Source: an uncultured Candidatus Saccharibacteria bacterium
GTDB lineage: Bacteria > Patescibacteriota > Minisyncoccia > Phycocordibacterales > UBA2100
Length of the DNA stretch: 64,000 bases
Reading direction: 5' to 3'
Assembly: GCA_964399345.1 (NCBI GenBank)
Contig: CAYNQE010000001.1
Span: 17,060-81,059, forward strand
In this document: positions 1 to 64,000 of the stretch, piece after piece
How the letters are laid out: each line of letters starts with the position of its first letter
Numbering within the stretch: position 1 is the stretch's first letter
Made by a program: the position numbers and the translations under genes
The notes under the pieces: model-generated
The model's input: only the letters and a program-made list of their open reading frames with translations
What the model was told of the DNA's origin: nothing
The model's database searches: none

Positions 1-4
1 AGGA

Positions 5-652
5 GTGAATTTATCAACAAGTACAATAGGAGTAGTGGGAGCTGCTGGTTCAATTGGCTCTATATCAGCAGAAATACTTGCTGATTCTGGAGCACGTAAT
101 CTTTTGTTAATAGATTTGGATAGAAAAAAGGAATTAGTTTTAGAACTGAAAGATAGATTGGAAAAACAATATTCTGGAATAAATATTGATTGCAGTACAG
201 ATATGGATCTCTTAAAAGATGCGGTGGGAATAATAACCGCTACTAACACACCTGAAGCACTTTTGAAAAACCATCATATATCTACTGGGACAATAATTGT
301 TGACGATGCGCAGCCTAGTGATATATCGGAAGAACTTTATGAACGAGATGATATTTTAATTCTTGAAGCTGGAGCTGTTCACACCCCTGGGATTTCCAGT
401 AACTTTAATATGGGTCTAGCCAATCCAAATGATAATTTCTGTTGTTTAGCGGAAGTTCTTATTCTAGCGTCCAATAAACATACTCATAACTTCGTTATAA
501 ACCGGGCTAAGATGGAGGACATAGAGCATATAAGAAAAGGTGGGGAGGCTTTAGGATTTGAAGTATCACAGCCACAAAACGAACGGGGATTATTATCAAA
601 ACAAAAGATTGATTCTGTGCTTAAATTACTACATACACGTCTCTCTTCATGA
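5..652 (+). CDS. NAD(P)-binding Rossmann-fold oxidoreductase-like protein. The 5' end is probably truncated, because the GTG start overlaps an AGGAG motif at the window edge.
   Basis: Glycine-rich dinucleotide-binding motif VVGAAGSIGS near the N-terminus. No closer family assignment was possible by eye. Confidence 0.35.
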   Translation: MNLSTSTIGVVGAAGSIGSISAEILADSGARNLLLIDLDRKKELVLELKDRLEKQYSGINIDCSTDMDLLKDAVGIITATNTPEALLKNHHISTGTIIVDDAQPSDISEELYERDDILILEAGAVHTPGISSNFNMGLANPNDNFCCLAEVLILASNKHTHNFVINRAKMEDIEHIRKGGEALGFEVSQPQNERGLLSKQKIDSVLKLLHTRLSS

Positions 653-2271
653 ATTTAGAACTTGATACAATAAACATACTTATAGCGATAGCTGCAACCA
701 CAAACCTACTTTACGGGTTTCTCGTGTACAAGAGAAACAAAAAATCTGCCAGTAATTTAGCATTTTTCTTTTTAGCTGTTGCTATGAGCACCTGGGGAAT
801 TGCGATGATTGTTTTCCGAAGCGCTGGAACAGTTGAGTTAGCATTACACGCAGCAAAGTGGCTTTACACGGCAGCCGCTGCAATACCTATTCTATTTGTT
901 CTTTTTTCACTTTTGTTTCCAAAGGACGAATACAGCTTATCTAAATTTCAAACTCTTCTTCTCGCTATTCCGAGCGCACTGATTATTGGAATGATTTTTC
1001 TGCCCAATGTTTTTATTAAATTTGTAAACCTAAGTGCGTCTCCCGAAAATATAATTATCTTTAATCCGTCTCTCCACCTAATATATGCCATATACGTGTC
1101 TGGGATTTTCTTAATAAGTTATCTTATTTTCCTACGCAAATACAGAATGAGCGACGGAGTGCAGCGCGCTCAAATTATTTATATATTACTGGGGGCAATG
1201 GTTCCCACCTTTATAGGTTTAATAACAAATCTTATCTTTCCTCTCTTTGGAGAATTCCGCTGGAACTGGATGGGTCAAATTAGTATAGCCGTAACGGCCG
1301 GAGTAATAACATACGGAATCTTTCGACATAAGATATTTAACATACGAGTTATTGGAGCCGAAATGCTTATCTTCATATTATGGTTAATAGCACTTCTTAG
1401 AATTATCCTTTCTGAATCTCAAACTGCAGTAGTCTTTAATATTTCAGCATTTATTGCGATTTTAGTCGTTGGGCTACTATTGATACGAAGTGTTAACAGA
1501 GAAGTAGATACCAGAGAAAAACTTGAAGTACTAACCGGTGAATTAAAGCACGCAAACACCAGACTTAAAGAACTAGACCGTCAAAAGTCTGAATTCCTTT
1601 CAATTGCAACTCATCAATTACGAGGACCGCTAGCTGGAATACGAGGACACCTTTCACTTGTAATAGACGGCTCATACGGAGAAATTTCAAAAAAAGCACA
1701 TGAGATAATCGTAAAGATATTTGAATCAAGTGGAATGCTAGCCCAAACCATCAATGATTTCCTAAACGTATCCCGGATTGAACAGGGAAGTATGCAGTAT
1801 GACAAGAAGAAATTTCAAGCAAGCGAACTCGTTAAAGATATTGTTGAAGAACTTCAGCCAATGGCAACGGACCGCGGCCTTGAACTAACTTTTGTTAATA
1901 AGTGTGAAGAGGGTAGTACCATACACGCAGACTACGCAAAGATTCGCCACATCTTCTTTAACCTTATTGATAATGCAATTAAGTACACAGAAGAAGGTTG
2001 GGTTAAGGTTGAAATAACTTCAGATAGCAGCGTTCATATTGAAGTTAAAGATAGCGGTGTAGGAATTGCCCCTAACGAAATACATGGGTTGTTCGAAAAA
2101 TTTGTTCGTGCCAGGGACGCTTCCGGAATTAATGTAAACGGAACGGGACTTGGCCTTTACGTGGCTCGCCAAATGGTTGAGGCCCACAAGGGAAAAATTT
2201 GGGCTGAATCAGAGGGGAAAGGAAAGGGTTCTACCTTTATTGTAGAGATACCTGCTTCCCAAAGCGCTTAA
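649..2271 (+). CDS. Membrane sensor histidine kinase with a multi-TM N-terminus, HisKA and HATPase_c domains.
   Basis: H-box LSIATHQLRGPLAGIRGHL. N-box NLIDNAIKYT. G-boxes DSGVGI and GTGLGLYVARQMVEAHKG. About seven predicted TM helices in the first 280 aa. Confidence 0.8.
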   Translation: MNLELDTINILIAIAATTNLLYGFLVYKRNKKSASNLAFFFLAVAMSTWGIAMIVFRSAGTVELALHAAKWLYTAAAAIPILFVLFSLLFPKDEYSLSKFQTLLLAIPSALIIGMIFLPNVFIKFVNLSASPENIIIFNPSLHLIYAIYVSGIFLISYLIFLRKYRMSDGVQRAQIIYILLGAMVPTFIGLITNLIFPLFGEFRWNWMGQISIAVTAGVITYGIFRHKIFNIRVIGAEMLIFILWLIALLRIILSESQTAVVFNISAFIAILVVGLLLIRSVNREVDTREKLEVLTGELKHANTRLKELDRQKSEFLSIATHQLRGPLAGIRGHLSLVIDGSYGEISKKAHEIIVKIFESSGMLAQTINDFLNVSRIEQGSMQYDKKKFQASELVKDIVEELQPMATDRGLELTFVNKCEEGSTIHADYAKIRHIFFNLIDNAIKYTEEGWVKVEITSDSSVHIEVKDSGVGIAPNEIHGLFEKFVRARDASGINVNGTGLGLYVARQMVEAHKGKIWAESEGKGKGSTFIVEIPASQSA

Positions 2272-2293
2272 ACATTGATACTATTGGCTGAAT

Positions 2294-3238
2294 ATGACTG
2301 AAAAACAACGTCTGCTAACCGGATTACAACCTTCTGGAACATTACACATTGGAAATTACTTTGGCGCTCTTAAGCCCTTTGTAGATATGTACGAAAACTA
2401 TGACAGTCACCTAATGGTTGTTGATTACCACGCCCTTACAACTATTCGAAACCCTGAAGAACTGCGTTCTAATACCATAAATATTGTTAAGGACTACGTT
2501 GCAGCAGGAGTTGATCCTGAGAAAGTAATATTGTTTAGACAATCAGACGTACAAGAGCACACCGAGCTATCTTGGATTTTCCAATGCCTGGTGAGTGTTC
2601 CATTTTTAATGCAGTCACACTCCTACAAGGACAAAGTTGCCAAAGGACTTGAGGCAAACGCCGGTTTGTTTAGTTATCCAATGCTTATGGCAGCGGACAT
2701 TCTTCTCTACGATACAAAAGTTGTTCCAGTGGGGGAGGATCAACGACAACACATTGAATATGCAAGAGAGGCCGCAAATAAGTTCAATAATGCATTCGGA
2801 GAAACATTCACCCCACCCCAGGAAAATATTATTGAAGGAGTTGGAACTGTTCCAGGAGTTGATGGTAAAAAGATGAGTAAAAGCTATAACAACACCATTC
2901 CACTTTTCGGCAGCAAGGAAGAAATAGAAAGTGCTGTTATGAGTATCGTTACAGATTCTGATGGGGAAGTTCCTGAAAATGTATACGCCATACACAAATT
3001 ACTTAGAAGCGAGGAAGATCTTAAGGTTATCTACGAAGAAAATAAAGGACAGTACGGAGAACTTAAAAAGATTTTAATTGAAGATTTAGAAAACTTAATC
3101 GCCCCAATGAGAGAAAGACGAGAACAAATTACTGACGAAGACGTAAGGGCTATACTCGAAAGTGGTGCGCAAAAAGCAAGAGAAAGGGCTCAGGAAAAAA
3201 TGATTGATGTTAAAAAGAAAATCGGAGTAACACTATAA
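2294..3238 (+). CDS. trpS: Tryptophan--tRNA ligase
   Basis: Class I HIGH-type motif TLHIGNYFGA, the KMSKS motif (KKMSKS), and about 314 aa, typical of TrpRS. Confidence 0.85.
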   Translation: MTEKQRLLTGLQPSGTLHIGNYFGALKPFVDMYENYDSHLMVVDYHALTTIRNPEELRSNTINIVKDYVAAGVDPEKVILFRQSDVQEHTELSWIFQCLVSVPFLMQSHSYKDKVAKGLEANAGLFSYPMLMAADILLYDTKVVPVGEDQRQHIEYAREAANKFNNAFGETFTPPQENIIEGVGTVPGVDGKKMSKSYNNTIPLFGSKEEIESAVMSIVTDSDGEVPENVYAIHKLLRSEEDLKVIYEENKGQYGELKKILIEDLENLIAPMRERREQITDEDVRAILESGAQKARERAQEKMIDVKKKIGVTL

Positions 3239-3240
3239 AC

Positions 3241-4545
3241 ATGGAACGAACAATAATTTCAGACTTAACTAAAAAGAAAGGGGAGAAGGTACACATCGCA
3301 GGATGGGTAGATGTTCGTCGTGATCATGGGAAACTTACCTTCCTAGTTATCCGAGACCGTAGTGGAGTGGTTCAAGGTGTTGTCAAAGGAGATCTTACTG
3401 ACGAGACTAAAGACATACGAGAGCAATGGGTGGTAAGTATTCAAGGCACCGTAAACGAACGACCTGAGAGTATGATTAAGGACGAGCAAAACGGTGATGT
3501 TGAATTACTTGTCGAAGAAGTGCAAATTCTCTCAGAAGCTGATGAAATGCCTTTCGACTTAGATTCAGAATTAAATATAGATACATACTTAGACAACCTT
3601 CCACTAACACTACGTTCACAAAAAGCATTAGATGTATTCACAGTTCAAGCAACCATTACCGCGGCATTCCGTGAGTTCCTAACAAACGAGGGATTCAAAG
3701 AATACCAGTCACCTGCACTTGTAGGAGGAGACGCAGAAGGAGGAGCATCTGCCTTTAAAGTCGACTATTACAAAGATAAGTTAGCGTTTCTAGCAACTAG
3801 CCCTCAATTGTATAAGCAGATAATGGTAGGAACCTACGAGAGAGTGTTCAGTATTGGAAAAGTTTTTAGAGGAGAAGATCACGCAACTTCACGACACCTT
3901 TCAGAATATTCCTCCTTGGACTTTGAGATGGGCTTTATTGAAGATCACGAAGACGTTATGGAGATGACTCAAGCTGTTCACTCACATATCGCAAAGACTA
4001 TAGCTGAAAGACATCCCGACATACTTAAGAGAATGGAAGTTGAAATCCCATTAACTCCAGAAAAGTTTCCAGTAGTTACACTTAAGGAAGCACTGGAGAT
4101 TGTTGGAGCTGATGTTAACGAGCCAGATCTTGAACCTGAACACGAACGACAACTATGTGCTTGGGCTAAAGAGAATCATAAGTCTGACTATATCTTTGTT
4201 ACTCACTACCCTGTATCAAAGCGTCCTTTCTATACATACGAAGATGAAGATGCGCCAGGCACAACAAAAGGCTTTGATCTTCTTTTCCGAGGACTTGAGA
4301 TAACAACAGGAGGTCAAAGAATACACGACCATGATACTTTAGTTGAGAAGATAAAAGAGAAGGGAATGAACCCAGAACTATTCTCGTTCTATCTTCAAGC
4401 ATTTAAATTTGGAATGCCTCCTCACGGTGGTACAGGAAACGGACTAGAGCGTCTAACTCAACTTATGCTTGGACTAAAGAATGTGCGAGAAGCTACTTTA
4501 TTCCCACGTGACATGAACCGAATAGATAATCAGTTGAGTGAATAG
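3241..4545 (+). CDS. aspS: Aspartate--tRNA ligase, archaeal/type-2 form (class IIb)
   Basis: Class II motifs FRGEDHATSRHLSEY and GGQRIHD. C-terminal IKEKGMNPELFSFYLQAFKFGMPPHGGTGNGLERL closely matches archaeal-type AspRS. Length 434 aa. Confidence 0.75.
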   Translation: MERTIISDLTKKKGEKVHIAGWVDVRRDHGKLTFLVIRDRSGVVQGVVKGDLTDETKDIREQWVVSIQGTVNERPESMIKDEQNGDVELLVEEVQILSEADEMPFDLDSELNIDTYLDNLPLTLRSQKALDVFTVQATITAAFREFLTNEGFKEYQSPALVGGDAEGGASAFKVDYYKDKLAFLATSPQLYKQIMVGTYERVFSIGKVFRGEDHATSRHLSEYSSLDFEMGFIEDHEDVMEMTQAVHSHIAKTIAERHPDILKRMEVEIPLTPEKFPVVTLKEALEIVGADVNEPDLEPEHERQLCAWAKENHKSDYIFVTHYPVSKRPFYTYEDEDAPGTTKGFDLLFRGLEITTGGQRIHDHDTLVEKIKEKGMNPELFSFYLQAFKFGMPPHGGTGNGLERLTQLMLGLKNVREATLFPRDMNRIDNQLSE

Positions 4546-5262
4546 ATGTCTGACTTTACTCTAGAGCTAGAAGGTTTCCGAGGCCCACTTGGGCTTCTTC
4601 TTGATTTAATTGAAAGAGAGAAGCTTCGTATAAATGACGTGTCTCTTGCTAAAGTTTCTGACGACTACATTGAATACATTCAAGACAGGGAAGCAATTCC
4701 ACTTTCGCAAACCTCTCAGTTTGTTGTTGTAGCCTCTACTTTGCTGTTAATAAAGTCTCGCTCACTACTTCCGTCTCTTGAACTCTCAGAAGAGGAAGAC
4801 GAAGATATTAGAGATTTAGAAAATCGTCTAAAGATGTATAAGAAAGTAAGAAGAGCGACTAAGTTAATCAAAAACCGTTGGGGCAAGAAATTGTTTCTTC
4901 CAACATTTAAGCCAACGGAAATAAAATTCTCACCAGGGGGTGATGTAAAAAAAGAAAACTTGCACATTTCTTTAAAAGGCGCACTGGATGCTCTTCCTTC
5001 CTTTGACAAGGCACCTACTGCAAAGGTTAGTAAAGAAGTCTCTCTGGAGGAGATGATTGAAGATCTAACAGAGAGAATACGCTCAGCTACAACTTCCTCT
5101 TTTAATAAGATTACTGAGAAAGCTAGTAAAATAGAGGGTATTGTTAACTTTTTAGCTTTACTTGAACTAGTAAAGCGTGGGACACTAAGTGTGACCCAGG
5201 AGAAACATTTTTCTGACATTGATTTTGATAACGAGGAAGTAGACACACCACATTATGGATAG
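4546..5262 (+). CDS. scpA: Segregation and condensation protein A (kleisin)
   Basis: N-terminal LELEGFRGPLGLLLDLIEREKL, characteristic of ScpA. It is immediately followed by scpB with a 4-nt overlap. Confidence 0.75.
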   Translation: MSDFTLELEGFRGPLGLLLDLIEREKLRINDVSLAKVSDDYIEYIQDREAIPLSQTSQFVVVASTLLLIKSRSLLPSLELSEEEDEDIRDLENRLKMYKKVRRATKLIKNRWGKKLFLPTFKPTEIKFSPGGDVKKENLHISLKGALDALPSFDKAPTAKVSKEVSLEEMIEDLTERIRSATTSSFNKITEKASKIEGIVNFLALLELVKRGTLSVTQEKHFSDIDFDNEEVDTPHYG

Positions 5263-5776
5263 AAACGCACAAAAACTACAAGCACTACTGTATTCAAACG
5301 GGGGCGAGATGAAAAAGGCAGAAATAGCTTCGCTTATGGAATTAACCAAGGAAGAGGTGGAGGTTGCAATTGAAAATCTAAAATCCCACCCTCAGGGTAT
5401 TGAAATATTAGAAACTCTTGAACACGTGTCACTACGGACCTCTCAAAAATATTCCGAGTTTATTACACAAACACAAAAGAAGGACAGTGAGAAAGATGTT
5501 GGTACTGCAGGACTAGAGGTTCTTTCCATAGTCTTATACAAAAATGGAGCCTCTCGAAGTGAAATAGATTACATACGTGGAGTTAATTCTAGTGCAACGC
5601 TTAGACAGTTAATTCTACGAGGACTGCTCGAAAGATCCAAGAGCGAATCTGACTCCCGAGCCTGGGAATACAAAGTGACACCCGAATTATTAAGTCATGT
5701 AGGGGTTTCTATGGTACACGAACTCCCAGAGTATGAGACAATGAAAGAATCTCTCCAAAAAAATTATGACGACTAA
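5255..5776 (+). CDS. scpB: Segregation and condensation protein B
   Basis: Winged-helix ScpB-like N-terminus (QALLYSNGGEMKKAEIASLMEL) and operon position after scpA. Confidence 0.7.
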   Translation: MDRNAQKLQALLYSNGGEMKKAEIASLMELTKEEVEVAIENLKSHPQGIEILETLEHVSLRTSQKYSEFITQTQKKDSEKDVGTAGLEVLSIVLYKNGASRSEIDYIRGVNSSATLRQLILRGLLERSKSESDSRAWEYKVTPELLSHVGVSMVHELPEYETMKESLQKNYDD

Positions 5777-6656
5777 AAACATCCCCTTAGCATACATGGC
5801 AATCATTTCACTTTTCGGTACTACCGGGCTTGTTTTTGCTACATTAAATAGCGAAGCACAACCTGAGCTTCAAATGGCTAGTGCCTCAACTGCATTGGAA
5901 ACTCAAAAGGAAGTTGAAATTGAAGCGCAAGCCGCATATGTATATGACATGGTGGAAGGCATGGTACTTTATGAAAAAAGCGGAACTGTACAACTTCCGT
6001 TAGCATCTATAACCAAAGTTGCAGTAGCCACCTTGGCAAGACAGTTCCTGGACATGAATGAGTCAATCACTTTCACTCCGAGGGATTTAAGTACCGAGGG
6101 CGATTCCGGATTTAAAGACGGGGAAACATGGAATACTGAAAACCTGCTGGAATTCACACTGATGACTTCTTCAAACGACGGAGCAACAGCCCTTGGAAGG
6201 AAATTAGAGGAGTCTACTGATGTGGATATAGTTACACTTTTAAATATCCAAGCAGAGACATTGGAATTAAACCAAACCTATTTTACAAACCCCACGGGTC
6301 TTGATAATAGCGAACTATATAGCGGCTCTTACGGATCTGCTAAAGATGTAACACAACTGCTTTCCTATGCGTATAAAACCGCTCCAGAAATTTTCTTTTC
6401 AACATCTCAAGAGACTCAGATATTTAAGAACTCAATTGGGGAAATTTATGAAGCGAAAAATACAAACCAGGCAATAGGGGAACTCCCTGGATTGGTTTTT
6501 GGTAAAACCGGATTCACAGATCTTGCAGGAGGAAATCTTGGTGTAGTTGTAGAAACCGAACCAGGACACGCATATATAATAGTTGTATTAGGCTCAAGCG
6601 TGGACGGAAGATTTGATGACATTGTTAAACTTTATAAAACAGTATTATGGAATTAG
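5766..6656 (+). CDS. D-alanyl-D-alanine carboxypeptidase (serine-type, PBP5/6 family)
   Basis: SxxK motif SITK and SxN motif SSND, with an N-terminal signal/TM segment. Confidence 0.7.
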   Translation: MTTKNIPLAYMAIISLFGTTGLVFATLNSEAQPELQMASASTALETQKEVEIEAQAAYVYDMVEGMVLYEKSGTVQLPLASITKVAVATLARQFLDMNESITFTPRDLSTEGDSGFKDGETWNTENLLEFTLMTSSNDGATALGRKLEESTDVDIVTLLNIQAETLELNQTYFTNPTGLDNSELYSGSYGSAKDVTQLLSYAYKTAPEIFFSTSQETQIFKNSIGEIYEAKNTNQAIGELPGLVFGKTGFTDLAGGNLGVVVETEPGHAYIIVVLGSSVDGRFDDIVKLYKTVLWN

Positions 6657-7705
6657 ATAACTTAATCAAAGTAATGATGCCAGCAGTAATTGCCTTTACT
6701 GTAGGTATTGGAATAACCCCGACAATTTCACATTACTTATATAAATACCGAGCTTGGAAAAAAGAAGGTGGAAAAACAGCCATGGACGGCAGTACTGCTG
6801 AAGTATTTAATTCATTACATAAAGAGAAAGAAAGAGAGGCTCCACGAATGGGAGGTTTGGTAATAATATTTAGTGCACTAATAACTATTCTTGGAATTTC
6901 ATTGGTTGCCTATATTTTCCCAAATGATTCTACTTCAAAATTAGATTTCTTCTCTCGGAGTCAAACCTGGATACCCGTTATGACATTATTCGCAGGAGCG
7001 CTAGTTGGATTTATCGACGACTTCTTAGAAATAAAAAGAAGGGGAGGACTTTCCCTAAGAAGGCGCCTACTTTTTGTACTCACACTTTCCTTTCTGATAG
7101 GTTGGTGGTTCCACAATAAGTTGGATATTACTTCTATAGGAATACCGTTTGATGATTCACTTGAAATAGGATGGCTTGTGATTCCTTTGTTTATGCTTAT
7201 TTCTCTTTCTATTTACGCAAGTGGAACAATTGACGGAATAGACGGTCTTTCAGGAGGAGTATTTGCAATGATTTTTTCAGCGTACTCTTTAATTGCCCTT
7301 GTTCAAGATCAAATAAACTTAGCTGCCTTTTCTGCAATGATTGTTGGTGCAATTCTTGCCTTCTTATGGTTTAACGTTCCGCCGGCACGATTTTATATGA
7401 CTGAGACTGGATCAATGGCACTCACTCTAACTCTCGCAACAATCGCCTTTATGACAGACTCACTAGGAGGAGGGATCGGAATTGCAGCACTGCCAATAAT
7501 TGGCTTCCTTCTTGTTGCAACAGTTGCAACAACTATTGCTCAATTACTTTCAAAAAAATTCCTCGGAAGAAAACTTCTTCGCGTTGCACCCCTTCATCAT
7601 CACTTTGAAGCAATTGGGTGGCCTTCTACTAAAGTTGTCATGAGGTACTGGATTCTAGGTGCTATGTTTGCTTTCTTTGGTGTGATTTTTGCACTCATTG
7701 GATAA
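6647..7705 (+). CDS. mraY: Phospho-N-acetylmuramoyl-pentapeptide transferase
   Basis: Polytopic membrane protein with GFIDDFLEIKRR and GTIDGIDGLSGG motifs. Sits in the dcw context before ftsW and murG. Confidence 0.85.
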   Translation: MELDNLIKVMMPAVIAFTVGIGITPTISHYLYKYRAWKKEGGKTAMDGSTAEVFNSLHKEKEREAPRMGGLVIIFSALITILGISLVAYIFPNDSTSKLDFFSRSQTWIPVMTLFAGALVGFIDDFLEIKRRGGLSLRRRLLFVLTLSFLIGWWFHNKLDITSIGIPFDDSLEIGWLVIPLFMLISLSIYASGTIDGIDGLSGGVFAMIFSAYSLIALVQDQINLAAFSAMIVGAILAFLWFNVPPARFYMTETGSMALTLTLATIAFMTDSLGGGIGIAALPIIGFLLVATVATTIAQLLSKKFLGRKLLRVAPLHHHFEAIGWPSTKVVMRYWILGAMFAFFGVIFALIG

Positions 7706-8808
7706 TGAGGGGAGTGGGAAACAAAATTGACCGACCTCTGGCTATAATTATTGCTCTACTAGTAGTAGTGGGGTTTTTTCTTTTCTCTTCTGCATCTTTG
7801 GGATTGTTAGCAAAGGAAGGTGCTAGGTTTTCATCTCTAGTTTTTAGCCAACTTGTTCTCGGGATATTCTTTGGAACAGCTGCCTTGGTATTGATGAGTA
7901 GAGTTCATTATAGATTTCTCAAACAATACTCGCTGTATCTTTTTGTTGCTTCTATCTTGTTAACCATAGCTGTTTTTATACCCGGACTTGGTTTTTCAGC
8001 AGGAGGGGCTACAAGATGGCTTTCTCTTGGCCCATTATCAGTTCAACCTGCAGAAATCTTAAAGTTGGGAACTGTTCTGTATCTATCAGCGTACCTTGCT
8101 AGTAACAGAGTACACTTGGGAAAGTACAAGAACGGTCTTCTTGCCTTTATTTTAATTCTCGCTGTGCCTTCACTAGTTCTATTATTACAACCCGACACAA
8201 GTACTCTAGTTGTGATAGTGGCGACAGCTGGTGGAATGTTTTTCGCAGCCGGTGCAAAGTGGAGAGACTTAGGAATACTCTTCCTAATTGCAATAATTGC
8301 GTTAGGTGCCTTAATTGCAGTGCGCCCTTACGTATTAGATCGTATTACTACTTTTATAAACCCCTCGGCTGACCAGCTTGGTTCTGGATACCAGATTAAG
8401 CAATCTCTCATTGCTGTTGGCTCAGGGAAGATGGCAGGACGCGGCTTTGGTCAAAGTGTCCAAAAATTTGGATACTTGCCTGAGCCAACGGGGGACTCAG
8501 TCTTTGCCGTTGCCGCTGAAGAATTTGGATTTGCTGGAGCTGTTTTGATAATAGGTCTTTTTGTTGCATTAGTGGTTCGCTCCTTCTGGGTTGCAGTAAG
8601 AGCGCCTGATTATTTTGGTGGACTAGTCGTTATAGGTATTACCCTTCTTATCGCAATTCAAGCTCTTGTAAATATATCTTCAATGCTTGGGGTTATTCCA
8701 CTTACGGGACTTCCATTGCCGTTTATAAGTCACGGTGGAACCGCCATGTTTGTTATGTTGGTTGGGGTTGGAATTATTCTTAACGTGTCGCGTTACGCAA
8801 AGTCGTAA
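7705..8808 (+). CDS. ftsW: SEDS-family peptidoglycan glycosyltransferase FtsW/RodA
   Basis: Ten-TM protein with C-terminal PFISHGGTAMF and the conserved GYQIKQSL region. Lies between mraY and murG. Confidence 0.8.
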   Translation: MRGVGNKIDRPLAIIIALLVVVGFFLFSSASLGLLAKEGARFSSLVFSQLVLGIFFGTAALVLMSRVHYRFLKQYSLYLFVASILLTIAVFIPGLGFSAGGATRWLSLGPLSVQPAEILKLGTVLYLSAYLASNRVHLGKYKNGLLAFILILAVPSLVLLLQPDTSTLVVIVATAGGMFFAAGAKWRDLGILFLIAIIALGALIAVRPYVLDRITTFINPSADQLGSGYQIKQSLIAVGSGKMAGRGFGQSVQKFGYLPEPTGDSVFAVAAEEFGFAGAVLIIGLFVALVVRSFWVAVRAPDYFGGLVVIGITLLIAIQALVNISSMLGVIPLTGLPLPFISHGGTAMFVMLVGVGIILNVSRYAKS

Positions 8809-9963
8809 TTGCGATATACTAGGTGTATGAAAATCGTTTTTACAGGTGCTGGTACCGGTGGTCATTTCTACCCTCTAATTGCAGTGGCAGAGGAAATTCA
8901 CAATATCGTAGAAGAAGACAGACTACTTACCCCTGAACTTTTTTACATTGCTCCTCACTTGTTAGACAGTGATGCTCTTGCTGAGCAAAATATTACTTGG
9001 AAAAAAAGCAGTGCGGGTAAGGTTCGCCGCTACTTTTCTATACGTAATGTATTTGATGTTTTTAAAACTCTCTTCGGAACTGTTCAGGCAACAATTCAAT
9101 TGTTCTTTTTATATCCTGACGTTGTCTTTAGTAAAGGAGGCTACGCGAGTGTTCCAACTACAATTGCAGCAAGAATTTTAAATATTCCTGTAATCATTCA
9201 CGAATCAGACGCACATCCGGGAAAAGCAAACCTACTTGCCTCTAAGTGGGCAAAGGCTGTAGCTATTTCATTTCCTGGAGTACGAGAGTATTTTAAAAAT
9301 GTAGATGACTCTAAAATCGCGTTAGTAGGAAATCCTATAAGGCGAGCGCTCTTTAGGCCTGCAAGTGAAGGTGCCCACTCTTTTCTTAAACTCGACTCTA
9401 TAAAACCAACTATTCTGATCCTTGGTGGATCACAAGGTGCTACTTCGATTAACTCTGTGATATTAGACGCACTACCTGAACTTCTAGAGAAATACCAAGT
9501 GATTCATCAAACAGGAAAAGAAAATCTGGAAACAATTGAGGGTCTTGCTCGAGTTATCCTAAAAGATCACCCCCACAAGGGTAACTATAAAGTATTTGGG
9601 TACTTAAATACTTTGGCCACAAGAATGTCTGCTGGAGTTGCGTCCATTGTTGTTATGCGAGCAGGCGCCGGGCATATATTTGAAACAGCAGCCTGGGGGA
9701 TACCTTCAATTGTTATTCCAATTCCTGAGGAGTTCTCCCACGACCAAACCAGAAACGCTTTTGCCTACGCAAGAGACGGGGCTGCAGTTGTGCTAAAGCA
9801 AAAGAATTTAAGTGAAAATCTACTAGTTGCAGAAATTGGGAGAATACTTGGAAGCCAAGAAATCCAAGATGATATGAGGAAGGCGGCTTTAGAATTTTCA
9901 CGCCCTGATGCGGCTAAAAAATTAGCTCACATGATTATAAAAACAGCACTTGAACATGAATAA
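8809..9963 (+). CDS. murG: UDP-N-acetylglucosamine--N-acetylmuramyl-(pentapeptide) pyrophosphoryl-undecaprenol N-acetylglucosamine transferase. The real start may be the internal MKIVF at 8827.
   Basis: KIVFTGAGTGGHFYPLIAVAEE N-terminal glycosyltransferase-28 motif. Confidence 0.85.
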   Translation: MRYTRCMKIVFTGAGTGGHFYPLIAVAEEIHNIVEEDRLLTPELFYIAPHLLDSDALAEQNITWKKSSAGKVRRYFSIRNVFDVFKTLFGTVQATIQLFFLYPDVVFSKGGYASVPTTIAARILNIPVIIHESDAHPGKANLLASKWAKAVAISFPGVREYFKNVDDSKIALVGNPIRRALFRPASEGAHSFLKLDSIKPTILILGGSQGATSINSVILDALPELLEKYQVIHQTGKENLETIEGLARVILKDHPHKGNYKVFGYLNTLATRMSAGVASIVVMRAGAGHIFETAAWGIPSIVIPIPEEFSHDQTRNAFAYARDGAAVVLKQKNLSENLLVAEIGRILGSQEIQDDMRKAALEFSRPDAAKKLAHMIIKTALEHE

Positions 9964-11272
9964 AATAATTACACGCTTTCCGCCTTCACCAACTGGAAGT
10001 CTACATATTGGAAATATAAGGACGCTTCTTTTTAACTACCTGTTCACTCGCCATAACGAGGGAGAAATCGTTATGCGTTTTGAAGATACTGATCTTGAGC
10101 GAAGTGATCAAAAACACGAGGAAGTAGCCTTAAATGCTCTAGCGTCTCTAGGACTAGATTTTGACAGCGGACCGTTTCGACAATCAGAAAGAACTGAAAA
10201 ATATATTGCGGCGTTAAATACATTAATTGAAAATGGAAATGCATATGTAGCTGAAGAATCAGAAGGGGAGCCAGGTAAGAATGTTATACGATTTAAAAAC
10301 CCAAACAAAGAATTAACATTTACTGACCTCATCCGCGGAGAGATAACGATCGACACAACAGACTTCGGTGATTTTGTTATAGCTCGTTCTGCTGATAATC
10401 CAATCTATCACTTAACTGTTGTCGTTGACGATATGGAGGGCGAGATCACTCATGTCATTCGCGGAGAAGATCATATAACTTCAACACCCAGACAAATACT
10501 TCTAATAGATGCACTCGGAGGGGAAGCACCGCAGTACGCACACCTTCCCCTAATTGTTGGAAGTGATAAAAAGAAACTAGGGAAGAGGCACGGTGCTGTA
10601 ACATATCAGGAATTTAAAGATCTTGGATATATTCCCGCAGGGATCCTAAACTATCTTGCACTCTTAGGTTGGAACCCTGGAGATGAGCGAGAATTTTTTA
10701 CCAAAGACGAATTAATAGGGGAGTTCTCTATTGAAAGAGTGAATAATTCACCTGCAATGTTTTCCTATGAAAAACTAGACTCAATTAATAAACACCACTT
10801 GTTGGAACTTCCAATGGAAGAGTACACAAGTACGGTAAAGGAATTTCTACAGAACGAGAAAATAGAGAACCACCCGAACTTCGCCTTACTTATAGAAGGC
10901 GTAATACGAGAAAGATTACACAAATTCTCAGAAGTTATTGAGATGAATAAGACAGGAGAATTTGACTGGCTACTTAATGCACCTGCTATTAATCCCGAAG
11001 ATCTCAAATGGAAAGATTCTCCTGCAGAAACAACTAAAGGACACCTACAATACACTGCTAAAACACTCCTAGAGGCCTCAAAATGGGATCCTACGAGTAT
11101 AAAAGAAGAAATATGGCCCTATGCTGATGAGAACGGTAGGGGTGACGTTTTAGGACCTTTACGGTTTGCGCTTTCTGGAGCAAAACGATCTCCAGATCCG
11201 TTTATGCTTGCTGCAATTCTTGGAAAAGAAGAGACTGTTAGTCGTCTTAAAACAGCAGTTGATTTACTCTAG
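9950..11272 (+). CDS. gltX: Glutamate--tRNA ligase
   Basis: PSPTGSLHIGNIRT (HIGH) and KLGKRHG (KMSKS variant). The GluRS catalytic core is recognisable. Confidence 0.85.
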   Translation: MNMNKIITRFPPSPTGSLHIGNIRTLLFNYLFTRHNEGEIVMRFEDTDLERSDQKHEEVALNALASLGLDFDSGPFRQSERTEKYIAALNTLIENGNAYVAEESEGEPGKNVIRFKNPNKELTFTDLIRGEITIDTTDFGDFVIARSADNPIYHLTVVVDDMEGEITHVIRGEDHITSTPRQILLIDALGGEAPQYAHLPLIVGSDKKKLGKRHGAVTYQEFKDLGYIPAGILNYLALLGWNPGDEREFFTKDELIGEFSIERVNNSPAMFSYEKLDSINKHHLLELPMEEYTSTVKEFLQNEKIENHPNFALLIEGVIRERLHKFSEVIEMNKTGEFDWLLNAPAINPEDLKWKDSPAETTKGHLQYTAKTLLEASKWDPTSIKEEIWPYADENGRGDVLGPLRFALSGAKRSPDPFMLAAILGKEETVSRLKTAVDLL

Positions 11273-11274
11273 CC

Positions 11275-12540
11275 ATGAAAATCTTAACTGGATTTTTGAC
11301 TATTCTTTTGCTCACTCCAGGAGTGTTGAACGCACAGAGTGCAAGTGAGATTCGAGATAAGATAGACAATCAACAAACTGAAATTTCTGAAATTGAAGAG
11401 GAGATTAAGAAGTATGAAGCTCAATTAACTGAAATTAGTAGAGAGAAGAACACTCTTCAAGGGGCTGTTCAAGAATTAGATGTTTCAAGAAAAAAAGTTG
11501 GAGCGAACATATCTATTACCCAAAGGCAGATCAATACAACAAGCTCCAGCATTGAAGAAATGACTTATGATATTAATATTAAGGAAGAATTAATTGCAGG
11601 AAACCAAAAAGCATTAGCCGAAACAATAAGAAGGATAAACGAAACGGAAAGTGATTCTTTTGTTGAGATTATTTTAAATAGTAATGATATTTCCAATCTC
11701 TGGAGTGACGTTGAAACTCTTCAACAATTCCAAGTAGTAGTTAGAGGAGAAGTTACAGTACTAACTGCTCAAAGAAAATCTCTTGAGGCTGCAAGAGAGA
11801 CAAAGGAAATTCAACAAGGTAAATTAGTCTCTCAGAAAACAGATCTTTCAACTCAGAAGCGTTCTCTAGATATAAACAGACAAGCAAAGAACTCCCTTCT
11901 AAAGGAAACCAAAAACAGAGAATCAACCTATCAGGAACTTATAGCCGAAAAGAAAAAGGCTAAGGAAGAATTTGAAGCTCAGCTGAAAAGTTTTGAATCT
12001 GAACTGCAATATATCTTAGATCCATCTAGCATACCGCCTGCAGGGAAGGGGGTACTGAGCTGGCCATTAGATAAAGTAAGGATCACTCAATACTTTGGAA
12101 ATACAAAGTTTGCCAGCTCAGGTGCGTACAACGGAAGCGGACACAACGGGATGGATTTTGGTACGCCGATAGGGACGCCTGTTAAAGCAGCACTTTCCGG
12201 AAATATTAAAGCAACAGGGAATACCGATGCTTTCCGTGGATGTTACTCGTACGGAAAATGGATACTTGTTGAGCACGTAAACGGATTAGCTACTCTATAC
12301 GCACACCTTTCAGATATCAGTGTTAGCCCAGGTGATGCCGTTGGTACTGGCCGAGTTATCGGATACTCAGGTAACACCGGATTCTCAACAGGACCTCACC
12401 TTCATTTTACTCTTTATGCAAACGACGCAGTGCAAGTTGTGCGTCTTGGTGACATAAAGGCAAGGACAGGGTGTGCTGATGCGAAAGTGCCTGTTGCCTC
12501 ATGGAGTGGTTATCTAAATCCTCTAAATTACTTGAATTAG
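11275..12540 (+). CDS. Secreted M23-family metallopeptidase (EnvC-like murein endopeptidase) with an N-terminal coiled-coil
   Basis: Signal peptide, then a long coiled-coil. C-terminal LytM domain with HNGMDFG and GPHLHF zinc motifs. Confidence 0.85.
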   Translation: MKILTGFLTILLLTPGVLNAQSASEIRDKIDNQQTEISEIEEEIKKYEAQLTEISREKNTLQGAVQELDVSRKKVGANISITQRQINTTSSSIEEMTYDINIKEELIAGNQKALAETIRRINETESDSFVEIILNSNDISNLWSDVETLQQFQVVVRGEVTVLTAQRKSLEAARETKEIQQGKLVSQKTDLSTQKRSLDINRQAKNSLLKETKNRESTYQELIAEKKKAKEEFEAQLKSFESELQYILDPSSIPPAGKGVLSWPLDKVRITQYFGNTKFASSGAYNGSGHNGMDFGTPIGTPVKAALSGNIKATGNTDAFRGCYSYGKWILVEHVNGLATLYAHLSDISVSPGDAVGTGRVIGYSGNTGFSTGPHLHFTLYANDAVQVVRLGDIKARTGCADAKVPVASWSGYLNPLNYLN

Positions 12541-12836
12541 CTCCTTCTCACTCTCCTTTACTTGGTACACTAGTACCAAAAAGTTTAATGTCGCACAATA
12601 TATATAGGGTATTGAGGACGGGGTAGAGCAGGGTGATTAACTTAATTTTAACGAGATCCGTCAAAAGACTGAGAAATTAAAATTTATACATATACGTGCA
12701 AAAAGTAACTAGATAAAAAAATAAAAAATATTTGAAGGGTTAGAAGAAGGCTGAGATTTATATATGTGTTTACTAAGCTGTATTAGTTGTATATTATGTC
12801 GCAAAAGATATATTGTGCGAACTAAAGTAATCCAAT

Positions 12837-13385
12837 CTACACTTCTTCCCTTCCTAGTCGAGAATTGGTCCATTTTCTATTTTGCGAGCTTTTAAATTTA
12901 GACGACTGTTCCTGTATTTCCTGTATACGTGCTAAATCTTCTTTGCTCCACACTACCTTTTGGAAACCCATACTCCCCTTCACTATATTCACTGATCCTC
13001 TTATCTTCTTGTACTTAAGCAAGATACTTACTGCTTCAGCCCAAAGTTTAAAATCTCGCTTCTTTTTACCGAAAAGTTTATTTTTTCTGAAGAATGGTAT
13101 TATCGTATCCTGTAATTCAAATAGATCGGTCACCTGGTAACGTACCGACTTATTATTCTTGGTGAAGCTAATTTCGCCCACTTCAAATCGTTTTTTAAAT
13201 TCCTCAAGAATTTTAAAGTCATCCGCTCTTAGACTAATGGCAAAAATAGCCTTCCAGCTATAATAAACTGCCTTTGAGGCTCTCTCATGCCTAACATCTC
13301 TGCGTACAGATAATCCAAAACATCCCTCTCCATCTGTAAAACCAGATATATAGTCGTCTGAAATTGAAGTTTTTCTATTCACCAC
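12837..13385 (-). CDS. Free-standing single-motif LAGLIDADG homing endonuclease
   Basis: Canonical LAGLIDADG helix YISGFTDGEGCFGLSV near the N-terminus. At 182 aa it fits the homodimeric class. It sits in an AT-rich intergenic island. Confidence 0.8.
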   Translation of the reverse strand: MVNRKTSISDDYISGFTDGEGCFGLSVRRDVRHERASKAVYYSWKAIFAISLRADDFKILEEFKKRFEVGEISFTKNNKSVRYQVTDLFELQDTIIPFFRKNKLFGKKKRDFKLWAEAVSILLKYKKIRGSVNIVKGSMGFQKVVWSKEDLARIQEIQEQSSKFKSSQNRKWTNSRLGREEV

Positions 13386-13433
13386 CTAATAGTATATGCT
13401 GAGGTAGTGTCGCACAAGGGTCCGGTGTGTACA

Positions 13434-14201
13434 CTACTTCCCGAACTTCTCAAACGCTCTTAATACTTCAATAGGCATCGCAAACACTACTGTGTTGCTC
13501 TGATCTGAAGAAAGATCGTTCAGTGACTGCAATGTTCTAAGGTGTAGTGCACCGGGTGCTGCTGAGAGAGTGTTAGCAGCCTTTGCCATATTATCAGCTG
13601 AGATTACCTCACCTTCAGCCTTAATGATAACTGAGCGTTTCTCACGTTCAGCTTCAGCCTGTTTTGCAATTGTTCGCTCCATGTTATCAGGGAGGATAAT
13701 ATCTTTAAGCTCAACGTTTTGAACCTTAATCCCCCAGTCATCACTAGCAACATCAACTACTGATCGAATTTTTTCTGAAATCTTCTCTCTTCCTGAGAGA
13801 AGTTCATCAAGTTCAACTTCACCAACAGCATTACGCATAGTTGTTTGTGCTAACTGACTTACAGCAAAGAAGAAATCTTCAACTTTTAAAATAGCGTTGC
13901 CTGCATCACTTACCTTGTAGTATATAACGGCGTTAACTCCAACTGCGATGTTGTCTTTGGTAATGGCCTGTTGTTGAGGAACATCAACTGCTTTTGTTCG
14001 CATATCTACCTTCAACATTTTCTGAAACACAGGAATTACTATTCTCCATCCTGGTTCTCGCATTCCGGTAAACTTACCCATTGTAAACATAACCCCTCGT
14101 TCGTATTGGTTAACTTGTCGTAGTACTGCAACTGCAATACCGATAGCTAAAGGTAAAATTGTAAAAAATCCCATAAATATTATATTAATTATTAACTCCA
14201 A
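13434..14201 (-). CDS. SPFH/band-7 (stomatin/prohibitin-like) membrane protein
   Basis: N-terminal TM anchor followed by an SPFH domain (ITKDNIAVGVNAVIYYKV, AEREKRSVIIKAEGE). Confidence 0.8.
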   Translation of the reverse strand: MELIINIIFMGFFTILPLAIGIAVAVLRQVNQYERGVMFTMGKFTGMREPGWRIVIPVFQKMLKVDMRTKAVDVPQQQAITKDNIAVGVNAVIYYKVSDAGNAILKVEDFFFAVSQLAQTTMRNAVGEVELDELLSGREKISEKIRSVVDVASDDWGIKVQNVELKDIILPDNMERTIAKQAEAEREKRSVIIKAEGEVISADNMAKAANTLSAAPGALHLRTLQSLNDLSSDQSNTVVFAMPIEVLRAFEKFGK

Positions 14202-14785
14202 GGAACATCAAATTGTTCAAACTCCGGAAGCAACTTCTCATTATACAGCAACCTGTTTATCACTTCAGCGTGCGAAAGCGCACCTGTGAGAGCATTGTGA
14301 GGATGCGGCTCTTCCGGTATTCCGCAATAGTTTAACACCTCATCTAAATTTAGTGCACTTCTTTTGTGTTCAACATCAACTGGTGGTGTCTCCCCTCTTT
14401 TAATCATGTGCATCCATGCAAGTGAGTGACTATCGATAGTTCGATATGCAAAAGTGTAATTTAATCCAGCACGTTCACATGCTGCTCGTACGTAGTCTCT
14501 ATCAAAAGAAACGTTCTGTCCTCCGAAAGTCTTATCTTCAAGAGATTCACTCCAGGCGATAAACTTTTTTATCAACTCTTCTTCAGTTTGTTTTGTTGGA
14601 TCTGTAATTTCCTCTTTTGTAAATCCATTTACTTCAAGTGCACCATCCATTATGTGTGCTCCATCCCATATACGACACTCTTCGTAAAATCGATTTTCTG
14701 GGCTCTTTAAATCAAGTGCACCAATACTTACAATTGAGTGCTTTTCGTAATCTGTGCCTGAGGCTTCTATATCTAGTATTAACAT
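14192..14785 (-). CDS. DEDDh 3'-5' exonuclease (DnaQ/epsilon-like)
   Basis: Exo I motif LILDIEASG and a C-terminal H-x4-D motif (HNALTGALSHAEV). Confidence 0.7.
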   Translation of the reverse strand: MLILDIEASGTDYEKHSIVSIGALDLKSPENRFYEECRIWDGAHIMDGALEVNGFTKEEITDPTKQTEEELIKKFIAWSESLEDKTFGGQNVSFDRDYVRAACERAGLNYTFAYRTIDSHSLAWMHMIKRGETPPVDVEHKRSALNLDEVLNYCGIPEEPHPHNALTGALSHAEVINRLLYNEKLLPEFEQFDVPWS

Positions 14786-14802
14786 TTGGGCATTATATCA
14801 TT

Positions 14803-15174
14803 TTACTTCAACCCCTTACAATTCCCCGCCGGCTCGTAACCAGCTTTTCTAGCCCCGTCGATACTCTTAAACCACACCTTATTCACCTCGCTCATTCTAG
14901 TTGCGCCCGAACACCACGGAAAATGATACTTACTCCCCTTTCTTGAGGCCACCACTAGTCCACCCATACTAATTGGATCAACCTCATTCATTGCTTGTTC
15001 AAACATTCTGATGGCTGGCCGTTTCTCTTCCATCATGGAGAGTCTTCCTAATCCAAAAGCCCCTAATCCAACTAATATTAGTATGAGCACTATAAAGACA
15101 TCCTGCCCCATTTTGGGGGTATTGCCCTTGATTTGAGTGCCTCGTTCGCGTATACTTTTCCACCAGTTCCTCAT
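14803..15174 (-). CDS. Membrane-anchored protein with an Ada-like metal-binding domain. An alternative start at 15111 (MGQDVFIV) is possible.
   Basis: TM anchor followed by YHFPWCSGATRMSEVNKVWFKSIDGARKAGYEPAGNC, resembling the Ada N-terminal Zn-binding fold. Confidence 0.4.
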   Translation of the reverse strand: MRNWWKSIRERGTQIKGNTPKMGQDVFIVLILILVGLGAFGLGRLSMMEEKRPAIRMFEQAMNEVDPISMGGLVVASRKGSKYHFPWCSGATRMSEVNKVWFKSIDGARKAGYEPAGNCKGLK

Positions 15175-15196
15175 TGGGAACTATTTTAACTGATAT

Positions 15197-15469
15197 ATGG
15201 CACATAGAAAAGCCGGAGGTTCGGCAAAAAACCTACGAGATTCAAACCCAAAATATCTGGGTACTAAACTAGCAGACGGTTCAGCAGCAAAAACCGGGTC
15301 TATTATCGTACGTCAGCGCGGAACAAAGATTATGGCAGGAAAGAATGTTGGGGTAGGAAAAGATCACACACTGTTTGCACTTACAGACGGACTAGTAAAA
15401 TTTAGAGAAAAAAGAAAGACTAACTTCACCGGAGTTACGGTAAAGAAAAAAGTAGTAGACGTTCTATAG
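15197..15469 (+). CDS. rpmA: 50S ribosomal protein L27
   Basis: [16 protein letters not shown]...[12 protein letters not shown]...GKDHTLFAL is the conserved L27 signature. Confidence 0.9.
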
Positions 15470-15472
15470 AGA

Positions 15473-15498
15473 AACCGCACAAATCGTGCGGTTTTTTT
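15473..15498 (+). terminator. Rho-independent terminator after rpmA
   Basis: Hairpin ccgcac-aaatc-gtgcgg followed by a run of 7 T. Confidence 0.7.
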
Positions 15499-15560
15499 AT
15501 TTATCTGCTAAACTCAGATTAGCCGCACCTTCGTGTGTGATAACAATCTGGAGAATTCCA

Positions 15561-15656
15561 ATGTTCAAGAAGAAACGAATGTGGATACCCATATCAATGT
15601 TTGCAGTCGCAATCACGCTGAGCGTCCTTGCACACAAATATGGTATAACACCCTAA
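15561..15656 (+). CDS. Candidate 31-aa small hydrophobic peptide (MFKKKRMWIPISMFAVAITLSVLAHKYGITP)
   Basis: GGAG 8 nt upstream of the ATG. Basic N-terminus plus a single TM helix. Sits between a terminator and the next gene. Confidence 0.3.
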   Translation: MFKKKRMWIPISMFAVAITLSVLAHKYGITP

Positions 15657-15663
15657 AAATCAC

Positions 15664-15694
15664 ACAAAAAGGCGCCCTAACCGGCGCCCTTTTG
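15664..15694 (-). terminator. Rho-independent terminator after rplI (bidirectional hairpin)
   Basis: ggcgcc-ctaacc-ggcgcc hairpin with a T-run on the minus strand. Confidence 0.65.
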
Positions 15695-15696
15695 TA

Positions 15697-16119
15697 TTAG
15701 TTGGCTTCAATCTTTATAGTCGCCTTCTCTCCCGATATTTCTACTGTATGTTCTCCAAGTTCTTTAATTGGTGAGTCTATAACAATTGCACTAGCATCAA
15801 CTGCAACTCCCGTATCTTTCTTTAGTTGCTCTGCTATAACTTCTGCACTTATTGCTTCAAAGAGATGCTCTTTCTCATTTGAGTTTGCCTTGATAACAAG
15901 AGTTTCAATTTTTGCTAATCCTTCTTGTAGTGCTTCTTTAGAAGCTTCAACTTGGGCCTCTTGAGCTCCTGCTCTCTTTTCTAATTGTGCAATTTTTGAA
16001 TCAGTAGCTGCCTCTGCCCTACCTTGTCCTATTAGAAATTGTGCGTAGCCATTTGCTACTTCTGCGATTGTATTCTTTTGTCCAACTTTTGCTGTGTCTT
16101 TAAGTAAAATAACTTTCAT
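15697..16119 (-). CDS. rplI: 50S ribosomal protein L9
   Basis: MKVILLKDTAKVGQKNTIAEVANGYA is the N-terminal domain signature of L9. Confidence 0.85.
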   Translation of the reverse strand: MKVILLKDTAKVGQKNTIAEVANGYAQFLIGQGRAEAATDSKIAQLEKRAGAQEAQVEASKEALQEGLAKIETLVIKANSNEKEHLFEAISAEVIAEQLKKDTGVAVDASAIVIDSPIKELGEHTVEISGEKATIKIEAN

Positions 16120-16160
16120 ATTTTTGAAATTAATTGAGTCTGTATATTACTTAGAATTAA

Positions 16161-17396
16161 CTACTCTAGCAAGTATTCAACTGCCCTTTCTAAGGTGTAA
16201 TCTGTATCGTCGTCTTCATCTATCTCTTCAGGAAACTCTACTTCAATATCTGGGTCAATTCCCTCTTTTGTTATAAATACATCTCCTGCAAGTAGCCAAC
16301 GAGCAACCGTTACCTTTAGAGAGGTTTCTGAAGTAATATCCAAGACTTCCTGCACTGATCCCTTTCCAAAACTACGGGTTCCAATTAGTGTGGCCACGCC
16401 ATGCTCTTTCAAAGATCCTGCAAGGATTTCAGACGCTGATGCTGAACCTCTATCCATTAAGATTACTAACTCCCCTTCAAAAATATCGTACCCCCTACTT
16501 CTGTGGATTTTATTCTCTCCATTTCCGCCGTAATCTTCAGTAACTACTATTTTTCCTGTCGGCAAGAACCAACTGGCCATATCAGTGGCTGCTGAAAGAT
16601 ATCCTCCTGGGTTGCCTCGAAGATCAATAATCAATTTATCGTAGCCTGTTTCAACAAATTCCATAAGTGCTTGCCTGAAAAGCTCCGAAGACTTCGCTGA
16701 AAAATTCGATAGCTCTATAACAAATATTCCATCGTCTCTTTTGTAAGTTTCTATCGTTGGTATTTGAATTGTGTCTCTTGTAACAGTAATATCGAGAAGC
16801 TCACCCTCACCTTCTCGTACAATGGTAAATATAACGTCTGTTCCCTTCTTTCCTCTAATTAATTGAACTGCAGTACCTATGCTCATATCCTTGGTATTCG
16901 TATCGTCAATTTTAACAATTTTGTCAGCACTTTTAATACCCGATGTAAACGCAGGGGTTCCCTTTAGAGGAGATACGACTGTTAGTATTCTGTCGCGAAT
17001 AGCAATCTCCATTCCAACTCCTTCAAAGCTTCCACTAATATCTGCATTAAACACTTCAGCCTGAGAAGGCGGTAGGAAAACTGTGTACGGGTCTCCCATA
17101 GACTCCGCGAGCCCGCTAATTAATCCCCAAACTTGATCCTCTCTTATATCTTTTTTTGTAGTAGTTGCAGTAGTAGTTGCGTAGGCGTCAACAAATTTAT
17201 CATCTAAGAGTCCCCACGCTTTCCATAACGGAGTCAAATTAGTATCTACAGGCTGCTCAGTTGCAACAGACCCCGCAGCAAAAGCAGAGAATCCATACTT
17301 ATTTAACTTATCGTTTACTACGCCCTTTCCTCCAAGAATAGCTCCTGTAGAAAATGCGATTACTATAACTAATGCTATTGAGAGATTTCTTAACAT
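16161..17396 (-). CDS. ctpA: Carboxyl-terminal processing protease (S41 family) with a PDZ domain
   Basis: LRGNPGGYLSAATDMAS matches the S41 catalytic region. Signal peptide and PDZ-like segment present. Confidence 0.8.
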   Translation of the reverse strand: MLRNLSIALVIVIAFSTGAILGGKGVVNDKLNKYGFSAFAAGSVATEQPVDTNLTPLWKAWGLLDDKFVDAYATTTATTTKKDIREDQVWGLISGLAESMGDPYTVFLPPSQAEVFNADISGSFEGVGMEIAIRDRILTVVSPLKGTPAFTSGIKSADKIVKIDDTNTKDMSIGTAVQLIRGKKGTDVIFTIVREGEGELLDITVTRDTIQIPTIETYKRDDGIFVIELSNFSAKSSELFRQALMEFVETGYDKLIIDLRGNPGGYLSAATDMASWFLPTGKIVVTEDYGGNGENKIHRSRGYDIFEGELVILMDRGSASASEILAGSLKEHGVATLIGTRSFGKGSVQEVLDITSETSLKVTVARWLLAGDVFITKEGIDPDIEVEFPEEIDEDDDTDYTLERAVEYLLE

Positions 17397-17472
17397 TTGG
17401 ACATTATGACATGGACACGGTTATACACGCTAGTAGACCAACTGTATTTATCTATGCTCTATACTGTAGGTA

Positions 17473-18393
17473 ATGCTTCATAGACACGAATACAAAGATT
17501 TAATCTGGATTGATCTGGAGTCCCCCAGTATTATGGACGTTAAGTCTATAGTGGAGGAATTTAAAATAGATCAAATAGTTGCAGACGAGCTTCTCTCGCC
17601 TACTCTAAGGCCTCATACGGATAAGTATGATGGGTTTCTATATTTAGTTTTACATTTTCCGACTCTTAGTCACCCGGAGAACTCACTAGGACACCTTGAA
17701 CATGAAGTTGATTTTATAATCGGAAAGGATTTTATAATAACAACACGCTACCAAGAACTAGAATCGTTTGAAGACTTTAGAAAAGTATTCGAAGTTAACG
17801 CAAGTCTAGATGATGATCATTTAACTGATAACCCCTTTGATATCTTCTTGCTACTCACAAGACGCTTATACAAGACGGTAGAAAATGAAATTAATATTGT
17901 TAGAGAGACTCTTGAACACATTGAAAGTGAGGTCTTCAAGGGGCGAGAGAAAGAAATGGTTGTTTCCCTATCTAAAACAGGACGCGATATTTTAAACTTA
18001 AAACAAGCACTGGACCCACATCAAGAAGTCTTGAGTTCTCTAAGAGAGTTAACTGTAGAGTTTGCCGGAAGCGAATACGCAACCCGAGTGAAAGCAATTG
18101 AGAACATGTACTACCGTTCTCGTAAGCACATAACCAGAATATGGCAGACCTTGACTGAACTTCGCGAAACAAATAACTCATTGCTTTCAACAAAGCAAAA
18201 TGAAGTTATGAAGGTTTTCACCATACTAGCCTTTGTTACCTTCCCATTATCTCTTGTTGCCTCTATATTTGGAATGAACACAGAAAACATTCCTTTTGTT
18301 GGACAAGAACACGATTTTTGGATTGTTATAGGAATGATGCTCTTTGCAACATTCTTTATGTTCCTGTTCTTTAAACGGAAGGGGTGGTTGTAG
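17473..18393 (+). CDS. corA: CorA-family Mg2+/Co2+ transporter
   Basis: Two C-terminal TM helices with FGMNTENIP, a GMN-motif variant. Cytoplasmic alpha/beta N-terminal domain. Confidence 0.8.
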   Translation: MLHRHEYKDLIWIDLESPSIMDVKSIVEEFKIDQIVADELLSPTLRPHTDKYDGFLYLVLHFPTLSHPENSLGHLEHEVDFIIGKDFIITTRYQELESFEDFRKVFEVNASLDDDHLTDNPFDIFLLLTRRLYKTVENEINIVRETLEHIESEVFKGREKEMVVSLSKTGRDILNLKQALDPHQEVLSSLRELTVEFAGSEYATRVKAIENMYYRSRKHITRIWQTLTELRETNNSLLSTKQNEVMKVFTILAFVTFPLSLVASIFGMNTENIPFVGQEHDFWIVIGMMLFATFFMFLFFKRKGWL

Positions 18394-18406
18394 TATACTA
18401 AGGCAA

Positions 18407-19825
18407 ATGCCAATTCATTTTTACAACACTCTATCTAAAGAAAAGGAGGTTTTCACGCCACTCAAGGAAGAAGTACGGATGTACAGTTGTGGCCCCACAG
18501 TATATGAAAGAGCACATATCGGAAATATGCGTTCCTACCTTCTCTCTGACTTAGTTCGAAGAACATTAGAATACAACGGATACAACGTAAAGCAGGTTAT
18601 AAATATAACTGATGTTGGCCACCTTACTGGAGATAACGAAGGTGATGCTGACACAGGAGAAGACAGACAAGAAAAGGCCGCGAAACTTAGCGGAGAATCA
18701 GCACAAGACATTGCTGAGAAATATACTTCCCTCTTTAAAGAAGACATTAAAAAATTGAATCTTAAAACCGAAGGTACTCAATTTCCAAAAGCCACAGATT
18801 ACATTGCAGAACAAATTGCCATGGTGGAAACCCTAATGGAAATTGGTCATGCGTATAAAATAGATGATGGAATATACTTTGATACTTCTGTATTTAAAAA
18901 CTACGGACAGCTCGGGGGCATCGATACCCAAGAACTAGAAGAAGGCGCACGAGTTGAAAAAAATGAACAAAAGAAAAATCCCTCAGACTTTGCATTGTGG
19001 AAATTCTCTCAGGAAAAACGACAGCAAGAATGGGAGTCTCCGTGGGGAGTAGGGTTTCCAGGTTGGCACATAGAATGTTCTGCAATGAGTCGTGCACTCT
19101 TAGGAAGACAAGTAGATATACATACTGGAGGAATTGATCACATACCTATTCATCACAATAATGAAATTGCTCAAAGTGAATCCATAAATAAAAAGAAGTT
19201 TGTTAACTACTGGATGCACAATGCTTTCATAAATATAGAGGGAAGAAGAATGGGAAAATCCCTTGGAAACCTCCTTACATTGGATCAAATAATAGATCGT
19301 GGTTTCTCCCCCCTGTCCTATCGGTACTGGCTAATGACCGCACACTACAAAACGCCCGTAAACTTCACCTGGGATGCATTGGAGGGCTCACACACAGCAC
19401 TAAAGAAGCTTCATAGGTATTTTGTTGATGAGCTTAGCCTAAAGAGTGGAGAGATAGATTCTAGCTATAAGGAAAAGTTTAACGGTTATATAAATGACGA
19501 TTTAGACACACCAAAGGCAATCGCACTTCTGTGGTCACTTGTTAAAGACGACTCCATTACTCCAGAGAATAAAAGAGCGACTCTATTAAACTTTGATACT
19601 GTTTTGGGCTTGGGATTAAGTGAATCGGATAAATCTCTGGATAAACTACTTCACGGCACAGCTGCAAAATTAGAAGTTCCTGAAGAAATACAAGAACTCA
19701 TAGTTGAAAGAGAAGAGGCACGTGAGTCAAAGGATTTTGAAAAGGCTGACTCACTTCGCGACTTAATTGAAAAGGCTGGTTACAAAATTGAGGATTCAGA
19801 AGAGGGTCCGGAGCTTTCTAAATAG
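18407..19825 (+). CDS. cysS: Cysteine--tRNA ligase. Start set at the ATG at 18407. The ORF-track start at 18344 would overlap corA.
   Basis: MYSCGPTVYERAHIGNMRSYL (HIGH), CPWGVGFPGWHIEC zinc site, KMGKSLGN (KMSKS). Confidence 0.9.
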   Translation: MPIHFYNTLSKEKEVFTPLKEEVRMYSCGPTVYERAHIGNMRSYLLSDLVRRTLEYNGYNVKQVINITDVGHLTGDNEGDADTGEDRQEKAAKLSGESAQDIAEKYTSLFKEDIKKLNLKTEGTQFPKATDYIAEQIAMVETLMEIGHAYKIDDGIYFDTSVFKNYGQLGGIDTQELEEGARVEKNEQKKNPSDFALWKFSQEKRQQEWESPWGVGFPGWHIECSAMSRALLGRQVDIHTGGIDHIPIHHNNEIAQSESINKKKFVNYWMHNAFINIEGRRMGKSLGNLLTLDQIIDRGFSPLSYRYWLMTAHYKTPVNFTWDALEGSHTALKKLHRYFVDELSLKSGEIDSSYKEKFNGYINDDLDTPKAIALLWSLVKDDSITPENKRATLLNFDTVLGLGLSESDKSLDKLLHGTAAKLEVPEEIQELIVEREEARESKDFEKADSLRDLIEKAGYKIEDSEEGPELSK

Positions 19826-19900
19826 ATATCCCCCTCTTGTCCGACATATTCACATGTGTCCTAAAGTACGCTCCATTAAATGTCATGGTAAAATCTTTCT

Positions 19901-21268
19901 ATGAGCGATACTCGTGTACCACCACAAGATTTAGATGCTGAACGCGCACTTCTTGGTGCAATTATGTTAAAGCCTAATGCAATGTACGACATTGCAGACA
20001 TGGTAAATTCAGATTCCTTTTACGCTAAAAAACATGGAGACATATTTGAAAGCATGCTTTCCCTTTTCAATAAGGGAGAGCCAATAGATCTTGTTACTCT
20101 TTCAGGAAAATTAAAGTCGCTAAAACAACTTGAACAAATTGGAGGGCGTGCCTTTCTTTCGGAACTCGCTGATTCTGCGCCAGCTGCAACAAATGCCACT
20201 CATTACGCACAAGTAGTAAAAGCAAAACAGATTCACAGAGAACTTATCTCTGCTGCAGATCATATTGGAGAACTTGGATACAAGGAAGATTCCGAAATTG
20301 ACAAGTTGCTTGATGAGGCACAATCAACTGTGTTCCAAATTGCCAACTCCTCTACACTACAAAAGTTTGTTTCCATTGGAGATGAACTTAAAGATGCTTG
20401 GAAAAGACTAGAGACTCTTCAGGAGAACAAAGATGAAATCCGAGGAATTCACACCGGGTTTAAAGATTTGGATAATATTCTAGCTGGGTTCCAAAAGTCT
20501 GATTTAGTAATATTAGCTGCTCGTCCTTCTGTTGGTAAAACAACACTTGCAATGGATATTGCACGTCAAACCGCAATCGCACATGGAAACGCCGTAGGAA
20601 TATTTTCTCTAGAAATGTCATCACAACAGTTAACTGATCGTATGTTAGCCTCTGAGTCCAAAGTAGACTCGTGGAAATTGCGAACTGGGCGGCTTTCATC
20701 AGACGATGAGTATGACAGGCTACGTAACGGAATGGACAGACTCTCAGCTGCTCCAATATATATTGATGATAAATCGGAAAGAACAGTTCTTCAAATGCGT
20801 TCCATTGCAAGACGACTAAAAGCTGAGAAAGGACTCTCACTTATAATAGTCGATTATCTTCAGCTGATTGTGCCAGGTGCTACTCGCCAATCAGACTCTA
20901 TGGTTCAACAAATTACAGAAATCTCCCGATCCCTAAAGGGAATGGCAAGAGAGCTAGATGTTCCGGTTCTTGCACTTTCACAGCTTTCTCGTGCAGTTGA
21001 ACAACGTGGTGGTACACCTAGATTATCTGACCTTAGAGATTCAGGATCAATCGAACAAGACGCCGATGTTGTTATGTTCATACACCGTGATGATCGCACT
21101 AACGAAAACTCCGACAGACCAAATATTGCAGACATTATGATTGAAAAACACCGTAACGGCCCTGTTGGGCGTATTGAGCTATATTTCGATGAGAAGCAAG
21201 CAACATTTAATCCTGTCTCAAAGACAGACTTTGGAGACTTCGCGGAAGCCTCTGAGGAAGAATTCTAA
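19901..21268 (+). CDS. dnaB: Replicative DNA helicase
   Basis: DnaB N-terminal domain (ERALLGAIML). Walker A ARPSVGKTT. RecA-like core with the H4 motif DSGSIEQDAD. Confidence 0.9.
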   Translation: MSDTRVPPQDLDAERALLGAIMLKPNAMYDIADMVNSDSFYAKKHGDIFESMLSLFNKGEPIDLVTLSGKLKSLKQLEQIGGRAFLSELADSAPAATNATHYAQVVKAKQIHRELISAADHIGELGYKEDSEIDKLLDEAQSTVFQIANSSTLQKFVSIGDELKDAWKRLETLQENKDEIRGIHTGFKDLDNILAGFQKSDLVILAARPSVGKTTLAMDIARQTAIAHGNAVGIFSLEMSSQQLTDRMLASESKVDSWKLRTGRLSSDDEYDRLRNGMDRLSAAPIYIDDKSERTVLQMRSIARRLKAEKGLSLIIVDYLQLIVPGATRQSDSMVQQITEISRSLKGMARELDVPVLALSQLSRAVEQRGGTPRLSDLRDSGSIEQDADVVMFIHRDDRTNENSDRPNIADIMIEKHRNGPVGRIELYFDEKQATFNPVSKTDFGDFAEASEEEF

Positions 21269-21270
21269 TT

Positions 21271-21864
21271 ATGACTGAACTGGATAAGTTAACAGAATTG
21301 TTTATGAAGTTCCCAGGAATCGGACCGCGCCAGGCGCGGAGGTTTGTTTTCTTCCTATTACGACAAGATGCCGGCTACAGAAATACATTGGCTAAGGCAA
21401 TAACTGAAGTGGCGTCTACCATAAAGCAATGTGAGAGTTGCCTGCGATATTCAACACTCTTGGAAGCTAAGTGTAAGATTTGTTCTGACTCTAGTAGAGA
21501 GAAGGATCAGTTAATGATCGTTGAAAAAGACACCGATATAGATCAAATGGAAAAGAGTGATTCCTACAAAGGAATGTACTTTGTTCTTGGTGGAGTAATG
21601 TCATTAACCGGAAAGAAAAATTACATGAGAGAGAAAGAACTTTCTGAATATTTTAAAAAGAATAAGTTGAAAGAAATAATTTTAGCGCTTTCAACTACAA
21701 CTGACGGTGAATATTCTACTCAATATCTTTTTGATAAAATTAAAGATTCTGAAACTCTTAAAGGTGTTAAAACAACAATCCTAGGAAGGGGTCTCTCGAC
21801 GGGTTCTGAACTTGAGTACGCTGACGCCGCGACTCTGTCTCAAGCGTTGAAAAATAGGGCGTAG
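21271..21864 (+). CDS. recR: Recombination protein RecR
   Basis: HhH N-terminus LTELFMKFPGIGPRQARRFVFFLL and C4 zinc finger CESC...CKIC. Confidence 0.8.
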   Translation: MTELDKLTELFMKFPGIGPRQARRFVFFLLRQDAGYRNTLAKAITEVASTIKQCESCLRYSTLLEAKCKICSDSSREKDQLMIVEKDTDIDQMEKSDSYKGMYFVLGGVMSLTGKKNYMREKELSEYFKKNKLKEIILALSTTTDGEYSTQYLFDKIKDSETLKGVKTTILGRGLSTGSELEYADAATLSQALKNRA

Positions 21865-21873
21865 TTTTGTATA

Positions 21874-22221
21874 GTGGGCAAAGCAGTTCAAACAATGGGG
21901 GTTAAAATGGAACTACTTTCACTAATCGCATTGATAGGTATTTTCGGATTTGATGGATATCACGCCGTAGCAACAAGCGCAAATCGAGTTCGCACAAAAA
22001 GATTTGGGGTTAAAGAACACGGCTTCGCCAGTGCTTTAACTACAATATTAATTATTCTAGCCGTTGCATCTATCTTTCCTGAAATAAGATCATTCTCTAT
22101 AATCGCTCTGCTATCAATGTACGCAGGGGTTGAGATAGCCGACAAACGTATACCGCGACACATCTCCACTAATAAAAAAGGCGCCTCCTTGGGGCGCCTT
22201 TCCATATCTAAACCTTTGTAA
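21874..22221 (+). CDS. Hypothetical small membrane protein. The 3' end runs through a terminator hairpin, so the true stop is uncertain.
   Basis: Three predicted TM segments. No recognisable motifs. Confidence 0.3.
   Translation: MGKAVQTMGVKMELLSLIALIGIFGFDGYHAVATSANRVRTKRFGVKEHGFASALTTILIILAVASIFPEIRSFSIIALLSMYAGVEIADKRIPRHISTNKKGASLGRLSISKPL
22176..22203 (-). terminator. Rho-independent terminator after rplU
   Basis: aaggcgcc-tccttgg-ggcgcctt hairpin followed by a TTTTTTATT run on the minus strand. Confidence 0.65.
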
Positions 22222-22609
22222 TCTTCACTCTCGTGTAAGGTTGTCTGTGTCCTTTGTTTTTAAAGTATCGGCTCTTTGCGCGGAATCTGATAACTGAAAT
22301 CTTTTTGTCTCGTCCTTCTTGAATAAATTCAGCCATTACCTTTGCTCCCTTAACTGTTGGCTCTCCTACCTTTGTTTCTTTTCCGTTGTCAGTAAGAAGC
22401 ACTTCTTCAAATTCAATCTTTGCTCCTTCTTTCTTCTCTCCTCCTAGTAGTTCTATGTTAAGAAAGTCACCTTCTCGTACAATGTATTGTTTACCTCCTG
22501 TTGCAATAACAGCAAAACCGCTCTCCTTTTTAGCAGGAGCTTTTTTTACTGCAGCTTTCTTAGCAGGTGTCTTTTTTGCTGTTACTTTCTTTTCAGCCAT
22601 AAGTCCCAA
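22208..22609 (-). CDS. rplU: 50S ribosomal protein L21 with a Lys/Ala-rich N-terminal extension
   Basis: FAVIATGGKQYIVREGDF...FRAKSRYFKNKGHRQPYTRVKI is the L21 core. Confidence 0.85.
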   Translation of the reverse strand: MGLMAEKKVTAKKTPAKKAAVKKAPAKKESGFAVIATGGKQYIVREGDFLNIELLGGEKKEGAKIEFEEVLLTDNGKETKVGEPTVKGAKVMAEFIQEGRDKKISVIRFRAKSRYFKNKGHRQPYTRVKITKV

Positions 22610-22641
22610 TATATTAATGATTTGTCACGAAAAAGCAAGGT

Positions 22642-23658
22642 CTACCCCTGCTTTTCAGGCTTTTCAATCTCAAGTAAGTCTACCCCGCTAGATTCTCCCG
22701 TGATGCGTAAAACATCTTTATCTATCTTATTTAATTCCTTATACCCTGCATTGTAGTGATTTACCGTAGTTGCCAGCTGGTTTCCTAGTTTTGTGTAATA
22801 GTCTTCGTACCTATTTAAGTGTGAAGATAGCTTACTAACATTCTTTAATATGTCTTGTGCTTTTTCCTCTATTTCCATTGCTTTTAGACCCTGAAGGACT
22901 GTTTGTAGATATGCTAGGAAAGACGTTGGAGACACTATTATCACCTTCTGTTGGCTTGCAGCGCGCTGTATGAGGGATTCATCGTCGGCTCCAACCTTGT
23001 TTGTTATCAAGTCATAATATATCCCCTCGCTAGGGATAAACATAAAGGCAAAGTCCACTGTTCCCTCTTCTGGTTTTATATATTTTGCAGTTTCCTGTAT
23101 TCGTAACTTTAAATCATTAACAAAAGTTTTCTCAAACGCTGCTTTTTCGTCTTTTCCTGAGGCAATCATTCTGTTGTAATTCTCAAGAGAGAACTTTGAA
23201 TCAATAGGAATTATCTTATCTTTAACACGAACGATGGCGTCCACTATTTCTCCATCTGAAAAACTATACTGCATTTTGTAACTCTCAGGAGAAAGAACGT
23301 TTTGCAAAACAGTTTCAAGATAATATTCACCTAGAACTCCTCTTTGTTTTGGATTTTGTAATACGTCTTGAAGTTTTTGTAGTTGTTCAGCAAATCCTAC
23401 AACCTGTTTGTTAGTTTCTCCAAGTTCCGTTAAGTGTTTCGTTACATCTTGAACAATTCTGCTGGATTCTTTTAATTGCTGGTGAACTGAGTCGTTAATT
23501 TGTTTTGTACTGTCCCCTATCTTTGTATCAAAAGAAGTACGTAGATTCTGAATTTCTTTTTGAAGAAAATCTACTTGAGAGCCGCCTCTAACTAATTTAA
23601 CGATGTACGCCATCGCAATTAAGTTGAACGCGAGAATTACTATTATCCAGATCGTCAT
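22642..23658 (-). CDS. rmuC: RmuC-family DNA recombination protein
   Basis: N-terminal TM, a long coiled-coil, then a C-terminal RmuC-like region. Confidence 0.5.
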   Translation of the reverse strand: MTIWIIVILAFNLIAMAYIVKLVRGGSQVDFLQKEIQNLRTSFDTKIGDSTKQINDSVHQQLKESSRIVQDVTKHLTELGETNKQVVGFAEQLQKLQDVLQNPKQRGVLGEYYLETVLQNVLSPESYKMQYSFSDGEIVDAIVRVKDKIIPIDSKFSLENYNRMIASGKDEKAAFEKTFVNDLKLRIQETAKYIKPEEGTVDFAFMFIPSEGIYYDLITNKVGADDESLIQRAASQQKVIIVSPTSFLAYLQTVLQGLKAMEIEEKAQDILKNVSKLSSHLNRYEDYYTKLGNQLATTVNHYNAGYKELNKIDKDVLRITGESSGVDLLEIEKPEKQG

Positions 23659-23673
23659 AGAATAATTATACTC

Positions 23674-26325
23674 CTATTTCCTATTCAAAAACACTTTCGC
23701 AATTTCAACCACAATTAGATTCAATAACCCAAGAAGAACTATAATAAATATTTCATTAAACGAAAGACTTGTTAGTGACAGTAGCTTTTTTAAAGGCTCG
23801 AAGGTAAGAGTGAGTATCAATAAACCAAAACTTGCAAACAAAGCGGCAATTAAATATAGATTTGAAAGAAGAGGTATTCTCCAGATTGGTCTTGATAGGT
23901 CTTTAAAGGAGAAAGTGTAGAACATTGCATCTATTGAAAGGGCTGCAAACATAATGGTTCGAACTTTCTCGATTGGAACACCACCCCAAAGCAGAAGGAA
24001 GAAAAGTCCAAGCAAGAATACTCCCGTAATCGCGCTAACCAGGAAGATAAACCATTGAACTTTTCCTGTTAAAACACTTCCAATTCCTAGTTTTGCTGGC
24101 TTCTTTTTCATGGAGCCCTTTTCTGCTGGTTCAAATGCAAAAGGAAAGCTCATAAAACCTTCTTCAATTATATTTGCCCAAAGAATTTGGGTTGGTAGAA
24201 GTGGAAGAGGTGCGCCAAAAGCAAAAGATCCACCAATTACAATTACTTCACTAAAGCTAGTTGATAAAAGATAGGTAACAATCTTCTTTAAGTTTGCAAC
24301 TATCCTTCTGCCTTCTGCAATTGCAGCCGTTATCACAGAGAAACTATTCCCTATTAGTATTAAGTCTGACGCTTCTTTGGCTACTTCAGTACCACTTCCG
24401 ACTGCTATTCCAATGTCAGCTGCGGCAAGTGCCGGGGCGTCGTTTACTCCGTCTCCGGTCATTGCAACCACCTCCCCACTGTTGCGTAATAATCTGGTAA
24501 CTCTTAATTTCTGCTCGGGTAATACTCTTGCAACAATATTATGTTCCATTAATGCCTTTAGCAATTGCTCGTCGTCGAGTTTTTCTATAGCAGCCCCAGT
24601 GAGAACAGGGGCATTTTTTCTAATGTCTATCCCTACCTCAAATGCTATTGCTCTTGCAGTTTCCGGATAGTCCCCTGTTAACATAACAACTCGAGCACCT
24701 GCACCAGATGCAATTTGAATTGCTTCCTTAACGTCGGGGCGAACGGCATCAGCAAAGGCTAATAATCCAACAAAAACAAAATTACCCTCTTCTGGGTTTT
24801 TGACATTTTCTGGAACAGAGTCTCCATTAGTCTTAACGTAGGCAACGGCCGTAAAGCGCATGCCACTTGCGGAAATCTCTGATTGTAGTTTTGAAAACTT
24901 CTCTCTAACTTCTTTTGTTAACTCTTTTTCAGAATTATCGTCAAAATATTTATTAGAAAGAGCTAACATGTGCTCAGGAGAACCTGAAATATATATCCTG
25001 TTCCCTTTATCGGGACAATTGTTTAAAGAAATGGCGTAGCGTCTGCTCGGTTCAAACTGAACAAAGTCTAATCGATTATACCCATTTAGAAAAAGATCGC
25101 TCTGTGAGAGACCTGCAGTTAGTCCGGCCTCCACTATTGCCTTTTCTATAGGCCGCCCGTGAACTTGTAGTTTTCCAGCCTCCTCTTTATCTTCTTCAAC
25201 AAAAGCATCAGATGAGAGAACCGCCATCCTAAGAAGCTCTTTATTATCTGAAGCTGCTGTAGTGTCGTTCGATTCAATTCCATAGTGGGTATACAATCCA
25301 CGCATTATCATTCTTCCTTGGGTTAATGTTCCAGTTTTGTCTGTAAGAATAGTTGTAGTTGAACCAAGAGTTTCTGCTGCAAGCAGGTTTTTAACTAGCC
25401 CACCTTTTTTTAGAATTGCCTCCATCCCAATTGCCAAAACAATTGTAACAGCCGCAGGAAGTCCTGCGGGCATTGCAGCAACTGCAACTGCAATTGAAAG
25501 TAGCAACATTGATACAAGTGACTCACCTCGAAGAAGGCCTAGTGCTAGTATTCCAATCAAAGCAACCCCGATAACTAAAATCAAAAATCTAGCAATTCTT
25601 CTTATACTCTTCTGTAGTGGAGTAGCAGTTACCCCAGCCTCATTAGTATCTTTGGCAACCTGTCCAAATCGCGCATTAGCCGCGGTGGCTACCACAACTC
25701 CTAGTCCACTTCCTTGTGAGAGAAGTGTGCCCATCCACACCATATTCTTTTGCTCTCCAAGAGGAAGCGCTCTTCCAAATGGTTGTGCAATTTTTTCTAC
25801 TGGTATCCACTCTCCAGTTAGAGAGGACTCGTCTACGGATAAACTATTTACCTCCAACAATCGAATATCAGCAGGAACTGCAGATCCTCCGGCAAGGTAC
25901 ACAATATCCCCTGGAACCAATTCACTTGAAGGTAACACCTGCTGCTTTCCATTGCGGATAACGGTGGTGTTTTTTTCTTGAGATTTTTCAAGTGCATCAA
26001 ATACTCTCGAGGCTTTTCCTTCCTGCAAAAGTCCCACGGTAAGGTTTATTACCAACGCAAATCCAATAACAATAGAGTCTAGATATTCCCCAAGTGCAAT
26101 CGTTGCAATCCCTGCAACTATCAAAACTAACGACAGTGGACTTTTTAGAAGCCTAAATAATCTTTCTAGGAATATAAAACCGTCTGCTTTGGGAAGAATA
26201 TTCGGCCCATACTCCTGCGTAAGAGAATTAACCTGCTCTTGGTTTAGCCCACTTGCCCTATCTGTATTTAATATAGTTAAAAGCTTTTCTTCAGCAAAAC
26301 TGTGCCACATACCCTTGGTATTCAT
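23674..26325 (-). CDS. Cation-transporting P-type ATPase (type II, Ca2+/Mg2+-like)
   Basis: DKTGTLT phosphorylation motif, TGDGVNDAPAL hinge motif, ten TM helices, 883 aa. Confidence 0.9.
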   Translation of the reverse strand: MNTKGMWHSFAEEKLLTILNTDRASGLNQEQVNSLTQEYGPNILPKADGFIFLERLFRLLKSPLSLVLIVAGIATIALGEYLDSIVIGFALVINLTVGLLQEGKASRVFDALEKSQEKNTTVIRNGKQQVLPSSELVPGDIVYLAGGSAVPADIRLLEVNSLSVDESSLTGEWIPVEKIAQPFGRALPLGEQKNMVWMGTLLSQGSGLGVVVATAANARFGQVAKDTNEAGVTATPLQKSIRRIARFLILVIGVALIGILALGLLRGESLVSMLLLSIAVAVAAMPAGLPAAVTIVLAIGMEAILKKGGLVKNLLAAETLGSTTTILTDKTGTLTQGRMIMRGLYTHYGIESNDTTAASDNKELLRMAVLSSDAFVEEDKEEAGKLQVHGRPIEKAIVEAGLTAGLSQSDLFLNGYNRLDFVQFEPSRRYAISLNNCPDKGNRIYISGSPEHMLALSNKYFDDNSEKELTKEVREKFSKLQSEISASGMRFTAVAYVKTNGDSVPENVKNPEEGNFVFVGLLAFADAVRPDVKEAIQIASGAGARVVMLTGDYPETARAIAFEVGIDIRKNAPVLTGAAIEKLDDEQLLKALMEHNIVARVLPEQKLRVTRLLRNSGEVVAMTGDGVNDAPALAAADIGIAVGSGTEVAKEASDLILIGNSFSVITAAIAEGRRIVANLKKIVTYLLSTSFSEVIVIGGSFAFGAPLPLLPTQILWANIIEEGFMSFPFAFEPAEKGSMKKKPAKLGIGSVLTGKVQWFIFLVSAITGVFLLGLFFLLLWGGVPIEKVRTIMFAALSIDAMFYTFSFKDLSRPIWRIPLLSNLYLIAALFASFGLLILTLTFEPLKKLLSLTSLSFNEIFIIVLLGLLNLIVVEIAKVFLNRK

Positions 26326-26370
26326 ATTGAATATATTGTAACAGAGTAAACAATGATATATTGTTCACAT

Positions 26371-26820
26371 ATGTTACATCAACAACTTAAAGAGAAAATG
26401 GTCGCAGCCCTTAAGGCGCGCGAAGAAGTTGCACTTACTACCCTAAGAGGAATACTTGGTGCAATTACTAATGAACTAGTAGCTCAAAGACGAAAGCCTG
26501 ACGAAATGCTAGAGGATGACGGAGTTCTCTCTGTTATTAAACGCGCAGTTAAACAAAGAAAAGATTCAATTGAGCAATTCGAAAAAGGAGGCCGTGACGA
26601 TCTTGCTTCAAGAGAAAAGGAAGAACTCGCTATTTTGGAAGAATACCTGCCCTCTCAAGCCTCACGGGAGGAAATAGAAGCGGTGGTTGTAAAAGTTATC
26701 GAATCCCTAGGAGAAGTTGATCCAAGTAAGATGGGAATAGTAGTGGGAGCCGCCATGAAAGAACTGGCCGGAAGTGCAGATGGAGCTATTGTAAAAGAAA
26801 TTGTTGCAGAAAAGATCTAG
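26371..26820 (+). CDS. GatB/YqeY-domain protein
   Basis: YqeY family features including a C-terminal GatB-like helical domain. Start taken at the second ATG. The ORF track extends to 26353. Confidence 0.7.
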   Translation: MLHQQLKEKMVAALKAREEVALTTLRGILGAITNELVAQRRKPDEMLEDDGVLSVIKRAVKQRKDSIEQFEKGGRDDLASREKEELAILEEYLPSQASREEIEAVVVKVIESLGEVDPSKMGIVVGAAMKELAGSADGAIVKEIVAEKI

Positions 26821-28022
26821 CGTACCTGAACCTTCTTATTTAGAACAAGCATAAATAAGGCAACCGTTGCCGCAAGAACAAATGCCACTCGTATATCAAA
26901 GTATGAGAGAAGTGTCGCTATGATCAAAACCATAACGATTCTCCCTATGGCAAGTGACATCTCCTTAAGTGCTGTGTATTCATCTACGTAGCGTCCATTG
27001 TCTGCTGCTTGTTCATAAGTAGTAGCATCAAAGGAAAGACCATTAACTGTTCTCCCGAAGTTGTGATAACTATCAGCTGCAAACACTTGAAGCGGAGTTT
27101 GTACAAATAATTTAGATACCCACCCGGTTGTTGCCATTACTACTCCAACAACAAGTATCTTTCTCTCACTCCAGGAATCAAACAATTTTCCAACTATAAC
27201 TCTTAGAATAATCACTACTATAATTGTAAGAGATGTTATTACACCCAGTGCTGTAAATCTCTCGTCCAGAAGCGCGAAGATATAGATTGGCCAGAAAAGA
27301 GTAATCGCTACACCTTGTGCTCCATTTGCAGAGTGCGCTAAAAACAATGGACGATTTCTACGGTCAAACAAATGCATAAAAGTTTCTATGTAGCTCCAAC
27401 TGAATGTCTCGTATGTATTACTCATAAACCACAATGGGGCCATAGAAATAATCATTATTACTATTGAAAACGCAAATACTAAAGAAAATCCACCAGAAGT
27501 AATCATCACTCCACCGATCAGAGGAACCAAAACCAAAATGACACTTGCTATGTTTCGTAGAATAGCTAATTGCCTTCCCCTCATATGTTCGTCTAGTGCG
27601 TTTGAGAAATCTACATGATACGGAATCCAGTAAAATGCCTTGTAAATGGATGCAAAAAGAATGTATGCGATTGTCGCGTAAACTGGATTATGTGGAAACA
27701 AATATAGCGATACAACTGCCAATGTAACAAATAGAATACCTAAGATTATCATTACCTTAGTTCCTAGTACCCCAAGAAGCCTTGCGCTTAATGGCGTCAG
27801 TAAAAGTTGAGTACTGAAGATCACGAGATAAATCGCTATAACAACTTGGAGGTCGTAACCGAATTCAACATAAAAGAAAATCGGAAGAAATACCCCGAGT
27901 ACCCCAAAAGCTATTCTCATTAGTGTACGGCTCGCGTATAAGGTAACTAAATCTTGAGAAAAGTGAGCTTTCTTGTAAAGTCCGTGCACTACTTTCTGTG
28001 CTTTTTCTTGAAGATCGTCCAT
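26817..28022 (-). CDS. Polytopic membrane protein, putative MFS-like transporter
   Basis: About 12 predicted TM helices. No canonical MFS signature was seen. Confidence 0.4.
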   Translation of the reverse strand: MDDLQEKAQKVVHGLYKKAHFSQDLVTLYASRTLMRIAFGVLGVFLPIFFYVEFGYDLQVVIAIYLVIFSTQLLLTPLSARLLGVLGTKVMIILGILFVTLAVVSLYLFPHNPVYATIAYILFASIYKAFYWIPYHVDFSNALDEHMRGRQLAILRNIASVILVLVPLIGGVMITSGGFSLVFAFSIVIMIISMAPLWFMSNTYETFSWSYIETFMHLFDRRNRPLFLAHSANGAQGVAITLFWPIYIFALLDERFTALGVITSLTIIVVIILRVIVGKLFDSWSERKILVVGVVMATTGWVSKLFVQTPLQVFAADSYHNFGRTVNGLSFDATTYEQAADNGRYVDEYTALKEMSLAIGRIVMVLIIATLLSYFDIRVAFVLAATVALFMLVLNKKVQVR

Positions 28023-28073
28023 GTTAACTAATTATAACGCACACTGGTGCGATATCTTTAGCAATTCACATCT

Positions 28074-28661
28074 CTAAAGCTTCCCCACCAAATCAAGAGT
28101 GGGTCGTATCGTGTCATCTCCAGGAGACCAGTTTGCAGGGCAAACCTTACCGTCATTTTCTGCTACAAATTTAGATGCTTGAACTTTTCTTAAAGTTTCC
28201 TTGGCATTTCTACCAATACTGTTGTCGTTAATTTCAGCACCCTTAATTACTCCTTCTGGATCAATTATAAAAGTACCTCTGCGTGCAACTCCCGTTTCGA
28301 GAATATGTACTCCAAAAGCGTGAGTGAGTTCGTGAGTTGGGTCCGCTGCCATTGGATATTCAATCTTCCCTATTGTAGAAGACGCGTCATGCCAAGCCTT
28401 ATGTACGAATACAGTATCAGTTGATACAGAAACAATTTCAGCACCTTCTTTCTGAAAAGACTCATAAAGTTCTGACATATCTTCGAGTTCTGTAGGACAA
28501 ACAAATGTAAAATCTGCAGGATAGAAGAAAAGTACTAACCATTTCCCTTTTAGCTCATCCATCCCCATCTTCTTTATTCTTTTCTCATGAAAAGCTTCGA
28601 ATTCAAAGTTTGGCACTGTATCTCCCACGCTAAGTGGTAAAAATTCATCTAAATTGTCCAT
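28074..28661 (-). CDS. Peroxiredoxin (AhpC/TSA family)
   Basis: FYPADFTFVCPTELED is the peroxidatic Cys motif. Confidence 0.85.
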   Translation of the reverse strand: MDNLDEFLPLSVGDTVPNFEFEAFHEKRIKKMGMDELKGKWLVLFFYPADFTFVCPTELEDMSELYESFQKEGAEIVSVSTDTVFVHKAWHDASSTIGKIEYPMAADPTHELTHAFGVHILETGVARRGTFIIDPEGVIKGAEINDNSIGRNAKETLRKVQASKFVAENDGKVCPANWSPGDDTIRPTLDLVGKL

Positions 28662-28701
28662 ATGTATTGTTTGTTAAGTATAACGGCTATATAGTATCAC
28701 A

Positions 28702-29577
28702 ATGGAAAAAGTAATAGTTATTGTAGGAACTAACGCCTCAGGTAAAAGTTCTCTTGCAATACGTTTAGCAAAAAAATACAACGGAGAAGTAATTTCTGCT
28801 GATTCCCGCCAGGTATACAAAGGATTAGATATAGGAACTGGTAAGGTTACCGAAGAAGAGATGGGAGGGATTAAACATCACCTTCTAGATGTCTCTGAAG
28901 TTAGTAATCGCTACACTGCAGCAAACTTCGCACGAGACGGTCAAATTGCGATACAAGAAATTGTTAAAAAAGGAAAAGTTCCGATTATTGCCGGTGGAAC
29001 TGGTTTCTATATCCAGGCACTATTAAATCCAAATGTATTGGCTTCAATCCCGCCTAACGAGAACTTAAGAAAAGAGCTGGAGAAGAAGACTGAGAAAGAA
29101 CTCTTAGAACAATTGAAAGAAATTGACGAAGAACGAGCTCTCAAACTTAGCGAGCAAGTTAATAAAAGAAGACTGGTTCGTGCAGTTGAAGTTGCGCTAA
29201 CTTCTCCCGAGATGTTTGAAACTACTACCTCAACAGAATATGAAGTTCTTTGGATCGGAATACATTGGAGCAAGGAAGATCTTGAGGCGCGAATTAAAGA
29301 GAGAACGAACCTACGTATTGAGCAAGGAATGATTGAGGAGGCAAAAAATCTAAATACCTCATTTGAAAGAATGCGAGAGCTTGGACTAGAGTACAAACAC
29401 CTTGCTGATTACCTAGAAGAGAAAATAACAAAAGAAGAATTGGTTGAAAATATTAATATTGGAGACAGACAATATGCCAAAAGGCAACGTACGTGGTTTA
29501 AACGTAACGAATCAATAAACTGGTTTGAGAATGGCGAACTTCAAAAAGCAGGTAAACTTGTAGAGGAGTTTTTATAA
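28702..29577 (+). CDS. miaA: tRNA dimethylallyltransferase
   Basis: P-loop VGTNASGKSS. ISADSRQVYKGLDIGTGK matches MiaA. Confidence 0.85.
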   Translation: MEKVIVIVGTNASGKSSLAIRLAKKYNGEVISADSRQVYKGLDIGTGKVTEEEMGGIKHHLLDVSEVSNRYTAANFARDGQIAIQEIVKKGKVPIIAGGTGFYIQALLNPNVLASIPPNENLRKELEKKTEKELLEQLKEIDEERALKLSEQVNKRRLVRAVEVALTSPEMFETTTSTEYEVLWIGIHWSKEDLEARIKERTNLRIEQGMIEEAKNLNTSFERMRELGLEYKHLADYLEEKITKEELVENINIGDRQYAKRQRTWFKRNESINWFENGELQKAGKLVEEFL

Positions 29578-29584
29578 TGACCGG

Positions 29585-29655
29585 CGGGCCCACCAGGACT
29601 CGAACCTGGAACGTTGGTTTTGGAAACCAAAATTTTGCCTTTAAACTATAGGCCC
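29585..29655 (-). tRNA. tRNA-Trp (anticodon CCA)
   Basis: Manual fold gives a 71-nt cloverleaf. Acceptor GGGCCTA pairs with TGGGCCC. Anticodon stem TTGGT/ACCAA with loop TTCCAAA. T-arm CCAGG-TTCGAGT-CCTGG. Confidence 0.8.
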
Positions 29656-30093
29656 GTATTTATTCATTGTCTCGCGGGCAATTGCCTGCACCTCACGAGC
29701 TACAATAACATCATAATACCTTATTGAAACACATCCTTGATAATTGTCCCTAGTGCGTGGCCCATGATTCGACTTTATAAATGGCTTTATGAATCTAGAC
29801 ACTGGTATATTAGTTATTTTTGCCCAAAAACGCAATTGTTTTTTAATGTCATGATATGCATGTAGCTGAACAGAGACTCGCAACTTAGTTTCGTCTATCT
29901 CAAAATTGTCCCTTAGTAGCTTTAAAAATAAGGAAACCAACTTGGGATCAGGATTAACAAATTGCAACTCCCCGTCACTAAGTGACTTCGAACCCTCACA
30001 CCAATGAAGCATTGCACATAGAACTTTCCCATACGAATTAGACATTGTTACAGAATTTAATACCAGGTACGCTTTTTCCTTTGCATCCTGCAA
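29641..30093 (-). CDS. LAGLIDADG-type endonuclease domain ('LHWCEG' variant). It looks like the C-terminal part of a disrupted HTH-endonuclease gene, paralogous to 31090-31698.
   Basis: AMLHWCEGSK and C-terminal IRYYD align with MLYWAEGYD and IRYHD of the 202-aa paralog. The motif resembles the I-DmoI second LAGLIDADG helix (GLYVAEGD). The 3' end overlaps tRNA-Trp by 15 nt. Confidence 0.5.
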   Translation of the reverse strand: MQDAKEKAYLVLNSVTMSNSYGKVLCAMLHWCEGSKSLSDGELQFVNPDPKLVSLFLKLLRDNFEIDETKLRVSVQLHAYHDIKKQLRFWAKITNIPVSRFIKPFIKSNHGPRTRDNYQGCVSIRYYDVIVAREVQAIARETMNKYGPIV

Positions 30094-30164
30094 TCTTTTA
30101 CTTGTTCTTTGTCGAAGTATTCTCTGCGAAGAAAGCTGCCCGAGCGTGTATAAACTTTTTAACC

Positions 30165-30308
30165 TTAACTTGCTTTCTTATTTAATACAATGTTATTGCA
30201 CCACAGAGAGGCAGTGCCTTTAGAAACGCTCAATAGTTCACTTATCTCCTTTAGAGAATAGCCTTTTCTTCTTAAGATAAGTGCTTGTTGTTTTTCCTTG
30301 AATTTCAT
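30165..30308 (-). pseudogene. Detached 47-aa HTH fragment. It corresponds to the N-terminal HTH of the intact paralog and is separated from the nuclease domain by two stop codons and a frameshift.
   Basis: MKFKEKQQALILRRKGYSLKEISELLSVSKGTASLW parallels LYSKQGYSMQKIATRFAVSIDAV in the 202-aa paralog. TAA and then TAA stops precede the downstream ATG. Confidence 0.4.
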
Positions 30309-30390
30309 ATCGAACCCCTATCTGGAGTTATATTATACCATATTTAGGATATTCCTAGAAAAGAAAAAGAGTCGCTTTTGCGACTCTTTT

Positions 30391-30552
30391 TCTACTTCTT
30401 CACTTCCTTGTGAGTCTTCTGAGCCCGGCACCACTTACAAAACTTCTTTAGCTCAAGTTTGTCGAGGTTTTCTCCTTTTATTCTACGTGTAGTCCAGTAA
30501 TTCGTACGCTTACAATCTGAACACGCTAATTTTTTTAATTTGTCTTGACTCA
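30391..30552 (-). CDS. rpmG: 50S ribosomal protein L33 (53 aa; not in the ORF track)
   Basis: Translation MSQDKLKKLACSDCKRTNYWTTRRIKGENLDKLELKKFCKWCRAQKTHKEVKK has the L33 CxxC...CxxC zinc ribbon and its consensus. Confidence 0.8.
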
Positions 30553-30567
30553 TATGTAGCGCATAGA

Positions 30568-30948
30568 TTAAACAATTGAGCGCACTATGTCAACAGATAC
30601 TCCTCTTTCACTAAAGCCCTCCCCTGTTAAAGTCTTTAATAGCGTATCAATTAAGAGCCAGGCAACGAGAAGAATGATCAACCCGATAACAACGGAGCCA
30701 AATATCCCCTTTCCTTTAGCTATTTTGTCTGTACTTCCGCCACCTGAAAAGAAAAGCCAACCAGCGTAGGCAAACATCACAGCGGAGATTATAATCCCTA
30801 GTCCTATCATGAAAGTAAGTAGGTTCTGCCCTATTTTTATTAAATCATCAAAACCACAGTTATCTGTACATGGAACTAGCTGCGCCAAAACTATTGTGGG
30901 TAAAATTAATACTACTCCTAAACTTAGAAATATAAGGTGCTTTTGCAT
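30568..30948 (-). CDS. Small secreted two-TM protein, T4SS-pilin-like (TrbC/VirB2-like). Orphan paralog of the 43.8-45.5 kb array.
   Basis: Signal peptide followed by two hydrophobic helices. Similar architecture to the five tandem genes downstream of the DGR. Confidence 0.4.
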   Translation of the reverse strand: MQKHLIFLSLGVVLILPTIVLAQLVPCTDNCGFDDLIKIGQNLLTFMIGLGIIISAVMFAYAGWLFFSGGGSTDKIAKGKGIFGSVVIGLIILLVAWLLIDTLLKTLTGEGFSERGVSVDIVRSIV

Positions 30949-31000
30949 GGTTTAATAGTAACACCTATCCTTGATTAAAGATGGGCATTGTGTGTATTTG

Positions 31001-31084
31001 TGCGCCGAGCAGGATTTGAACCTGCGTAGACATAATGTCGTTGGATTTACAGTCCAATGCCTTTGACCACTCAGCCATCGACGC
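31001..31084 (-). tRNA. tRNA-Tyr (anticodon GTA)
   Basis: 84-nt cloverleaf. Acceptor GCGTCGA/TCGGCGC. Anticodon loop CTGTAAA. Long variable arm. T-arm CAGG-TTCAAAT-CCTG. Confidence 0.8.
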
Positions 31085-31089
31085 ATAAT

Positions 31090-31698
31090 CTAAGTACAAT
31101 ACTTAGACTTGTAGGATTCTATCAGATTACGCACATCGAGCAACATTTTTTTGTCGTGATACCGTATATGTACCAACCCAAACTTCATTACCCTACCATC
31201 TTTTCTATAATCCTCTCTAACGTAAGGTTTAACAAATTGATCCAGTGGTACATTTAAGCACTTACTCCAAAATTTCTTTATTAACTCTACGTCTTGATTT
31301 GAATAACAGTAGATTACTGGCCTAAACTTGGCTTCTTCTAAAATGTACCTACTTCGTAGAAAGGAGATAAACAGTTTAGCCATCGCCGGATCACTGTTTG
31401 CAAAATCAATACCTGTTGCCTTTTCGGTATCATACCCTTCGGCCCAGTACAGCATAGCCCCCATTGATTGCAGATTTCTATTTACTCCTTTCCTAAGTTT
31501 GAATGAAGGTCTTTTCTGATCAAAAGTCACTTTGCGAGCCTCCTTTAAGCTACGTCTTGGTACTTTATGTTTCCTCATAAAATAAACTACAGCATCTATT
31601 GATACAGCAAATCGTGTGGCAATCTTTTGCATAGAATACCCTTGTTTAGAATACAAACGTTTAACTAATTCTAGATCTCTTTTATGTATAGCAGACAC
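31090..31698 (-). CDS. HTH-LAGLIDADG ('LYWAEG' variant) homing-endonuclease-like protein, intact copy
   Basis: N-terminal HTH (YSMQKIATRFAVSIDAV). The core SMGAMLYWAEGYDTEK resembles an LAGLIDADG helix. Ends 6 nt from tRNA-Tyr. Confidence 0.55.
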   Translation of the reverse strand: MSAIHKRDLELVKRLYSKQGYSMQKIATRFAVSIDAVVYFMRKHKVPRRSLKEARKVTFDQKRPSFKLRKGVNRNLQSMGAMLYWAEGYDTEKATGIDFANSDPAMAKLFISFLRSRYILEEAKFRPVIYCYSNQDVELIKKFWSKCLNVPLDQFVKPYVREDYRKDGRVMKFGLVHIRYHDKKMLLDVRNLIESYKSKYCT

Positions 31699-31770
31699 CT
31701 AAATATAGTAGCAATTCTACTATTAAGAACAAGAACAACTATACACAGACCTTATTGACTTGATACATAA

Positions 31771-34443
31771 CTACGCTGCCACTGCTCTCCTAACCCTCTT
31801 CTTCCTTACACTTTTTTTAGTTGAATCAAATTTGAAGTTTCCGTCTTTAACGCTCACTTTTACAGAGCCTCCCTCCACCATCCCCTCTCGCACCATCATG
31901 TTAGCAATAGGTGTAAGAATATTATTTTGAATAAGTCTTTTTAGTGGTCTTGCGCCGTATTGTGGGTTGTATCCTTCTTTTGCAATATGATTTATAGCGG
32001 TAGTAGAAAGACTTAGCTTAATGTTTTTCTGAAGCAGTCTCTTCTGTACTATCTCTACCTGCATATTTACAATTTTCTTAATCGCTTTTTCTGAAAGTAT
32101 GTCAAAGAGAATTATTTCATCTAATCGGTTTAAAAATTCCGGACGGAAGAAATCTCTTAGGGATTTCATTACCTTGTCTTTGCTGTGGTCGTATTGTGCA
32201 TTTTCCCCTTGATCGTCGGTGAATCCTAATCTGCTCATCTTATCTATATGCTCTGAACCTAAGTTACTTGTCATTATTACAATAGTGTTTTTGAAGTTTA
32301 CAATTCTTCCTTTAGAATCAGTTAACCTTCCGTTATCTAGAACTTGAAGTAATACATTTAAAGCCTCAGGGTGTGCCTTTTCTATTTCATCAAACAGAAC
32401 TACAGAGTATGGGCGATGCCTTATTTTCTCTGTTAAAGATCCCCCGTCATCGTGCCCAACATACCCAGGAGGAGATCCAATCATCTTTGAAACTGAATGT
32501 CTTTCCATAAACTCAGACATATCTACTCGTATCATTGCGTTTTCATCATCGAATATAAACTCGGCGAGAGCCTTGGTTAGCTCCGTCTTTCCAACTCCTG
32601 TTGGCCCTAATAGCAAAAAGGACCCTATCGGTCGCTCAGGATCTGCTATACCAACTCGTGAGCGTTTTACGGCGTTTGAGACCTTAAGAAGCGCGTCGTC
32701 CTGCCCTACTATACGAGCTTTAAGAACCTCTTCCATTCTAGAGAGTTTCTCAATTTCATCTTCAAGCATCCTCTTAACAGGAACGCCCGTCCAACGACTA
32801 ACAACGTCTGCAATATCTTCTTCTGTAATTTCTTCTTTTAAAATTCTACGAGAACTTTGTAGTTTCTTTAGTCTAAGAGATTTTGTTTTAAGCTCCTTCT
32901 CTAGTTCAGGAATTTGTCCGTACCTTATTTCAGCAGCACTTGAGAGATCGGCAATTGACTCAGCAGCCTCGGCCACAAGTCTCATTTCTTCTAATTCTTT
33001 TTTGGTTTCCTTAATGCTGTCTAAGGTTTCCTTTTCATTTTTCCATTTAACTTCCAACTCTCTCGTTCCTTCTTTTAGCTCTGCTATTTCTTTCTCAACA
33101 GTTTTTGCCCTTACTCTAGCCCCTTTCTCCCCTTCCTTAATATCTTTTTTTAGAGCTTCGAGCTCAATTTCAAAACGCATGATCTTTCTGTGAGCTTCCT
33201 CTAGCTTAGGAGGCTTGTTCTCAAGAGAAATACGCAGTGCAGAGGAGGCCTCATCTATTAGATCAACCGCCTTGTCTGGTAGGTGTCTCTCTGTTAAATA
33301 TCTACTGCTTAATTCAACTGAAGACACTATTGCCTCATCAGTTATTCTAACTCCGTGATAAAGCTCGTACTTTTCTTTTAATCCTCGCATAATTGCAATA
33401 GCGTCTTCAAGCGATGGCTCATTTACATGAACCGGCTGAAAGCGTCTCGTTAGTGCCGGATCTCTTTCAATGTGTTTTTGATATTCATTTAAAGTCGTGG
33501 CGCCAATCACCCTCATGTCCCCTCTTGCAAGTACTGGTTTAAGCATGTTCGATGCATCCATTGAACCCTCGGCTGAACCTGTTCCAACAATTGTATGAAT
33601 TTCGTCGATAAACAATATTATCTGTCCTTCTGAGCGTTCTATTTCTTTCATTATTGCCTTAAGGCGCTCTTCAAACTCCCCTCTAAATTTAGTTCCTGCA
33701 ATTAAAAGCCCGAGATCTAGAGAAACTAGGTTTTTGTCCTTAAGAGACTCGGGCACATCGCCACTCGCCATCCTTTGTGCAAGACCTTCGGAGATTGCAG
33801 TTTTCCCAACTCCGGCCTCCCCGATTAATATTGGGTTATTCTTTGTTCTACGAGAAAGTATTTGAATTACTCTTGTTATCTCAGTATCTCTTCCTATAAC
33901 TGGATCCAGCTTGTTTTCTCTTGCCTGCTCCGTAAGACTTTGCGTAAATTTAGCAATAGCACGATTTTGTTTTGGAGATTCGATGTCAGTAATTTTTCCA
34001 TCCTTTATATCTTCATAAACCCCAACAACCTCTTCCTTGTCCACTCTAAAACGCGCCAAGATCTCTGCAGAATTTCCTGGGTTGTCCAATATCGAAAGAA
34101 GTAAATGTTCTGTGGAGACAAATTGATCTCCAAATATATCGGCTGTCTTTGGTGCTCCTTCTTGTAGGATTTGTGCTAACTCAGGAGTTAAATATAACTG
34201 GTACGAAGTGGACATACTGGCACTTGCCGTAGTTCCATCTAGTGCTTCAATCAAAGAATCCGAAAAGTGCAGTGTGTCAATCTCTAGTCGATCAAGTATT
34301 GAAAGTGTCATACTCTCATCCTGTAGAAGAAGAGATGCTAATAGATGCAGCGGACTAACATGAGACTGCCCTCTTTCTATCGCTAACTGATGCGCTTTAT
34401 GAACAGCCTCCTTGGCTTTAGTTGTAAAATTGTTAAAAGGCAT
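31771..34443 (-). CDS. clpB: ATP-dependent chaperone ClpB
   Basis: Clp N-domain, two AAA+ modules ([10 protein letters not shown] and [10 protein letters not shown]) and a long coiled-coil middle domain. 890 aa. Confidence 0.9.
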
Positions 34444-34445
34444 AT

Positions 34446-35237
34446 TTAGTTTTCAATTACTTCCTCCTCTTTTTCTTCTGGGGCTACGGCCTGGGCAAAT
34501 GCGACTATAATTGGTGCGAAAGAAGCAGGACCCATCTCTCTAGATATTCCAGTACTTATTCCTATAACTTCGCCATCTACGCTAATTAGTGGAGCACCTG
34601 GTGCTATTTTAGTACCATTAATACTCGTGTCTATAAATCCACTTCCTCCTAGGCTAGTAACTATTCCCTGAGTTATACTTCCGCCCCCAACGAATGCTAC
34701 TGTTGTTTGCCCTAAGTGCAGTGGAGTTTCTAAAGGAACCACTTCCTCTACTCCTATTCTTTCCGCCTCAACTTGCAGTAGTGCAATTCCTCTTGCTCCC
34801 CCCTCATATTTTATGCTAACAGGTAGAAATTCCTCCCCGCCTACATCAATTCCATAGACGACATCTTTCCTTAAGGCTGAAGCATCCATTGCTAGAGTTC
34901 CTTTACTGTCTATAAATACCCCAAGAGATACAAATGCTCCATCGAAGTTTCTAACCACGCTTACAATCTTTGATTTATTATCAGCAATTGCAGCTGCAAT
35001 TAAATCAGCTTCTTTCACTATAATTGTTCTCTCCGTTGTAACGACTGTAGCTTGTTGTGCAGCAGGAGACACTGTCTCTACTGTTCTTTCAACTACGCGT
35101 TGAACTACTCTTGTTACATCAGTTGGGGCCTCTTCAATTAAAGCCACAGTCACTATCCCTGTTGCAATGGATGTCACAAACGAAACAAGCATCGTTAAAA
35201 GTACAATTTGTGACTTATTTAGTTCTTCAAGATTCAT
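34446..35237 (-). CDS. Membrane-anchored protein with a degenerate trypsin-like (HtrA-like) fold lacking the catalytic His and Ser
   Basis: [23 protein letters not shown] sits where GSGFII..G.ILTNNHVV would be. [18 protein letters not shown] sits where GNSGGPLVN.GEVIGINT would be. Confidence 0.35.
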
Positions 35238-35273
35238 ATTTCTAATAGTATATCAGTAGAGACTATTCTCCAA

Positions 35274-36440
35274 CTATTTACCAAAATTCTGATACGTATT
35301 AACTGCTTCCACTATTTTCTCTACTATTAAATCTACTTGATCTCCGTTGGTATCTCTTCCAAACGAAAGCCTCAGAGTGTTCTTAGAGCGCCAAACTTCA
35401 CCTCCTAGAGCTTTAACTACATGTGAGTAGGTTTTCTCTTCTCTTTCAAGACACGCGCTTTTTGTCGTTAGAGAGAGACCTCTTTGATCAAGAAACATGG
35501 ATACGTATTCTGAATCAATTTTTGGTATTGATATGTTTAATATATGAGGCGTCTGCTTTTTAGAATCTCCATTTATTATTACACCTTCTATTCTTTCAGT
35601 AAGTTTCTTTATTAAATCTTCTCGAATTAAATTTAATCTATCACCTTCACTATCTTTAAATTCTTTACACTCTTCAAACGCCTCAGCAAACCCGGCATAG
35701 AGTGCAACGTTTTCAGTTCCTGGCCTAAGACCGTTTTCCTGACTACCTCCTCTTAGTACTGGTGAGATCTTAACGTCCTTTGCAATATATAGTACACCCA
35801 CCCCTCTTGGTCCATACATCTTTCCTGAGTCCAAACTCATTAAATCAACACCCAACCCTTTGGGGATAAGTGACTGATACATTCCCTGGCATGCATCTAT
35901 ATGTAGAAGAATATTTTTCTCCTTTAAAATCTTCGATATTGCATGAATAGGCTGTACAACTCCAATCTCACTATTAACTAAGGCAATAGATACTAATACT
36001 GTGTTTTCTTCAATTGCATCCCTAACGGACTCAGCCCGTATTTGACCATGCTCATCTGGTTCAACACTGGTTATCTTTAAGCCTCTTTTTATCTGCGGTT
36101 GGAAAATATCAGTTACTGAAGGATGCTCTATTGAACTTACTACTACATGTACATCATTTAAATCAGTACCATTTTCTTCAAGATAATTAAGGTGTCCAAT
36201 TACGGCAAGATTATTGGCCTCAGTTCCCCCTGAAGTAAAGATCAATTCATTGGACTTAACTTCAAGGCATTTTGCTATTTTTGCCCTTGCATCATCTCGC
36301 ACTCTTGCGGCCTCAAGTCCTTCCGTATGAAGTGCCTGGGGATTTGCAAAAAACTTAGTTGCATTGATGTACGCTTCAAGCGCCCGTTTTGAAACTGGCG
36401 TTGAGGCTGCATAATCTAAAAAAATTCTTTTTTTGTCCAT
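35274..36440 (-). CDS. Cysteine desulfurase (class V aminotransferase, IscS/NifS-like)
   Basis: SGGTEANNLAV. PLP-lysine region SxHK-like SSIEHPSV...HIDACQG. 388 aa. Confidence 0.8.
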   Translation of the reverse strand: MDKKRIFLDYAASTPVSKRALEAYINATKFFANPQALHTEGLEAARVRDDARAKIAKCLEVKSNELIFTSGGTEANNLAVIGHLNYLEENGTDLNDVHVVVSSIEHPSVTDIFQPQIKRGLKITSVEPDEHGQIRAESVRDAIEENTVLVSIALVNSEIGVVQPIHAISKILKEKNILLHIDACQGMYQSLIPKGLGVDLMSLDSGKMYGPRGVGVLYIAKDVKISPVLRGGSQENGLRPGTENVALYAGFAEAFEECKEFKDSEGDRLNLIREDLIKKLTERIEGVIINGDSKKQTPHILNISIPKIDSEYVSMFLDQRGLSLTTKSACLEREEKTYSHVVKALGGEVWRSKNTLRLSFGRDTNGDQVDLIVEKIVEAVNTYQNFGK

Positions 36441-36489
36441 GTCAGTATTGTAGTTATAGTTTTGGATATGTCCATGTTACAATCGGCAA

Positions 36490-36954
36490 ATGTTAACACT
36501 ATTTCAACTAACTGTAGTCTCTGGTGGTGTTTTAGCCGTATTACTTCTTTGGAATATAGTACTAGAATGGAGGCTTCGAAGATTAATGCGCGGATCCAAC
36601 GGAAAAAATATGGAAGGTTTTATGGCATCAATCGCACGTGATTATCAAGACTTAAATGACTTTAAGCAATCGATAAAAGGTGAGATTCACAGTCTAGATA
36701 GTAGAATTGCTAAGAGCACCAGTAGTATAGGGCTCGTACGCTTTAATCCCTTTGCTGGAAGCGGAACAAGCAAACCCTCTTTTGCTGTTGCCTTCCTTTC
36801 TGAAAACGGAAATGGTGTTGTTATTTCAACCCTCCACGCTCATAACAGCGTAAGTATATTTAGTAAGGACATAGTGAATTTCAAGAGTGAAAAGGAACTC
36901 TCCCAGGAAGAGACGCAAGCACTTGAAAAAGCAAGCAATTCGTTGCATACTTGA
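36490..36954 (+). CDS. Hypothetical N-terminally anchored protein
   Basis: Single N-terminal TM. No motif assigned. Confidence 0.35.
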   Translation: MLTLFQLTVVSGGVLAVLLLWNIVLEWRLRRLMRGSNGKNMEGFMASIARDYQDLNDFKQSIKGEIHSLDSRIAKSTSSIGLVRFNPFAGSGTSKPSFAVAFLSENGNGVVISTLHAHNSVSIFSKDIVNFKSEKELSQEETQALEKASNSLHT

Positions 36955-36989
36955 CCAACTAAGTTGTAAGGTACTTACAAAGGCGCTAC

Positions 36990-38498
36990 TTGGCGCTTAC
37001 TTTTAATATGAGCACAGAAAATTCAACAATTCGACCACCTGTTATTGCTATTATGGGACACGTAGACCACGGAAAGTCTGCTCTTTTGGACTACATACGA
37101 AAAACTAATGTGGTTGACTCTGAGGCCGGTGGAATTACCCAGCATGTATCAGCCTATGAAGTTGAACACGAACACGAAGGAGTGGTTAAAAAGATTACCT
37201 TCCTAGATACTCCAGGACACGAAGCTTTTGCGAAAATACGTGCAAGAGGGGCAAGTGCTGCTGACATTGCTATTTTAATAGTATCTGCCGAAGAAGGAGT
37301 GAAGCCTCAGACACTGGATGCTCTTGGCGCTATTAAAAAGTCAGGGACTCCTTACGTTGTTGCGATAAACAAAATCGACAAACCAAACGCCGATATAAAT
37401 AAGACAAAATCTAGCCTGATCGAAAACGAAGTATATATTGAAGGTATGGGTGGAGATATTCCCTTCAACGAAATTTCAGCAAAAACTGGAGCTGGTGTTG
37501 ATGAGCTTCTGGACACACTTCTACTAGTTGCAGAACTAGAAGAGCTTAAAGGAGATGCTTCATTACCTGCAGAAGGAGTAGTAATTGAGGCAAACCGAGA
37601 TTCTAAAAAGGGAGTTGCAGCTACTCTAATTATTAAAAACGGTACCCTCTCCTCTGGAGAATTCATTGTTGCAGAAAATGCTATGGCTCCCGTTCGTATC
37701 TTTGAGGACTTTGAGGGTAACACTATAAAAGAGGCTTCTTTTTCTAGCCCTGTGCAGATAATTGGATTTGATTCTCTTCCAAGCGTAGGAAGTACCTTCA
37801 GATCATACGAGCGTAAAAAAGATGCAGAGCTTGCTCGTTCTAATGTTTCCTCAAGAAATGCCGTTGTGTCCTTAGATGAGCATGATGAGCGTGTTTTAAT
37901 ACCTCTTGTAATAAAAGCAGACACAACGGGAACTCTTGAGGCTATATCACACGAGATAGAAAAGTTGGGAAATGAGCGAATACTGATAAGTACAATGATT
38001 GAAGGAGTTGGAAACCTCTCAGAAGGTGACGTTCAAACCTCCCTTGCCTCATCAAACGATTCCCTGCTAATTGCGTTCAACGTTGACGTTGATCCGGCTG
38101 CAAAAGATGTCCTTATGCAGAATGAAAAAGAAGTGTATTCTTTTAATATCATCTATAAATTAAGTGAGTGGCTCTCTGAGATTATAAAGGAAAGAACTCC
38201 AAAGCGTGAAATGGAAGAGGATACTGGCGTTGCTAAAATACTTATGTACTTCTCCGCAATGAAGAACAAATATGTTGTTGGCGGAAAAGTTAAATCTGGA
38301 GTAGTTAAAAAAGGATCTAAGGTTCGAATCAAACGAGGGGGTGAGATAATTGGGGCTGGATCTATTCTAGGACTACAAAGCGGAAAGCAAGCAACTGAAT
38401 CAATAGAAAAGGACGGAGAGTTTGGTGCACAAATTGAAAGTGATGTTCAAATAGAAGTTGGAGATTCGATTGAAGCATACGAGTTGGTAATAAAATAA
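36990..38498 (+). CDS. infB: Translation initiation factor IF-2 (short form lacking the long N-terminal region)
   Basis: G-domain [27 protein letters not shown], and the C-terminal beta-barrel domains. Confidence 0.85.
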
Positions 38499-38499
38499 T

Positions 38500-38820
38500 A
38501 TGCAGGGACAAAGACAACAAAAAGTTTCCGAACAAATCGCACATCTTGCGGCAGACTTTCTTGGACGAGAGTCTAATAGAGAGTCTCTAATAACTGTCAC
38601 GCGCGCTACTATTTCTCCTGACCTTTCAAGGGCTACAATATATCTAACAGTTCTACCTGATACTTACCAAGATGCTGCACTGGACTTTGCAAAAAGAAAA
38701 AGGACTGAATTTAGAACTTTTGTTAAAAAACACACAGAATTGCGAAGACTTCCGTACTTTGAATTTGAGATAGATTACGGTGAAAAAAATAGACAACACT
38801 TAGACACGTTGCTAATATAA
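38500..38820 (+). CDS. rbfA: Ribosome-binding factor A
   Basis: KH-like RbfA core (ITVTRATISPDLSRATIYLTVL). Conserved infB-rbfA order. Confidence 0.8.
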   Translation: MQGQRQQKVSEQIAHLAADFLGRESNRESLITVTRATISPDLSRATIYLTVLPDTYQDAALDFAKRKRTEFRTFVKKHTELRRLPYFEFEIDYGEKNRQHLDTLLI

Positions 38821-38826
38821 GTGCCT

Positions 38827-38898
38827 GGCTCGGTGGCGAAGTAGAAACGCTGGGGTTTGCAAAACCTCCATGCGCGGGTGCGATTCCCGCCCGAGCCT
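38827..38898 (+). tRNA. tRNA-Cys (anticodon GCA)
   Basis: Acceptor GGCTCGG/CCGAGCC. Anticodon stem GGGGT/ACCTC with loop TTGCAAA. T-arm GCGGG-TGCGATT-CCCGC. 72 nt. Confidence 0.7.
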
Positions 38899-38946
38899 CC
38901 TTAGATGGTAGAGGTATTGCAAAACTATTCCTTGTCGTCCTCTATT

Positions 38947-38955
38947 TGGTATAAT
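38947..38955 (+). promoter_or_regulatory. Extended -10 element TGgTATAAT. It ends 6 nt before the HNH ATG, so the transcript may be leaderless.
   Basis: TGnTATAAT match at 38947-38955. No Shine-Dalgarno between it and the ATG at 38962. Confidence 0.35.
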
Positions 38956-38961
38956 AAATAA

Positions 38962-39477
38962 ATGACTCGACGATCTTGGTCCGAGAAGGACCTAGAAACT
39001 GCAGTTAATGCCTCAACTAGCGTAAGGCAGGTGCTGAGAAAGCTTAACTTAAGAGAAGCGGGTGGTAATTATGTTCAAATCCGTAAATATCTAGATGAGT
39101 TGAATATAGACTCCTCGCACTTTAGAGGCAGGGGTTGGGCGCGAGGCCTTAAAGGTATTGGTTCCCCCAGGATTCCTCTAAAGGAAATATTGGTTAAAAA
39201 TAGTTCTTTCCAAAGTCACAAATTGAAAAATCGCTTATTTAAGGAAAACATAAAGTTCAGGGCTTGCGAAATGTGTAAGTGGGCTGAAATTTCCGAGGAT
39301 GGTCGTCAACCTTTGGAGCTTGACCATATCAACGGGGACAGGCATGATAATCGTCTACCTAACCTAAGAATTTTGTGCCCAAATTGTCATAGCTTGCAGT
39401 CAACGCATCGGGGTAGAAATATTGGTAGATGCCGAGGTGGTGGAGTTGGTAGACACGAGAGGCTTAAAACCTCTTGA
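38962..39477 (+). CDS. HNH homing endonuclease
   Basis: CEMCKW...LELDHINGDRHDNRLPNLRILCPNCHS is a canonical HNH-Zn motif. The last 47 nt and the stop codon lie inside tRNA-Leu(UAA). Confidence 0.8.
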   Translation: MTRRSWSEKDLETAVNASTSVRQVLRKLNLREAGGNYVQIRKYLDELNIDSSHFRGRGWARGLKGIGSPRIPLKEILVKNSSFQSHKLKNRLFKENIKFRACEMCKWAEISEDGRQPLELDHINGDRHDNRLPNLRILCPNCHSLQSTHRGRNIGRCRGGGVGRHERLKTS

Positions 39478-39516
39478 CCGTTTTTGGTCGCGCGGGTTCG
39501 AATCCCGCCCTCGGCA
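39431..39516 (+). tRNA. tRNA-Leu (anticodon TAA)
   Basis: Acceptor GCCGAGG/CCTCGGC. Anticodon stem AGAGG/CCTCT with loop CTTAAAA. Long variable arm. T-loop GGTTCGAATCC. Confidence 0.8.
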
Positions 39517-39763
39517 CCGAAACACAATTAAGCGGTCTTTGACCGACTTCTGGACTGTCCCCGATATACTGTACACACCCAGCTCCGCTTAGAGAGTTGG
39601 CGCAGAATTGCCACGTGCTCTCGCCGTGGGGAGTCCGCCACCGCAGTGGCGGACAATGGACAGCACGCGGAGCGTTCCGCTTTGTTAAAGTTAATCGCTC
39701 CGCGATTGTTTCTCAAAAAAAGTTCGAGCAAATGATATAATCTCCGCACCAAAATAAAACCTG

Positions 39764-39836
39764 TCCGCCCTCTAGGGCTCGAACCTAGGACAATCTCCTT
39801 AAGAGGGAGCTACTCTACCAACTGAGTTAAGGGCGG
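39764..39836 (-). tRNA. tRNA-Lys (anticodon CTT)
   Basis: 73-nt cloverleaf on the minus strand. D-arm ACTC-AGTTGGTA-GAGT. Anticodon loop CTCTTAA. T-arm CTAGG-TTCGAGC-CCTAG. Confidence 0.75.
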
Positions 39837-39935
39837 AAGTACCACATTCTAGTCTAAATTGATCGGTCTTTCAATACTATAAGAGTTTTCCAGTATTGGT
39901 AGTCACAAACTACCTTAGTATGCTAAACTACTAAT

Positions 39936-40571
39936 ATGGCTAAGGCACACAAGAAGATTAACATGGCCTGGTCTCCAAAATTATCTTACGCAATAGGAAT
40001 AATAGCCTCTGATGGTAATTTGTCCCCTGATAGAAGGCATATAAACATAACATCAAAAGATCTCTCTATTGTTGAAAGTTGTAAAAGCGCACTAGAGATA
40101 GATAACAAAATAGGAAGGAAGAGCCGCGAACGTTCTTCCGAAAAGGAATATTATGTCCTTCAATTTGGAAGTGTATTGTTTTATCAATTCTTGCTTGACC
40201 TGGGACTTCACCCAAACAAATCAAAAACACTGAAAAAAGTAGACGTTCCTAATGAATATTTCTCACATTTTTTACGAGGACTTATGAATGGTGATGGAAC
40301 AATAACATCCTTTAAGCATCCTTATAGCAAACTACTTCAAACAAGAATATCTTTGGCATCTGCAAGTCCGGATTTTCTAATCTGGATACACGGTAAAATA
40401 CGAAAACTTGTAAATATTGAAGGTGGTTGGATATACAATGCAAAAAAGAAAAATATCTCCATGCTTACATTTGGCAAAAGAGACACTATACTAGTCTGCA
40501 AATTTATGTATAATAAATCGGCTACATACAAGCTTATGCGTAAATATGATTGCATAGAAAAGTATCTTTAA
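39936..40571 (+). CDS. Double-motif (monomeric) LAGLIDADG homing endonuclease
   Basis: Two LAGLIDADG helices, YAIGIIASDGNL and HFLRGLMNGDGTI, about 100 aa apart. 211 aa. It fills the tRNA-Lys/tRNA-Leu spacer exactly. Confidence 0.8.
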   Translation: MAKAHKKINMAWSPKLSYAIGIIASDGNLSPDRRHINITSKDLSIVESCKSALEIDNKIGRKSRERSSEKEYYVLQFGSVLFYQFLLDLGLHPNKSKTLKKVDVPNEYFSHFLRGLMNGDGTITSFKHPYSKLLQTRISLASASPDFLIWIHGKIRKLVNIEGGWIYNAKKKNISMLTFGKRDTILVCKFMYNKSATYKLMRKYDCIEKYL

Positions 40572-40574
40572 GTT

Positions 40575-40659
40575 GGGCGAGTGGTGAAATTGGTATACAC
40601 GCGTGGTTTAGGACCACGTTCCGCAAGGAGTGGAGGTTCAAGTCCTCTCTCGCCCACCA
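40575..40659 (+). tRNA. tRNA-Leu (anticodon TAG), CCA encoded
   Basis: Acceptor GGGCGAG/CTCGCCC. Anticodon stem CGTGG/CCACG with loop TTTAGGA. Long variable arm. Ends ACCA. Confidence 0.8.
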
Positions 40660-40667
40660 GAATAGAA

Positions 40668-40812
40668 CTTGTCCGCCTACGCACTGGACGTGTCGCCTCG
40701 TTCCACTCAGCAACCTAAATACAAACTCATTCCCTTTCAACTTTTTACGACTCCCCCAGACCCCCACCGCAGGGAAAAGGAAAGGTGAGGAAATGGTTTG
40801 TTTTTTGGTTTA
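40668..40812 (+). repeat. Repeat A: about 145 bp left-flank copy of an inverted repeat pair bracketing the DGR. Begins 9 nt after tRNA-Leu(UAG).
   Basis: The reverse complement of 43553-43690 aligns base-for-base with this segment at about 80% identity, for example cgcctacgca[c/t]tggac...gttccactc...acccccaccgc[a/g]ggg...ggaaatg. Confidence 0.7.
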
Positions 40813-40827
40813 CTACTACGTAGTTAA

Positions 40828-41826
40828 CTACTTATTTAAATGTGTAGAAAGGGAGCGCGTGTACTCTTTTAACTCATAAGCATCTCCATGTCCGAGTAGT
40901 CCCAAGTATGATTGTAAAGTCCATTGTTTGCCATCAACTTCACTAATTCTCTTTAACATTCTTCGTTTTGTTACACTGCGTAGTACACGGTGAGTCGGAA
41001 AGTGAACCCAACCTAGAAAGTCAACTCCTGAGGAGAATGTTTCAATGGAAGTCTTTCGTTTATGCAATTTAAGTTGTAACTCTTCTTTTAGAAACGCACC
41101 TATGCACCGATGTATTTCCAACAACTCTTGTCTGTCTCGCGAAAGAATCACAAAATCGTCAGCATAACGAATATAATATTTAGCTTTCAGTTTGTGTTTA
41201 ACAAACTTATCAAGCTCATTCATATATACATTAACAAAGAGTTGCGAAGTGAGGTTACCAAGTGGTAATCCTTTTCTTTTCTCACCAGAGCTGAAACTCC
41301 CAACAATCTCTTCTAAAAGCGAAATTATATCTTTGTCAGAAATGTGTTTCTTCAAAATATTCATTAAGATAGAGTGGCCAATGGAGGCAAAGAATTTTCG
41401 TATATCGCTTTTAAATACCCAAACTGTTTTCGTGTTGTTCTTTGAAACTTTGTTTACAAAACTGCGAAGCCGATCAATTGCTCTGTGTGTCCCTTTGTTG
41501 TTTCTGCAAGAATATGAGTCAGCGATGAACGTATTGTCAAAATATGGATAGAGTTGTCTATATATTGCATGGTGAAATAGTCTGTCTCGCACGCTTGCCT
41601 TATGAATATTTCTTGGTTTGGGATCGGAAATGTTAAAAGCTTCGTATCTACCGTGCTTGTATGTTTTGTTTTTTAAATCTTGGTGTAATGAAAGTATGTT
41701 ATCCATTAGATGTAATTGGAACTCCTGCACGTCCTTACGTTTTCGTTTACCGTTTAAGAATTCCTTCCACGCACCGAGGAGATTTTCTACACAGATGATA
41801 TCATTGTAGGTATGAACAAATTTCAT
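40828..41826 (-). CDS. DGR-type reverse transcriptase
   Basis: RT motifs KHGRYEAFNISDPKPRNIHKASVRDRLFHHAI (domains 1-2) and YIRYADDFVIL (YADD catalytic box). 332 aa with no maturase or endonuclease domain. A TR/VR pair lies adjacent. Confidence 0.85.
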   Translation of the reverse strand: MKFVHTYNDIICVENLLGAWKEFLNGKRKRKDVQEFQLHLMDNILSLHQDLKNKTYKHGRYEAFNISDPKPRNIHKASVRDRLFHHAIYRQLYPYFDNTFIADSYSCRNNKGTHRAIDRLRSFVNKVSKNNTKTVWVFKSDIRKFFASIGHSILMNILKKHISDKDIISLLEEIVGSFSSGEKRKGLPLGNLTSQLFVNVYMNELDKFVKHKLKAKYYIRYADDFVILSRDRQELLEIHRCIGAFLKEELQLKLHKRKTSIETFSSGVDFLGWVHFPTHRVLRSVTKRRMLKRISEVDGKQWTLQSYLGLLGHGDAYELKEYTRSLSTHLNK

Positions 41827-41890
41827 CCTCAGAATCCTACCCCCCCCCTCAGCGATTTCGCAATCAAAGCTAATTCCCGTTATATTAAAA

Positions 41891-42223
41891 CTGAAAGATG
41901 TATATAGACTATGGCAGGAATATCTTGTTCATTTTCCGAAACAAAATCGCTATACCTTAGGGAGCAAAATTGATGAAGTATTCTTGATTGCTATAGAGTA
42001 CTGTTTTCTTGCCAGCTACGCCCCAAGGGATACTAAAATTATTCATCTCAACCGCTGTATTTCGCGAGTTGACTTGCTCAAACTTCTTTTGCAACTAGCG
42101 TGGGAAATACAAGCTTTAGATACTAAAAAATATACAGTACTTAGTGAGCAACTACAGGAAGTTGGAAGAATGCTTGGTGGGTGGAGAAAGGGGTTGGAAG
42201 TTAAAAACTCCCCACAAAAGTGA
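41891..42223 (+). CDS. avd: Avd-like accessory variability determinant (four-helix-bundle family). It is on the strand opposite the RT. The start is uncertain, with no in-frame ATG. A TTG at 41984 or CTG at 41891 could serve.
   Basis: In-frame translation ...KDVYRLWQEYLVHFPKQNRYTLGSKIDEVFLIAIEY...LLKLLLQLAWEIQALDTKKYTVLSEQLQEVGRMLGGWRKGL matches Avd/'23S rRNA intervening sequence protein' family features (WQ...FPK.E.Y.LGSQI and ...EV.KML.GL). Confidence 0.5.
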   Translation: MKDVYRLWQEYLVHFPKQNRYTLGSKIDEVFLIAIEYCFLASYAPRDTKIIHLNRCISRVDLLKLLLQLAWEIQALDTKKYTVLSEQLQEVGRMLGGWRKGLEVKNSPQK

Positions 42224-42235
42224 GGAGAAATATGT

Positions 42236-42351
42236 GCAGTAGCTAAAGACACGGTTGCCAGCATTCCAGACATTGCCGTCAAGCGGATTCGCATTGAAGT
42301 TCCACTTGGAATCGTCGGAGTTCCAGTTCGCGTTGACCACGAAGCCTTCAC
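42236..42351 (-). repeat. DGR template repeat (TR), 116 bp
   Basis: Collinear with VR 42686-42801 and no indels. 13 of 14 internal mismatches lie at TR positions that are A on the minus (coding-sense) strand. Confidence 0.8.
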
Positions 42352-42607
42352 TCGTAATGTGACCAATACCATCTGTACCACCACCCATTGAATATTCTCT
42401 GGGCTGTATATTATTCAGGACGTTATAAATCCTTCAGTATCAATCACCAACTGCATTTATTTTTTCAGAGATACAACAGATATACTCTTGGAGAAACCAT
42501 AGTCTAACTCCAACTCTGACATTTGTTTTACCTAAAGCTTCTTGCCCGAGCCATAACCAGAACATAATAAAAACTTCGTTTTGCAGTATAGCAAAATCCC
42601 TTATGTG

Positions 42608-42648
42608 TAAAAATAGCCCCTCAAACGCTTGAAGCGTCAAAGGGGCTA
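42608..42648 (-). terminator. Rho-independent terminator for the DGR target transcript
   Basis: Nested hairpin agcccct...acgcttgaagcgt...aggggct followed by an ATTTTTA run on the minus strand. Confidence 0.5.
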
Positions 42649-42655
42649 AGGGACA

Positions 42656-42678
42656 AAGGACTGAAGGACTCAGTCCTT
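42656..42678 (-). promoter_or_regulatory. DGR VR-proximal hairpin (9-bp stem, 5-nt loop), 4 nt downstream of the target stop codon
   Basis: aaggactga-aggac-tcagtcctt is perfectly self-complementary. Its position relative to the VR matches the hairpin/cruciform that supports retrohoming in characterised DGRs. Confidence 0.6.
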
Positions 42679-42682
42679 AGGT

Positions 42683-43288
42683 TCAGCAGTTGCTAAAGAC
42701 ACGGCTGCCAGCAGGCCAGACAAAGCCGTCAAGCGGACTCGCACTGAAGTACCACTTGGAACCGTCGGAGTCCCAGATCGCGATGAACACGAAGCCTCCA
42801 CGGGGCTTGTTCACGTCAGGAACGAAGAAGAACAAGTTAGCAGCATAGTTTTCAACCAACAGGTCGCCTTCCGCTTCGCCACTTGGCTGTAGAGCAGTTA
42901 AACTGTCCATATGTGCCAGTAGAACCCTGATATCGCGATATATGGATTCAGGATATTCCTTCATAATATCCCACTCTCTCGTTTGAGTTTCCAGTTTGCG
43001 ATAGTGAGTCGCGATTTCAGGAACTGAAGCAATCGGTTTCGCCACCGGCAAAATTAGACTTGCCATATTCGGCGACGACCAACGTCCTTCTTTGCGAGTC
43101 TTGAAAGCGGTTTTTGGCACAAACTTTTTGGTTCGTGCCGGAATGACTGCCCCTTTCTTGAGTTCGCCCAGCTGAGAGACGGCCACAATTTTTGTCCGCC
43201 CAGCAAGCAATGCGTCAATACCCACCTCTCCACCGTGGATATTCCAGACTGCCTGTATTCGGTCGGGAGTTTTGTTAGCTTTTGACAT
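42683..43288 (-). CDS. DGR target (variable) protein, 201 aa, with a C-terminal CLec-like variable region and no signal peptide
   Basis: Carries the VR. C-terminal W..DGSKW.F.......DG.VW.AGSRV pattern. GC content is visibly higher than the flanking genes. Confidence 0.7.
   Translation of the reverse strand: MSKANKTPDRIQAVWNIHGGEVGIDALLAGRTKIVAVSQLGELKKGAVIPARTKKFVPKTAFKTRKEGRWSSPNMASLILPVAKPIASVPEIATHYRKLETQTREWDIMKEYPESIYRDIRVLLAHMDSLTALQPSGEAEGDLLVENYAANLFFFVPDVNKPRGGFVFIAIWDSDGSKWYFSASPLDGFVWPAGSRVFSNC
42686..42801 (-). repeat. DGR variable repeat (VR) at the 3' end of the target gene
   Basis: Same alignment as listed for the TR. The VR encodes the C-terminal ...FVFIAIWDSDGSKWYFSASPLDGFVWPAGSRVFSNC. 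The TR in the same frame reads Asn-rich ...VVNANWNSDDSKWNFNANPLDGNVWNAGNRVFSYC. Confidence 0.8.
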
Positions 43289-43552
43289 TGTCTTCTCCTT
43301 TATCCGTATAGGATATTAAGGTACACCTTTGCCCGTATAGAACAAAAGTACTAGACCGTGTGGTCTTAGCTACAAACAACCGAAATTTCGGTAACTTGTA
43401 GCTAGGACCAACAAATATTATGTAAATGAACTTCATGCATATTATACCACACTTCGTGGAGTATGCAAGACTAACTTCGCAAATCACGAAAAACAGAGAG
43501 CTCGTACGCTTTGCGTATAAGAGAACTGTTTTGTAGTGACGCAGCGAACCCG

Positions 43553-43690
43553 AAAAACAAACACATTTCCTTCTTTCTTCTTTCCCCGCGGTGGGGGTAT
43601 GGGGGAAGCCGTAAAAAATTGAAAGGAAATGTTTTGTTTTTTGGTCGCCGAGTGGAACAAGGCGGTAAGTCCAATGCGTAGGCGTATGTT
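43553..43690 (-). repeat. Repeat B: right-flank inverted copy of repeat A. It contains an internal 20-bp-arm palindrome (43559-43580 and 43625-43644).
   Basis: Same alignment as listed for repeat A. Arms cccgaaaaacaaacacatttcc and ggaaatgttttgttttttgg are near-perfect reverse complements. Confidence 0.7.
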
Positions 43691-43806
43691 TAGAGATGCC
43701 ACAGATTCGGCGCGTGAGATTAGTGTTTGCTTTGAAAATAGGTTCTACCTTGGTGAAATAGACGCACAAATAAGTAAAAACGCACCTTACAGGTGCGTTT
43801 TTACTT

Positions 43807-44040
43807 TTAGATTCCAAACGTACTTTTTATAATACCTAGTATTCCAAAGACGGACGCCATAATGAAGATCCCTAATACTCCATATATCATATGCTGAACC
43901 CCTTCAGATCTTTTATCAGGACTATTCATGTTCAGCAAAAAGATCACGAGACCCCAGGTGAACATAAAAACTCCGGCTGCGAATATAACTAGTATTAAAG
44001 GATTAATTATTGAATCAACAATTTTATCCATTACCTCCAT
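43807..44040 (-). CDS. Small two-TM secreted protein, T4SS-pilin-like. Tandem paralog 1 of 5.
   Basis: Two hydrophobic helices. Shares a conserved C-terminal stretch with the other four tandem paralogs (compare 44043-44387 and 44481-44798). Confidence 0.4.
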   Translation of the reverse strand: MEVMDKIVDSIINPLILVIFAAGVFMFTWGLVIFLLNMNSPDKRSEGVQHMIYGVLGIFIMASVFGILGIIKSTFGI

Positions 44041-44042
44041 GC

Positions 44043-44387
44043 CTATCTCCTAATTTCCTTAGGAACAATTGGGGCTGAGCCCGTTACCTCAAATGTCTCT
44101 TGTAGTATTCGAATAATTCCCCAGATACTTACCATAACGAATATCGCTATAATTCCCATAAACATTTGGTTTATGGCCTTTCCTTTTGCCTCTGAATCGT
44201 CAGACTTTAATATATAGCTAGCCAATCCCCAAAAGAAATATAAAACGGCAAGAGCCAAAATTATTGGGATGATTCCGTTTATAATACCGCTAATTGTGTT
44301 TAATGTATTTCCAAGAGTAACGGCGGATGCTGTTGTAGGCATCATTACTGCAACTCCGGTTAATATAAGTGCGTTTATTTTTTGCAT
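44043..44387 (-). CDS. Small two-TM secreted protein, T4SS-pilin-like. Tandem paralog 2 of 5.
   Basis: Signal peptide then two TM helices. Conserved ...VMVSIWGIIRILQ tail shared with paralog 3. Confidence 0.45.
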   Translation of the reverse strand: MQKINALILTGVAVMMPTTASAVTLGNTLNTISGIINGIIPIILALAVLYFFWGLASYILKSDDSEAKGKAINQMFMGIIAIFVMVSIWGIIRILQETFEVTGSAPIVPKEIRR

Positions 44388-44480
44388 TGTATGTTAATAA
44401 AACTAATAAAATACGTTTGAATGTACTTACCTATATGGTAGCACCGTTACTAGTAGATTTAATATATTTTGGGGATATCG

Positions 44481-44798
44481 TTAAAGACCACCAAAAAGAG
44501 TCGACTGAAGTATTCGGATGATTCCCCATATACTTACCATAACGAAAAGAATAATAACCCCCCAAACCATAGAATCCTTGAGCTCTTTTTTCTTCTCCGC
44601 AGAGTCTGCATCGTAATTAAATAGTCCTGAGGCTACTCTCCAGAAGAAGAACGCAAGAGCAAGGCTAAATAATGCAGTGGTTGCTAGATTAAGCATGTCC
44701 ACTGCCCAATACGAAAGTTCCTTAAATGTTTTTGCAGCAGCAAATGAGACCTCAAAACTTAAAAGGAAAGTTGCTACGATAAAAAAAAGATTTTTCAT
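44481..44798 (-). CDS. Small two-TM secreted protein, T4SS-pilin-like. Tandem paralog 3 of 5.
   Basis: Signal peptide then two TM helices. ...VMVSIWGIIRILQ tail. Confidence 0.45.
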   Translation of the reverse strand: MKNLFFIVATFLLSFEVSFAAAKTFKELSYWAVDMLNLATTALFSLALAFFFWRVASGLFNYDADSAEKKKELKDSMVWGVIILFVMVSIWGIIRILQSTLFGGL

Positions 44799-44799
44799 A

Positions 44800-45159
44800 T
44801 TAAACAGCTAGAATTGGATCAATCGTTCCCTTAATTAAAGTAGCTAAGGCAAACGCGCCAAGAAGTAATGCCACTCCTATAACTACCCATAAGAAGTTAC
44901 TTTTTGCCTCCCCAAGTTTATCTGAGTTTCCTCGTGCCATTACAAACAAAAATCCTGAATATACTATGAACAATACTGCTACTGGAAATAGTATTTGTGT
45001 AACCACATTCAAAAATGCTTCTGTGAAGCCAGCTACGGTATCTAGGCCGTTGCATAATGGGTTTTGAAACCCTTTTCCCCCTCCTCTGGAACAAGCGGCA
45101 GAAACAACTCCTGGAACGGACAAAAGAAACATAGATGTAGAGAACAATATTTTTTTCAT
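44800..45159 (-). CDS. Small two-TM secreted protein, T4SS-pilin-like. Tandem paralog 4 of 5.
   Basis: Signal peptide, Cys-containing segment, two TM helices. Confidence 0.4.
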   Translation of the reverse strand: MKKILFSTSMFLLSVPGVVSAACSRGGGKGFQNPLCNGLDTVAGFTEAFLNVVTQILFPVAVLFIVYSGFLFVMARGNSDKLGEAKSNFLWVVIGVALLLGAFALATLIKGTIDPILAV

Positions 45160-45171
45160 ATAAATATAATA

Positions 45172-45543
45172 TCACTTTTTATACAAAGCGTATAAAAGGA
45201 ATGCGGATATAACTACTAAAAGTGCTGACGAGGTTAATCCACTGAGCGTGTTGCCAACAAGTTGTGCTATCGCCCAAAGAGCTAAGAATACGGTTCCTCC
45301 TATTAACGTGGTGAGTGCCATTGATTTTGCTTTCGTAAGACCTGCGGGATTGCCTTGTGCTGAGACAAACAAAAACCCTGTCCACACTATTAACACTATT
45401 AATGCAGGAGTACCCACATAGATAACTCCATTAACGAAAGCTTCTAAGATTTCTCTTACAAATCTAAGGAGTAAAGGGTTTTCAAAAGTAGCAGCACTTA
45501 CTATCCCCGGTAGAAAAAGAACGGCTAAATATATTAATCTCAT
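45172..45543 (-). CDS. Small two-TM secreted protein, T4SS-pilin-like. Tandem paralog 5 of 5.
   Basis: Signal peptide and two TM helices, similar to paralog 4. Confidence 0.4.
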   Translation of the reverse strand: MRLIYLAVLFLPGIVSAATFENPLLLRFVREILEAFVNGVIYVGTPALIVLIVWTGFLFVSAQGNPAGLTKAKSMALTTLIGGTVFLALWAIAQLVGNTLSGLTSSALLVVISAFLLYALYKK

Positions 45544-46847
45544 TTAATTAAATTATTTAACTCCTGACTTGCTCTTCCAATAGAGTCAGACAACTTAGTA
45601 GCACCTGAGGTAACATCACCAACCATTCTTCTAAAGATCCTCGTTGTTTCTTCAGAATTTGGATCAAACCAAGCACGACTTAGTAGTGCTGCGTTGCGAA
45701 AGATTAAAAGTAGAGGATCATCCGGGGTTTTGCTTAACAGATCTCTTCTTGGCGACGCCGTTGAATTTATCTGTGCAAAAACCTCTGACGCCTCTCTTCC
45801 TGACATAAATTTAGCCATCTCCTCGCCCCCATAGGAGTTAACTGCAACTTTAGGTACCGCAAGGGCGTGTAGCTTGCCGTAGGTCATTACGCGCTTCTGC
45901 TCCCCTGTTCGTATTTGTGGTAGAGGTGCCACATCAAAATTCAAATGTGCATTCTTGGCTTGAATGGTTTTAACATCGCTGGCGTAACCTATGTAGATTG
46001 CCAATTTGCCTTGAGCAAAAGAATCCAGTGAGCTTGGAAGGGATCTATTCCAGGTATATACAGTTTTTACTGGGTTCGCAAATTCTGTAAAGAATCGTAA
46101 TGCGGTTTGAGTAGGGTTTATTTCGTTTGCTCCCTCTCTTACAGTCACATCAACATAGAGTCCTGACTCGTTGAAGCCAACTATGTCCCCTCCTGCCTGC
46201 ATTATTAGAGTGGAGATTATGTCCTTGGCGTGAGTTACGTTATCAAACTCTCCAAATGCAACTGTGGCAATTTCAATATTATTTGAATTATCTCTTTTGG
46301 TTATCCTCTCGGATAACAGAAAGAATTCATCCCAAAAACTTGGTGGTTGCGAGAAGCCGTTTTGTGCAAATATATCCCTGTTCCAATACATAACAAGTGA
46401 GTCCACAGAAAAAGGTAACCCTCGTATACCCTCACTACTTAAAAACATTTCTGCCTCTTCTATATATGTATCCTTATATTCCCTCTCAGGTATATCTTCA
46501 TAACTAAACTTAGAAACTTTATCCCAATGCCTTACAAGATTTGATTGATCTAGGATAAAAAGGTCAGGACCACTGCCGTCTGCAAGGGCTTCAGCCAACC
46601 TAGACTGGAAAACATCTGCCGGAATTTCCTCATAAAATACATTCTCTACCCTATTATCAATATCGTTTAGGGTTTGTAGATAGGTTTCCATAAGGTTTCT
46701 GTCAAAACTTCCCCACATTAAAACTTCTCCGATTGGCCTTTCTCCTTTTCCACCGGAAAATGTGGCGAAGGCAAAAACTGCCGCAATTATAAAAAAGGCG
46801 AATACTCCGAATACAATTGTTTGAAATGGGCTTTTTTTCTCTGGCAT
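45540..46847 (-). CDS. Extracellular solute-binding protein (ABC transporter family-1-like)
   Basis: N-terminal TM/signal anchor. Periplasmic binding-protein-like fold features (GSGPDLFILDQSNL, WDEFF). Confidence 0.6.
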   Translation of the reverse strand: MPEKKSPFQTIVFGVFAFFIIAAVFAFATFSGGKGERPIGEVLMWGSFDRNLMETYLQTLNDIDNRVENVFYEEIPADVFQSRLAEALADGSGPDLFILDQSNLVRHWDKVSKFSYEDIPEREYKDTYIEEAEMFLSSEGIRGLPFSVDSLVMYWNRDIFAQNGFSQPPSFWDEFFLLSERITKRDNSNNIEIATVAFGEFDNVTHAKDIISTLIMQAGGDIVGFNESGLYVDVTVREGANEINPTQTALRFFTEFANPVKTVYTWNRSLPSSLDSFAQGKLAIYIGYASDVKTIQAKNAHLNFDVAPLPQIRTGEQKRVMTYGKLHALAVPKVAVNSYGGEEMAKFMSGREASEVFAQINSTASPRRDLLSKTPDDPLLLIFRNAALLSRAWFDPNSEETTRIFRRMVGDVTSGATKLSDSIGRASQELNNLIK

Positions 46848-46851
46848 AAAA

Positions 46852-47583
46852 TTAAATTACTTCTTGTTCTACTGTTTTAGAAATAAATTCCTCTTCTTTT
46901 TCTTTTACTTCTGCCATGGTTTCTTCAATTCTCTCATCTCTTCTCATCTTTATATACAGTATTCCGTAATGGTGCTCTCCTGCATCAAAATCTCCCTTAA
47001 AAGCAAAGTTATTATCTGTGCAAATTAAATTCGCCTCCGACTGAGTTAATATGTTGCTTGCTCGCGGACCTAGTCCACCATAAGAGTCAGTCCAATCTAT
47101 TACCGCCAAAACTCCGCCCGGCTTTAAAACCCGCCAAGCTTCCTTTATTGTACCTATTTTATCACCTACTTGGAAAAGTGTGTTTGATAACAACACTCCA
47201 TCTAGTGTTTCGTCTCGAAGTCCAATTCCACGAGCTTCTTCAATATTTCCCCATACTATCTCGACATTATCTAAACCACTCTCTTCTGCGTGGTTTTCAA
47301 TTCTGGTTAGCAAATCTTTTTGAACGTCTACTGCGTAGACCTTCTTAACCATCTTTGATAACGCAAGCGTGTACACACCAGAGCCCGATCCAAAATCAGC
47401 AACTTCGTCTGTACTTTTAAAACCAAGTTCGCGAATATTCTTACTTGGATCTGAGAAAGTCGGTTTTGGCAATGATACGGGCTTTGCAGCAACTCCACCT
47501 TGAGAAATTTTTTTGTCTCCTTCAAGAACAATTGATGAAGTACCCCTCTGCCCATTAGTGGCTGTAGTGATTTTAGCGTCCAT
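46852..47583 (-). CDS. Class I SAM-dependent methyltransferase
   Basis: Motif I VADFGSGSGVYT and acidic post-I motif VYAVDV. Confidence 0.75.
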   Translation of the reverse strand: MDAKITTATNGQRGTSSIVLEGDKKISQGGVAAKPVSLPKPTFSDPSKNIRELGFKSTDEVADFGSGSGVYTLALSKMVKKVYAVDVQKDLLTRIENHAEESGLDNVEIVWGNIEEARGIGLRDETLDGVLLSNTLFQVGDKIGTIKEAWRVLKPGGVLAVIDWTDSYGGLGPRASNILTQSEANLICTDNNFAFKGDFDAGEHHYGILYIKMRRDERIEETMAEVKEKEEEFISKTVEQEVI

Positions 47584-47621
47584 GTACGACTATTATACCG
47601 TACGTAAGTGAGGAGAATCTG

Positions 47622-50090
47622 TTACTCCCCAACCTCTTCTTTTAATGTCACCATTGAAGCAATTGAATCTCCTGCTCGTAACTTCATTATTCTAACTCCT
47701 TGAGTTTGTCTTCCTTGAAGTTTCACTTCGTCTAGACTGGTTCGTATAACTTGCCCCTTCTTTGAAACAGCCACCAACTCCCCGCCTTCTCTCTCAATAA
47801 CCTCAGCTCCAATCACCTCCTTTGTCTTTGCTGTTATTTGAGATGTTTTTATTCCAGATCCTGCTCGTTTTTGTACCTTATACTCTCTCATTTGAGTTTT
47901 CTTTCCATACCCAGTTCCAGTTAGAACAAACAGAGCTTTTCCTTTTGAATCTTTTTCAACAATTCCGGCACCAATAACTTGATCATCCCCACTTAACTTT
48001 ATTCCTCGAACACCTGCTGCTGTTCTTCCCATTTCTCTGGCGTCTCCTTCTTTAAATCGTATTGCCTGTCCGTTTTTAGTTACAAGAACGATATCGTCTT
48101 CTTTGTTTAGGAAGTGTGCTGCTATCAATCTATCTTTTCCGTTAAGTTTTATCGCGATAAGTCCGCTTTGACGTACATCATGGAAGTGGGATGCTGATGT
48201 CTTTTTAATGGTTCCTTCTCTTGTAACCATAAGTAAAGATAGCTCATCTCCTTTCTTAGCATCTTTTGGCATTGGAAGAACAGAAGTAACATTCTCGTCT
48301 TGTTCTAATTGAAGGAAATTCATAATAGACTTTCCTTTTGTAGAACGCTTCCCTTCTGGTATTTCGTACATCTTTGTTTTGTACACCTTTCCTCCATCTG
48401 TGAAGAATAGTAAGTCAGAGTGTGCGCTTGCTGTTAAGAATGTCTTTACAACATCCTCCTCCTTCGTGTTCATGTCTATAACACCGACTCCGCCTCTTCT
48501 TTGCTGCCTGTATTCACTTGGGTTAGTTCGCTTAATGTAACCACCCTTAGTTAACACAAGAGCGTACTCATCATCTGCAATCACATCTTCCATAGAGAAG
48601 CTACCAATTCCCTGCTTCTTTATTTTAGTTCGTCTGTCGTCTCCTAATCTATCAGCTGCTTCCTTCAGTTCTTTCTTAATTAATGTTTTTAATTTTGCCT
48701 TACTCTTTAGAATTCCTTCTAATTCTTCGATTAGTTTCTTTAACTCGGCTAGTTCTTCATCAATTTTCTTTCTTTCTAGGTTAGCCAACTTTTGAAGTCG
48801 CATCTCAAGAATAGCAGTTGCCTGAATTTCTGAGAACTTAAACGTCTTCATTAATCCGGCGTGTGCTGTTGGAACATCCTTACTCTTCTTAATTAGAGCA
48901 ATTACTTTGTCTATATTGTCTAAGGCTTTCTTTAACCCTAACAGGATGTGTTCACGTGCTTTTGCCTTATCTAAATCAAATTGAGTTCGCCTTGTTATAA
49001 CCTCTATTCGGTGACCGATATATGATTCGATCATTGGTTTTAAAGAAAGTGTTTTAGGCACTCCGTCAACAATTGCTACCATGTTGTAATGGAAGGCTTC
49101 CTCTAGTTGAGTGTGTTTGTAGATATAGTTTAGTACTGACTGGGGGTGTGCTGTTCCTTTTAGATCAATTGCTATTCGTATGTCTGTTGTTGACTCATCT
49201 CTTAGACCTTTAATCCCCTCAAGTTTCTTTGCGTGGACTAAGTCTGCAATCTTTGTAATTAAGTTTGCTTTATTAACACGGTACGGAATAGATGAAATTA
49301 TAATCTGGAAAGCCCCTTTTTTTCCTTCCACAATCTCAGCTTCTCCGCGTACTACAACACCACCTCTTCCTGTGGCGTAGGCACTTGAAATATCTTTCTG
49401 ATTGTACGCAATACATCCTGTAGGAAAGTCTGGTCCCTTAACAAATTTTAGAAGGTCTTCTGTTGTACTCTTTGGGTTGTCTATAAGATGTAGTGTTGCA
49501 TCAGTTACCTCCCGCAAGTTGTGTGGAGGAATGTTTGTTGCCATACCTACGGCAATACCTAGCGTTCCATTTAACAGTAGGTTAGGAAGAGCTGCAGGTA
49601 ATACAACTGGTTCTTTCTCAGTATTATCGTAGTTTGCTCTAAAATCTACCGTGTCTTTGTTTAAATCTCTTAGTAGCTCAGATGCCATGTTAGAAGTTTT
49701 TGCCTCTGTATATCGCATTGCAGCAGCATTGTCTCCATCAATTGATCCAAAGTTACCTTGTCCTATAACAAGCGGATATCGCATAGTAAAATCCTGGGTA
49801 AGGTTAACCATCGAATCATAAACAGCTGTATCTCCATGTGGGTGGTACTTACCGATAACCTCACCTACAACTGTGGCTGACTTTCGTGTTTTTCCTCCCG
49901 GACCAAGGTTTAGTTTATTCATCGCGTAGAGAATACGTCGATGCACCGGCTTTAGACCATCTCTCACGTCTGGAAGCGCTCGTGAAGTTATTACAGTCAT
50001 GGCGTAGTTAATGTACGCCTCTCTCATTTCACCAGAAATTCCCTGCTTAATGATTCCTCTTATTGGTTCTTTGTTTTCTTTTTCTGCCAT
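47622..50090 (-). CDS. gyrA: DNA gyrase subunit A
   Basis: YAMTVITSRALPDVRDGLKPVHRRILYAM contains the active-site Tyr region. C-terminal beta-pinwheel repeats. 822 aa. Confidence 0.95.
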   Translation of the reverse strand: MAEKENKEPIRGIIKQGISGEMREAYINYAMTVITSRALPDVRDGLKPVHRRILYAMNKLNLGPGGKTRKSATVVGEVIGKYHPHGDTAVYDSMVNLTQDFTMRYPLVIGQGNFGSIDGDNAAAMRYTEAKTSNMASELLRDLNKDTVDFRANYDNTEKEPVVLPAALPNLLLNGTLGIAVGMATNIPPHNLREVTDATLHLIDNPKSTTEDLLKFVKGPDFPTGCIAYNQKDISSAYATGRGGVVVRGEAEIVEGKKGAFQIIISSIPYRVNKANLITKIADLVHAKKLEGIKGLRDESTTDIRIAIDLKGTAHPQSVLNYIYKHTQLEEAFHYNMVAIVDGVPKTLSLKPMIESYIGHRIEVITRRTQFDLDKAKAREHILLGLKKALDNIDKVIALIKKSKDVPTAHAGLMKTFKFSEIQATAILEMRLQKLANLERKKIDEELAELKKLIEELEGILKSKAKLKTLIKKELKEAADRLGDDRRTKIKKQGIGSFSMEDVIADDEYALVLTKGGYIKRTNPSEYRQQRRGGVGVIDMNTKEEDVVKTFLTASAHSDLLFFTDGGKVYKTKMYEIPEGKRSTKGKSIMNFLQLEQDENVTSVLPMPKDAKKGDELSLLMVTREGTIKKTSASHFHDVRQSGLIAIKLNGKDRLIAAHFLNKEDDIVLVTKNGQAIRFKEGDAREMGRTAAGVRGIKLSGDDQVIGAGIVEKDSKGKALFVLTGTGYGKKTQMREYKVQKRAGSGIKTSQITAKTKEVIGAEVIEREGGELVAVSKKGQVIRTSLDEVKLQGRQTQGVRIMKLRAGDSIASMVTLKEEVGE

Positions 50091-50091
50091 A

Positions 50092-50379
50092 TTATAAATC
50101 TGTGCTCGGTACTATATCATTTTCTTCTTCAAGTATCTGCCGTATTTGGTTGTACTGAGTACCAAATTCGTTTATTGCGTTATTTAATTCACTTTCTGCA
50201 TTCTTTAGTGCACTTGCACTTTGTTCTGGAACTGCAACGTATACATTATTATCTACGTCATTAAAAAAAGTTGCTCCCCAGAAAAGAAATAGTGCGAGGG
50301 CTGCAATACCCGCAGCAATTGCCGCAAACGCGATTCGCTCATCCTCTGGTCTTTCTCTCATGTCGTTTATAAATTTCAT
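50092..50379 (-). CDS. Hypothetical small membrane protein
   Basis: Single TM helix. Translationally coupled to the upstream gene by a 4-nt overlap. Confidence 0.35.
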   Translation of the reverse strand: MKFINDMRERPEDERIAFAAIAAGIAALALFLFWGATFFNDVDNNVYVAVPEQSASALKNAESELNNAINEFGTQYNQIRQILEEENDIVPSTDL

Positions 50380-51122
50380 GATTTAAGTACAACTGTTTCC
50401 CCCATTTTACCTTCAATATCTTTCTTTTTTATCGTTAGCTTTTCTACTGGCTTTAGATCTTCAACTCCGGCCTCCTTTAAATAGGACTTTAAAGAGTTAG
50501 AGGCCCCAATTCCATCATAGTGAACTGGAATTACTATCTTGGCCTCAAGGGCTACAGCCAAAGTGTGTGCCTCATTTGGATCCAACACTCCATCTCCTCC
50601 AATTGGTACAAATAGTACGTCCACGGAGTCCATGTCTTCAACTACCTTAAGGTTAGGTTTCTTGTCAGAGACAGCGCCTAGAAATAGTAGGTTAATTCCT
50701 TCTAATCTAACAGCGTAAGTTGTGTTTATCTTATCGTCTGCTGCTTCAGTTTGAAATCCCTTAACAAACACTCCTTGTATTTCATACTCCCCAGGACCAC
50801 TAACTACAAATAACTCTTTTCCACTTCTAGTAACTTCATCTACTCCGTTAAAATCATCATCGTTTAATGATACAAATGCTATATCTGCTCCGAAACGTGT
50901 TGGTGCTATTTTTGACTTTTTTGAAACTGGGTTAAACGCTAATGTTGTGTCCCCAAAACTTACTTTTATAAACTCTCCTTTATGGTGTGTAATTATCATG
51001 AATTCGTATACAAATCCGCACGTAAAATATGCGGAACTTACCTGTATTATAGCATATTTTAAGCGTAAACTTAATTGCTTTTTAAGCATAAAAGCGTATA
51101 GTGTACCTGCCCAAAAGGGCAT
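50376..51122 (-). CDS. Metallo-beta-lactamase-fold hydrolase (UPF0173-like)
   Basis: MBL-fold metal-binding segments (VDVLFVPIGGDG, VIPVHYD). Confidence 0.65.
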   Translation of the reverse strand: MPFWAGTLYAFMLKKQLSLRLKYAIIQVSSAYFTCGFVYEFMIITHHKGEFIKVSFGDTTLAFNPVSKKSKIAPTRFGADIAFVSLNDDDFNGVDEVTRSGKELFVVSGPGEYEIQGVFVKGFQTEAADDKINTTYAVRLEGINLLFLGAVSDKKPNLKVVEDMDSVDVLFVPIGGDGVLDPNEAHTLAVALEAKIVIPVHYDGIGASNSLKSYLKEAGVEDLKPVEKLTIKKKDIEGKMGETVVLKS

Positions 51123-51149
51123 TTATTAATTTAGCGAAGGTTAAACCTT

Positions 51150-52319
51150 TTGTACAAGAACCCTAACGAGACCACGGGTACGAAAGACACTTCACAATAT
51201 ATAATGGTAAAAGAAAAAGAAGAGGTTCAAGACGAACCTAAGAGTAAAAAGGATTCAGTAATGACTGAACTTCTAAATGAGGTTCCAGCGAGTCCTGCAA
51301 TTGGAGATTTAGTAGAAGGACTTGTTGTCGACATCGACAAGGGGCGAATTTACATTGACCTGTTCCCATTTGGTACAGGAATAATTTACGGGCGAGAATA
51401 TCTCTCAGCACGTGACATACTTAAAAACGTAAACCCAGGTGACACAGTTGCCGCAAAAGTTTCAGGAATTGAAAACCCTGATGGATACATCGAAGTATCA
51501 CTAAGAGAGGCGCGCCAAGCACTAGTTTGGGGTGAGGCGGAAGACGCTCTTAAAAACAAGACGCAACTTGAGCTTGCAGTTAAGGACGCAAACAAAGGTG
51601 GTCTTATCGTTGAATGGCAAGGAATTCAAGGATTCCTTCCAGCATCACAACTTGGAGTGGATAATTACCCACGAGTTCCTGATGGTGACAAAGACAAGAT
51701 CTTTGCAGAGCTAAAACAACTCGTAGACAAGAAACTTACTCTTCACGTGATCACAGCTGACGCCAAAGAGCAAAAGCTTATCTTTACAGAAAAAGGCATC
51801 AACTCAGAAGAAAAAGCTGAAATGGTTGAGAAGTACCGAGTAGGTGACGCACACGACGGAGAAATAACTGGTGCTACTGACTTTGGAGTATTTGTTAAAT
51901 TAGAAGACGGACTTGAAGGACTTGTTCACATTTCAGAAATGGACTGGGCACTTGTTGAAGATCCTAAGAGCAAGTACAAAGTTGGAGAAAAGGTTCGTGT
52001 TCAAGTTATTGAAGTTAAAGACGGAAAGGTTTCACTTTCTATCAAGGCTCTTATCGAAGATCCTTGGAAAGCAGCTTCTAAAAGCTTTGAGCAAGGAGAC
52101 AAGGTTAAAGCTGTTGTTATTAAATATAACAAGCACGGAGCATTGGCTTCCATTGCAGAAGGTGTAGCAGGATTAGTTCACGTATCTGAATTCGGAGGAA
52201 GTGAAGAACTTCGCGAAGAATTGAGTTTAGGAGGATTATATCCATTCACTATTACCCTCTTTGATCCGGAAGATCATAAGATGACGTTGTCCTTTAAGGA
52301 CGCACCTACAGAGGAATAA
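51150..52319 (+). CDS. rpsA: 30S ribosomal protein S1 (multi-S1-domain). The start may be the later MTELL.
   Basis: Four S1-like OB repeats (GDLVEGLVVDI..., GLIVEWQG..., GEITGATDFGVFVKL..., GDKVKAVVIKYN...). Confidence 0.75.
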   Translation: MYKNPNETTGTKDTSQYIMVKEKEEVQDEPKSKKDSVMTELLNEVPASPAIGDLVEGLVVDIDKGRIYIDLFPFGTGIIYGREYLSARDILKNVNPGDTVAAKVSGIENPDGYIEVSLREARQALVWGEAEDALKNKTQLELAVKDANKGGLIVEWQGIQGFLPASQLGVDNYPRVPDGDKDKIFAELKQLVDKKLTLHVITADAKEQKLIFTEKGINSEEKAEMVEKYRVGDAHDGEITGATDFGVFVKLEDGLEGLVHISEMDWALVEDPKSKYKVGEKVRVQVIEVKDGKVSLSIKALIEDPWKAASKSFEQGDKVKAVVIKYNKHGALASIAEGVAGLVHVSEFGGSEELREELSLGGLYPFTITLFDPEDHKMTLSFKDAPTEE

Positions 52320-52321
52320 CG

Positions 52322-52348
52322 AAAAGCCCGCCGAAAGGCGGGTTTTCT
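52322..52348 (+). terminator. Bidirectional rho-independent terminator between rpsA and pth
   Basis: cccgcc-gaaa-ggcggg hairpin with T-runs on both sides. Confidence 0.7.
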
Positions 52349-52916
52349 AATTAAACAAATTCATCGCCTTTTCTTTTCCGTCGACGATAACGCTCTCAAG
52401 CGCCTTGGTTGTTGTTTTAAATACTTCATTTAATTGCTCGGTTTCTTTCTTTGAAAAGTCTCCTAGAAGGAAGTCATAAACTTTTTTGTCTCCTGAGGGT
52501 TTCTTTATCTTTCCAGTTGGTGTTGTTGGTGCAACACCGATTCTTACCCTTACAAAGTCTTTTGTTTTCAGTGCCTTTATTATAGATTCAACTCCCTTGT
52601 GTCCCCCGGATCCTCTTCCGTATGCAAGTCGAATACTACCAAAAGGTAAATCGATATCGTCGTAAACTACGATCACGTTCTTTGCATCTTTAACTGAAGT
52701 ACCTGATTTATTCATAAAAGTGTTTGGAAGAAGGAGTGATACTTTGTGTTTACCAATCTCTCCTTTAGAAAGGTCGCTCTTTGTTTTACTATCAACTACA
52801 AAGCCTCCGAATTCTTTCTCTTCGTCAAAAGCCTCAACCGCAAGTCGTCCTGCGTTGTGTCGTGTGTTTATATATTCCTCTCCGGGATTACCTAGTCCTA
52901 CAATTATAAATTTCAT
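52347..52916 (-). CDS. pth: Peptidyl-tRNA hydrolase
   Basis: MKFIIVGLGNPGEEYINTRHNAGRLAV is the Pth N-terminal signature. Confidence 0.9.
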   Translation of the reverse strand: MKFIIVGLGNPGEEYINTRHNAGRLAVEAFDEEKEFGGFVVDSKTKSDLSKGEIGKHKVSLLLPNTFMNKSGTSVKDAKNVIVVYDDIDLPFGSIRLAYGRGSGGHKGVESIIKALKTKDFVRVRIGVAPTTPTGKIKKPSGDKKVYDFLLGDFSKKETEQLNEVFKTTTKALESVIVDGKEKAMNLFN

Positions 52917-52952
52917 TTAATTAGTGTACCTTTTTGTTGGAAAAATGAAAAA

Positions 52953-53594
52953 TTGATGTTTCGAGAACAGACTTATCTTTGCGTCAATACAAACGAGTGT
53001 AGTACAATGCTTTCCATGCCAGCTGATTCACATCAAGAACCTCACCCTCTAGATGGTAATCACCCTACTTCTCTTAAAAGTCTAATTCTCTTTGCGGTTA
53101 TCGTTATGGTTATAGTACTTCCTATACGATTGTTTATCGCAAAGCCTTTTATCGTTTCAGGAACTTCTATGTTCCCTACCTTTGATACTTGGCACTACCT
53201 TATCATCGATCAGATTAGTTACAGGTTTAACGAGCCTGAACGTGGTGATGTTATTGTCTTTCGTTTTCCTCAAGATCCATCACGCTTTTTTATTAAAAGA
53301 ATTATAGGCCTTCCAGGAGAGAGGGTTGTTCTCTCAGGAAACACTGTAACTATCTTTAATGACGAATCACCGGAAGGATTCGTTTTAGATGAACCATATG
53401 TTGATGACGAGCACCAAAAACCTTCGAATTCAGTTTCTAACCTAGGAGATAACGAATATTTTGTTCTGGGAGATAATCGCGCGGCATCTTCCGATTCAAG
53501 GTACTGGGGACCGTTGGAAGATAATAAGATAACCGGAAGAGCATACGTTCGACTCTTTCCTTTTAATAGTATAGGTACCTATCCAGGAAAATAA
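52953..53594 (+). CDS. lepB: Signal peptidase I
   Basis: Catalytic Ser box VSGTSMFPTF, Lys box, and GDNRAASSDSRYWGP box E. Confidence 0.85.
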   Translation: MMFREQTYLCVNTNECSTMLSMPADSHQEPHPLDGNHPTSLKSLILFAVIVMVIVLPIRLFIAKPFIVSGTSMFPTFDTWHYLIIDQISYRFNEPERGDVIVFRFPQDPSRFFIKRIIGLPGERVVLSGNTVTIFNDESPEGFVLDEPYVDDEHQKPSNSVSNLGDNEYFVLGDNRAASSDSRYWGPLEDNKITGRAYVRLFPFNSIGTYPGK

Positions 53595-53595
53595 T

Positions 53596-54741
53596 ATGTT
53601 AACAATTCAACAAACAAACTGTGCAAGCACAGGAGAACTTCTTGACCGAGCACTGGACACGATAGAATTCTATGGATTCAATCCCTTGGATAAGACCCTT
53701 AAAGACAAGAAGCCTGCAAAGGTGTTAAAGGTTCGCGCAAATGCCAACTTGGCGCTCCCTATTGAAAAAAAGTTATCCTCCCTAACTAAATCTTTCGTTT
53801 CTCACGGTTTTCATAGAGAGGATTTTCCTCATTTTGAATATCAGGTGGAAAGCGGGGCAAAAGTATCTTCGCTTTCATTACATGCAGTAGGAAGTAAGTC
53901 TTCTATTGCAGAGGCTATGCTTATCTCCACCCTAGAAAATATAGCTAGAGAAAGTGGCCTGCAAGGCTATGTTTTACATATCAATAGCATTGGTGACAAA
54001 GACTCTTCTGCTCGATATATTCGTGATTTAACTGCCTATCTACGAAATAATTTAAATGAGATGCCAGGCTATGCACGAGAGGATATGCAGGCAGGCAACC
54101 CCGTTAGAGCATTTTCAAAACTTTCTGAAAAACAAAATGAAATTGCAGGAGGTGCGCCTAATCCTATGGAGTATCTAAACGATGAAAGCAGGGCGCATCT
54201 GCGAACTGTTCTTGAATATGTTGAAAACATTGGAATTCCTTATGAATTAGACACATCAGTTCTAGGAAGTAATGATTGCTGGCAACACACAATATTTGAA
54301 TTAAGAATTCCTAACGAAAGTGGTGGAACAATAACAGTAGCCCGCGGTGGACGGCACGATTCTCTTGCATACAAGAGCTATCGAGTTGAAATGCCGGTTG
54401 TTAGTGTAATTATCGAACACGAAATACGAGGAAGGATTAAACCTAAAAGACGAGCAACTACAGATCCAAAATTCTTTTTTGCACAACTTGGCCCACAAGC
54501 TAAAATGAAAAGTTTTTCTGTTTTAGAATTACTTCGTAAGTCAGGAGTTCCTATTTCACAACAACTAGCGCTTGAAAGTATTGGTGCTCAACTTGAAAAA
54601 GTTACCACTCCGTATACCGTTATCATCGGCCACAAAGAAGCATTGGAGGAAACTGCAATTGTTCGTAATATGAATACCATGTCACAGGTAGTTGTTCCAC
54701 TATCAAACCTTTCTAGCTATTTGAAGAGATTGAAGGCTTAG
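53596..54741 (+). CDS. hisS: Histidine--tRNA ligase, divergent short form
   Basis: Class II motif 3 GGRHDSL (compare GGRYD.L). C-terminal anticodon-binding alpha/beta domain. N-terminal motif-1-like FYGFNPL. Confidence 0.55.
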   Translation: MLTIQQTNCASTGELLDRALDTIEFYGFNPLDKTLKDKKPAKVLKVRANANLALPIEKKLSSLTKSFVSHGFHREDFPHFEYQVESGAKVSSLSLHAVGSKSSIAEAMLISTLENIARESGLQGYVLHINSIGDKDSSARYIRDLTAYLRNNLNEMPGYAREDMQAGNPVRAFSKLSEKQNEIAGGAPNPMEYLNDESRAHLRTVLEYVENIGIPYELDTSVLGSNDCWQHTIFELRIPNESGGTITVARGGRHDSLAYKSYRVEMPVVSVIIEHEIRGRIKPKRRATTDPKFFFAQLGPQAKMKSFSVLELLRKSGVPISQQLALESIGAQLEKVTTPYTVIIGHKEALEETAIVRNMNTMSQVVVPLSNLSSYLKRLKA

Positions 54742-54807
54742 TTGACAAACCGCTAGTCTCATAGTACTATATATTTACAGTACATTTATATAACGGAGGT
54801 ACAAATC

Positions 54808-55236
54808 ATGATTTTTTCGCTGAAGACTACCCATGGAGTTTTGCGATTTTTCAATAATCGGAAAAACTTTGGTATTATCGATTCATCAATCGGTCCAATC
54901 TACCTACCAGGCAAAGTTCTGGACGGATCAAAGTTTTCATCCGTAGACACAGGTGATTCGATCACCGTTGGCTATGGGACAAGAGAAGATGGGAGCTTCT
55001 TCGTCACAGGAATAGACGCCATCACACAACCTCCCCGGATTCTCGGAACTATCAAATGGTTCAACTGGACTAAGGGCTATGGTTTTGTCGAAGTTGAGGG
55101 AGAAAAGGATGTGTTCCTTCCCAAAAGCATCCTGAAAAAATGTGGGCTTCAAGAAATTTATGACGGTGTCCCGGTTACATTGACTCACCGACCCTCGGAA
55201 CGTAACCCCATCTGCACAAGTATCGCAATGGTATGA
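54808..55236 (+). CDS. Protein with two cold-shock (CSD) domains
   Basis: GVLRFFNNRKNFGII and GTIKWFNWTKGYGFVEV are RNP1-like CSD motifs. Confidence 0.7.
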   Translation: MIFSLKTTHGVLRFFNNRKNFGIIDSSIGPIYLPGKVLDGSKFSSVDTGDSITVGYGTREDGSFFVTGIDAITQPPRILGTIKWFNWTKGYGFVEVEGEKDVFLPKSILKKCGLQEIYDGVPVTLTHRPSERNPICTSIAMV

Positions 55237-55281
55237 TCTTCCAAGCGCACACCTCTCGGGGTGTGCGCTTTGATTTTAAGG

Positions 55282-55680
55282 GGTTGACAGGTCTCTAACA
55301 CAATGATGTCTTACTTGAGTCTAATGCGATTCGCGCATTAGACTTTGAAACGACAACGGAGGAATCCATGTCAAAATTGTTCCCGGCCCCACGTGGGGCA
55401 CCCGTAAAAAGTTATGTTTAGTGCATCTCTTTTTTTCCACTTCTGCCGGACGGCCGCCGGTGCGATTCAACAGAATCGCGGCGCCTGCCCTGAGGATGGC
55501 AATGGGTTTTAATCGAAAGATATAAACCCAAGCCGTTTTAACGGATTTGCACAAGCAGTCCGTTACGACCTAAAACCATAAGGAGGACTGACCCCATGAG
55601 GAGAATAAACTCATCTTGGCGGCCATCAGCCGCCGGTGACAATTTCGCCCCGCATTCGTGCGGGGCGCTCTTTTTTATAT
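55282..55680 (+). ncRNA. Candidate structured noncoding RNA of unassigned family. GC-rich, ends in an intrinsic terminator (55645-55676).
   Basis: About 400 nt with no plausible ORF and multiple GC-rich hairpins (aatgcgattcgcgcatt, ggccccacgtggggc, gcgattcaacagaatcgc). Terminator cgccccgca-ttcg-tgcggggcg followed by TCTTTTTT. Confidence 0.3.
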
Positions 55681-55726
55681 ACACCCCTAGCACTCTAAGC
55701 CTACTTATGGTAAAGTTTCGCCACAT

Positions 55727-55987
55727 ATGGCAACAAATATAGAAATTGAAAAGACTGGAAACGAAAACACGGGCGCTGTTTTGCGTAAGTTTACGCAACG
55801 TATGCGAAGTGCTGGTATCGTTCAAAAAATGCGAAAGATTCGCTACACTGCGCGCCCTCTTTCAGACTCCACTCGACGAGGTAAAGCTCTACGAAAGATC
55901 CGAAGAAAGAGCGAATTTGAGCAACTAATTAAAGACGGAAAACTATCCGACTCTGTACGCGGAAAGCGCGTTAAATGGGGAAAGTAG
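55727..55987 (+). CDS. rpsU: 30S ribosomal protein S21
   Basis: LRKFTQRMRSAGIVQKMRKIRYTARPLSDSTRRGKALRKIRRK matches the S21 consensus (LRRFKR...G...E.RRR..Y.KP...R). Confidence 0.8.
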   Translation: MATNIEIEKTGNENTGAVLRKFTQRMRSAGIVQKMRKIRYTARPLSDSTRRGKALRKIRRKSEFEQLIKDGKLSDSVRGKRVKWGK

Positions 55988-56018
55988 ACGACGCACTAGC
56001 GTCGTTTATTTAATTACT

Positions 56019-56393
56019 ATGTTTGATATACGTAATACTACTAAAGTTAAACCTAAAATCTCTTTTGAAAAGATTAAGATTTCTGTTTTAGGTTCAAAAT
56101 ATGAACTCTCTCTTGTGCTAATGGGAGACACTCTTGCAACAAGACTAAACAAAGAACACAAAAAGAAAGACGGGCCAACTAACATATTATCCTTCCCGCT
56201 TTCAGAAACCGAAGGTGAAATCTTTTTAAATCTTCGTCGCGCACAAAGAGACGCTAAAAAATTCGACCACACAATTAAGGAACACATCGCCTTCCTCTTC
56301 ATCCACGGATGCCTTCACCTTAAAGGGTTAGCCCACGGAGAAAAAATGGAAAAAGAAGAGACTAGACTTTTAAAGAAATTTTCGCACAGTTAA
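56019..56393 (+). CDS. ybeY: Endoribonuclease YbeY
   Basis: Zinc motif HGCLHLKGLAH (H-x3-H-x5-H). Confidence 0.85.
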   Translation: MFDIRNTTKVKPKISFEKIKISVLGSKYELSLVLMGDTLATRLNKEHKKKDGPTNILSFPLSETEGEIFLNLRRAQRDAKKFDHTIKEHIAFLFIHGCLHLKGLAHGEKMEKEETRLLKKFSHS

Positions 56394-56433
56394 CCCATTT
56401 GAAAGCCTTCTTTTTGGAGGCTACAATGGGTGC

Positions 56434-57594
56434 ATGCGTAGTAAAAACACTATTGTCGGTATCGACATCGGAACGTACAACATAAAAGTTGTTATCACTC
56501 AAATTCAGAGTGACGGTACTCCCCCACATATAATTGGAACTGGTTCTGCAATTTCAAACGGAATGCGTCATGGATATATTGTAAGTAAGGTGGACGTTGT
56601 TGAAAGTATAAGACGCGCGATAAACCAGGCTCAAAAAGAAGCGGGTGTTAAGATTGAACGAGCCTACGTTTCTATCGGTGGAATTGGATTAGAAGATAAA
56701 TATTCTCACGGTGAGGCAATTGTTAGTCGCGCTAATTCAGAAGTTACTGAAATTGATACAGAAAATGCCTTAGCCGAATCAGAAGCACGGATCAGTCGTG
56801 AGTTAATGAATCACAAGATACTTCACGCAGTTCCTGTCTCCTACCTACTAGATGGTCAAAGAGTGTTAGGAAATCCTGTAGGAATGCATGGTTCTAAAAT
56901 TGAAGTTGAATCAATGTTCGTTACCGTTCTGGAGCAACACTTAAACGACCTTGTGAGTGCAATTGAAGCAGCTGGAGTTGAAACTATAGATATAATGGCA
57001 GCTCCCATTGCAGCGAGTCTTGTAACACTAACAAAGCAGCAAAAAATGGTTGGTTGTGTTCTTGCAAACGTTGGGGCAGAAACTGTCTCCGTTGTTGTTT
57101 TTGAAGAAAACACCCCAATTTCACTTAAGGTGTTCCCTACTGGATCTACTGATATTACGAATAATATTGCAATAGAGTTACGTGTTCCTCTTTCTGAGGC
57201 TGAGCAGTTAAAACGAGGTGCTGTAACAGGTACAAGTCTTCCAAGAAAAAAGCTCGAAGATATTGTTGCTGCAAAAACAAAACAAATGTTTATGCTAATT
57301 CAAGACCATTTGAAAAAGATTAACAGAGCAGGCCTACTTCCTGCTGGAATAATACTAACTGGAGGAGGATCTGGAATTGCAGACCTTGAGGCATATGCAA
57401 AAGCCGCACTTAAATTACCCAGTGAGACCGCAGGACTACGATTAGGAGAACAAAGACTGAAGGATGCCTCTTGGGCTGTAGCATATGGACTTTGTATATG
57501 GGGAGTCTCATCAGATTCAGACACGGTAGGTATTGAAAATGCACACGCTGCTGGTGCTAAATTCCTTTCGTGGTTTAAGCAGTTCTTGCCGTAG
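56434..57594 (+). CDS. ftsA: Cell division protein FtsA
   Basis: Actin-fold phosphate-1 motif IVGIDIGTYNIKVV. Immediately upstream of ftsZ. Confidence 0.85.
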   Translation: MRSKNTIVGIDIGTYNIKVVITQIQSDGTPPHIIGTGSAISNGMRHGYIVSKVDVVESIRRAINQAQKEAGVKIERAYVSIGGIGLEDKYSHGEAIVSRANSEVTEIDTENALAESEARISRELMNHKILHAVPVSYLLDGQRVLGNPVGMHGSKIEVESMFVTVLEQHLNDLVSAIEAAGVETIDIMAAPIAASLVTLTKQQKMVGCVLANVGAETVSVVVFEENTPISLKVFPTGSTDITNNIAIELRVPLSEAEQLKRGAVTGTSLPRKKLEDIVAAKTKQMFMLIQDHLKKINRAGLLPAGIILTGGGSGIADLEAYAKAALKLPSETAGLRLGEQRLKDASWAVAYGLCIWGVSSDSDTVGIENAHAAGAKFLSWFKQFLP

Positions 57595-57715
57595 GCTGTC
57601 AAACTTCCCTTTGCACTGCCAAATTGTTAATATGTATTCATTACACGACCTTTCTTGGTCTGTAGGTATTTGTTGCACTTTTTAGAAACTTACAGACACT
57701 TAAATTAAATAAATT

Positions 57716-58930
57716 ATGAAGCAGGTAAAGCCAGAAGTTGAAGCATTCGCTAGGATTAGAGTAGTAGGAGCAGGAGGGTCCGGAAACAATGCAGTTGATC
57801 ATATGATCCGCGCCAAAGTTCAAGGAGTTGATTTTATCGCAGTAAACACCGACGCCCAAGCACTACATCACTCTAAGGCTAAAAAGAAAATTCACATTGG
57901 TAAAAACCTTACCCGCGGATTAGGAACTGGAATGAATCCAGAATTAGGACGTCGGGCAGCTGAGGAAACTAAAGAAGAAATTCACGAAGCTCTAAAGGGC
58001 TCCGACATGGTGTTTGTTACAGGAGGAATGGGTGGAGGTACTGGAACGGGAGCAGCTCCAATCATCGCACAAATTGCTCGTGAGTCCGGTGCACTTACAA
58101 TTGGTATTGTTACAAAGCCATTTACCTTTGAAGGACAACAACGTGCTCGTCTTGCAAAAGAGGGATCAGAGAATCTTAAAAAAGAAGTTGATGCTCTTAT
58201 CACAATACCTAACGACCGACTGCTAACTACCGTGGACAAAGACACCGGGATAAAAGAAGCGTTTGCAATGTGTGACGACATTCTTAAACAAGCAGTTGAA
58301 GGAATTGCTGATCTAATTACAACTCCTGGAATCATCAACGTCGACTTTGCTGATATACGTGCCGTTATGGAGTCAGCTGGATCTGCATTAATGGGAATGG
58401 GAATAGCAGCAGGAGAAGGACGCGCCACAAAAGCAGCACACGAGGCTATACAGTCCCCTCTACTGGACGTTTCTATCTCAGGGGCAACCGGAGTACTGTT
58501 TGCAATTGCAGGTGGTGACGACCTATCTATGCTTGAAGTTCAGGAAGCGGCTCAGGCCATTACAGATTCAGTTGACCCTGACGCTAGAATAATATTTGGT
58601 GCAATTTCAGATGATTCTCTAAAGAAGGGAGAAATTAAGATTACTGTAATTGCTACAGGTTTCCCAGAAAGTAATAAGAACTCGACTGATATACGCAAAG
58701 CATCCTTCTTTGGAGGAAATCAAGAAAAACCTGAAGAAAAGGCAATTCCACCTAAAGAAGTTGAAGAAAAAGTTGTTGTTATAGAAAAGAAAGTAGAAGA
58801 AGAACCCATAGTTCCAATAATGAAAGAAGTTAAACGGGCTGAACCAGAAAAACCTAAAGTAAAAGAAGGAGAAGACGATGAAGACTGGGGTGCAATACCG
58901 TCATTCTTAAAACGTTCAAAATTAAAATAA
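57716..58930 (+). CDS. ftsZ: Cell division protein FtsZ
   Basis: Tubulin signature GGGTGTGAAPIIAQIA. NAVDHM. T7 loop region. Confidence 0.95.
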   Translation: MKQVKPEVEAFARIRVVGAGGSGNNAVDHMIRAKVQGVDFIAVNTDAQALHHSKAKKKIHIGKNLTRGLGTGMNPELGRRAAEETKEEIHEALKGSDMVFVTGGMGGGTGTGAAPIIAQIARESGALTIGIVTKPFTFEGQQRARLAKEGSENLKKEVDALITIPNDRLLTTVDKDTGIKEAFAMCDDILKQAVEGIADLITTPGIINVDFADIRAVMESAGSALMGMGIAAGEGRATKAAHEAIQSPLLDVSISGATGVLFAIAGGDDLSMLEVQEAAQAITDSVDPDARIIFGAISDDSLKKGEIKITVIATGFPESNKNSTDIRKASFFGGNQEKPEEKAIPPKEVEEKVVVIEKKVEEEPIVPIMKEVKRAEPEKPKVKEGEDDEDWGAIPSFLKRSKLK

Positions 58931-58951
58931 TTATCATTAGTTCTTTAAAGT

Positions 58952-59869
58952 ATGTACGACTTAACTATTATCGGAGGAGGACCAGCAGGAATCTCGGCTG
59001 GAATCTACTCTGCAAGAAAACAACTTAAGACACTCTTTCTAACCCAAGAATGGGGTGGGCAAAGTAATGTCTCAGAAGATATCCAAAACTGGATTGGCTT
59101 TCCCCACATTTCGGGTACGGATTTAGCAAAGAAGCTTGAAGAACATCTGCGAGAGTACGCAGGAGAAATTGTAGACATTGTAGCTCCTGCTAAAGTTACT
59201 TCTATTGTGAAAACTGAAAATGGTTTTAAAATTACTTCCGATAAGGGAGAAGAATATGAATCTAAAGCAGTATTTCTGTCCATGGGCTCTCACAGAAGAA
59301 GGCTTCCAGCAATTGGTGCTGATAAGTTTGAACATAAAGGACTAACATATTGTGCAACATGTGACGGACCACTCTTTTCTGGAAAGGATGTAGTTGTAGT
59401 TGGTGGTGGGAATGCCGGATTTGAAACTGCAGCACAACTTCTCGAATACACTAAGAGTGTTACCTTAATCCAGCGTAACGAAAAATTTTTGGCGGACGAA
59501 GTTACGATTGCAAAAGTTTCAAAAAATGAAAAGTTTACCGGCCTTACAAATGTTGAGATAACAGAAGTTTTGGGAGATGCGATGGTTTCTGGGATTAAAT
59601 ATAAAGATAAAATCACTGGTGAGGAAAAAGAAATGGAAGTTGGTGGAATATTTGTTGAAATAGGAATGGTTCCTAACACTGATATAGTTTCTGAACTAAT
59701 TGAATTAAACGAAAGAAAACATGTTGTTGTTGATCCTCTAACACAGAGAACTAGCGTGGAAGGAATTTGGGCAGCTGGTGATTGTACTGACGGAAAATAT
59801 CATCAAAACAATATCGCAGCAGGTGACGCCGTTAAGGCAGTTGAAAATATGCACGGATACTTGAGATAA
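58952..59869 (+). CDS. trxB: Thioredoxin-disulfide reductase
   Basis: FAD motif IIGGGPAGISAG, redox-active CATCDG, NADPH motif VVGGGNAGFE. Confidence 0.9.
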   Translation: MYDLTIIGGGPAGISAGIYSARKQLKTLFLTQEWGGQSNVSEDIQNWIGFPHISGTDLAKKLEEHLREYAGEIVDIVAPAKVTSIVKTENGFKITSDKGEEYESKAVFLSMGSHRRRLPAIGADKFEHKGLTYCATCDGPLFSGKDVVVVGGGNAGFETAAQLLEYTKSVTLIQRNEKFLADEVTIAKVSKNEKFTGLTNVEITEVLGDAMVSGIKYKDKITGEEKEMEVGGIFVEIGMVPNTDIVSELIELNERKHVVVDPLTQRTSVEGIWAAGDCTDGKYHQNNIAAGDAVKAVENMHGYLR

Positions 59870-60211
59870 GCGAAAGAGCGGTTCCCGAAGGCCCCGCTCA
59901 TTTAAGTTTCAAGAGTTTACTCTAAAAACAGTTTTCCTGGAGGAAAATCACCCATCCCCAAAGATTCTATATCGTCGTCGCCTTCCAACAACGGATACTC
60001 TGTATCCATTGTGAGCGTCGGACTTCTTTGATGTGTTTGAAAATCCGTTTCCAGCGGGTAGTTAAACTTCCCTTTCAAGCGCTCTACAGCTGCGCCCTTG
60101 TTTGGTTTCTGCCCCATGGCATCTATCCTTTTTATATTACGGAGAGAAACGTTAATGTCTCTCTTTCCCGTGTAAACATTTATACTCCCACTTCCCTTCT
60201 ATGTCAACACG

Positions 60212-60245
60212 CAAAAACCCGCAGCGAGTGCTGCGGGTTTTTGTC
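60212..60245 (-). terminator. Bidirectional rho-independent terminator
   Basis: cccgcagc-gagt-gctgcggg hairpin flanked by AAAAA and TTTTT. Confidence 0.7.
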
Positions 60246-60260
60246 TTCCTATTTATAGGA

Positions 60261-61079
60261 TTACGCTTCGTGTATAACAGCGTTTGAAACTGCTTTCTCA
60301 AAGTCGCCATTTAACGCTGAGATAAAATCTCCTCGTCTTGTGTATAGAAGTGTGAACGCTCCTAGTGCTACCGTTAGTAGTGCCAGTACATACAATACTT
60401 CACTTGTTCCTGTGTAAGGAACCTGATTTATTGCAACGTATGATGCAGTTACTGTAGGAAGAGTTGTCCCTGAAAACGTTGGTGCAATTATTCCTCCTAC
60501 TGGAATTACTGTTGCGCTACAATTTTTTGTAACTCCGTTTCCCCACTTTGCTGTCATTGTAAAAGTTTGTGGTACTCCGGTGTTAGGAATAACTCGATTT
60601 CCTGCGTCGGAAACGTTTCCGATTCCTCGATCAATTGATACGTCGGCACCGTGTGCTCTCCAAGATAGTACGGCTGTACCTCCTGCAACAACTGCATCTG
60701 GATTAACCCACATTGAACATGTTTGTCCGCTTGGTAGGAACATAGAATTGTTTCCAAACGAGTAGTTAGCTGTAGGTAGTGCTACTACGCTACAAGTATC
60801 TGTACCGTACTTCCCCGTTGCCTTTAAAACGTAAGTTGTAGGTGCACTTGGATAAACTACTACGGCGTCGGCTTTAGAAACGTTACCGATTCCACTGATG
60901 TTAACAGTGTGTGCGTTATTCACTTTCCAAGAAAGTGTTGTACCTCCATTATTTGTTGGCTGTACGATTGTGTTAAATACACAAGTTGGAGCTGAGGCTG
61001 CGTTTGTTGCAGCTGGAATTGCTCCGAGTGTAAGTGCTAAAGCTATTGTTATAGCAGAAGCGTATTTAATAATTGTCAT
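60261..61079 (-). CDS. Secreted/cell-surface protein with two tandem Ig-like repeats and a C-terminal hydrophobic anchor
   Basis: Signal peptide. Internal repeat (...LSWKVNNAHTVNISGIGNVS... versus ...LSWRAHGADVSIDRGIGNVS...). C-terminal TM followed by RRGD. Confidence 0.5.
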   Translation of the reverse strand: MTIIKYASAITIALALTLGAIPAATNAASAPTCVFNTIVQPTNNGGTTLSWKVNNAHTVNISGIGNVSKADAVVVYPSAPTTYVLKATGKYGTDTCSVVALPTANYSFGNNSMFLPSGQTCSMWVNPDAVVAGGTAVLSWRAHGADVSIDRGIGNVSDAGNRVIPNTGVPQTFTMTAKWGNGVTKNCSATVIPVGGIIAPTFSGTTLPTVTASYVAINQVPYTGTSEVLYVLALLTVALGAFTLLYTRRGDFISALNGDFEKAVSNAVIHEA

Positions 61080-61211
61080 GCGTTTATTTTTTAAATTAAT
61101 AAACTCCTTTCGGTTACGAAAAGAGCGTTCTTATACACGGGACAATACCACAGTAATGAGGTGTTTGTCAAGAGTAAAAAGAATCGTCGATACCCACCAC
61201 AGGTATCGACG

Positions 61212-61412
61212 TTATTCAGTATATCCCCTAAGATAGTCCCTTTTGGCTAAATAACCGAGTTCCTCGTAGCTCATTTCGAGCTCTTCCTCGATTTCATCCA
61301 TCTTAAGACGCGCACTCTTGTCACCTTGGGCCAATTTAATCATCAGCCTTCTGTGTTCAAGTATCAATTCGCGCTTATTTTTAACGGGATTTCCCATACT
61401 ATTTCCCTTCAT
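61212..61412 (-). CDS. Hypothetical small protein (66 aa)
   Basis: ORF with a downstream hairpin plus T-run terminator. Overlaps the upstream gene by 14 nt. Confidence 0.3.
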   Translation of the reverse strand: MKGNSMGNPVKNKRELILEHRRLMIKLAQGDKSARLKMDEIEEELEMSYEELGYLAKRDYLRGYTE

Positions 61413-61842
61413 GAGCAGATTCTAACAACTCAAATAATACCACGAAAGCGTAGGCTCCGCAAGAGGTGCGTGCAAGCTTCCCGTCAGACCCCAGAAAATC
61501 TTTTACCCAAGAATTGTCGATGTCTCTTTTACCCATATTTCTAGACAATATACCTATGCTGTCTATTAAGGCATTATGTAATTGTGTTCTAGCTAAATCT
61601 TCCTTATCCATCTCTTCCTTCCATACTTCTCTGCTAATCTCACCTGTCTTAAGCCTTGCGTTTAGAGCGTCCATTTCCCATACGTCTTGTACATATCTTT
61701 GGGAATATGAAAACACATCCTCTAAAAGAGATTCTAATACTTCGTCTCCTGAACACAGCTCTCTAAGATTCTCCGGGGAAATAAATTTTGATTTAATGCT
61801 GTCTGTTCTTTCTTGCTGTTTATGTAAAAACCCTTCATTCAT
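61399..61842 (-). CDS. Hypothetical protein (147 aa)
   Basis: ORF only. No motif recognised. Confidence 0.35.
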   Translation of the reverse strand: MNEGFLHKQQERTDSIKSKFISPENLRELCSGDEVLESLLEDVFSYSQRYVQDVWEMDALNARLKTGEISREVWKEEMDKEDLARTQLHNALIDSIGILSRNMGKRDIDNSWVKDFLGSDGKLARTSCGAYAFVVLFELLESAHEGK

Positions 61843-61865
61843 GTTTACTATTATAAACTATATTG

Positions 61866-61947
61866 CGGAGGAGAGAGGACTCGAACCTCCAAGCGCTTGC
61901 GCGCGACACTTTTCGAAAGTGCTCCGTTACCATTCTGGCACTCCTCC
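61866..61947 (-). tRNA. tRNA-Ser (anticodon CGA)
   Basis: Acceptor GGAGGAG/CTCCTCC. Anticodon stem GCACT/AGTGT with loop TTCGAAA. Long variable arm. T-loop GGTTCGAGTCC. Confidence 0.75.
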
Positions 61948-62002
61948 TTAAATGAGAGGATAGCATGTTCGCGGAAAGTATTGTAATATAGCGCCACACA
62001 AC

Positions 62003-62074
62003 GGTCCCATCGTCTAACGGTTAGGACACCAGGTTTTCATCCTGGAAATCGGGGTTCGATTCCCCGTGGGATCA
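62003..62074 (+). tRNA. tRNA-Glu (anticodon TTC)
   Basis: Acceptor GGTCCCA/TGGGATC. Anticodon stem CCAGG/CCTGG with loop TTTTCAT. T-loop GGTTCGATTCC. Confidence 0.8.
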
Positions 62075-62077
62075 CAA

Positions 62078-63226
62078 ATGAGAATATTAGCTATAGAAAC
62101 ATCTTTCGATGAGGCTGGTTTAGCCATTGTCGAATATTCGCAAGAAAGCGACTCAACAAATATTGAGGTTCTTTCTGATACCCTCTTCTCACAAGCAGAA
62201 GCACACGTTGAGTACGGTGGAGTGTATCCGTCTCTTGCAAAACAAGTCCACGCAAAGAATTTAACCTCTCTCTTCGCGCAAACCCTTAAAGACGCCGACC
62301 TACACAAGGAAGGTTCTTCTAACTTCCCTGAGGAAATTAAGGAAATCCTAAAAAGAGAACCTGAAATGTTTGAAGAGTTAAAAAAATTACTCTCAGAAAT
62401 TCAGAAACCAGAAATTGATAGAATTGCTATAACAAAAGGTCCTGGATTAGAGCCTGCTTTATGGGTGGGTATTTCTTTTGCAAAAGCGCTTTCTCTTGCG
62501 TGGGATATTCCTCTCTCACCAGTCAATCATATGGAAGGACATGTTGCAGCGGCACTAGCTAAAAAAACAGAAGAAGGGTTTCTAGTCACACCTCCTAACT
62601 CTCCTTCTCTTGCTCTTCTAATTTCCGGTGCCCACACTGAACTAGTTTTGATGAAAGAGTATTTACAATATGAAAGGATAGGATCAACTCGTGATGATGC
62701 GGTTGGTGAATCTTTTGACAAAACAGCTAGGCTCTTAGGACTTCCATATCCAGGAGGACCTAAAATTTCAAAACTTGCATCTTTAGCAAGAGAAGAAGGA
62801 TTAGATAACCCGTATACCCTTCCAAGGCCAATGATTAATTCTGATGATTACGATTTTTCACTTTCCGGACTTAAAACCGCTGTTAGAAACCTGGTTGAAG
62901 AAATTGGAGAACCTACTGAGGAGCAAAAGAAACAAATTGCTCGTGAGTTTGAAGATTCAGTTACTGAAGTCTTAATCTCAAAAACTAAAAAGGCAATTGA
63001 AGAATACGGTATACGCTCTTTAATAGTTAGTGGCGGAGTGGCTGCTAATTCATATATTAAAGAGAAGTTAAACGCTCTTACCAAAGAATATGAAAATGTA
63101 GACTTCTACATTCCTACTCCTGATCTTTCAACAGACAACGGCCGAATGATTGCTTTTGCAAGTGCAATAAAAGACTCTCCCATCGAAGAAAATGTTGTGG
63201 CAGAGGGTAATTTAAAGTTATACTAA
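62078..63226 (+). CDS. tsaD: tRNA N6-adenosine threonylcarbamoyltransferase (Kae1/TsaD family). Start moved to 62078 to clear tRNA-Glu.
   Basis: ILAIETSFDEAGLAIV N-terminus. Metal site VNHMEGH. GPGLEPAL-type loop. C-terminal SGGVAAN. Confidence 0.8.
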   Translation: MRILAIETSFDEAGLAIVEYSQESDSTNIEVLSDTLFSQAEAHVEYGGVYPSLAKQVHAKNLTSLFAQTLKDADLHKEGSSNFPEEIKEILKREPEMFEELKKLLSEIQKPEIDRIAITKGPGLEPALWVGISFAKALSLAWDIPLSPVNHMEGHVAAALAKKTEEGFLVTPPNSPSLALLISGAHTELVLMKEYLQYERIGSTRDDAVGESFDKTARLLGLPYPGGPKISKLASLAREEGLDNPYTLPRPMINSDDYDFSLSGLKTAVRNLVEEIGEPTEEQKKQIAREFEDSVTEVLISKTKKAIEEYGIRSLIVSGGVAANSYIKEKLNALTKEYENVDFYIPTPDLSTDNGRMIAFASAIKDSPIEENVVAEGNLKLY

Positions 63227-63231
63227 CTAAC

Positions 63232-64000
63232 ATGCAAGTGCCAGAGAAATTTTTACAACCCTACAACCCTCAAGAAAGTGAGGGTAAAATTTACAAAATG
63301 TGGGAGGAGTCCGGATACTTTAATCCTGACAATCTTCCGGGAGATAGGACAGAGCCATTTACAATAGTAATGCCACCGCCAAACGCTAACGGATCCCTAC
63401 ACGCCGGACACGGACTTGTTTTTGCAATTGAAGACACGATGATTCGATTTGAAAGAATGCGAGGAAAAAAGGCGTTGTGGTTGCCGGGAGCTGACCATGC
63501 TGGGTTTGAAACTCAAGTGGTGTATGAGAAGAAACTTCAAAAAGAAGGCCGTTCTCGTTTTCAAATGGAACAAAAAGAACTCTACGATGAAATTATGGAA
63601 TTCACTCTGGGTAATAAGTCATTTATGGAGAATCAGATACGCGAACTTGGCGCATCATGTGATTGGTCTCGCTCTCTTTTTACTCTCGACGAGAGTGTTA
63701 TAAAAACTGTCTACGATACCTTTGGACAATTAGAAAAAGACGACCTTCTCTACCGCGGATCTCGTATTGCTAACTGGTGTCCTAAACATCAAACTTCTCT
63801 TTCAAATCTAGAAACAAATCACGAAGAAAGAACTGGAAAGTTTTATTACTTCCAATATGGCCCTTTTGTTATTGGAACAGCACGTCCTGAAACAAAGTTT
63901 GGTGATAAGTATGTTGTTATGCACCCAGATGATGAGCGCTACAAAGAATACGAACATGGCCAAAAGATTGAATTAGAATGGATTAATGGACCTATAACGG
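63232..64000 (+). CDS. valS: Valine--tRNA ligase, 5' portion. Continues beyond the window.
   Basis: In-frame translation MQVPEKF...TIVMPPPNANGSLHAGHG (HIGH region) and GASCDWSRSLFTLDE (ValRS DWSR motif). No stop codon before position 64000. Confidence 0.85.
   Translation, partial: MQVPEKFLQPYNPQESEGKIYKMWEESGYFNPDNLPGDRTEPFTIVMPPPNANGSLHAGHGLVFAIEDTMIRFERMRGKKALWLPGADHAGFETQVVYEKKLQKEGRSRFQMEQKELYDEIMEFTLGNKSFMENQIRELGASCDWSRSLFTLDESVIKTVYDTFGQLEKDDLLYRGSRIANWCPKHQTSLSNLETNHEERTGKFYYFQYGPFVIGTARPETKFGDKYVVMHPDDERYKEYEHGQKIELEWINGPIT

What the first reader, a model, noticed from the sequence alone, without database searches (positions are those of the whole stretch)
12541..13433. Free-standing LAGLIDADG gene in an AT-rich island flanked by 'tgtcgcacaa' direct repeats
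A classical single-motif LAGLIDADG ORF (YISGFTDGEGCF) sits alone between an M23 peptidase gene and an SPFH gene, inside an AT-rich spacer. The 9-mer gtcgcacaa, or its one-mismatch variant gtcgcaaaa, occurs three times. It appears at about 12588, at about 12798 (39 bp beyond the ORF stop), and at about 13410 (25 bp upstream of the ORF start). The last two copies closely bracket the HEG. A 9-mer is expected less than once per 64 kb by chance. These may be target-site or boundary repeats of a small mobile insertion that carries the endonuclease.
Basis: seen in the sequence. Interest (0 to 1): 0.5.

Follow-up and report, generated by a model that had tools for sequence, protein, structure and literature searches.

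The report
Homing endonuclease gene beside dif site
The repeated 9-mers are the arms of a 28-bp site that looks like this bacterial group's chromosome-untangling (dif/Xer) site, and the small LAGLIDADG nuclease gene belongs to a family that in 11 of 12 lineages examined sits right next to that site or to a copy of one of its arms, an association between two well-known systems that I could not find described.

Summary
A 182-aa single-motif LAGLIDADG gene (12837-13385, minus strand) lies between an M23 peptidase gene and an SPFH gene. TGTCGCACAA occurs twice (expected 0.11), and a variant lies between the two copies.

The repeats are not target-site duplications. The middle copy is one arm of a 28-bp near-palindrome, ATGTCGCAAAA|GATATA|TTGTGCGAACT (12796-12823). 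This site is present once each in more than 120 metagenome contigs. It is conserved over exactly 28 bp (11+6+11) and matches E. coli and B. subtilis dif at 17/28 positions. Its orientation predicts the flanking GC skew and convergent genes, and Xer-like recombinase genes often lie nearby. I read it as the Patescibacterial dif site.

Copies 1 and 2 also occur in relatives that lack the endonuclease gene. Copy 3 travels with the gene.

Of twelve homologue lineages examined, eleven have the arm motif 1-79 nt after the stop codon, in one orientation. Five also carry an inverted arm 18-28 nt before the start. Three are overlapping xer-LAGLIDADG gene pairs.

The gene is rare (2 of 122 canonical dif loci), is sometimes truncated, and keeps its catalytic motif. 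The best reading is a selfish cassette that hunts dif sites. How it moves is inferred, not shown.

The parts
11275..12540 (+). M23 peptidase gene. It is the conserved left neighbour of the dif-like site (GltX-M23-dif synteny).
   Evidence: Pfam Peptidase_M23, E 2e-27. M23 homologues lie near the site in 56 related loci and GltX in 32.
12588..12604 (+). Site A: an extra copy of the right-arm type (ATGTCGCACAAT) plus an AT-rich centre, with no partner arm. It forms a perfect 13-nt inverted repeat with the right arm of site B.
   Evidence: I5. It is conserved in HEG-less L002, L003, L009, L018 and others at -73 to -913 nt from the site.
12605..12795 (.). A-B interior: AT-rich, with a G-rich stretch at its left end. 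It is not conserved among relatives and shows no RNA signal. Probably junk or the remnant of a module.
   Evidence: Alignment. No Rfam match at E<=1. Fold z-score -1.04. The L018 interior holds a truncated 6PGL-like ORF.
12796..12823 (+). Site B: the 28-bp dif-like Xer site ATGTCGCAAAA|GATATA|TTGTGCGAACT (left arm, centre, right arm). The right arm carries the rare HEG-linked variant GCGAAC.
   Evidence: logo limited to 28 bp; polarity; 17/28 to known dif; single copy in the window; variant arm.
12837..13385 (-). LAGLIDADG endonuclease gene: 182 aa, single motif, with the catalytic DGEG intact and a family-specific C-terminal extension of about 55 aa.
13408..13434 (+). Site C: an inverted right-arm copy (TGTCGCACAA, 13408-13417) 23 nt upstream of the gene start, then a spacer and a degenerate partner arm (GTGTGTACAC, 13425-13434) that abuts the SPFH stop codon.
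   Evidence: The same element lies 18-28 nt upstream of the homologues in L187, L194, L204 and L208.
13434..14201 (-). SPFH/Band_7 gene, the right boundary of the cassette. The slot between it and site B holds different genes in relatives.

Best explanation
The 9-mers are the arms of a 28-bp dif-type Xer recombination site (site B, 12796-12823) plus two extra arm copies (A and C). Site B is most likely the chromosome dimer-resolution site of this Patescibacterium, lying where genes and GC skew converge.

The LAGLIDADG gene is the only cargo of a cassette of about 0.6 kb. The cassette fills the space between the right arm of dif and the SPFH stop codon. It is bounded by that arm and by an arm copy read as inverted (C).

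The gene belongs to a Patescibacterial LAGLIDADG family that is found next to dif or to dif-arm copies, in a fixed orientation. The family is rare, patchy and sometimes decayed. In other words, it behaves as a selfish 'dif-site hunter'.

Shown here: the site's anatomy and distribution; the gene-site association; the intact catalytic motif.

Inferred: the enzyme acts as a homodimer that cuts HEG-less chromosomes at or beside the near-palindromic dif, and is then copied in by repair (homing). The flanking Xer-type sites may additionally, or instead, allow Xer-mediated cassette exchange.
For: dif identity:
- In 149 unique contexts, conservation extends 3 nt beyond the pattern on each side and then stops. 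This gives ATGTCGCAAAAG[A/G]TATATTGTGCGAC[A/G][T/C], which is 11+6+11 with 12 of 14 dyad pairs.
- It matches both E. coli and B. subtilis dif at 17/28 positions (P about 1e-4 to 5e-4 against shuffles).
- The site's orientation predicts GC skew left>right in 33 of 37 chromosomal loci (p 1e-6), with 23 convergent against 2 divergent gene arrangements, and 10 of 10 convergent with 4-kb flanks.
- In the window, the cumulative skew maximum and the switch from 12 plus-strand genes to minus-strand genes fall at about 12.8 kb.
- XerC/D-like genes lie within 3 kb in 14 loci and directly beside a diverged site in L004 and L018.
- Phage contigs carry the same site.

Gene-site association:
- All 12 homologue lineages examined lie in the same GltX/M23...L27 region.
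- Eleven of 12 have the arm motif 1-79 nt after the stop in one orientation, and eight of these are full sites. Five of the seven free-standing ones have TTGT[G/A]CGACA 18-28 nt before the start.
- The five closest lineages share the rare right-arm variant GCGAAC (Fisher p 4e-6).

Selfish character:
- The gene is present in only 2 of 122 canonical dif loci and absent from the closest relatives L002-L004.
- The L046/P0008 copy is N-terminally truncated.
- DGEG is invariant in the 29 full-length members aligned.
- The model has the LAGLIDADG fold and is closest to I-LtrI, I-OnuI and I-TnaI.
Against: - No cleavage or recombination data exist, so the target of the enzyme is unknown.
- No closely related HEG-plus/HEG-minus allele pair was found, so the insertion boundaries are inferred from more distant comparisons.
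- The terminus assignment rests on local skew and gene polarity only. It is partly confounded by shared GltX-M23 synteny: without that synteny the result is 11 of 14 (p 0.06).
- No Xer gene lies in the 64-kb window.
- Site B in the HEG-bearing genome is almost intact (2 mismatches). A dif-cutting enzyme would therefore need those outer-arm changes, or something else, for self-immunity.
- Homing alone does not explain why an upstream arm copy (C) is conserved.
- The protein is more conserved than GltX and M23 between the same genomes (window-L187: 68% against 57% and 44%), and three lineages have overlapping xer-LAGLIDADG pairs. Both facts also fit a host function.
Confidence: 0.65

Rival explanations
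1. Xer-mobilised module. The cassette is moved by the host Xer recombinase acting on the two flanking Xer-type sites (B and C). This would work like the dif modules of Acinetobacter plasmids, or like recombinase-mediated cassette exchange. The nuclease would be a passenger, or would only stabilise the cassette.
For: - The gene lies between a full site and a second site with one perfect arm and one divergent arm, read as opposite in orientation. This is the layout described for dif modules (PMC10132070).
- Arm copies of mixed orientation delimit other gene blocks in the same region: A/B/C here, and five arms in L195 and L199.
- Extra arm copies are enriched about 15-fold near dif (31 observed against 2 expected).
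- The right arm next to the gene is a shared variant, as expected if a crossover in the centre brought in the element's arm.
- The same cassette lies beside different neighbours: SPFH, orf152, PspC, PDDEXK, murI.
- Phages carry the same site.
Against: - Inverted sites give inversion, not insertion or excision.
- C lacks a good second arm in the window.
- A cassette whose only gene is a nuclease with an invariant catalytic motif suggests that the nuclease itself matters for spread.
- C is missing in 2 of the 7 free-standing lineages.
Confidence: 0.3
2. Domesticated protein. The LAGLIDADG protein is not selfish. It is a site-specific DNA-binding or nicking partner of Xer at dif, for example an activator or regulator, or a repressor that binds arm copies upstream of xer and of its own gene.
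For: - Overlapping xer-LAGLIDADG gene pairs occur in three lineages.
- An arm copy lies at a fixed 16-28 nt upstream of both the xer and the LAGLIDADG start codons.
- The protein is more conserved than GltX and M23 between the same genomes, and its identity tracks host distance.
- The family shares a conserved C-terminal extension.
Against: - The gene is present in only 2 of 122 canonical dif loci and absent from the nearest relatives.
- Truncated copies exist.
- Every full-length member keeps the catalytic acidic residue, which maturase-like domesticated forms often lose (my knowledge).
Confidence: 0.15
3. The 9-mers are target-site or boundary duplications created when a small mobile element carrying the endonuclease was inserted.
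For: Copies 2 and 3 bracket the gene closely, here and in four other lineages.
Against: - Copies 1 and 2 exist in genomes without the gene.
- Copy 2 is part of a 28-bp palindrome present in more than 150 contigs.
- The arm copies can be read as inverted rather than direct.
Confidence: 0.03
4. The A-B segment is a small RNA gene, a promoter/terminator pair or a MITE, and the motif is its boundary signal, unrelated to recombination.
For: - A and the right arm of B form a perfect 13-nt inverted repeat spaced 204 nt apart.
- The scan found weak promoter-like matches overlapping site B: on the plus strand at 12769-12797 (ending in its left arm) and on the minus strand at 12821-12793 (both 9 of 12).
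Against: - No Rfam match at E<=1.
- The fold is no better than shuffles (z -1.04).
- The interior is unconserved and ranges from 73 to 913 nt.
- There is only one copy in 64 kb.
- No terminator was found.
Confidence: 0.05

Closest known systems
Single-domain (homodimeric) LAGLIDADG homing endonucleases: I-CreI, I-TnaI, and the CPR rRNA-intron enzyme I-ShaI (PMC11270868)
   Same: One LAGLIDADG_1 domain of about 180 aa, an intact catalytic acidic residue and the alpha-beta-beta-alpha-beta-beta-alpha fold. Such enzymes are expected to bind near-palindromic sites of about 22 bp as dimers. CPR bacteria are known to be rich in them.
   Different: The gene is not in an intron, an intein or an rRNA gene. 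It is free-standing beside a recombination site. It has a conserved C-terminal extension of about 55 aa. Its target has not been shown.
IS1202-family 'dif site hunters' (ISAjo2/ISAba71) of Acinetobacter (PMC10132070)
   Same: A mobile gene found in a fixed orientation a few bases from one arm of dif or dif-like sites, both chromosomal and in module arrays.
   Different: Those are transposase-bearing insertion sequences with terminal inverted repeats and 5-bp target duplications. Here the only gene is a LAGLIDADG nuclease, there is no duplication, and the distance to the arm varies (1-79 nt).
Acinetobacter pdif modules
   Same: Short gene modules bounded by Xer-type sites in opposite orientation, arranged in arrays, with the same module found in different contexts.
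   Different: The case here is chromosomal, at the presumed terminus, and in Patescibacteria. Many boundary sites are single arms rather than full sites. The cargo is a nuclease rather than resistance or toxin genes.
IMEX elements (CTX, VGJ, TLC, gonococcal GGI; PMC5357621)
   Same: They exploit the host dif. The second site has one conserved arm and one divergent arm. They have no recombinase of their own. Phage contigs carrying the same site were found.
   Different: IMEX elements are flanked by direct dif-like repeats and integrate as circles. Here the arms facing the gene can be read as inverted, and the element is only about 0.6 kb.
Single-recombinase Xer systems (XerS/difSL, XerH/difH, archaeal XerA/dif; PMC5357621)
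   Same: A strongly palindromic, highly conserved site. In some genomes the recombinase gene lies directly beside the site (L004, L018). The Xer-like protein scores equally as XerC and as XerD.
   Different: The site sequence is new. Whether one or two recombinases act on it is unknown.
Free-standing homing endonuclease genes of T4-like phages (seg and mob genes; my knowledge)
   Same: Intergenic nuclease genes that spread by cutting the HEG-less allele near their own insertion point, with co-conversion of flanking markers. Compare the shared right-arm variant here.
   Different: Those are GIY-YIG or HNH enzymes in phage genomes. This is a LAGLIDADG enzyme in a bacterial chromosome next to dif.

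Membership tests
LAGLIDADG homing endonuclease (single-motif type) | LAGLIDADG_1 domain with a conserved acidic residue at the end of the motif | tested here: met
   Pfam E 1.1e-21. G19-E20-G21 are invariant across the 29 full-length family members aligned.
LAGLIDADG homing endonuclease (single-motif type) | alpha-beta-beta-alpha-beta-beta-alpha fold similar to solved enzymes | tested here: met
   AF2 model with pLDDT 83. Foldseek top hits are I-LtrI, I-OnuI and I-TnaI at E about 5e-11. phmmer against 4lq0 gives E 3e-24.
LAGLIDADG homing endonuclease (single-motif type) | Patchy distribution with decayed copies (the invasion-decay cycle) | tested here: met
   Found in 2 of 122 canonical dif loci. 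Absent from L002-L004. The L046/P0008 copy is N-terminally truncated.
LAGLIDADG homing endonuclease (single-motif type) | Cleaves the HEG-less allele at a defined site and is copied into it | not testable with these tools
   This needs an enzyme assay or population data.
dif / Xer chromosome dimer-resolution site | About 28 bp: two 11-bp arms with dyad symmetry around a 6-bp centre | tested here: met
   The logo of 149 contexts is conserved over exactly 28 bp. 12 of 14 dyad pairs, and 17/28 identity to E. coli and B. subtilis dif. The definition is from PMC5357621.
dif / Xer chromosome dimer-resolution site | Single copy per chromosome | tested here: inconclusive
   One per contig in 159 loci and one in the 64-kb window. 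Whole genomes were not available.
dif / Xer chromosome dimer-resolution site | Located at the replication terminus with fixed polarity | tested here: inconclusive
   Local skew and gene convergence agree: 33 of 37 loci, p 1e-6, and the window's skew maximum lies at about 12.8 kb. The result is partly confounded by shared synteny (11 of 14 without it). No whole-chromosome skew was computed.
dif / Xer chromosome dimer-resolution site | Cognate Xer recombinase present | tested here: inconclusive
   None in the window. XerC/D-like genes (E about 1e-69, below the equivalog cut-offs) lie beside or within 3 kb of the site in 14 or more related loci.
IMEX (integrative mobile element exploiting Xer) | Element flanked by two dif-like sites in direct orientation after integration at dif | tested here: inconclusive
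   B and C flank the gene. C has the right-arm base at one of the two positions that distinguish the arms and the left-arm base at the other. Read by the first, it faces B's right arm as an inverted repeat. The near-palindromy of the arms makes the orientation ambiguous.
dif modules (Acinetobacter type) | Module bounded by Xer sites in opposite orientation, and the same module found in different contexts | tested here: met
   for the layout (with the orientation caveat given in the IMEX row). for the different neighbours.
dif modules (Acinetobacter type) | Both boundaries are full XerC/XerD sites, and the module is carried on plasmids | tested here: not met
   C has a degenerate second arm and A has none. 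The loci are chromosomal, with housekeeping neighbours.
   Copies 1 and 2 are both present in HEG-less L002, L003 and L009.

The most novel reading that the evidence does not exclude
A family of LAGLIDADG endonucleases recognises the arms of the chromosome dimer-resolution site itself. Either it homes into dif, the most conserved non-coding palindrome in these genomes, or it works together with Xer (the xer-LAGLIDADG operons). Either way, the terminus of Patescibacterial chromosomes would become an array of exchangeable modules bounded by dif arms. This would be the first functional link between homing endonucleases and the Xer/dif system, and would give the first dif definition for this phylum.
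Probability: 0.3. Interest if true: 0.8.

Novelty: new variant of a known kind. Interest (0 to 1): 0.6.

Why it matters
- It supplies a candidate dif sequence for Patescibacteria (consensus ATGTCGCAAAAGATATATTGTGCGACAT). I found no description of one in the searchable literature. The sequence could be used to locate termini, orient contigs and find Xer-exploiting elements, including phages, in these uncultured bacteria.
- It shows a mobile nuclease family whose niche is the dif site. A dif site is a target that no genome can afford to lose. This extends the logic of homing endonucleases from rRNA and essential genes to an essential non-coding site.
- If the enzyme really reads the 22-bp core of dif, it would be a natural meganuclease with a known, near-palindromic target.
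- The xer-LAGLIDADG gene pairs would then raise a testable question: can a nuclease assist or hijack Xer recombination?

Tried and rejected
- HEG-free allele. The three syntenic relatives (L002, L003, L004; SPFH 83-89% identical) lack the gene but carry other cargo in the same slot: a 153-aa ORF, a PNPOx-like gene, and an FAD oxidase plus an integrase. No clean empty site could be aligned.
- Non-coding RNA in the AT-rich spacer. No Rfam match at gathering threshold or at E<=1. The fold is no better than shuffles. The interior is not conserved.
- Promoter or terminator reading of the motif. The consensus scan gave only weak matches and no terminator. The spacing between the motif and -10-like boxes is inconsistent between genomes (my inspection).
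- MITE or insertion sequence with the 13-nt inverted repeat as its ends. There is a single copy in the window, the interior is variable, and the position is conserved across genomes.
- Group I intron or tRNA context. No tRNA or rRNA lies nearby.
- Xer gene in the window. None found by tblastn.
- Literature. No paper held all of the terms LAGLIDADG, XerC and dif in a relevant sense. No paper listed in the Patescibacteria searches contained the phrase 'chromosome dimer resolution' or both the dif and Xer terms.
- The profile search of 1.8 billion representatives. It showed about 40 or more full-length single-domain relatives, but it gives no genomic context, so it did not help with mechanism.

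Full report
**1. The observation**

The ORF at 12837-13385 on the minus strand encodes 182 aa with YISGFTDGEGCF and matches Pfam LAGLIDADG_1 (E 1.1e-21). Its neighbours are an M23 peptidase gene (11275-12540, plus strand) and an SPFH/Band_7 gene (13434-14201, minus strand). GC falls to 0.29 at 12600-12899, against about 0.40 around it.

Exact GTCGCACAA lies at 12590 and 13409, and GTCGCAAAA at 12798. A fourth, inverted copy lies at 12813-12821. The 10-mer TGTCGCACAA occurs twice against 0.11 expected. Across the whole 64 kb there is one full 28-bp site and no other convincing arm copy. The motif is therefore local, not a genome-wide word.

**2. What the motif is**

The copy at 12798 and the inverted copy at 12813 form one near-palindrome: ATGTCGCAAAA|GATATA|TTGTGCGAACT (12796-12823, site B). 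The copy at 12590 (site A) forms a perfect 13-nt inverted repeat with B's right arm.

The window comes from a Patescibacterium (CPR bacterium). The closest genome loci are L002, L003 and L004, with SPFH 83-89% identical. All three lack the endonuclease gene. L002 and L003 nevertheless have both A and B downstream of their M23 gene, and the more distant L009 has both beside other genes. The interior between A and B is not conserved.

A looser pattern found 34 IMG/VR contigs. In 149 non-redundant contexts, conservation extends three bases beyond the searched pattern on each side and then stops abruptly. This gives a 28-bp consensus, ATGTCGCAAAAG[A/G]TATATTGTGCGAC[A/G][T/C]. That is the 11+6+11 layout that defines dif sites (PMC5357621). 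The consensus has 12 of 14 dyad-symmetric pairs. It is identical at 17 of 28 positions to both the E. coli and the B. subtilis dif sequences as I recall them (P about 1e-4 to 5e-4 against shuffles).

**3. Terminus-like context**

When loci are oriented by the site's own asymmetry, GC skew is higher on the left than on the right in 33 of 37 chromosomal loci (p 1e-6). The flanking genes converge in 23 loci and diverge in 2. With 4-kb flanks, all 10 usable loci converge.

In the window, twelve plus-strand genes end at the site, minus-strand genes follow, and cumulative GC skew peaks at about 12.8 kb.

One caveat applies. Many of these loci share GltX-M23 synteny, so they are not independent. Without that synteny the trend is weaker: 11 of 14, p 0.06.

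Xer-like tyrosine recombinase genes lie within 3 kb of the site in 14 loci. They score equally as XerC and as XerD, at about 1e-69. In L004 and L018 a diverged version of the site lies 16 nt upstream of the recombinase start codon, which recalls xerS/difSL. The window itself has no Xer gene.

I conclude that B is very probably the dif site of this group. Whole-chromosome position, copy number and recombination remain untested.

**4. The endonuclease family and the site**

A search with the window protein found 31 homologues at 41-67% identity, all matching PF00961. I looked at the genomic context of twelve lineages. All lie in the same GltX/M23...L27 region.

Read on the gene's sense strand, eleven of the twelve have (T/G)(G/T)TCG[C/T]A[C/T]A[A/T] 1-79 nt after the stop codon, always in the same orientation. 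Chance expectation is about 0.007 per locus (my estimate from the motif's degeneracy over 120 nt). In eight lineages this motif is a full dif-like site.

Five of the seven free-standing lineages also have TTGT[G/A]CGACA 18-28 nt before the start codon. These are the window, P0002, P0005, P0009 and P0010. A degenerate partner arm lies further out. It is absent from HEG-less loci: extra arm copies to the right of dif are rare there (3 of 31).

The nucleotide homology between the window and L187 starts at C and ends at the stop codon. In the window, C's outer arm abuts the SPFH stop codon. The unit therefore spans about 12823-13433, roughly 0.6 kb.

The five closest lineages share a rare right-arm variant of dif, GCGAAC instead of GCGACA (Fisher p 4e-6). 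This suggests that the outer arm bases travel with the gene.

C has the right-arm base (C) at one of the two positions that distinguish the arms, and the left-arm base (G) at the other. Read as a right arm, the layout is right arm - gene - inverted right arm. It is then not a pair of direct duplications. Because the arms are near-palindromic, this orientation call is weak.

In the three more distant lineages P0021, P0024 and P0026, the gene overlaps the end of a xer-like gene on the same strand. In L195 and L199 (P0021 and P0026), arm copies flank the whole orf110-xer-LAGLIDADG block and other blocks nearby; no arm copy was found in L198 (P0024). A second LAGLIDADG paralogue often lies close by.

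**5. Selfish or useful?**

The gene occurs in only 2 of 122 canonical dif loci that have enough right flank to judge. It is missing from the nearest relatives. In L046/P0008 it has lost its N-terminus, including the motif.

All 29 full-length members aligned keep DGEG. The AF2 model (pLDDT 83) has the expected fold and is closest to I-LtrI, I-OnuI and the homodimeric I-TnaI. These features fit an active, cycling homing endonuclease.

Other facts point the other way. The protein is more conserved than GltX and M23 between the same genome pairs. The xer-LAGLIDADG pairs and the fixed arm copy upstream of both xer and the nuclease gene would also fit a host or regulatory role. I rank that reading lower because of the patchy distribution.

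**6. Mechanism**

Two routes fit the data, and they may act together.

(a) Homing. A homodimeric enzyme would suit the 22-bp core TCGCAAAAG-ATAT-ATTGTGCGA. This core is the only sequence near the insertion point that is conserved across hosts. The shared arm variant could then be a co-conversion tract or an immunity change.

(b) Xer-mediated exchange. The gene lies between Xer-type sites read as opposite in orientation, as in Acinetobacter dif modules (PMC10132070). Arm copies are about 15-fold enriched near dif, mostly within 2.3 kb to its left (31 observed against 2 expected). Real phage contigs, with terminase and RecA genes, carry the same site between divergent gene blocks. This suggests that other mobile elements also carry, and perhaps exploit, the same site.

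Neither cutting nor recombination can be tested with these tools.

**7. Comparison with known systems, and verdict**

The protein is an ordinary member of the LAGLIDADG superfamily. CPR bacteria are known for single-domain enzymes of this size in rRNA introns (PMC11270868). The dif site, IMEX elements, dif modules and the IS1202-family 'dif site hunters' are all known kinds.

What I could not find described is a LAGLIDADG gene family tied to dif and Xer, or a dif sequence for Patescibacteria.

I file this as a new variant of known kinds. The interest lies in the dif link rather than in the gene itself.

Noticed in passing
L165, L170, L178, L186 (IMG/VR contigs), at the dif-like site: Phage contigs with terminase large subunit and RecA genes carry the same 28-bp dif-like site. 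There it lies between divergently transcribed gene blocks, the opposite polarity to the chromosomal loci. It may be an attachment site that exploits host Xer, or a site for resolving phage genome dimers.
   Followed up: partly
window 12607-12636; also L002, L009, L018, L199 just after site-A-type arms: A G-rich tract of G-quadruplex type (for example GGG..GG..GGGG..GGG) follows the extra arm copy in several genomes, although the rest of the interior is not conserved. It is unexplained.
   Followed up: no
L194 about 4175-4220, L208 about 985-1028, L187 about 4945-4973; window 13425-13434: The degenerate partner arm of site C reads TTATCCACA in L194 and L208 (identical to the DnaA-box consensus as I recall it), ATATCCACA in L187 and GTGTACACA in the window. 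It may simply be a decayed arm, but its recurrence suggests it is part of the cassette.
   Followed up: no
L195 897-2409, L198 4048-5513, L199 4037-5540: Xer-like recombinase genes and LAGLIDADG genes overlap by a few bases on the same strand, so they look like operons. A second LAGLIDADG paralogue of 164 aa (36% identical, motif NNDG) lies nearby in L195, L199 and L203.
   Followed up: partly
L004 about 9100-9145, L018 about 9913-9955: A diverged version of the site (TTCGTTTTACATATATTGTGCGAA) lies 16 nt upstream of a xer-like start codon. This recalls the adjacent xerS/difSL arrangement. In L018 the segment between it and a site-A copy holds an N-terminally truncated 6PGL/NagB-like ORF.
   Followed up: partly
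L002 1525-2875, L003 5760-7790, L004 5688-10145 (the slot equivalent to window 12824-13433): The space between dif and the SPFH gene is a variable slot. It holds a 153-aa ORF of unknown family in L002. In L003 it holds a PNPOx-like gene plus about 1.1-1.5 kb that looks non-coding. In L004 it holds an FAD-linked oxidase-like ORF, a PNPOx-like gene, a xer-like integrase and a 259-aa ORF.
   Followed up: partly
window 30376-30384 (-): The other one-mismatch match to the 9-mer (GTCGCAAAA) is the stem of a terminator-like hairpin (aaaaagaGTCGCaaaaGCGACtcttttt). It is unrelated to the dif arms.
   Followed up: yes
window 40567-41163: ARAGORN calls a permuted 'tmRNA*' that overlaps tRNA-Leu (40575-40659). 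Rfam gives only the tRNA there, so the tmRNA call is probably spurious.
   Followed up: no

Follow-up and report, generated by a model that had tools for sequence, protein, structure and literature searches.

Several described systems resemble the loci analysed here in one respect or another. SegB of phage T4 is a free-standing homing endonuclease in the phage tRNA gene cluster; it recognises a sequence conserved in tRNA genes, and neighbouring tRNA genes spread along with it (PMC2330249). In CPR/Patescibacteria, LAGLIDADG endonucleases have been described in rRNA insertions and introns (PMC11270868; PMC13011429). WhiA, in turn, contains two LAGLIDADG domains per monomer and a C-terminal helix-turn-helix (HTH), and lacks an active site (PMC3240954). 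A paper on Patescibacteria tRNA introns makes no mention of the gene family considered here, and no description of the family was found in the literature.

Both loci in the window, i.e., the whole 64,000-nucleotide stretch of DNA that was analysed, come from a large and unnamed gene family of the ultra-small Patescibacteria (Table 1). Its proteins (~205-225 aa) consist of an N-terminal HTH and one LAGLIDADG-fold domain in which the acidic residue of the motif is kept. As with segB, the gene for a nuclease-like protein lies amid tRNA genes and is lacking in relatives. However, SegB is a GIY-YIG enzyme of a phage and does not abut the 5' end of a specific tRNA, whereas the present proteins are of LAGLIDADG fold (no match to a GIY-YIG domain was obtained), belong to cellular hosts without viral relatives found, and form separate subfamilies per tRNA. 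With the CPR endonucleases of rRNA insertions and introns they share the phylum, the superfamily and the character of selfish-element-like occupants of stable-RNA genes; unlike those, which lie inside rRNA genes, they are encoded outside the mature tRNA, in its 5' leader. Compared with the LAGLIDADG homing endonucleases I-CreI (single-motif type) and I-DmoI, the family falls below every Pfam and NCBIfam threshold, has a degenerate motif and carries a fused N-terminal HTH, and its genes are free-standing, outside any intron or intein, and fixed at the tRNA 5' end with their own leaderless promoter. WhiA has no link to tRNAs; neither its two-domain architecture with C-terminal HTH nor its active-site loss was found in the family, which is single-domain with an N-terminal HTH, retains an invariant Glu and is sporadically distributed.

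Table 1 Features of the two tRNA-associated loci in the window
Feature	Position	Strand	Remarks
Tyr-type gene, intact	31090-31698	-	202 aa; ORF confirmed
Tyr-type protein domains			Three-helix HTH (residues ~6-43), linker helix, single LAGLIDADG-fold domain (~74-200); motif ...MLYWAE87G88
tRNA-Tyr(GTA)	31000-31084	-	Begins 5 nt past the Tyr-type stop codon (spacer 31085-31089)
Weak promoter-like element 5' of the Tyr-type gene	31702..31729	-	TTCTTA-N16-TATATT, 3 nt before the GTG
Trp-type HTH module, now a separate 47-aa ORF	30165-30308	-	Pfam HTH_23 match
Trp-type linker and LAGLIDADG-fold core	29641..30177	-	Motif ...MLHWCEG; ORF tool lists a 150-aa ORF, 29641-30093, from a TTG at 30093
Zone with both frames open	30168..30177	-	A 1-nt shift here parts the HTH from the core (three-frame translation)
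tRNA-Trp(CCA)	29583-29655	-	The final 15 nt of the Trp-type ORF overlap it (29641-29655)
Putative extended -10 element TGGTATAAT	30332..30340	-	23 nt 5' of the Trp-type ATG; read from the sequence

The three ORFs of the initial annotation are present as it described them, all on the minus strand. The 202-aa ORF does end beside tRNA-Tyr, and the claimed overlap of the nuclease ORF with tRNA-Trp was confirmed, the stop codon of the Trp-type core falling within the tRNA. About 1 kb separates the two copies; they have their architecture in common and possess cores that are true paralogs, as had been proposed (BLASTP, 30% identity over 122 aa, E 1e-23). Equally borne out were the HTH character of the 47-aa ORF (Pfam HTH_23, E 6.5e-6, above the cut-off), which can be aligned to the N-terminal parts of intact Trp-type orthologs, and the presence between the copies of rpmG (Ribosomal_L33, E 1e-13) and a pilin-like gene (T4SS_pilin-like, 29 bits, cut-off 26.6). 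The element upstream of the Tyr-type gene scores 8/12 as a promoter match and was not listed by a consensus promoter scan of the window; an alternative element, TGCTACTAT, ends 6 nt ahead of the GTG. The putative extended -10 of the Trp-type gene is followed by an AGGGG Shine-Dalgarno-like stretch. The consensus scan found no terminator-like site between gene and tRNA. A role as a component of an anti-phage defence system was discarded, as no PADLOC model matched at E≤0.1.

Clustered at 50% identity and counted at E≤1e-10, the family comprises 4,130 clusters, and no Pfam domain covers its core. We surveyed tRNA linkage for 91 members in 80 genomes plus the window. A detected tRNA-Tyr adjoins 76 of the 81 Tyr-type copies; in three more, the downstream tRNA-Tyr carries a group I intron and was missed by ARAGORN, and the last two are situated at contig ends. 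The group I introns that some neighbouring tRNA-Tyr genes contain are distinct from the family gene, which itself resides in neither intron nor intein but stands free between promoter and tRNA 5' end. The end of the protein profile lies at a median of -2 nt from the 5' end of tRNA-Tyr. Likewise, tRNA-Trp follows every Trp-type copy with readable downstream sequence (8/8), and tRNA-Thr adjoins 5/7 Thr-type copies. The subfamily sites are the 5' flanks of Tyr-GTA, Trp-CCA or Thr-TGT/GGT, and no family member precedes any of 14 other tRNAs checked. Neither the size of the family nor the rule of one subfamily per tRNA, nor the order of promoter, leaderless ORF and tRNA described below, had been part of the initial annotation.

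The assignment of the core rests on its predicted fold. The structural model of the family protein (pLDDT 95.6) displays the alpha-beta-beta-alpha-beta-beta-alpha topology of a LAGLIDADG core, in which the first core helix (74-87) closes with E87-G88. Neither residue varies among 60 Tyr-type sequences or across a 49-sequence alignment of Tyr and Trp types, which agrees with the 'AEG' core signature pointed out in the initial annotation (here YWAEG); the remainder of the motif is degenerate (MGAMLYWAEG), and the Thr-type motif reads YWGEG. Searches of Pfam, NCBIfam, PHROGs and the PDB with phmmer/hmmsearch recognised the HTH alone and left the core unmatched, and Foldseek gave no significant match in the PDB. 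PHROG families that matched the HTH (E 1.8e-7) carry the annotation of HNH homing endonucleases. Weak Pfam LAGLIDADG_3 matches cover exactly the motif in 8/49 members (12.5-15.1 bits vs a cut-off of 22.5). Neither window protein matches any Pfam or NCBIfam LAGLIDADG profile at E≤1, a result that at the sequence level speaks against the nuclease family named in the initial annotation; it is overturned by the fold evidence alone.

In a typical unit, a near-consensus sigma-70 promoter is followed by a leaderless ORF, with the tRNA beginning at or inside the last codons of the ORF. Promoters scoring at least 10/12 precede 44/79 family genes compared with 1/538 control windows, and in 54 of the 60 genes scoring at least 9/12, a gap of 6-7 nt separates the end of the -10 element from the start codon. 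Given this order of promoter, leaderless ORF and tRNA, the ORF fills the leader of the precursor tRNA. A family-wide tRNA-Tyr promoter inside the 3' end of the gene found no support in conservation at synonymous sites (0.28 vs 0.29 bits); promoter-like matches there are enriched in a subset alone (29/76 vs 42/456 controls), and the candidate in the window, TTGCTC-N16-TAGAAT, fails the consensus scan. Co-transcription of tRNAs and an mRNA has a precedent in the E. coli unit thrU-tyrU-glyT-thrT-tufB, which is split by processing with RNase P and other RNases. As there, a message and a tRNA of the present units would lie on one transcript, and we take the neighbourhoods of tRNA-Thr/Tyr and rpmG/tRNA-Trp to be ancestral and common to both. 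In E. coli, however, the message lies downstream of the tRNAs and codes for a housekeeping protein, whereas the family contributes a dispensable ORF that precedes and overlaps the tRNA.

Occupancy of the sites is sporadic: the gene is present at 7/34 tRNA-Trp and 2/31 tRNA-Thr sites. Where tRNA-Tyr sites were sampled independently, through ClpB or the Thr-type gene, 1/6 was occupied (L084; empty in L083, L085, L086, L090 and L167). L084 and L085 differ in a block of ~700 nt extending from clpB to 32 nt before the tRNA. Since the empty and occupied genomes compared are ~25% divergent in DNA, insertion and deletion are not distinguishable in such pairs. Between L006 and L035, ClpB is 98.7% identical and the family protein merely 63%, and the nearest neighbours for the two proteins agree in just 12/42 loci; this sequence discordance between host and gene is no more than suggestive of mobility. 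A comparison of dN/dS and dS was abandoned as proof of replacement, with synonymous sites saturated in all pairs but one. Truncated copies were likewise set aside as proof of frequent decay: the two examined (P0367 and P0371) were gene-calling artefacts with intact full-length frames. A phage origin was also rejected, as the viral contigs searched contained no relatives of the family. The selfish, tRNA-associated nature suggested in the initial annotation is in keeping with the presence/absence data.

We favour, at a probability of roughly 50%, the reading that these are free-standing genes of the homing-endonuclease type in tRNA leaders, with putative cleavage and mobility and with one frameshifted copy in the window. 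ORF and tRNA would share one transcript, from which RNase P would release the tRNA, making an insertion cheap for the host, as it is for an intron or intein. The protein may dimerise and cut empty alleles near the junction of promoter and tRNA; repair would then copy the gene into the cut allele, from which it might afterwards be lost or decay. Speaking for homing are the modelled fold with its retained E87 and G88, the weak LAGLIDADG_3 matches and the PHROG match of the HTH, the tRNA linkage, the presence/absence pattern, the promoter unit, the host discordance and the one frameshifted copy. Against it, the Tyr type looks long-resident, judging from synteny, correlation with ClpB and dN/dS, and a host function fits too. 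It is unusual for a nuclease able to cut the DNA of its own host to be driven by a strong constitutive promoter, and the family is missing from the viral contigs. Moreover, with a tRNA gene as target, occupied alleles would be cut as well, unless the site spans the junction.

The genes look like a new hiding place for selfish 'homing' genes that come and go between related genomes. By extension, and with somewhat less confidence, we propose that the 5' leader of tRNA precursors may be a third 'harmless' niche for homing endonuclease genes, beside introns and inteins, with separate enzyme lineages that, across Patescibacteria, have each become specialists for the junction at tRNA-Tyr, tRNA-Trp or tRNA-Thr. 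The gene would enter between a tRNA promoter and the tRNA, a strong promoter, either that of the tRNA or one brought along by the gene, would provide the leaderless message for its translation, and RNase P would cut the ORF off, leaving the host tRNA unharmed. If true, selfish nuclease genes would exploit RNase P processing of tRNA leaders as they do splicing, and thousands of Patescibacteria genes termed 'hypothetical' or 'YlxM-like' would gain an identity. This would also explain the ORF often seen ahead of tRNA-Tyr, tRNA-Trp or tRNA-Thr in these tiny genomes, bear on the expression of those tRNAs, and supply LAGLIDADG-type enzymes of small size (~200 aa) and natural diversity, equipped with an HTH, that might be of use in genome engineering.

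The initial annotation had ascribed the split of the Trp-type copy to two stop codons and a frameshift. The frameshift stands; the stops sit in the abandoned frame, past the shift point. Upstream, the core frame stays open as far as 30177, and the HTH frame runs on without a stop down to 30168; a single 1-nt shift (the core being in the -1 frame) suffices to join them into a product of 223 aa that is collinear end to end with intact orthologs. The comparison with relatives that it had recommended found the frame unbroken in all Trp-type orthologs detected (19 proteins, 7 loci), which supports the view that the split copy is a derived, frameshifted form. Apart from the broken frame, further decay was not seen: the core frame runs for 178 codons with no additional stop. 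With this frameshift as its sole damage, the copy is either a very recent pseudogene or the product of a sequencing error. That the split is non-biological, an error of sequencing or assembly at 30168-30177 in a gene intact in the cell, would account for the lone lesion, for the retention of 15/15 subfamily-invariant residues and for the lack of interruption in 19/19 orthologous proteins and 7/7 loci. We nevertheless consider it somewhat unlikely, as the identical sequence occurs in a second assembly (a 47-kb JGI contig, 100% over 13,166 nt), possibly from the same reads, and the site (AAGAAAGCAAG) is no long homopolymer. A programmed frameshift was also judged unlikely. Although the core lies in the -1 frame, the stretch open in both frames (AAG AAA GCA AGT) shows neither a canonical slippery heptamer (X XXY YYZ) nor a long A run.

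It is rather unlikely that the proteins are domesticated DNA-binding host factors like WhiA and not active mobile nucleases. They might, for instance, be autoregulators of the promoter-ORF-tRNA unit that encodes them, which selection would maintain in the lineages that carry it. Purifying selection (dN/dS 0.07-0.24), conserved clpB-gene-tRNA-Tyr synteny (47/81 loci), partial co-divergence with ClpB (r 0.54, Mantel p 0.001 for the Tyr type), near-consensus promoters implying steady expression, and the lack of relatives on viral contigs would all fit such a factor. However, related genomes occupy the same site sporadically, three paralogous subfamilies would each need to serve one tRNA, and the single LAGLIDADG domain with its N-terminal HTH departs from the WhiA architecture. 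Should domestication apply instead of homing, it would represent a second, independent WhiA-like recruitment of the LAGLIDADG fold.

Some LAGLIDADG proteins are RNA maturases. By analogy with those acting on introns, the family protein could bind its own precursor transcript and assist the downstream tRNA in folding or in 5' processing; protein and precursor tRNA would be made together because in almost every copy the ORF touches or overlaps the tRNA. This is very unlikely, given that the same tRNAs work without the gene in many related genomes, that the added domain is an HTH of the usual DNA-binding kind, and that the Glu at the catalytic position is kept.

Finally, the initial annotation had read the loci as a 'duplication followed by pseudogenisation' of a selfish gene associated with tRNAs. 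The proximity and common architecture of the copies and the frameshift in one of them would fit such an event, but a recent one within this genome is scarcely credible: the copies are merely 30% identical, each is 40-63% identical to same-tRNA orthologs in other genomes, and the duplication must therefore long predate this genome. The subfamilies are old and each fixed at one tRNA, with orthologs there in many other genomes; both types occur at the same two tRNAs in L012, L013, L061, L064, L069 and L070.

The 202-aa ORF and the split pair of 47-aa and 150-aa ORFs stand in a minus-strand row that begins with clpB, and all coordinates of the initial annotation were right on re-check. Five nucleotides separate the stop codon of the 202-aa ORF from tRNA-Tyr, and the 150-aa ORF overlaps tRNA-Trp by 15 nt (29641-29655). 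In their cores the two proteins are related as paralogs, sharing 30% identity over 122 aa (E 1e-23). The product of the ORF between tRNA-Tyr and rpmG is a small membrane protein that scores 29 bits with Pfam T4SS_pilin (cut-off 26.6); of 81 related loci, only 7 have a homolog.

Features of the window in minus-strand order, and intron-bearing tRNA-Tyr genes of related loci
Feature	Coordinates	Strand	Remark
clpB	31771-34443	-	first in order
202-aa ORF (Tyr-type gene)	31698-31090	-	3' of clpB
tRNA-Tyr(GTA)	31084-31000	-	after 202-aa ORF
T4SS-pilin-like ORF	30948-30568	-	between tRNA-Tyr and rpmG
rpmG	30553-30392	-	after T4SS-pilin-like ORF
47-aa HTH ORF	30308-30165	-	after rpmG
150-aa ORF (Trp-type core)	30093-29641	-	after 47-aa HTH ORF
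tRNA-Trp(CCA)	29655-29583	-	last in order
Intron-interrupted tRNA-Tyr, locus L033	4337-4552		family gene directly upstream
Intron-interrupted tRNA-Tyr, locus L072	4615-4819		family gene directly upstream
Intron-interrupted tRNA-Tyr (probable), locus L061	after 4615		family gene directly upstream

At least 170 proteins of about 205 aa are homologous to the 202-aa protein (44-63% identity), all unnamed or named for the HTH only. With a combined profile, the number of matching clusters (50% identity) was 4,130 at a threshold of E<=1e-10 and 655 at E<=1e-30, and 222 relatives were found in species-representative genomes, almost all of them Patescibacteria MAGs. Among 91 family members in 80 fetched loci and the window, 76 are same-strand neighbours of tRNA-Tyr(GTA), immediately on its 5' side; the median distance of their profile end from the tRNA 5' end is -2 nt (range -9 to +68), and many have a stop codon that falls within the tRNA. 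Three apparent exceptions are followed by a tRNA-Tyr with a group I intron, missed by ARAGORN (two of the three score 70 and 68 bits with Rfam RF00028); the intron sits right after the anticodon, between GACTGTAA and GTTAAATTGCAGC. Trp-linked paralogs (24-29% identical) lie directly 5' of tRNA-Trp(CCA), and two divergent copies adjoin tRNA-Thr. The Thr-type subfamily equals the Tyr one in size, and of four more members inspected, three share 10 nt with tRNA-Thr(TGT). No member lies 5' of any of 14 other tRNAs in the fetched loci and the window. Since each subfamily is tied to its own tRNA, the window pair represents two old subfamilies and not the recent local duplication initially proposed. 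The find is a local instance of a large, stereotyped and undescribed family, of which we found no description in the searchable literature, including a recent survey of Patescibacteria tRNA introns (PMC13011429).

Searches against Pfam, NCBIfam, PHROG and PDB profiles recognised the N-terminal HTH only, with matches to Pfam HTH_7/HTH_23, an NCBIfam Cbp1-like family, PHROG families annotated as HNH endonucleases (residues 7-58, E 1.8e-7), and, in PDB, YlxM and the CRISPR-repeat-binding protein 2lvs, taken as Cbp1 on the strength of the NCBIfam match there. An AlphaFold model built from a 60-sequence alignment (pLDDT 95.6) shows the three helices of the HTH (6-43), then a linker helix, helix 74-87 and a beta/alpha/beta/beta/alpha/beta/beta/alpha domain, beside which the enzymes PI-PfuI, I-Tsp061I, I-CeuI, I-Vdi141I, I-MsoI, I-CvuI and I-CreI are named. 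E87-G88 close helix 74-87 and do not vary among 60 Tyr-type sequences or among the 49 sequences of a Tyr+Trp alignment; the Thr-linked copies carry YWGEG at this motif. Pfam LAGLIDADG_3 matched 8 of the 49 members weakly (12.5-15.1 bits, below the cut-off of 22.5), and in four members checked individually the match starts at profile position 10 and spans exactly the motif and the next strands. Formal membership of a LAGLIDADG profile was thus not found. The model supports a predicted LAGLIDADG fold of the core with the acidic residue retained. The initial assignment to LAGLIDADG nucleases is therefore backed by structure and the retained Glu but not by profile matches, as neither window protein reaches any LAGLIDADG model at E<=1.

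Three-frame translation of the split Trp-type copy showed the HTH frame open down to 30168 and the core frame open upstream to 30177, so that one 1-nt shift inside 30168-30177 (core in the -1 frame) yields a joined 223-aa protein. Its residues 1-221 align as one segment with uninterrupted genes of other genomes, all 15 subfamily-invariant residues are retained, and 19 intact orthologs of 214-242 aa are collinear with it, which answers the question of whether relatives carry an unsplit copy. The frameshift suggested initially is present in the sequence; the two stop codons invoked with it both lie in the abandoned frame past the shift point, and no further decay was seen. A JGI contig of another length (47,222 nt) matches at 100% identity across 13,166 nt, frameshift included, so the break is not one assembler's artefact, though reads may be shared. 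Programmed frameshifting is unlikely because the overlap of the two frames contains no slippery heptamer. The split copy is a pseudogene of very recent date or else an error.

Occupancy of the tRNA sites is sporadic, and the gene appears dispensable. Among the fetched loci, the gene is present at tRNA-Trp in 7 and absent in 27, and present at tRNA-Thr in 2 and absent in 29. In loci chosen by a neighbouring ClpB and not by presence of a family gene, tRNA-Tyr directly follows clpB with a spacer of 67-136 nt in four (L083, L085, L086, L090), and the site is occupied in L084; L167, located via its Thr-type gene, provides a fifth empty site. Homology between L084 and L085 extends to 14 nt past clpB and resumes 32 nt before the tRNA, the approximately 700 nt between being present or absent. 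The empty L085 and L086 keep a stretch homologous to the gene's last ~11 codons, compatible with a deletion stump or with an ORF end that is flank sequence. Measuring ~32 nt, this stretch (L085 4435-4465, L086 911-944; ..AATCTGATAGACTATG..AAATAT) shows homology with the final codons of the L084 gene and also reads TTGATT-N16-TAGACT, a possible tRNA promoter. At the end of L167, a Trp-type-like fragment begins (3294-3431; ..LCALLYGCEGSK..FINSDP..); this genome carries a Thr-type gene, and its tRNA-Tyr site is empty.

A sigma-70 promoter with at least 10 of 12 consensus positions precedes 44 of 79 Tyr-type genes versus 1 of 538 control windows, most commonly as TTGACT-N17-TATAAT. The -10 end lies 6-7 nt ahead of the start codon in 54 of 60 genes scoring at least 9/12, a spacing that points to leaderless mRNA. 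In the window, the Tyr-type promoter is weaker (8/12), and a TGGTATAAT element lies 23 nt upstream of the Trp-type gene. As the ORF end touches the tRNA and no terminator lies between them in the window, the unit reads as promoter, leaderless ORF and tRNA, the ORF filling the whole pre-tRNA leader. We infer that ORF and tRNA are co-transcribed and that RNase P releases the tRNA. In most fetched loci and the window (29641-29655) the stop codon lies inside the tRNA, with stop-to-tRNA-start distances clustering at -38, -15 and -6, so a cut by RNase P at the 5' end of the tRNA would strip the message of its stop codon and might expose it to tmRNA tagging. An internal promoter in the gene's 3' end was enriched in a subset (29 of 76 versus 42 of 456 controls), with no family-wide synonymous-site footprint.

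Evidence on vertical or horizontal descent is mixed. Synteny of clpB, gene and tRNA-Tyr in 47 of 81 loci, pairwise divergence correlated with that of ClpB (r 0.54, Mantel p 0.001) and dN/dS of 0.07-0.24 count for vertical descent, whereas a regression intercept of 0.31 and agreement of nearest neighbours in only 12 of 42 loci count against a simple form of it. Between loci L006 and L035, ClpB is 98.7% identical and the Tyr-type protein (gene at 3935-4618 in L006) 63%, with DNA 62-69% identical across the core and pS of 0.63 versus 0.48 for clpB. This single pair suggests allele replacement, although clpB codon bias could contribute to the difference. No relatives were found on viral contigs, and PADLOC gave no match.

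We estimate a probability of about one half that these genes are of the homing-endonuclease type, free-standing, and have the tRNA 5' leader as their niche, with activity, target site and mobility as predictions. This reading fits the combination of the LAGLIDADG fold with its acidic residue, the additional DNA-binding module of a kind borne by phage homing nucleases, the attachment of each lineage to one conserved target gene, the precise junction, presence or absence at the same site, and one decaying copy. In concept the closest precedent is T4 SegB (PMC2330249), which recognises a motif in tRNA genes and is encoded within a phage tRNA cluster, although this homing nuclease has a GIY-YIG domain and the fold here is LAGLIDADG. 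Purifying selection, synteny and strong promoters favour the main rival, a domesticated DNA-binding role like that of WhiA, which we consider less probable; sporadic occupancy speaks against it, as does the retained Glu, since WhiA lacks an active site (PMC3240954). The initial observation stands, and its interpretation is partly supported: the fold and the selfish, tRNA-linked character find support, the latter fitting presence/absence at the same sites; the recent duplication does not.

Some Thr-type loci differ in arrangement. In L162, the gene (3001-3612) lies downstream of an intact tRNA-Thr(TGT) (2828-2903), and a 37-nt copy (92% identical) of the tRNA 3' part (positions 40-76) follows 43 nt past it (3656-3692), which places the gene between direct repeats of the tRNA 3' end. 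The order in L168 is identical (tRNA-Lys, tRNA-Thr, gene, dnaB), without the remnant, and L163 and L165 have the usual order of gene, then tRNA-Thr. Many MAG records titled 'uncultured Candidatus Saccharibacteria', 'Gammaproteobacteria' or 'Bdellovibrionales' (L003, L005, L006, L044, L053, L072, L073, L076 and others) carry this Patescibacteria family, and such labels on MAGs look unreliable. Elsewhere in the window, a permuted 'tmRNA*' reported by ARAGORN at 40567-41163(+) (597 nt, odd tag peptide) overlaps tRNA-Leu(TAG) (40575-40659); this prediction is probably false.

Follow-up and report, generated by a model that had tools for sequence, protein, structure and literature searches.

Two putative homing-endonuclease cassettes abut tRNA-Leu genes in a CPR tRNA cluster

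The tRNA cluster in the 64,000-nucleotide stretch of DNA analyzed here (the window) quite likely carries two independent, free-standing homing-endonuclease cassettes that are specialised on tRNA-Leu, each attached to the 5' border of such a gene, and we infer that both cleave and home. In hundreds of genomes, each of the two nuclease families, one HNH and one LAGLIDADG, is strictly linked to the 5' side of tRNA-Leu genes. Judged by their sequences, both window proteins are intact nucleases. In both cassettes, the ORF is preceded by a sigma-70-like promoter combined with what reads as a pseudo-copy of the 5' portion of the cassette's own tRNA-Leu.

ARAGORN and Rfam agreed on the four intact tRNA genes that the first-pass annotation had proposed: tRNA-Cys(GCA) (38827-38900, plus strand, Rfam 54.1 bits), the upstream neighbour of the HNH cassette; tRNA-Leu(UAA) (39431-39518, plus strand, 62.3 bits), the downstream partner of HNH; tRNA-Lys(CUU) (39763-39836, minus strand, 60.4 bits), the upstream neighbour of the LAGLIDADG cassette; and tRNA-Leu(UAG) (40575-40659, plus strand, 56.2 bits), the downstream partner of this LAGLIDADG subfamily. 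All four were uninterrupted according to both programs and scored 54-62 bits against an Rfam gathering score of 29. The order Cys - Leu(UAA) - Lys(CUU) - Leu(UAG) is that of a conserved CPR tRNA cluster. tRNA-Lys(CUU) is inverted here relative to most related clusters, and the same inverted order was found in three loci (L010, L011, and L096). The source names of homologues (Paceibacterota, Patescibacteria) agreed with the initial impression of a CPR-like genome. ARAGORN also called a "tmRNA*" at 40567-41163, which was discarded as a false positive because it shares sequence with both tRNA-Leu(UAG) and the RT gene and lacks Rfam support. A DGR lies directly downstream of the tRNA/endonuclease cluster.

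tRNA-Leu(UAA) and tRNA-Lys are separated by a GC-rich, structured spacer (39519-39762, plus strand, 51% GC) that is part of neither cassette in other genomes. Its fold z-score on the plus strand was -5.1, and it had no Rfam match. Neither this 244-nt spacer nor the 138-nt inverted repeats had a homologue in any fetched locus. The GC content of the window was 40.1%; that of the HNH ORF was slightly above (43.6%) and that of the LAGLIDADG ORF below (34.3%). The claim that both endonuclease genes exceed the genome in GC was thus wrong, and these figures leave foreign base composition unsupported as evidence of mobility.

The HNH gene (38962-39477, plus strand) is intact and encodes 171 amino acids. 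It was placed correctly in the spacer after tRNA-Cys by the first-pass annotation, but the gap is 61 nt (ARAGORN) or 63 nt (Rfam) and not 64 nt. The TGA stop codon lies 47 nt inside tRNA-Leu(UAA), as had been claimed: both programs were used for the boundary check, and the tRNA 5' end falls at 39431, upstream of 39477. The HNH assignment made by eye was upheld by profile searches. The Pfam HNH match was borderline (21.7 bits against a cut-off of 21.4), and the match to the phage family phrog_10822, "HNH endonuclease," was strong (E=1.5e-41, residues 2-156). The protein consists of an N-terminal three-helix domain followed by a CxxC...HNH...CxxCH core. In an alignment of 25 family members including the window protein, the catalytic residues (D121-H122, N130/N134, and H143) and the zinc-binding CxxC pairs (C102, C105, C139, and C142) were invariant, and all 47 invariant family columns were present in the window protein. 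The predicted structure, with an overall pLDDT of 78.5, placed strands at residues 119-122 and 135-138 ahead of a helix spanning 140-144. The three-helix domain (residues 8-46, pLDDT ~90), a candidate for a separate DNA-binding module, is duplicated in some relatives and yielded weak HTH or Myb-like matches in a fold search (E>1). A search for a closer solved structure of the whole protein returned only weak matches to McrA, Cap5, and Gme-HNH (E>=0.04). The last 47 nt of the ORF double as the 5' part of tRNA-Leu(UAA). The tail that they encode is absent from homologues that end before the tRNA and is predicted to be disordered; pLDDT was below 50 for residues 150-171.

The LAGLIDADG gene (39936-40571, plus strand) is likewise intact and encodes a monomeric, double-motif protein of 211 amino acids. 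It ends 3 nt before tRNA-Leu(UAG), as first reported, and begins 99 nt, rather than 100 nt, from tRNA-Lys. The double-LAGLIDADG assignment was borne out by a match to Pfam LAGLIDADG_3 in two stretches (34.6 bits against a cut-off of 22.5), by a profile match of residues 16-156 to PDB 2dch, "putative homing endonuclease" (E=6e-10), and by a match to phrog_4645 (E=4e-29). The two motifs, IGIIASDGNLS and FLRGLMNGDGTI, keep both catalytic aspartates. The final residues of motif 1 are D26-G27 and those of motif 2 are D120-G121; both pairs were invariant among 27 LAGLIDADG members.

We found the HNH gene directly 5' of tRNA-Leu(UAA) in all 80 species-genome loci, which were drawn from at least 435 species genomes and include one locus, L079, that was resolved separately. 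The same adjacency held in every other HNH context read, whatever the upstream neighbour (RNase HII, a beta-lactamase-fold gene, T4SS pilins, or tmRNA); in roughly half of the related loci, tRNA-Cys was no more than 250 nt upstream. The stop codon ranged from 31 nt upstream of the tRNA start to 102 nt inside the tRNA. The ORF overlapped the tRNA in 47 of 88 loci, most commonly by 47 nt. Relatives of the LAGLIDADG gene had a tRNA directly downstream in 72 of 80 metagenome loci and overlapped it in 44 of the 72. Sixty-nine of these tRNAs were tRNA-Leu (Leu-UAG, 43; Leu-GAG, 20; Leu-CAG, 6), and the other three were tRNA-Phe. An arrangement initially described as unusual is therefore found at the same tRNA-Leu position in hundreds of genomes, and phage relatives are tied to tRNA genes as well.

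Upstream of the HNH gene lies an inverted repeat. The 5' arm, or R box (TGGTAGAGG, 38906-38914, plus strand), resembles the D-loop and D-stem of tRNA-Leu (TGGTAGACAC in the adjacent tRNA), and the 3' arm, or R' box (CCTCTAtt, 38939-38946, plus strand), is an inverted copy of R placed directly upstream of the -10 element. The D-box GGYAnAC was present in 44 of 86 HNH loci, compared with 2.3 in shuffled sequences, and the long versions of R in this family are clear 5' fragments of tRNA-Leu, spanning positions 1 to ~26. R/R' hairpins with at least 8 of 9 pairs occurred in 25 of 86 loci (5.3 in shuffles) and displayed compensatory variation at arm positions 5 and 8. The extended -10, TGgTATAAT (38947-38955, plus strand), is 6 nt before the ATG. 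It has no -35 partner and was for this reason unlisted by the promoter scanner; we identified it by direct reading, in accord with the first-pass description of a perfect extended -10 and no ribosome-binding site. A -10-like hexamer ending 5 to 9 nt before the ATG was found in 41 of 86 HNH loci (4.5 in shuffles). A Shine-Dalgarno sequence was absent before the HNH ATG in the window and was detected in 3 of 86 family loci, compared with 5.3 in shuffles.

The LAGLIDADG cassette has a similar layout. Its R element (ATTGGTAGTCACAAACTACCTTAG, 39895-39918, plus strand) is a pseudo-copy of tRNA-Leu(UAG) running from the D-loop through the anticodon TAG. Within it, TTGGTA (39896-39901) occupies the -35 position. 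The -10-like hexamer TATGCT (39919-39924, plus strand) follows the pseudo-anticodon directly; 17 nt separate it from TTGGTA and 11 nt from the ATG. An anticodon followed by TAnnnT was present in 20 of 78 LAGLIDADG loci (1.2 in shuffles), and the full TTGGYA-N16-18-TAnnnT arrangement in 15 of 78 (0.4 in shuffles). The anticodon of R matched that of the downstream tRNA in 39 loci and differed in 5; an ungapped comparison of R with its own tRNA was left out, as it was confounded by a 1-nt offset. No LAGLIDADG-type R, including R-only scars, was seen in 10 spacers that lacked the gene. The 3' end of R fell at a fixed tRNA position in each family, ~26 for HNH and 36 for LAGLIDADG. From R, a candidate target for the LAGLIDADG enzyme can be proposed: tRNA-Leu from the D-loop to the anticodon. 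With no Shine-Dalgarno sequence before either ORF, both mRNAs are probably leaderless. The HNH mRNA, whose leaderless nature had been raised as a possibility and is favoured by the family-wide conservation of a -10 near the ATG, is predicted to read on into tRNA-Leu(UAA).

The anticodon, precisely where the LAGLIDADG R stops, is the insertion point of tRNA group I introns, and such introns, some with HNH genes, are common in tRNA genes of Patescibacteria (PMC13011429). The cassettes might accordingly be leftovers of group I introns in the tRNA-Leu anticodon loop, with R as the old 5' exon. We consider this origin most improbable. The Rfam search of 36000-44000 returned the four tRNAs and nothing else at E<=1, with neither a group I or group II intron model nor any other RNA family. 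The downstream tRNA is not a 3' exon but a full gene that includes a 5' half of its own; the promoter and ORF follow R, leaving little room for a ribozyme core; and position ~26, where the HNH R stops, is no intron site. The ORFs lie outside any intron, have their own starts and promoters, and are flanked by complete tRNAs, so that the initial classification of both genes as free-standing rather than intron-encoded stands.

Comparison with related tRNA clusters, as suggested in the first-pass annotation, revealed endonuclease-less alleles with short spacers. HNH was present in 4 and absent from 8 of the clusters selected for LAGLIDADG, and LAGLIDADG was absent from all 10 clusters selected for HNH. 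Cys-Leu(UAA) spacers without HNH measured 1-110 nt (8 loci), and Lys-Leu(UAG) spacers without LAGLIDADG measured 29-163 nt (10 loci). Between an HNH-positive and an HNH-negative locus (L114 and L120) with flanks 77-82% identical, the cassette stands in place of a 30-nt spacer. Among the loci compared, no endonuclease-positive/-negative pair was found at >90% identity. One candidate isogenic pair, L013/L014, was rejected: identity between the two loci is 99.2% from tRNA-Lys onward but drops to 76% upstream of it, which points to recombination or a chimeric assembly. The earlier picture of endonuclease genes filling tRNA spacers fits the short, empty spacers of related genomes but overlooked the pseudo-tRNA 5' fragments and promoters. 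Given these elements, the cassettes appear to be physically, and probably functionally, built around tRNA-Leu, and not just parked in spacers.

The divergence of HNH is uncoupled from that of the host, for which InfB served as the measure (Mantel r=0.01, p=0.42, 496 pairs). HNH was more conserved than InfB in 31 of 31 comparisons, with a median pairwise identity of 64% and a plateau at ~64% at all host distances. This plateau could reflect strong constraint rather than transfer. Conservation above that of InfB, together with the very wide spread of the family (3653 matches), its strict co-location with one tRNA, and the tRNA-like boxes over the promoter, would also be expected if HNH, and perhaps LAGLIDADG, were no longer selfish but domesticated, for instance to regulate the tRNA-Leu operon by binding a tRNA-like operator, or to act as a nuclease on tRNA-Leu transcripts. 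LAGLIDADG proteins can, moreover, moonlight as maturases. Domestication nevertheless seems improbable to us: the HNH gene is missing from 8 of 12 comparable clusters and does not co-diverge with the host, the full nuclease catalytic sets are retained, close relatives reside in phage tRNA clusters, and no intron is present that a maturase could assist.

Each cassette comprises a pseudo-copy of the tRNA-Leu 5' part combined with a sigma-70-type promoter, an ORF without a Shine-Dalgarno sequence starting soon after the -10, and an ORF end that abuts or overlaps an intact tRNA-Leu. If the cassettes are homing units, as we favour, the enzyme would recognise some stretch of the conserved tRNA-Leu between the D-arm and the anticodon region in an endonuclease-less chromosome and cut this gene, and the break would be repaired from the endonuclease-bearing copy. 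R, often with tRNA-Cys or tRNA-Lys, would provide the left homology arm and the intact tRNA-Leu the right one, even across distant species. The cassette's own promoter would drive a leaderless mRNA that continues into the tRNA, and the RNase P cut at the tRNA 5' end would separate the endonuclease mRNA from the tRNA. Where the ORF overlaps the tRNA, by 47 nt here, we propose that this cut takes away the stop codon, thereby limiting how much endonuclease is made. The tRNA-like R/R' boxes over the promoter may act as a target-like operator or form a hairpin that silences read-through transcripts. Two points count among those against this scheme: since an intact tRNA-Leu stays beside the endonuclease gene, insertion would not destroy a target located wholly inside the tRNA, and a comparison of endonuclease-linked with unlinked tRNA-Leu(UAG) genes revealed no immunising substitutions.

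Alternatively, the unit might cleave and replace its target. The mobile unit would then be the endonuclease gene with its own complete or 5'-half tRNA-Leu; the resident 5' fragment would be left behind as the scar R and the incoming tRNA installed downstream, so that an essential gene could be targeted without an intron or intein. One locus, L021, looks as such a replacement would leave it: an intact tRNA is flanked by a 5' fragment (gccgagg...) and a 3' fragment (...ccctcggcaccc), and the acceptor strands of the two fragments are complementary to one another but not to that tRNA. L021 is, however, the only convincing case, 3' remnants after the intact tRNA-Leu being rare. Long R fragments fit the tRNA-Leu of other genomes better than their own neighbour, which had a median rank of 25 of 85. 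R elements nevertheless show as much conservation among themselves as tRNAs do (71% and 72%) and have an AT-rich segment of their own, which fits a functional promoter better than a decaying scar. Similarity at tRNA-Leu positions 1-33 tracked that of HNH (r=0.19, p=0.024) and not that of InfB (r=-0.12), and the 3' part tracked neither; the Mantel signal is weak and comes from one of several tests. Replacement would also account for an R anticodon that matches the local isoacceptor, for the fixed tRNA positions at which R ends, and for the physical overlap of ORF and tRNA. On the other side, endonuclease-linked tRNA-Leu(UAG) genes resemble unlinked ones of similar genomes. On balance, we think replacement unlikely.

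A broader reading of the homing cassettes, which we offer tentatively as a possibility, is that insertion occurs at or within tRNA-Leu, with its 5' part duplicated or carried along. It would be in this way that the tRNA stays intact, and the process would constitute a third route, besides introns and inteins, by which a homing endonuclease exploits an essential and highly conserved gene. The orphan 5' copy would be recycled as a promoter/operator and a homology arm. Because tRNA-Leu is nearly invariant, the two unrelated families might act on it as cross-lineage gene drives throughout the CPR, exchanging with phages.

Two unrelated nuclease families tied to one tRNA identity, with a common cassette design, thus occur across a bacterial radiation with tiny genomes. 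They present a testable case of a selfish nuclease on an essential gene without an intron, likely give rise to recombination breakpoints and mosaicism at CPR tRNA clusters, and link CPR chromosomes to phage gene pools. They are also predicted to supply natural enzymes whose target, the tRNA-Leu genes, is predictable and universally conserved. For annotation, they call for caution, since pseudo-tRNA fragments and ORFs running into tRNAs confuse gene callers.

Free-standing homing endonucleases in tRNA clusters are treated as a rarity of a few phages, and the pattern has been described mainly in phages. The phage relatives of the window HNH protein (T5 F-TflI/II/IV, hegA, and phrog_10822) belong to the same HNH sequence family and are located within tRNA clusters. 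T5 hegA, in the T5 tRNA region, is 44% identical over the catalytic core. The HNH protein of Citrobacter phage Michonne (gp141), of phrog_10822, is 36% identical over 87% of the window protein, and its gene ends 1 nt before tRNA-Leu(UAG). Phage relatives infect Proteobacteria, Cyanobacteria, and Actinobacteria and are 31-53% identical to the window protein, compared with 54-79% among CPR members. In addition, viral-contig relatives are mostly downstream of tRNA-Leu(UAA), whereas the CPR genes are upstream: in about 30 of 56 IMG/VR loci, the gene lies 47-70 nt after tRNA-Leu(UAA), with a hairpin before it that carries TATAAATA in the loop. The LAGLIDADG protein shares its monomeric two-motif architecture with PDB 2dch (I-DmoI/I-CreI fold), which we take to be archaeal I-Tsp061I, encoded in an rRNA intron; the family described here is free-standing and linked to tRNA-Leu.

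Group I introns are common in tRNA genes of Patescibacteria, where some carry HNH genes and insertions centre on the anticodon loop (PMC13011429). Phylum, tRNA genes, and HNH-family endonucleases are the same as here, but in the window there is no intron, the tRNAs are intact, and the endonuclease gene lies outside the tRNA; free-standing endonucleases 5' of tRNA-Leu are not described in that study. T4 SegB comes closer. Its free-standing gene lies between T4 tRNA genes, its site contains a conserved tRNA-gene motif, and the end of its ORF is fused to the next tRNA, so that tRNA-Arg maturation was proposed to cleave after the last sense codon and thereby cut off the stop codon; SegB spreads with flanking tRNA genes (PMC2330249). 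The window cassettes are likewise free-standing, between tRNA genes, and joined at the ORF end to the next tRNA or nearly so. SegB differs in its GIY-YIG fold, in residing in a phage rather than a cellular chromosome, and in recognising a T-psi-C motif common to many tRNAs, in contrast to the link with a single tRNA identity seen here. Neither a pseudo-tRNA fragment nor a promoter has been described upstream of SegB; the window cassettes carry both. For such elements, the T4 endonucleases I-TevI/II/III provide a precedent, with homing-site-like operators over their promoters, autorepression, and hairpin-plus-promoter control in which the hairpin is placed such that only transcripts from the internal promoter are translatable (PMC2988022). 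These operators and hairpins match the R/R' layout, to which sequence resemblance suggests an operator role. I-TevI/II/III are intron-encoded, and I-TevI and I-TevII are GIY-YIG enzymes, in contrast to the free-standing HNH and LAGLIDADG genes of the window. On our best reading, the window cassettes would be the cellular counterpart of the phage tRNA-cluster endonucleases T4 SegB and T5 F-Tfl.

Downstream of infB (36990-38498) and rbfA (38500-38820), ARAGORN and Rfam both placed four uninterrupted tRNA genes: tRNA-Cys(GCA) at 38827-38900, tRNA-Leu(UAA) at 39431-39518 and tRNA-Leu(UAG) at 40575-40659 on the plus strand, and tRNA-Lys(CUU) at 39763-39836 on the minus strand. The HNH ORF (38962-39477; 171 amino acids) ends with a TGA 47 nt inside tRNA-Leu(UAA), the 5' end of which both methods set at 39431, and the LAGLIDADG ORF (39936-40571; 211 amino acids) stops 3 nt short of tRNA-Leu(UAG). 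An Rfam scan of positions 36000-44000 (E ≤ 1) revealed no intron or other RNA family besides the four tRNAs. These results accord with the first-pass annotation, which had described intact tRNAs, the same two gene ends, and endonuclease genes that are free-standing rather than intron-encoded. The reported finding holds up, and the core of its interpretation is correct. The sole wrong statement was that both endonuclease genes exceed the genome in GC content: the values were 43.6% for the HNH ORF and 34.3% for the LAGLIDADG ORF, compared with 40.1% for the window. ARAGORN also called a permuted "tmRNA*" at 40567-41163, which overlaps tRNA-Leu(UAG) and a reverse transcriptase gene, has no Rfam tmRNA match and is probably a false positive.

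The nuclease assignments held as well. The HNH ORF matched Pfam HNH at a borderline score (21.7 bits; cut-off, 21.4) and phrog_10822, "HNH endonuclease," strongly (E = 1.5e-41), and the LAGLIDADG ORF clearly matched Pfam LAGLIDADG_3 in two stretches (34.6 bits; cut-off, 22.5) and phrog_4645 (E = 4e-29). The LAGLIDADG family alignment further matched a solved structure, 2dch ("putative homing endonuclease"; E = 6e-10). All 47 columns that are invariant among 25 aligned HNH relatives, including C102/C105/C139/C142, D121-H122, N130/N134 and H143, are retained in the window HNH protein; the LAGLIDADG protein retains both motifs and both catalytic aspartates (D26 and D120). Judged by these residues, both proteins appear functional. 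The AlphaFold model of the HNH protein (pLDDT 78.5) predicts an N-terminal three-helix domain and a beta-beta-alpha core, with a disordered segment at residues 150-171, within which the tRNA-encoded tail falls. Fold and sequence searches with this protein reached no closer than remote HNH relatives (McrA, Cap5 and Gme-HNH, for example).

The arrangement, earlier regarded as unusual, is a property of the families and not a local accident. The HNH family had 3,653 matches in the protein collection, and the best 120 of them were 56-79% identical and came almost exclusively from bins of the Patescibacteria radiation (CPR). In every genomic context inspected, the HNH gene lay immediately 5' of tRNA-Leu(UAA), regardless of the upstream gene (T4SS pilins, a beta-lactamase-fold gene, RNase HII or rbfA). 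When genomes were scanned, one per species, at least 435 proved to carry a relative. In 79 of the best 80 loci, tRNA-Leu(UAA) was directly downstream; the eightieth (locus L079) has this tRNA as well, broken by a stretch of masked N bases. The HNH loci span the Parcubacteria and Microgenomates groups, Saccharibacteria, Peregrinibacteria, Berkelbacteria and Doudnabacteria. Counted from tRNA position +1, the location of the HNH stop codon ranged from 31 nt upstream to 102 nt into the tRNA. ORF and tRNA overlapped in 47 of 88 loci, most commonly by 47 nt, and the "conserved" C-terminal tails (GGG.GRH..LK) are translated tRNA. A metagenome scan recovered at least 533 LAGLIDADG relatives. Among the best 80 loci, 72 had a tRNA at -95 to +145 nt from the stop codon, namely Leu(UAG) (43), Leu(GAG) (20), Leu(CAG) (6) or Phe(GAA) (3), with ORF-tRNA overlap in 44; five of the other eight stop at a contig edge.

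Several further observations concern individual loci. HNH-tRNA-Leu(UAA) cassettes with 62-68% protein identity were also found in bins labelled Elusimicrobia, Methylomirabilis and Nevskiaceae (L020, L036, L039, L056, L021 and others), reflecting either cross-phylum transfer or mis-binning. L003, which encodes the closest relative of the window HNH protein among the matches listed (79% identity), carries a short IS200/IS605-type Y1 transposase ORF (6756-7031) directly after the HNH-tRNA-Leu(UAA) pair. Contigs L015 and L013 are 99.8% identical, and the same 87-nt type II tRNA reads as Val(tac) in L015 (20-106) and as Leu(taa) in L013 (2632-2718), as if a leucine-type tRNA had undergone one change in its anticodon, unless the difference is a sequencing error.

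The Cys-Leu(UAA)-Lys(CUU)-Leu(UAG) cluster also occurs without either endonuclease gene, so that alleles lacking each were available in relatives. The HNH gene was missing from eight LAGLIDADG-selected loci (Cys-Leu(UAA) spacers of 1-110 nt) and present in four such clusters, window included; the LAGLIDADG gene was missing from ten HNH-selected loci (Lys-Leu(UAG) spacers of 29-163 nt). The flanks of HNH-bearing L114 and HNH-less L120 are 77-82% identical, and the L114 cassette occupies the position of a 30-nt spacer in L120. Across 32 genomes with infB beside the cluster (496 pairs), HNH identity was unrelated to that of the host protein InfB (Mantel r = 0.01, p = 0.42), and HNH was more conserved than InfB in all 31 comparisons against the window. 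This pattern fits horizontal spread of the HNH gene, although a constraint plateau may lie behind it instead. L013 and L014 share one and the same LAGLIDADG protein; their sequence identity is 99.2% from tRNA-Lys onward versus 76% over infB-rbfA, and the HNH gene is present in L013 alone. This mosaic represents either a recombination breakpoint within the cluster or an assembly chimera.

The first-pass annotation missed a design shared by the two cassettes: upstream of each ORF lies a pseudo-copy of the 5' part of tRNA-Leu (R), together with a promoter. In HNH loci, R is a clean copy of tRNA-Leu positions 1 to ~26 in some cases, such as L087 (gcccgggtggtggaatggtatacac), but more often only the D-loop box is left (GGTAnAC in 44 of 86 loci versus 2.3 in shuffles). 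At 20-30 nt beyond R, 40/86 loci (1.7 in shuffles) carry its inverted copy, R' (GTnTACC). R and R' form a hairpin with at least 8 of 9 pairs in 25 of the 86 (5.3 in shuffles), and the arms vary in a compensatory manner. In 41/86 loci (4.5 in shuffles), the HNH ATG is preceded by a -10 hexamer that ends 5-9 nt ahead of it, and Shine-Dalgarno motifs show no enrichment there (3/86 versus 5.3), supporting the earlier suggestion of leaderless, or near-leaderless, HNH mRNAs. In the window, R (38906-38914) and R' (38939-38946) precede the perfect extended -10, TGgTATAAT (38947-38955), which lies 6 nt before the ATG without a Shine-Dalgarno sequence, as previously noted. A second HNH layout has the -10 inside the hairpin loop and R' touching the ATG. 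The LAGLIDADG R spans the tRNA-Leu D-loop through the anticodon, which matches that of the downstream tRNA in 39 loci and differs in 5. TATAAT follows immediately, and the D-loop TTGGYA, located 17 nt upstream of it, thus reads as a -35. In the window, this R (ATTGGTAGTCACAAACTACCTTAG, 39895-39918) is directly followed by TATGCT (39919-39924), 11 nt before the ATG. The LAGLIDADG R was absent from all ten LAGLIDADG-less spacers.

Several comparisons bear on how R arose. In L021, the cassette and its intact tRNA lie between a 5' and a 3' fragment whose acceptor strands are complementary to one another and not to the intact tRNA; in this locus, then, a whole tRNA arrived with the cassette. Long R fragments are closer to the tRNA-Leu of other genomes than to their own neighbor (median rank of own tRNA, 25 of 85), and similarity of the tRNA 5' part weakly tracked HNH similarity (r = 0.19, p = 0.024) and did not track InfB similarity. 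Three findings oppose a simple replacement model: 3' remnants are lacking outside L021, tRNA-Leu(UAG) genes with and without a linked endonuclease show no consistent difference, and R elements are mutually as conserved as tRNAs, with an AT-rich segment of their own. We conclude from these comparisons that R was probably derived from the target tRNA and is now retained for function; that the cassette carries part of the tRNA along when moving is rather doubtful. In L114 (~1010-1120), L120 (~2750-2830), L068, L076 and L077, spacers that lack an endonuclease gene contain repeated copies of a tRNA-Lys 5' fragment (gcgcccatagctgttttggtag...) upstream of the real tRNA-Lys; these pseudo-fragments may be scars of another tRNA-targeting element.

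Other elements adjoin the window cassettes. The GC-rich (51%) 244-nt spacer between tRNA-Leu(UAA) and tRNA-Lys (39519-39762) folds far better than shuffles on the plus strand (z = -5.1) and holds a perfect 9-bp stem (GTCCGCCAC/GTGGCGGAC). It had no Rfam match and no homologue in the other fetched loci; L096, with the same gene order, has ~24 nt at this position. A diversity-generating retroelement (40828-43288), described as beginning 15 nt after tRNA-Leu(UAG), comprises a minus-strand reverse transcriptase (40828-41826; RVT_1, E = 1e-25), a plus-strand bAvd-like ORF without an ATG, GTG or TTG start (~41873-42223; PF22296, 53 bits), a template repeat (42236-42351) and a variable repeat (42686-42801). 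The latter forms the 3' end of a minus-strand ORF (42683-43288) with no Pfam match, and 13 of the 15 differences between the repeats fall at template adenines. Imperfect 138-nt inverted repeats (40674-40811 and 43547-43684) bracket the whole retroelement; they are 72% identical ungapped (82% by BLAST), their mismatches have no adenine bias, and they had no Rfam match or homologue in the other fetched loci. Downstream lie T4SS-pilin-like small proteins (PF18895; 44043-44387 and neighboring minus-strand ORFs), and these pilin genes recur next to the tRNA cluster in L003, L010, L012 and L013.

The analysis establishes intact nuclease genes, strict tRNA-Leu linkage, polymorphic presence, no host co-divergence and a conserved R-promoter-ORF-tRNA design. 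We propose that the endonuclease would recognize and cut the tRNA-Leu gene, and that repair would copy the cassette with tRNA sequences serving as homology arms. Leaderless transcription may run on into the tRNA; where the ORF overlaps it (by 47 nt in the window), RNase P would remove the stop codon, leaving a non-stop mRNA and low endonuclease output. R/R' could act as an operator, a silencing hairpin or both. The main difficulty for this mechanism is the immunity of the endonuclease-bearing allele, since tRNA-Leu there is still intact.

Phage records contain 234 HNH relatives at 31-53% identity. In Citrobacter phage Michonne, the HNH gene likewise belongs to a tRNA cluster, stopping 1 nt short of tRNA-Leu(UAG), and hegA of the T5 tRNA region is 44% identical to the HNH protein over the catalytic core. 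In ~30 of 56 distinct IMG/VR loci, the gene instead follows an intact tRNA-Leu(UAA) at a distance of 47-70 nt, and the spacer again has a GGTAAAC/GTTTACC-type hairpin, with a T4-late-promoter-like TATAAATA in the loop. T4 SegB is located between tRNA genes and recognizes a conserved tRNA motif (PMC2330249). The operator bound by I-TevI is similar to the enzyme's homing site and overlaps the promoter of the I-TevI gene; at T4 endonuclease genes, hairpins also keep read-through transcripts silent, whereas mRNAs started from promoters at the hairpin can be translated (PMC2988022). A 2026 study of Patescibacteria tRNA genes described group I introns, some with HNH genes (PMC13011429), but not free-standing endonuclease cassettes. 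By analogy, these systems fit as precedents for features of the cassettes; within the literature searched, no description of the tRNA-Leu-docked pattern was found. At the family level, the cassettes are a cellular, CPR-wide counterpart of phage tRNA-cluster endonucleases, and their pseudo-tRNA promoter design is distinctive.
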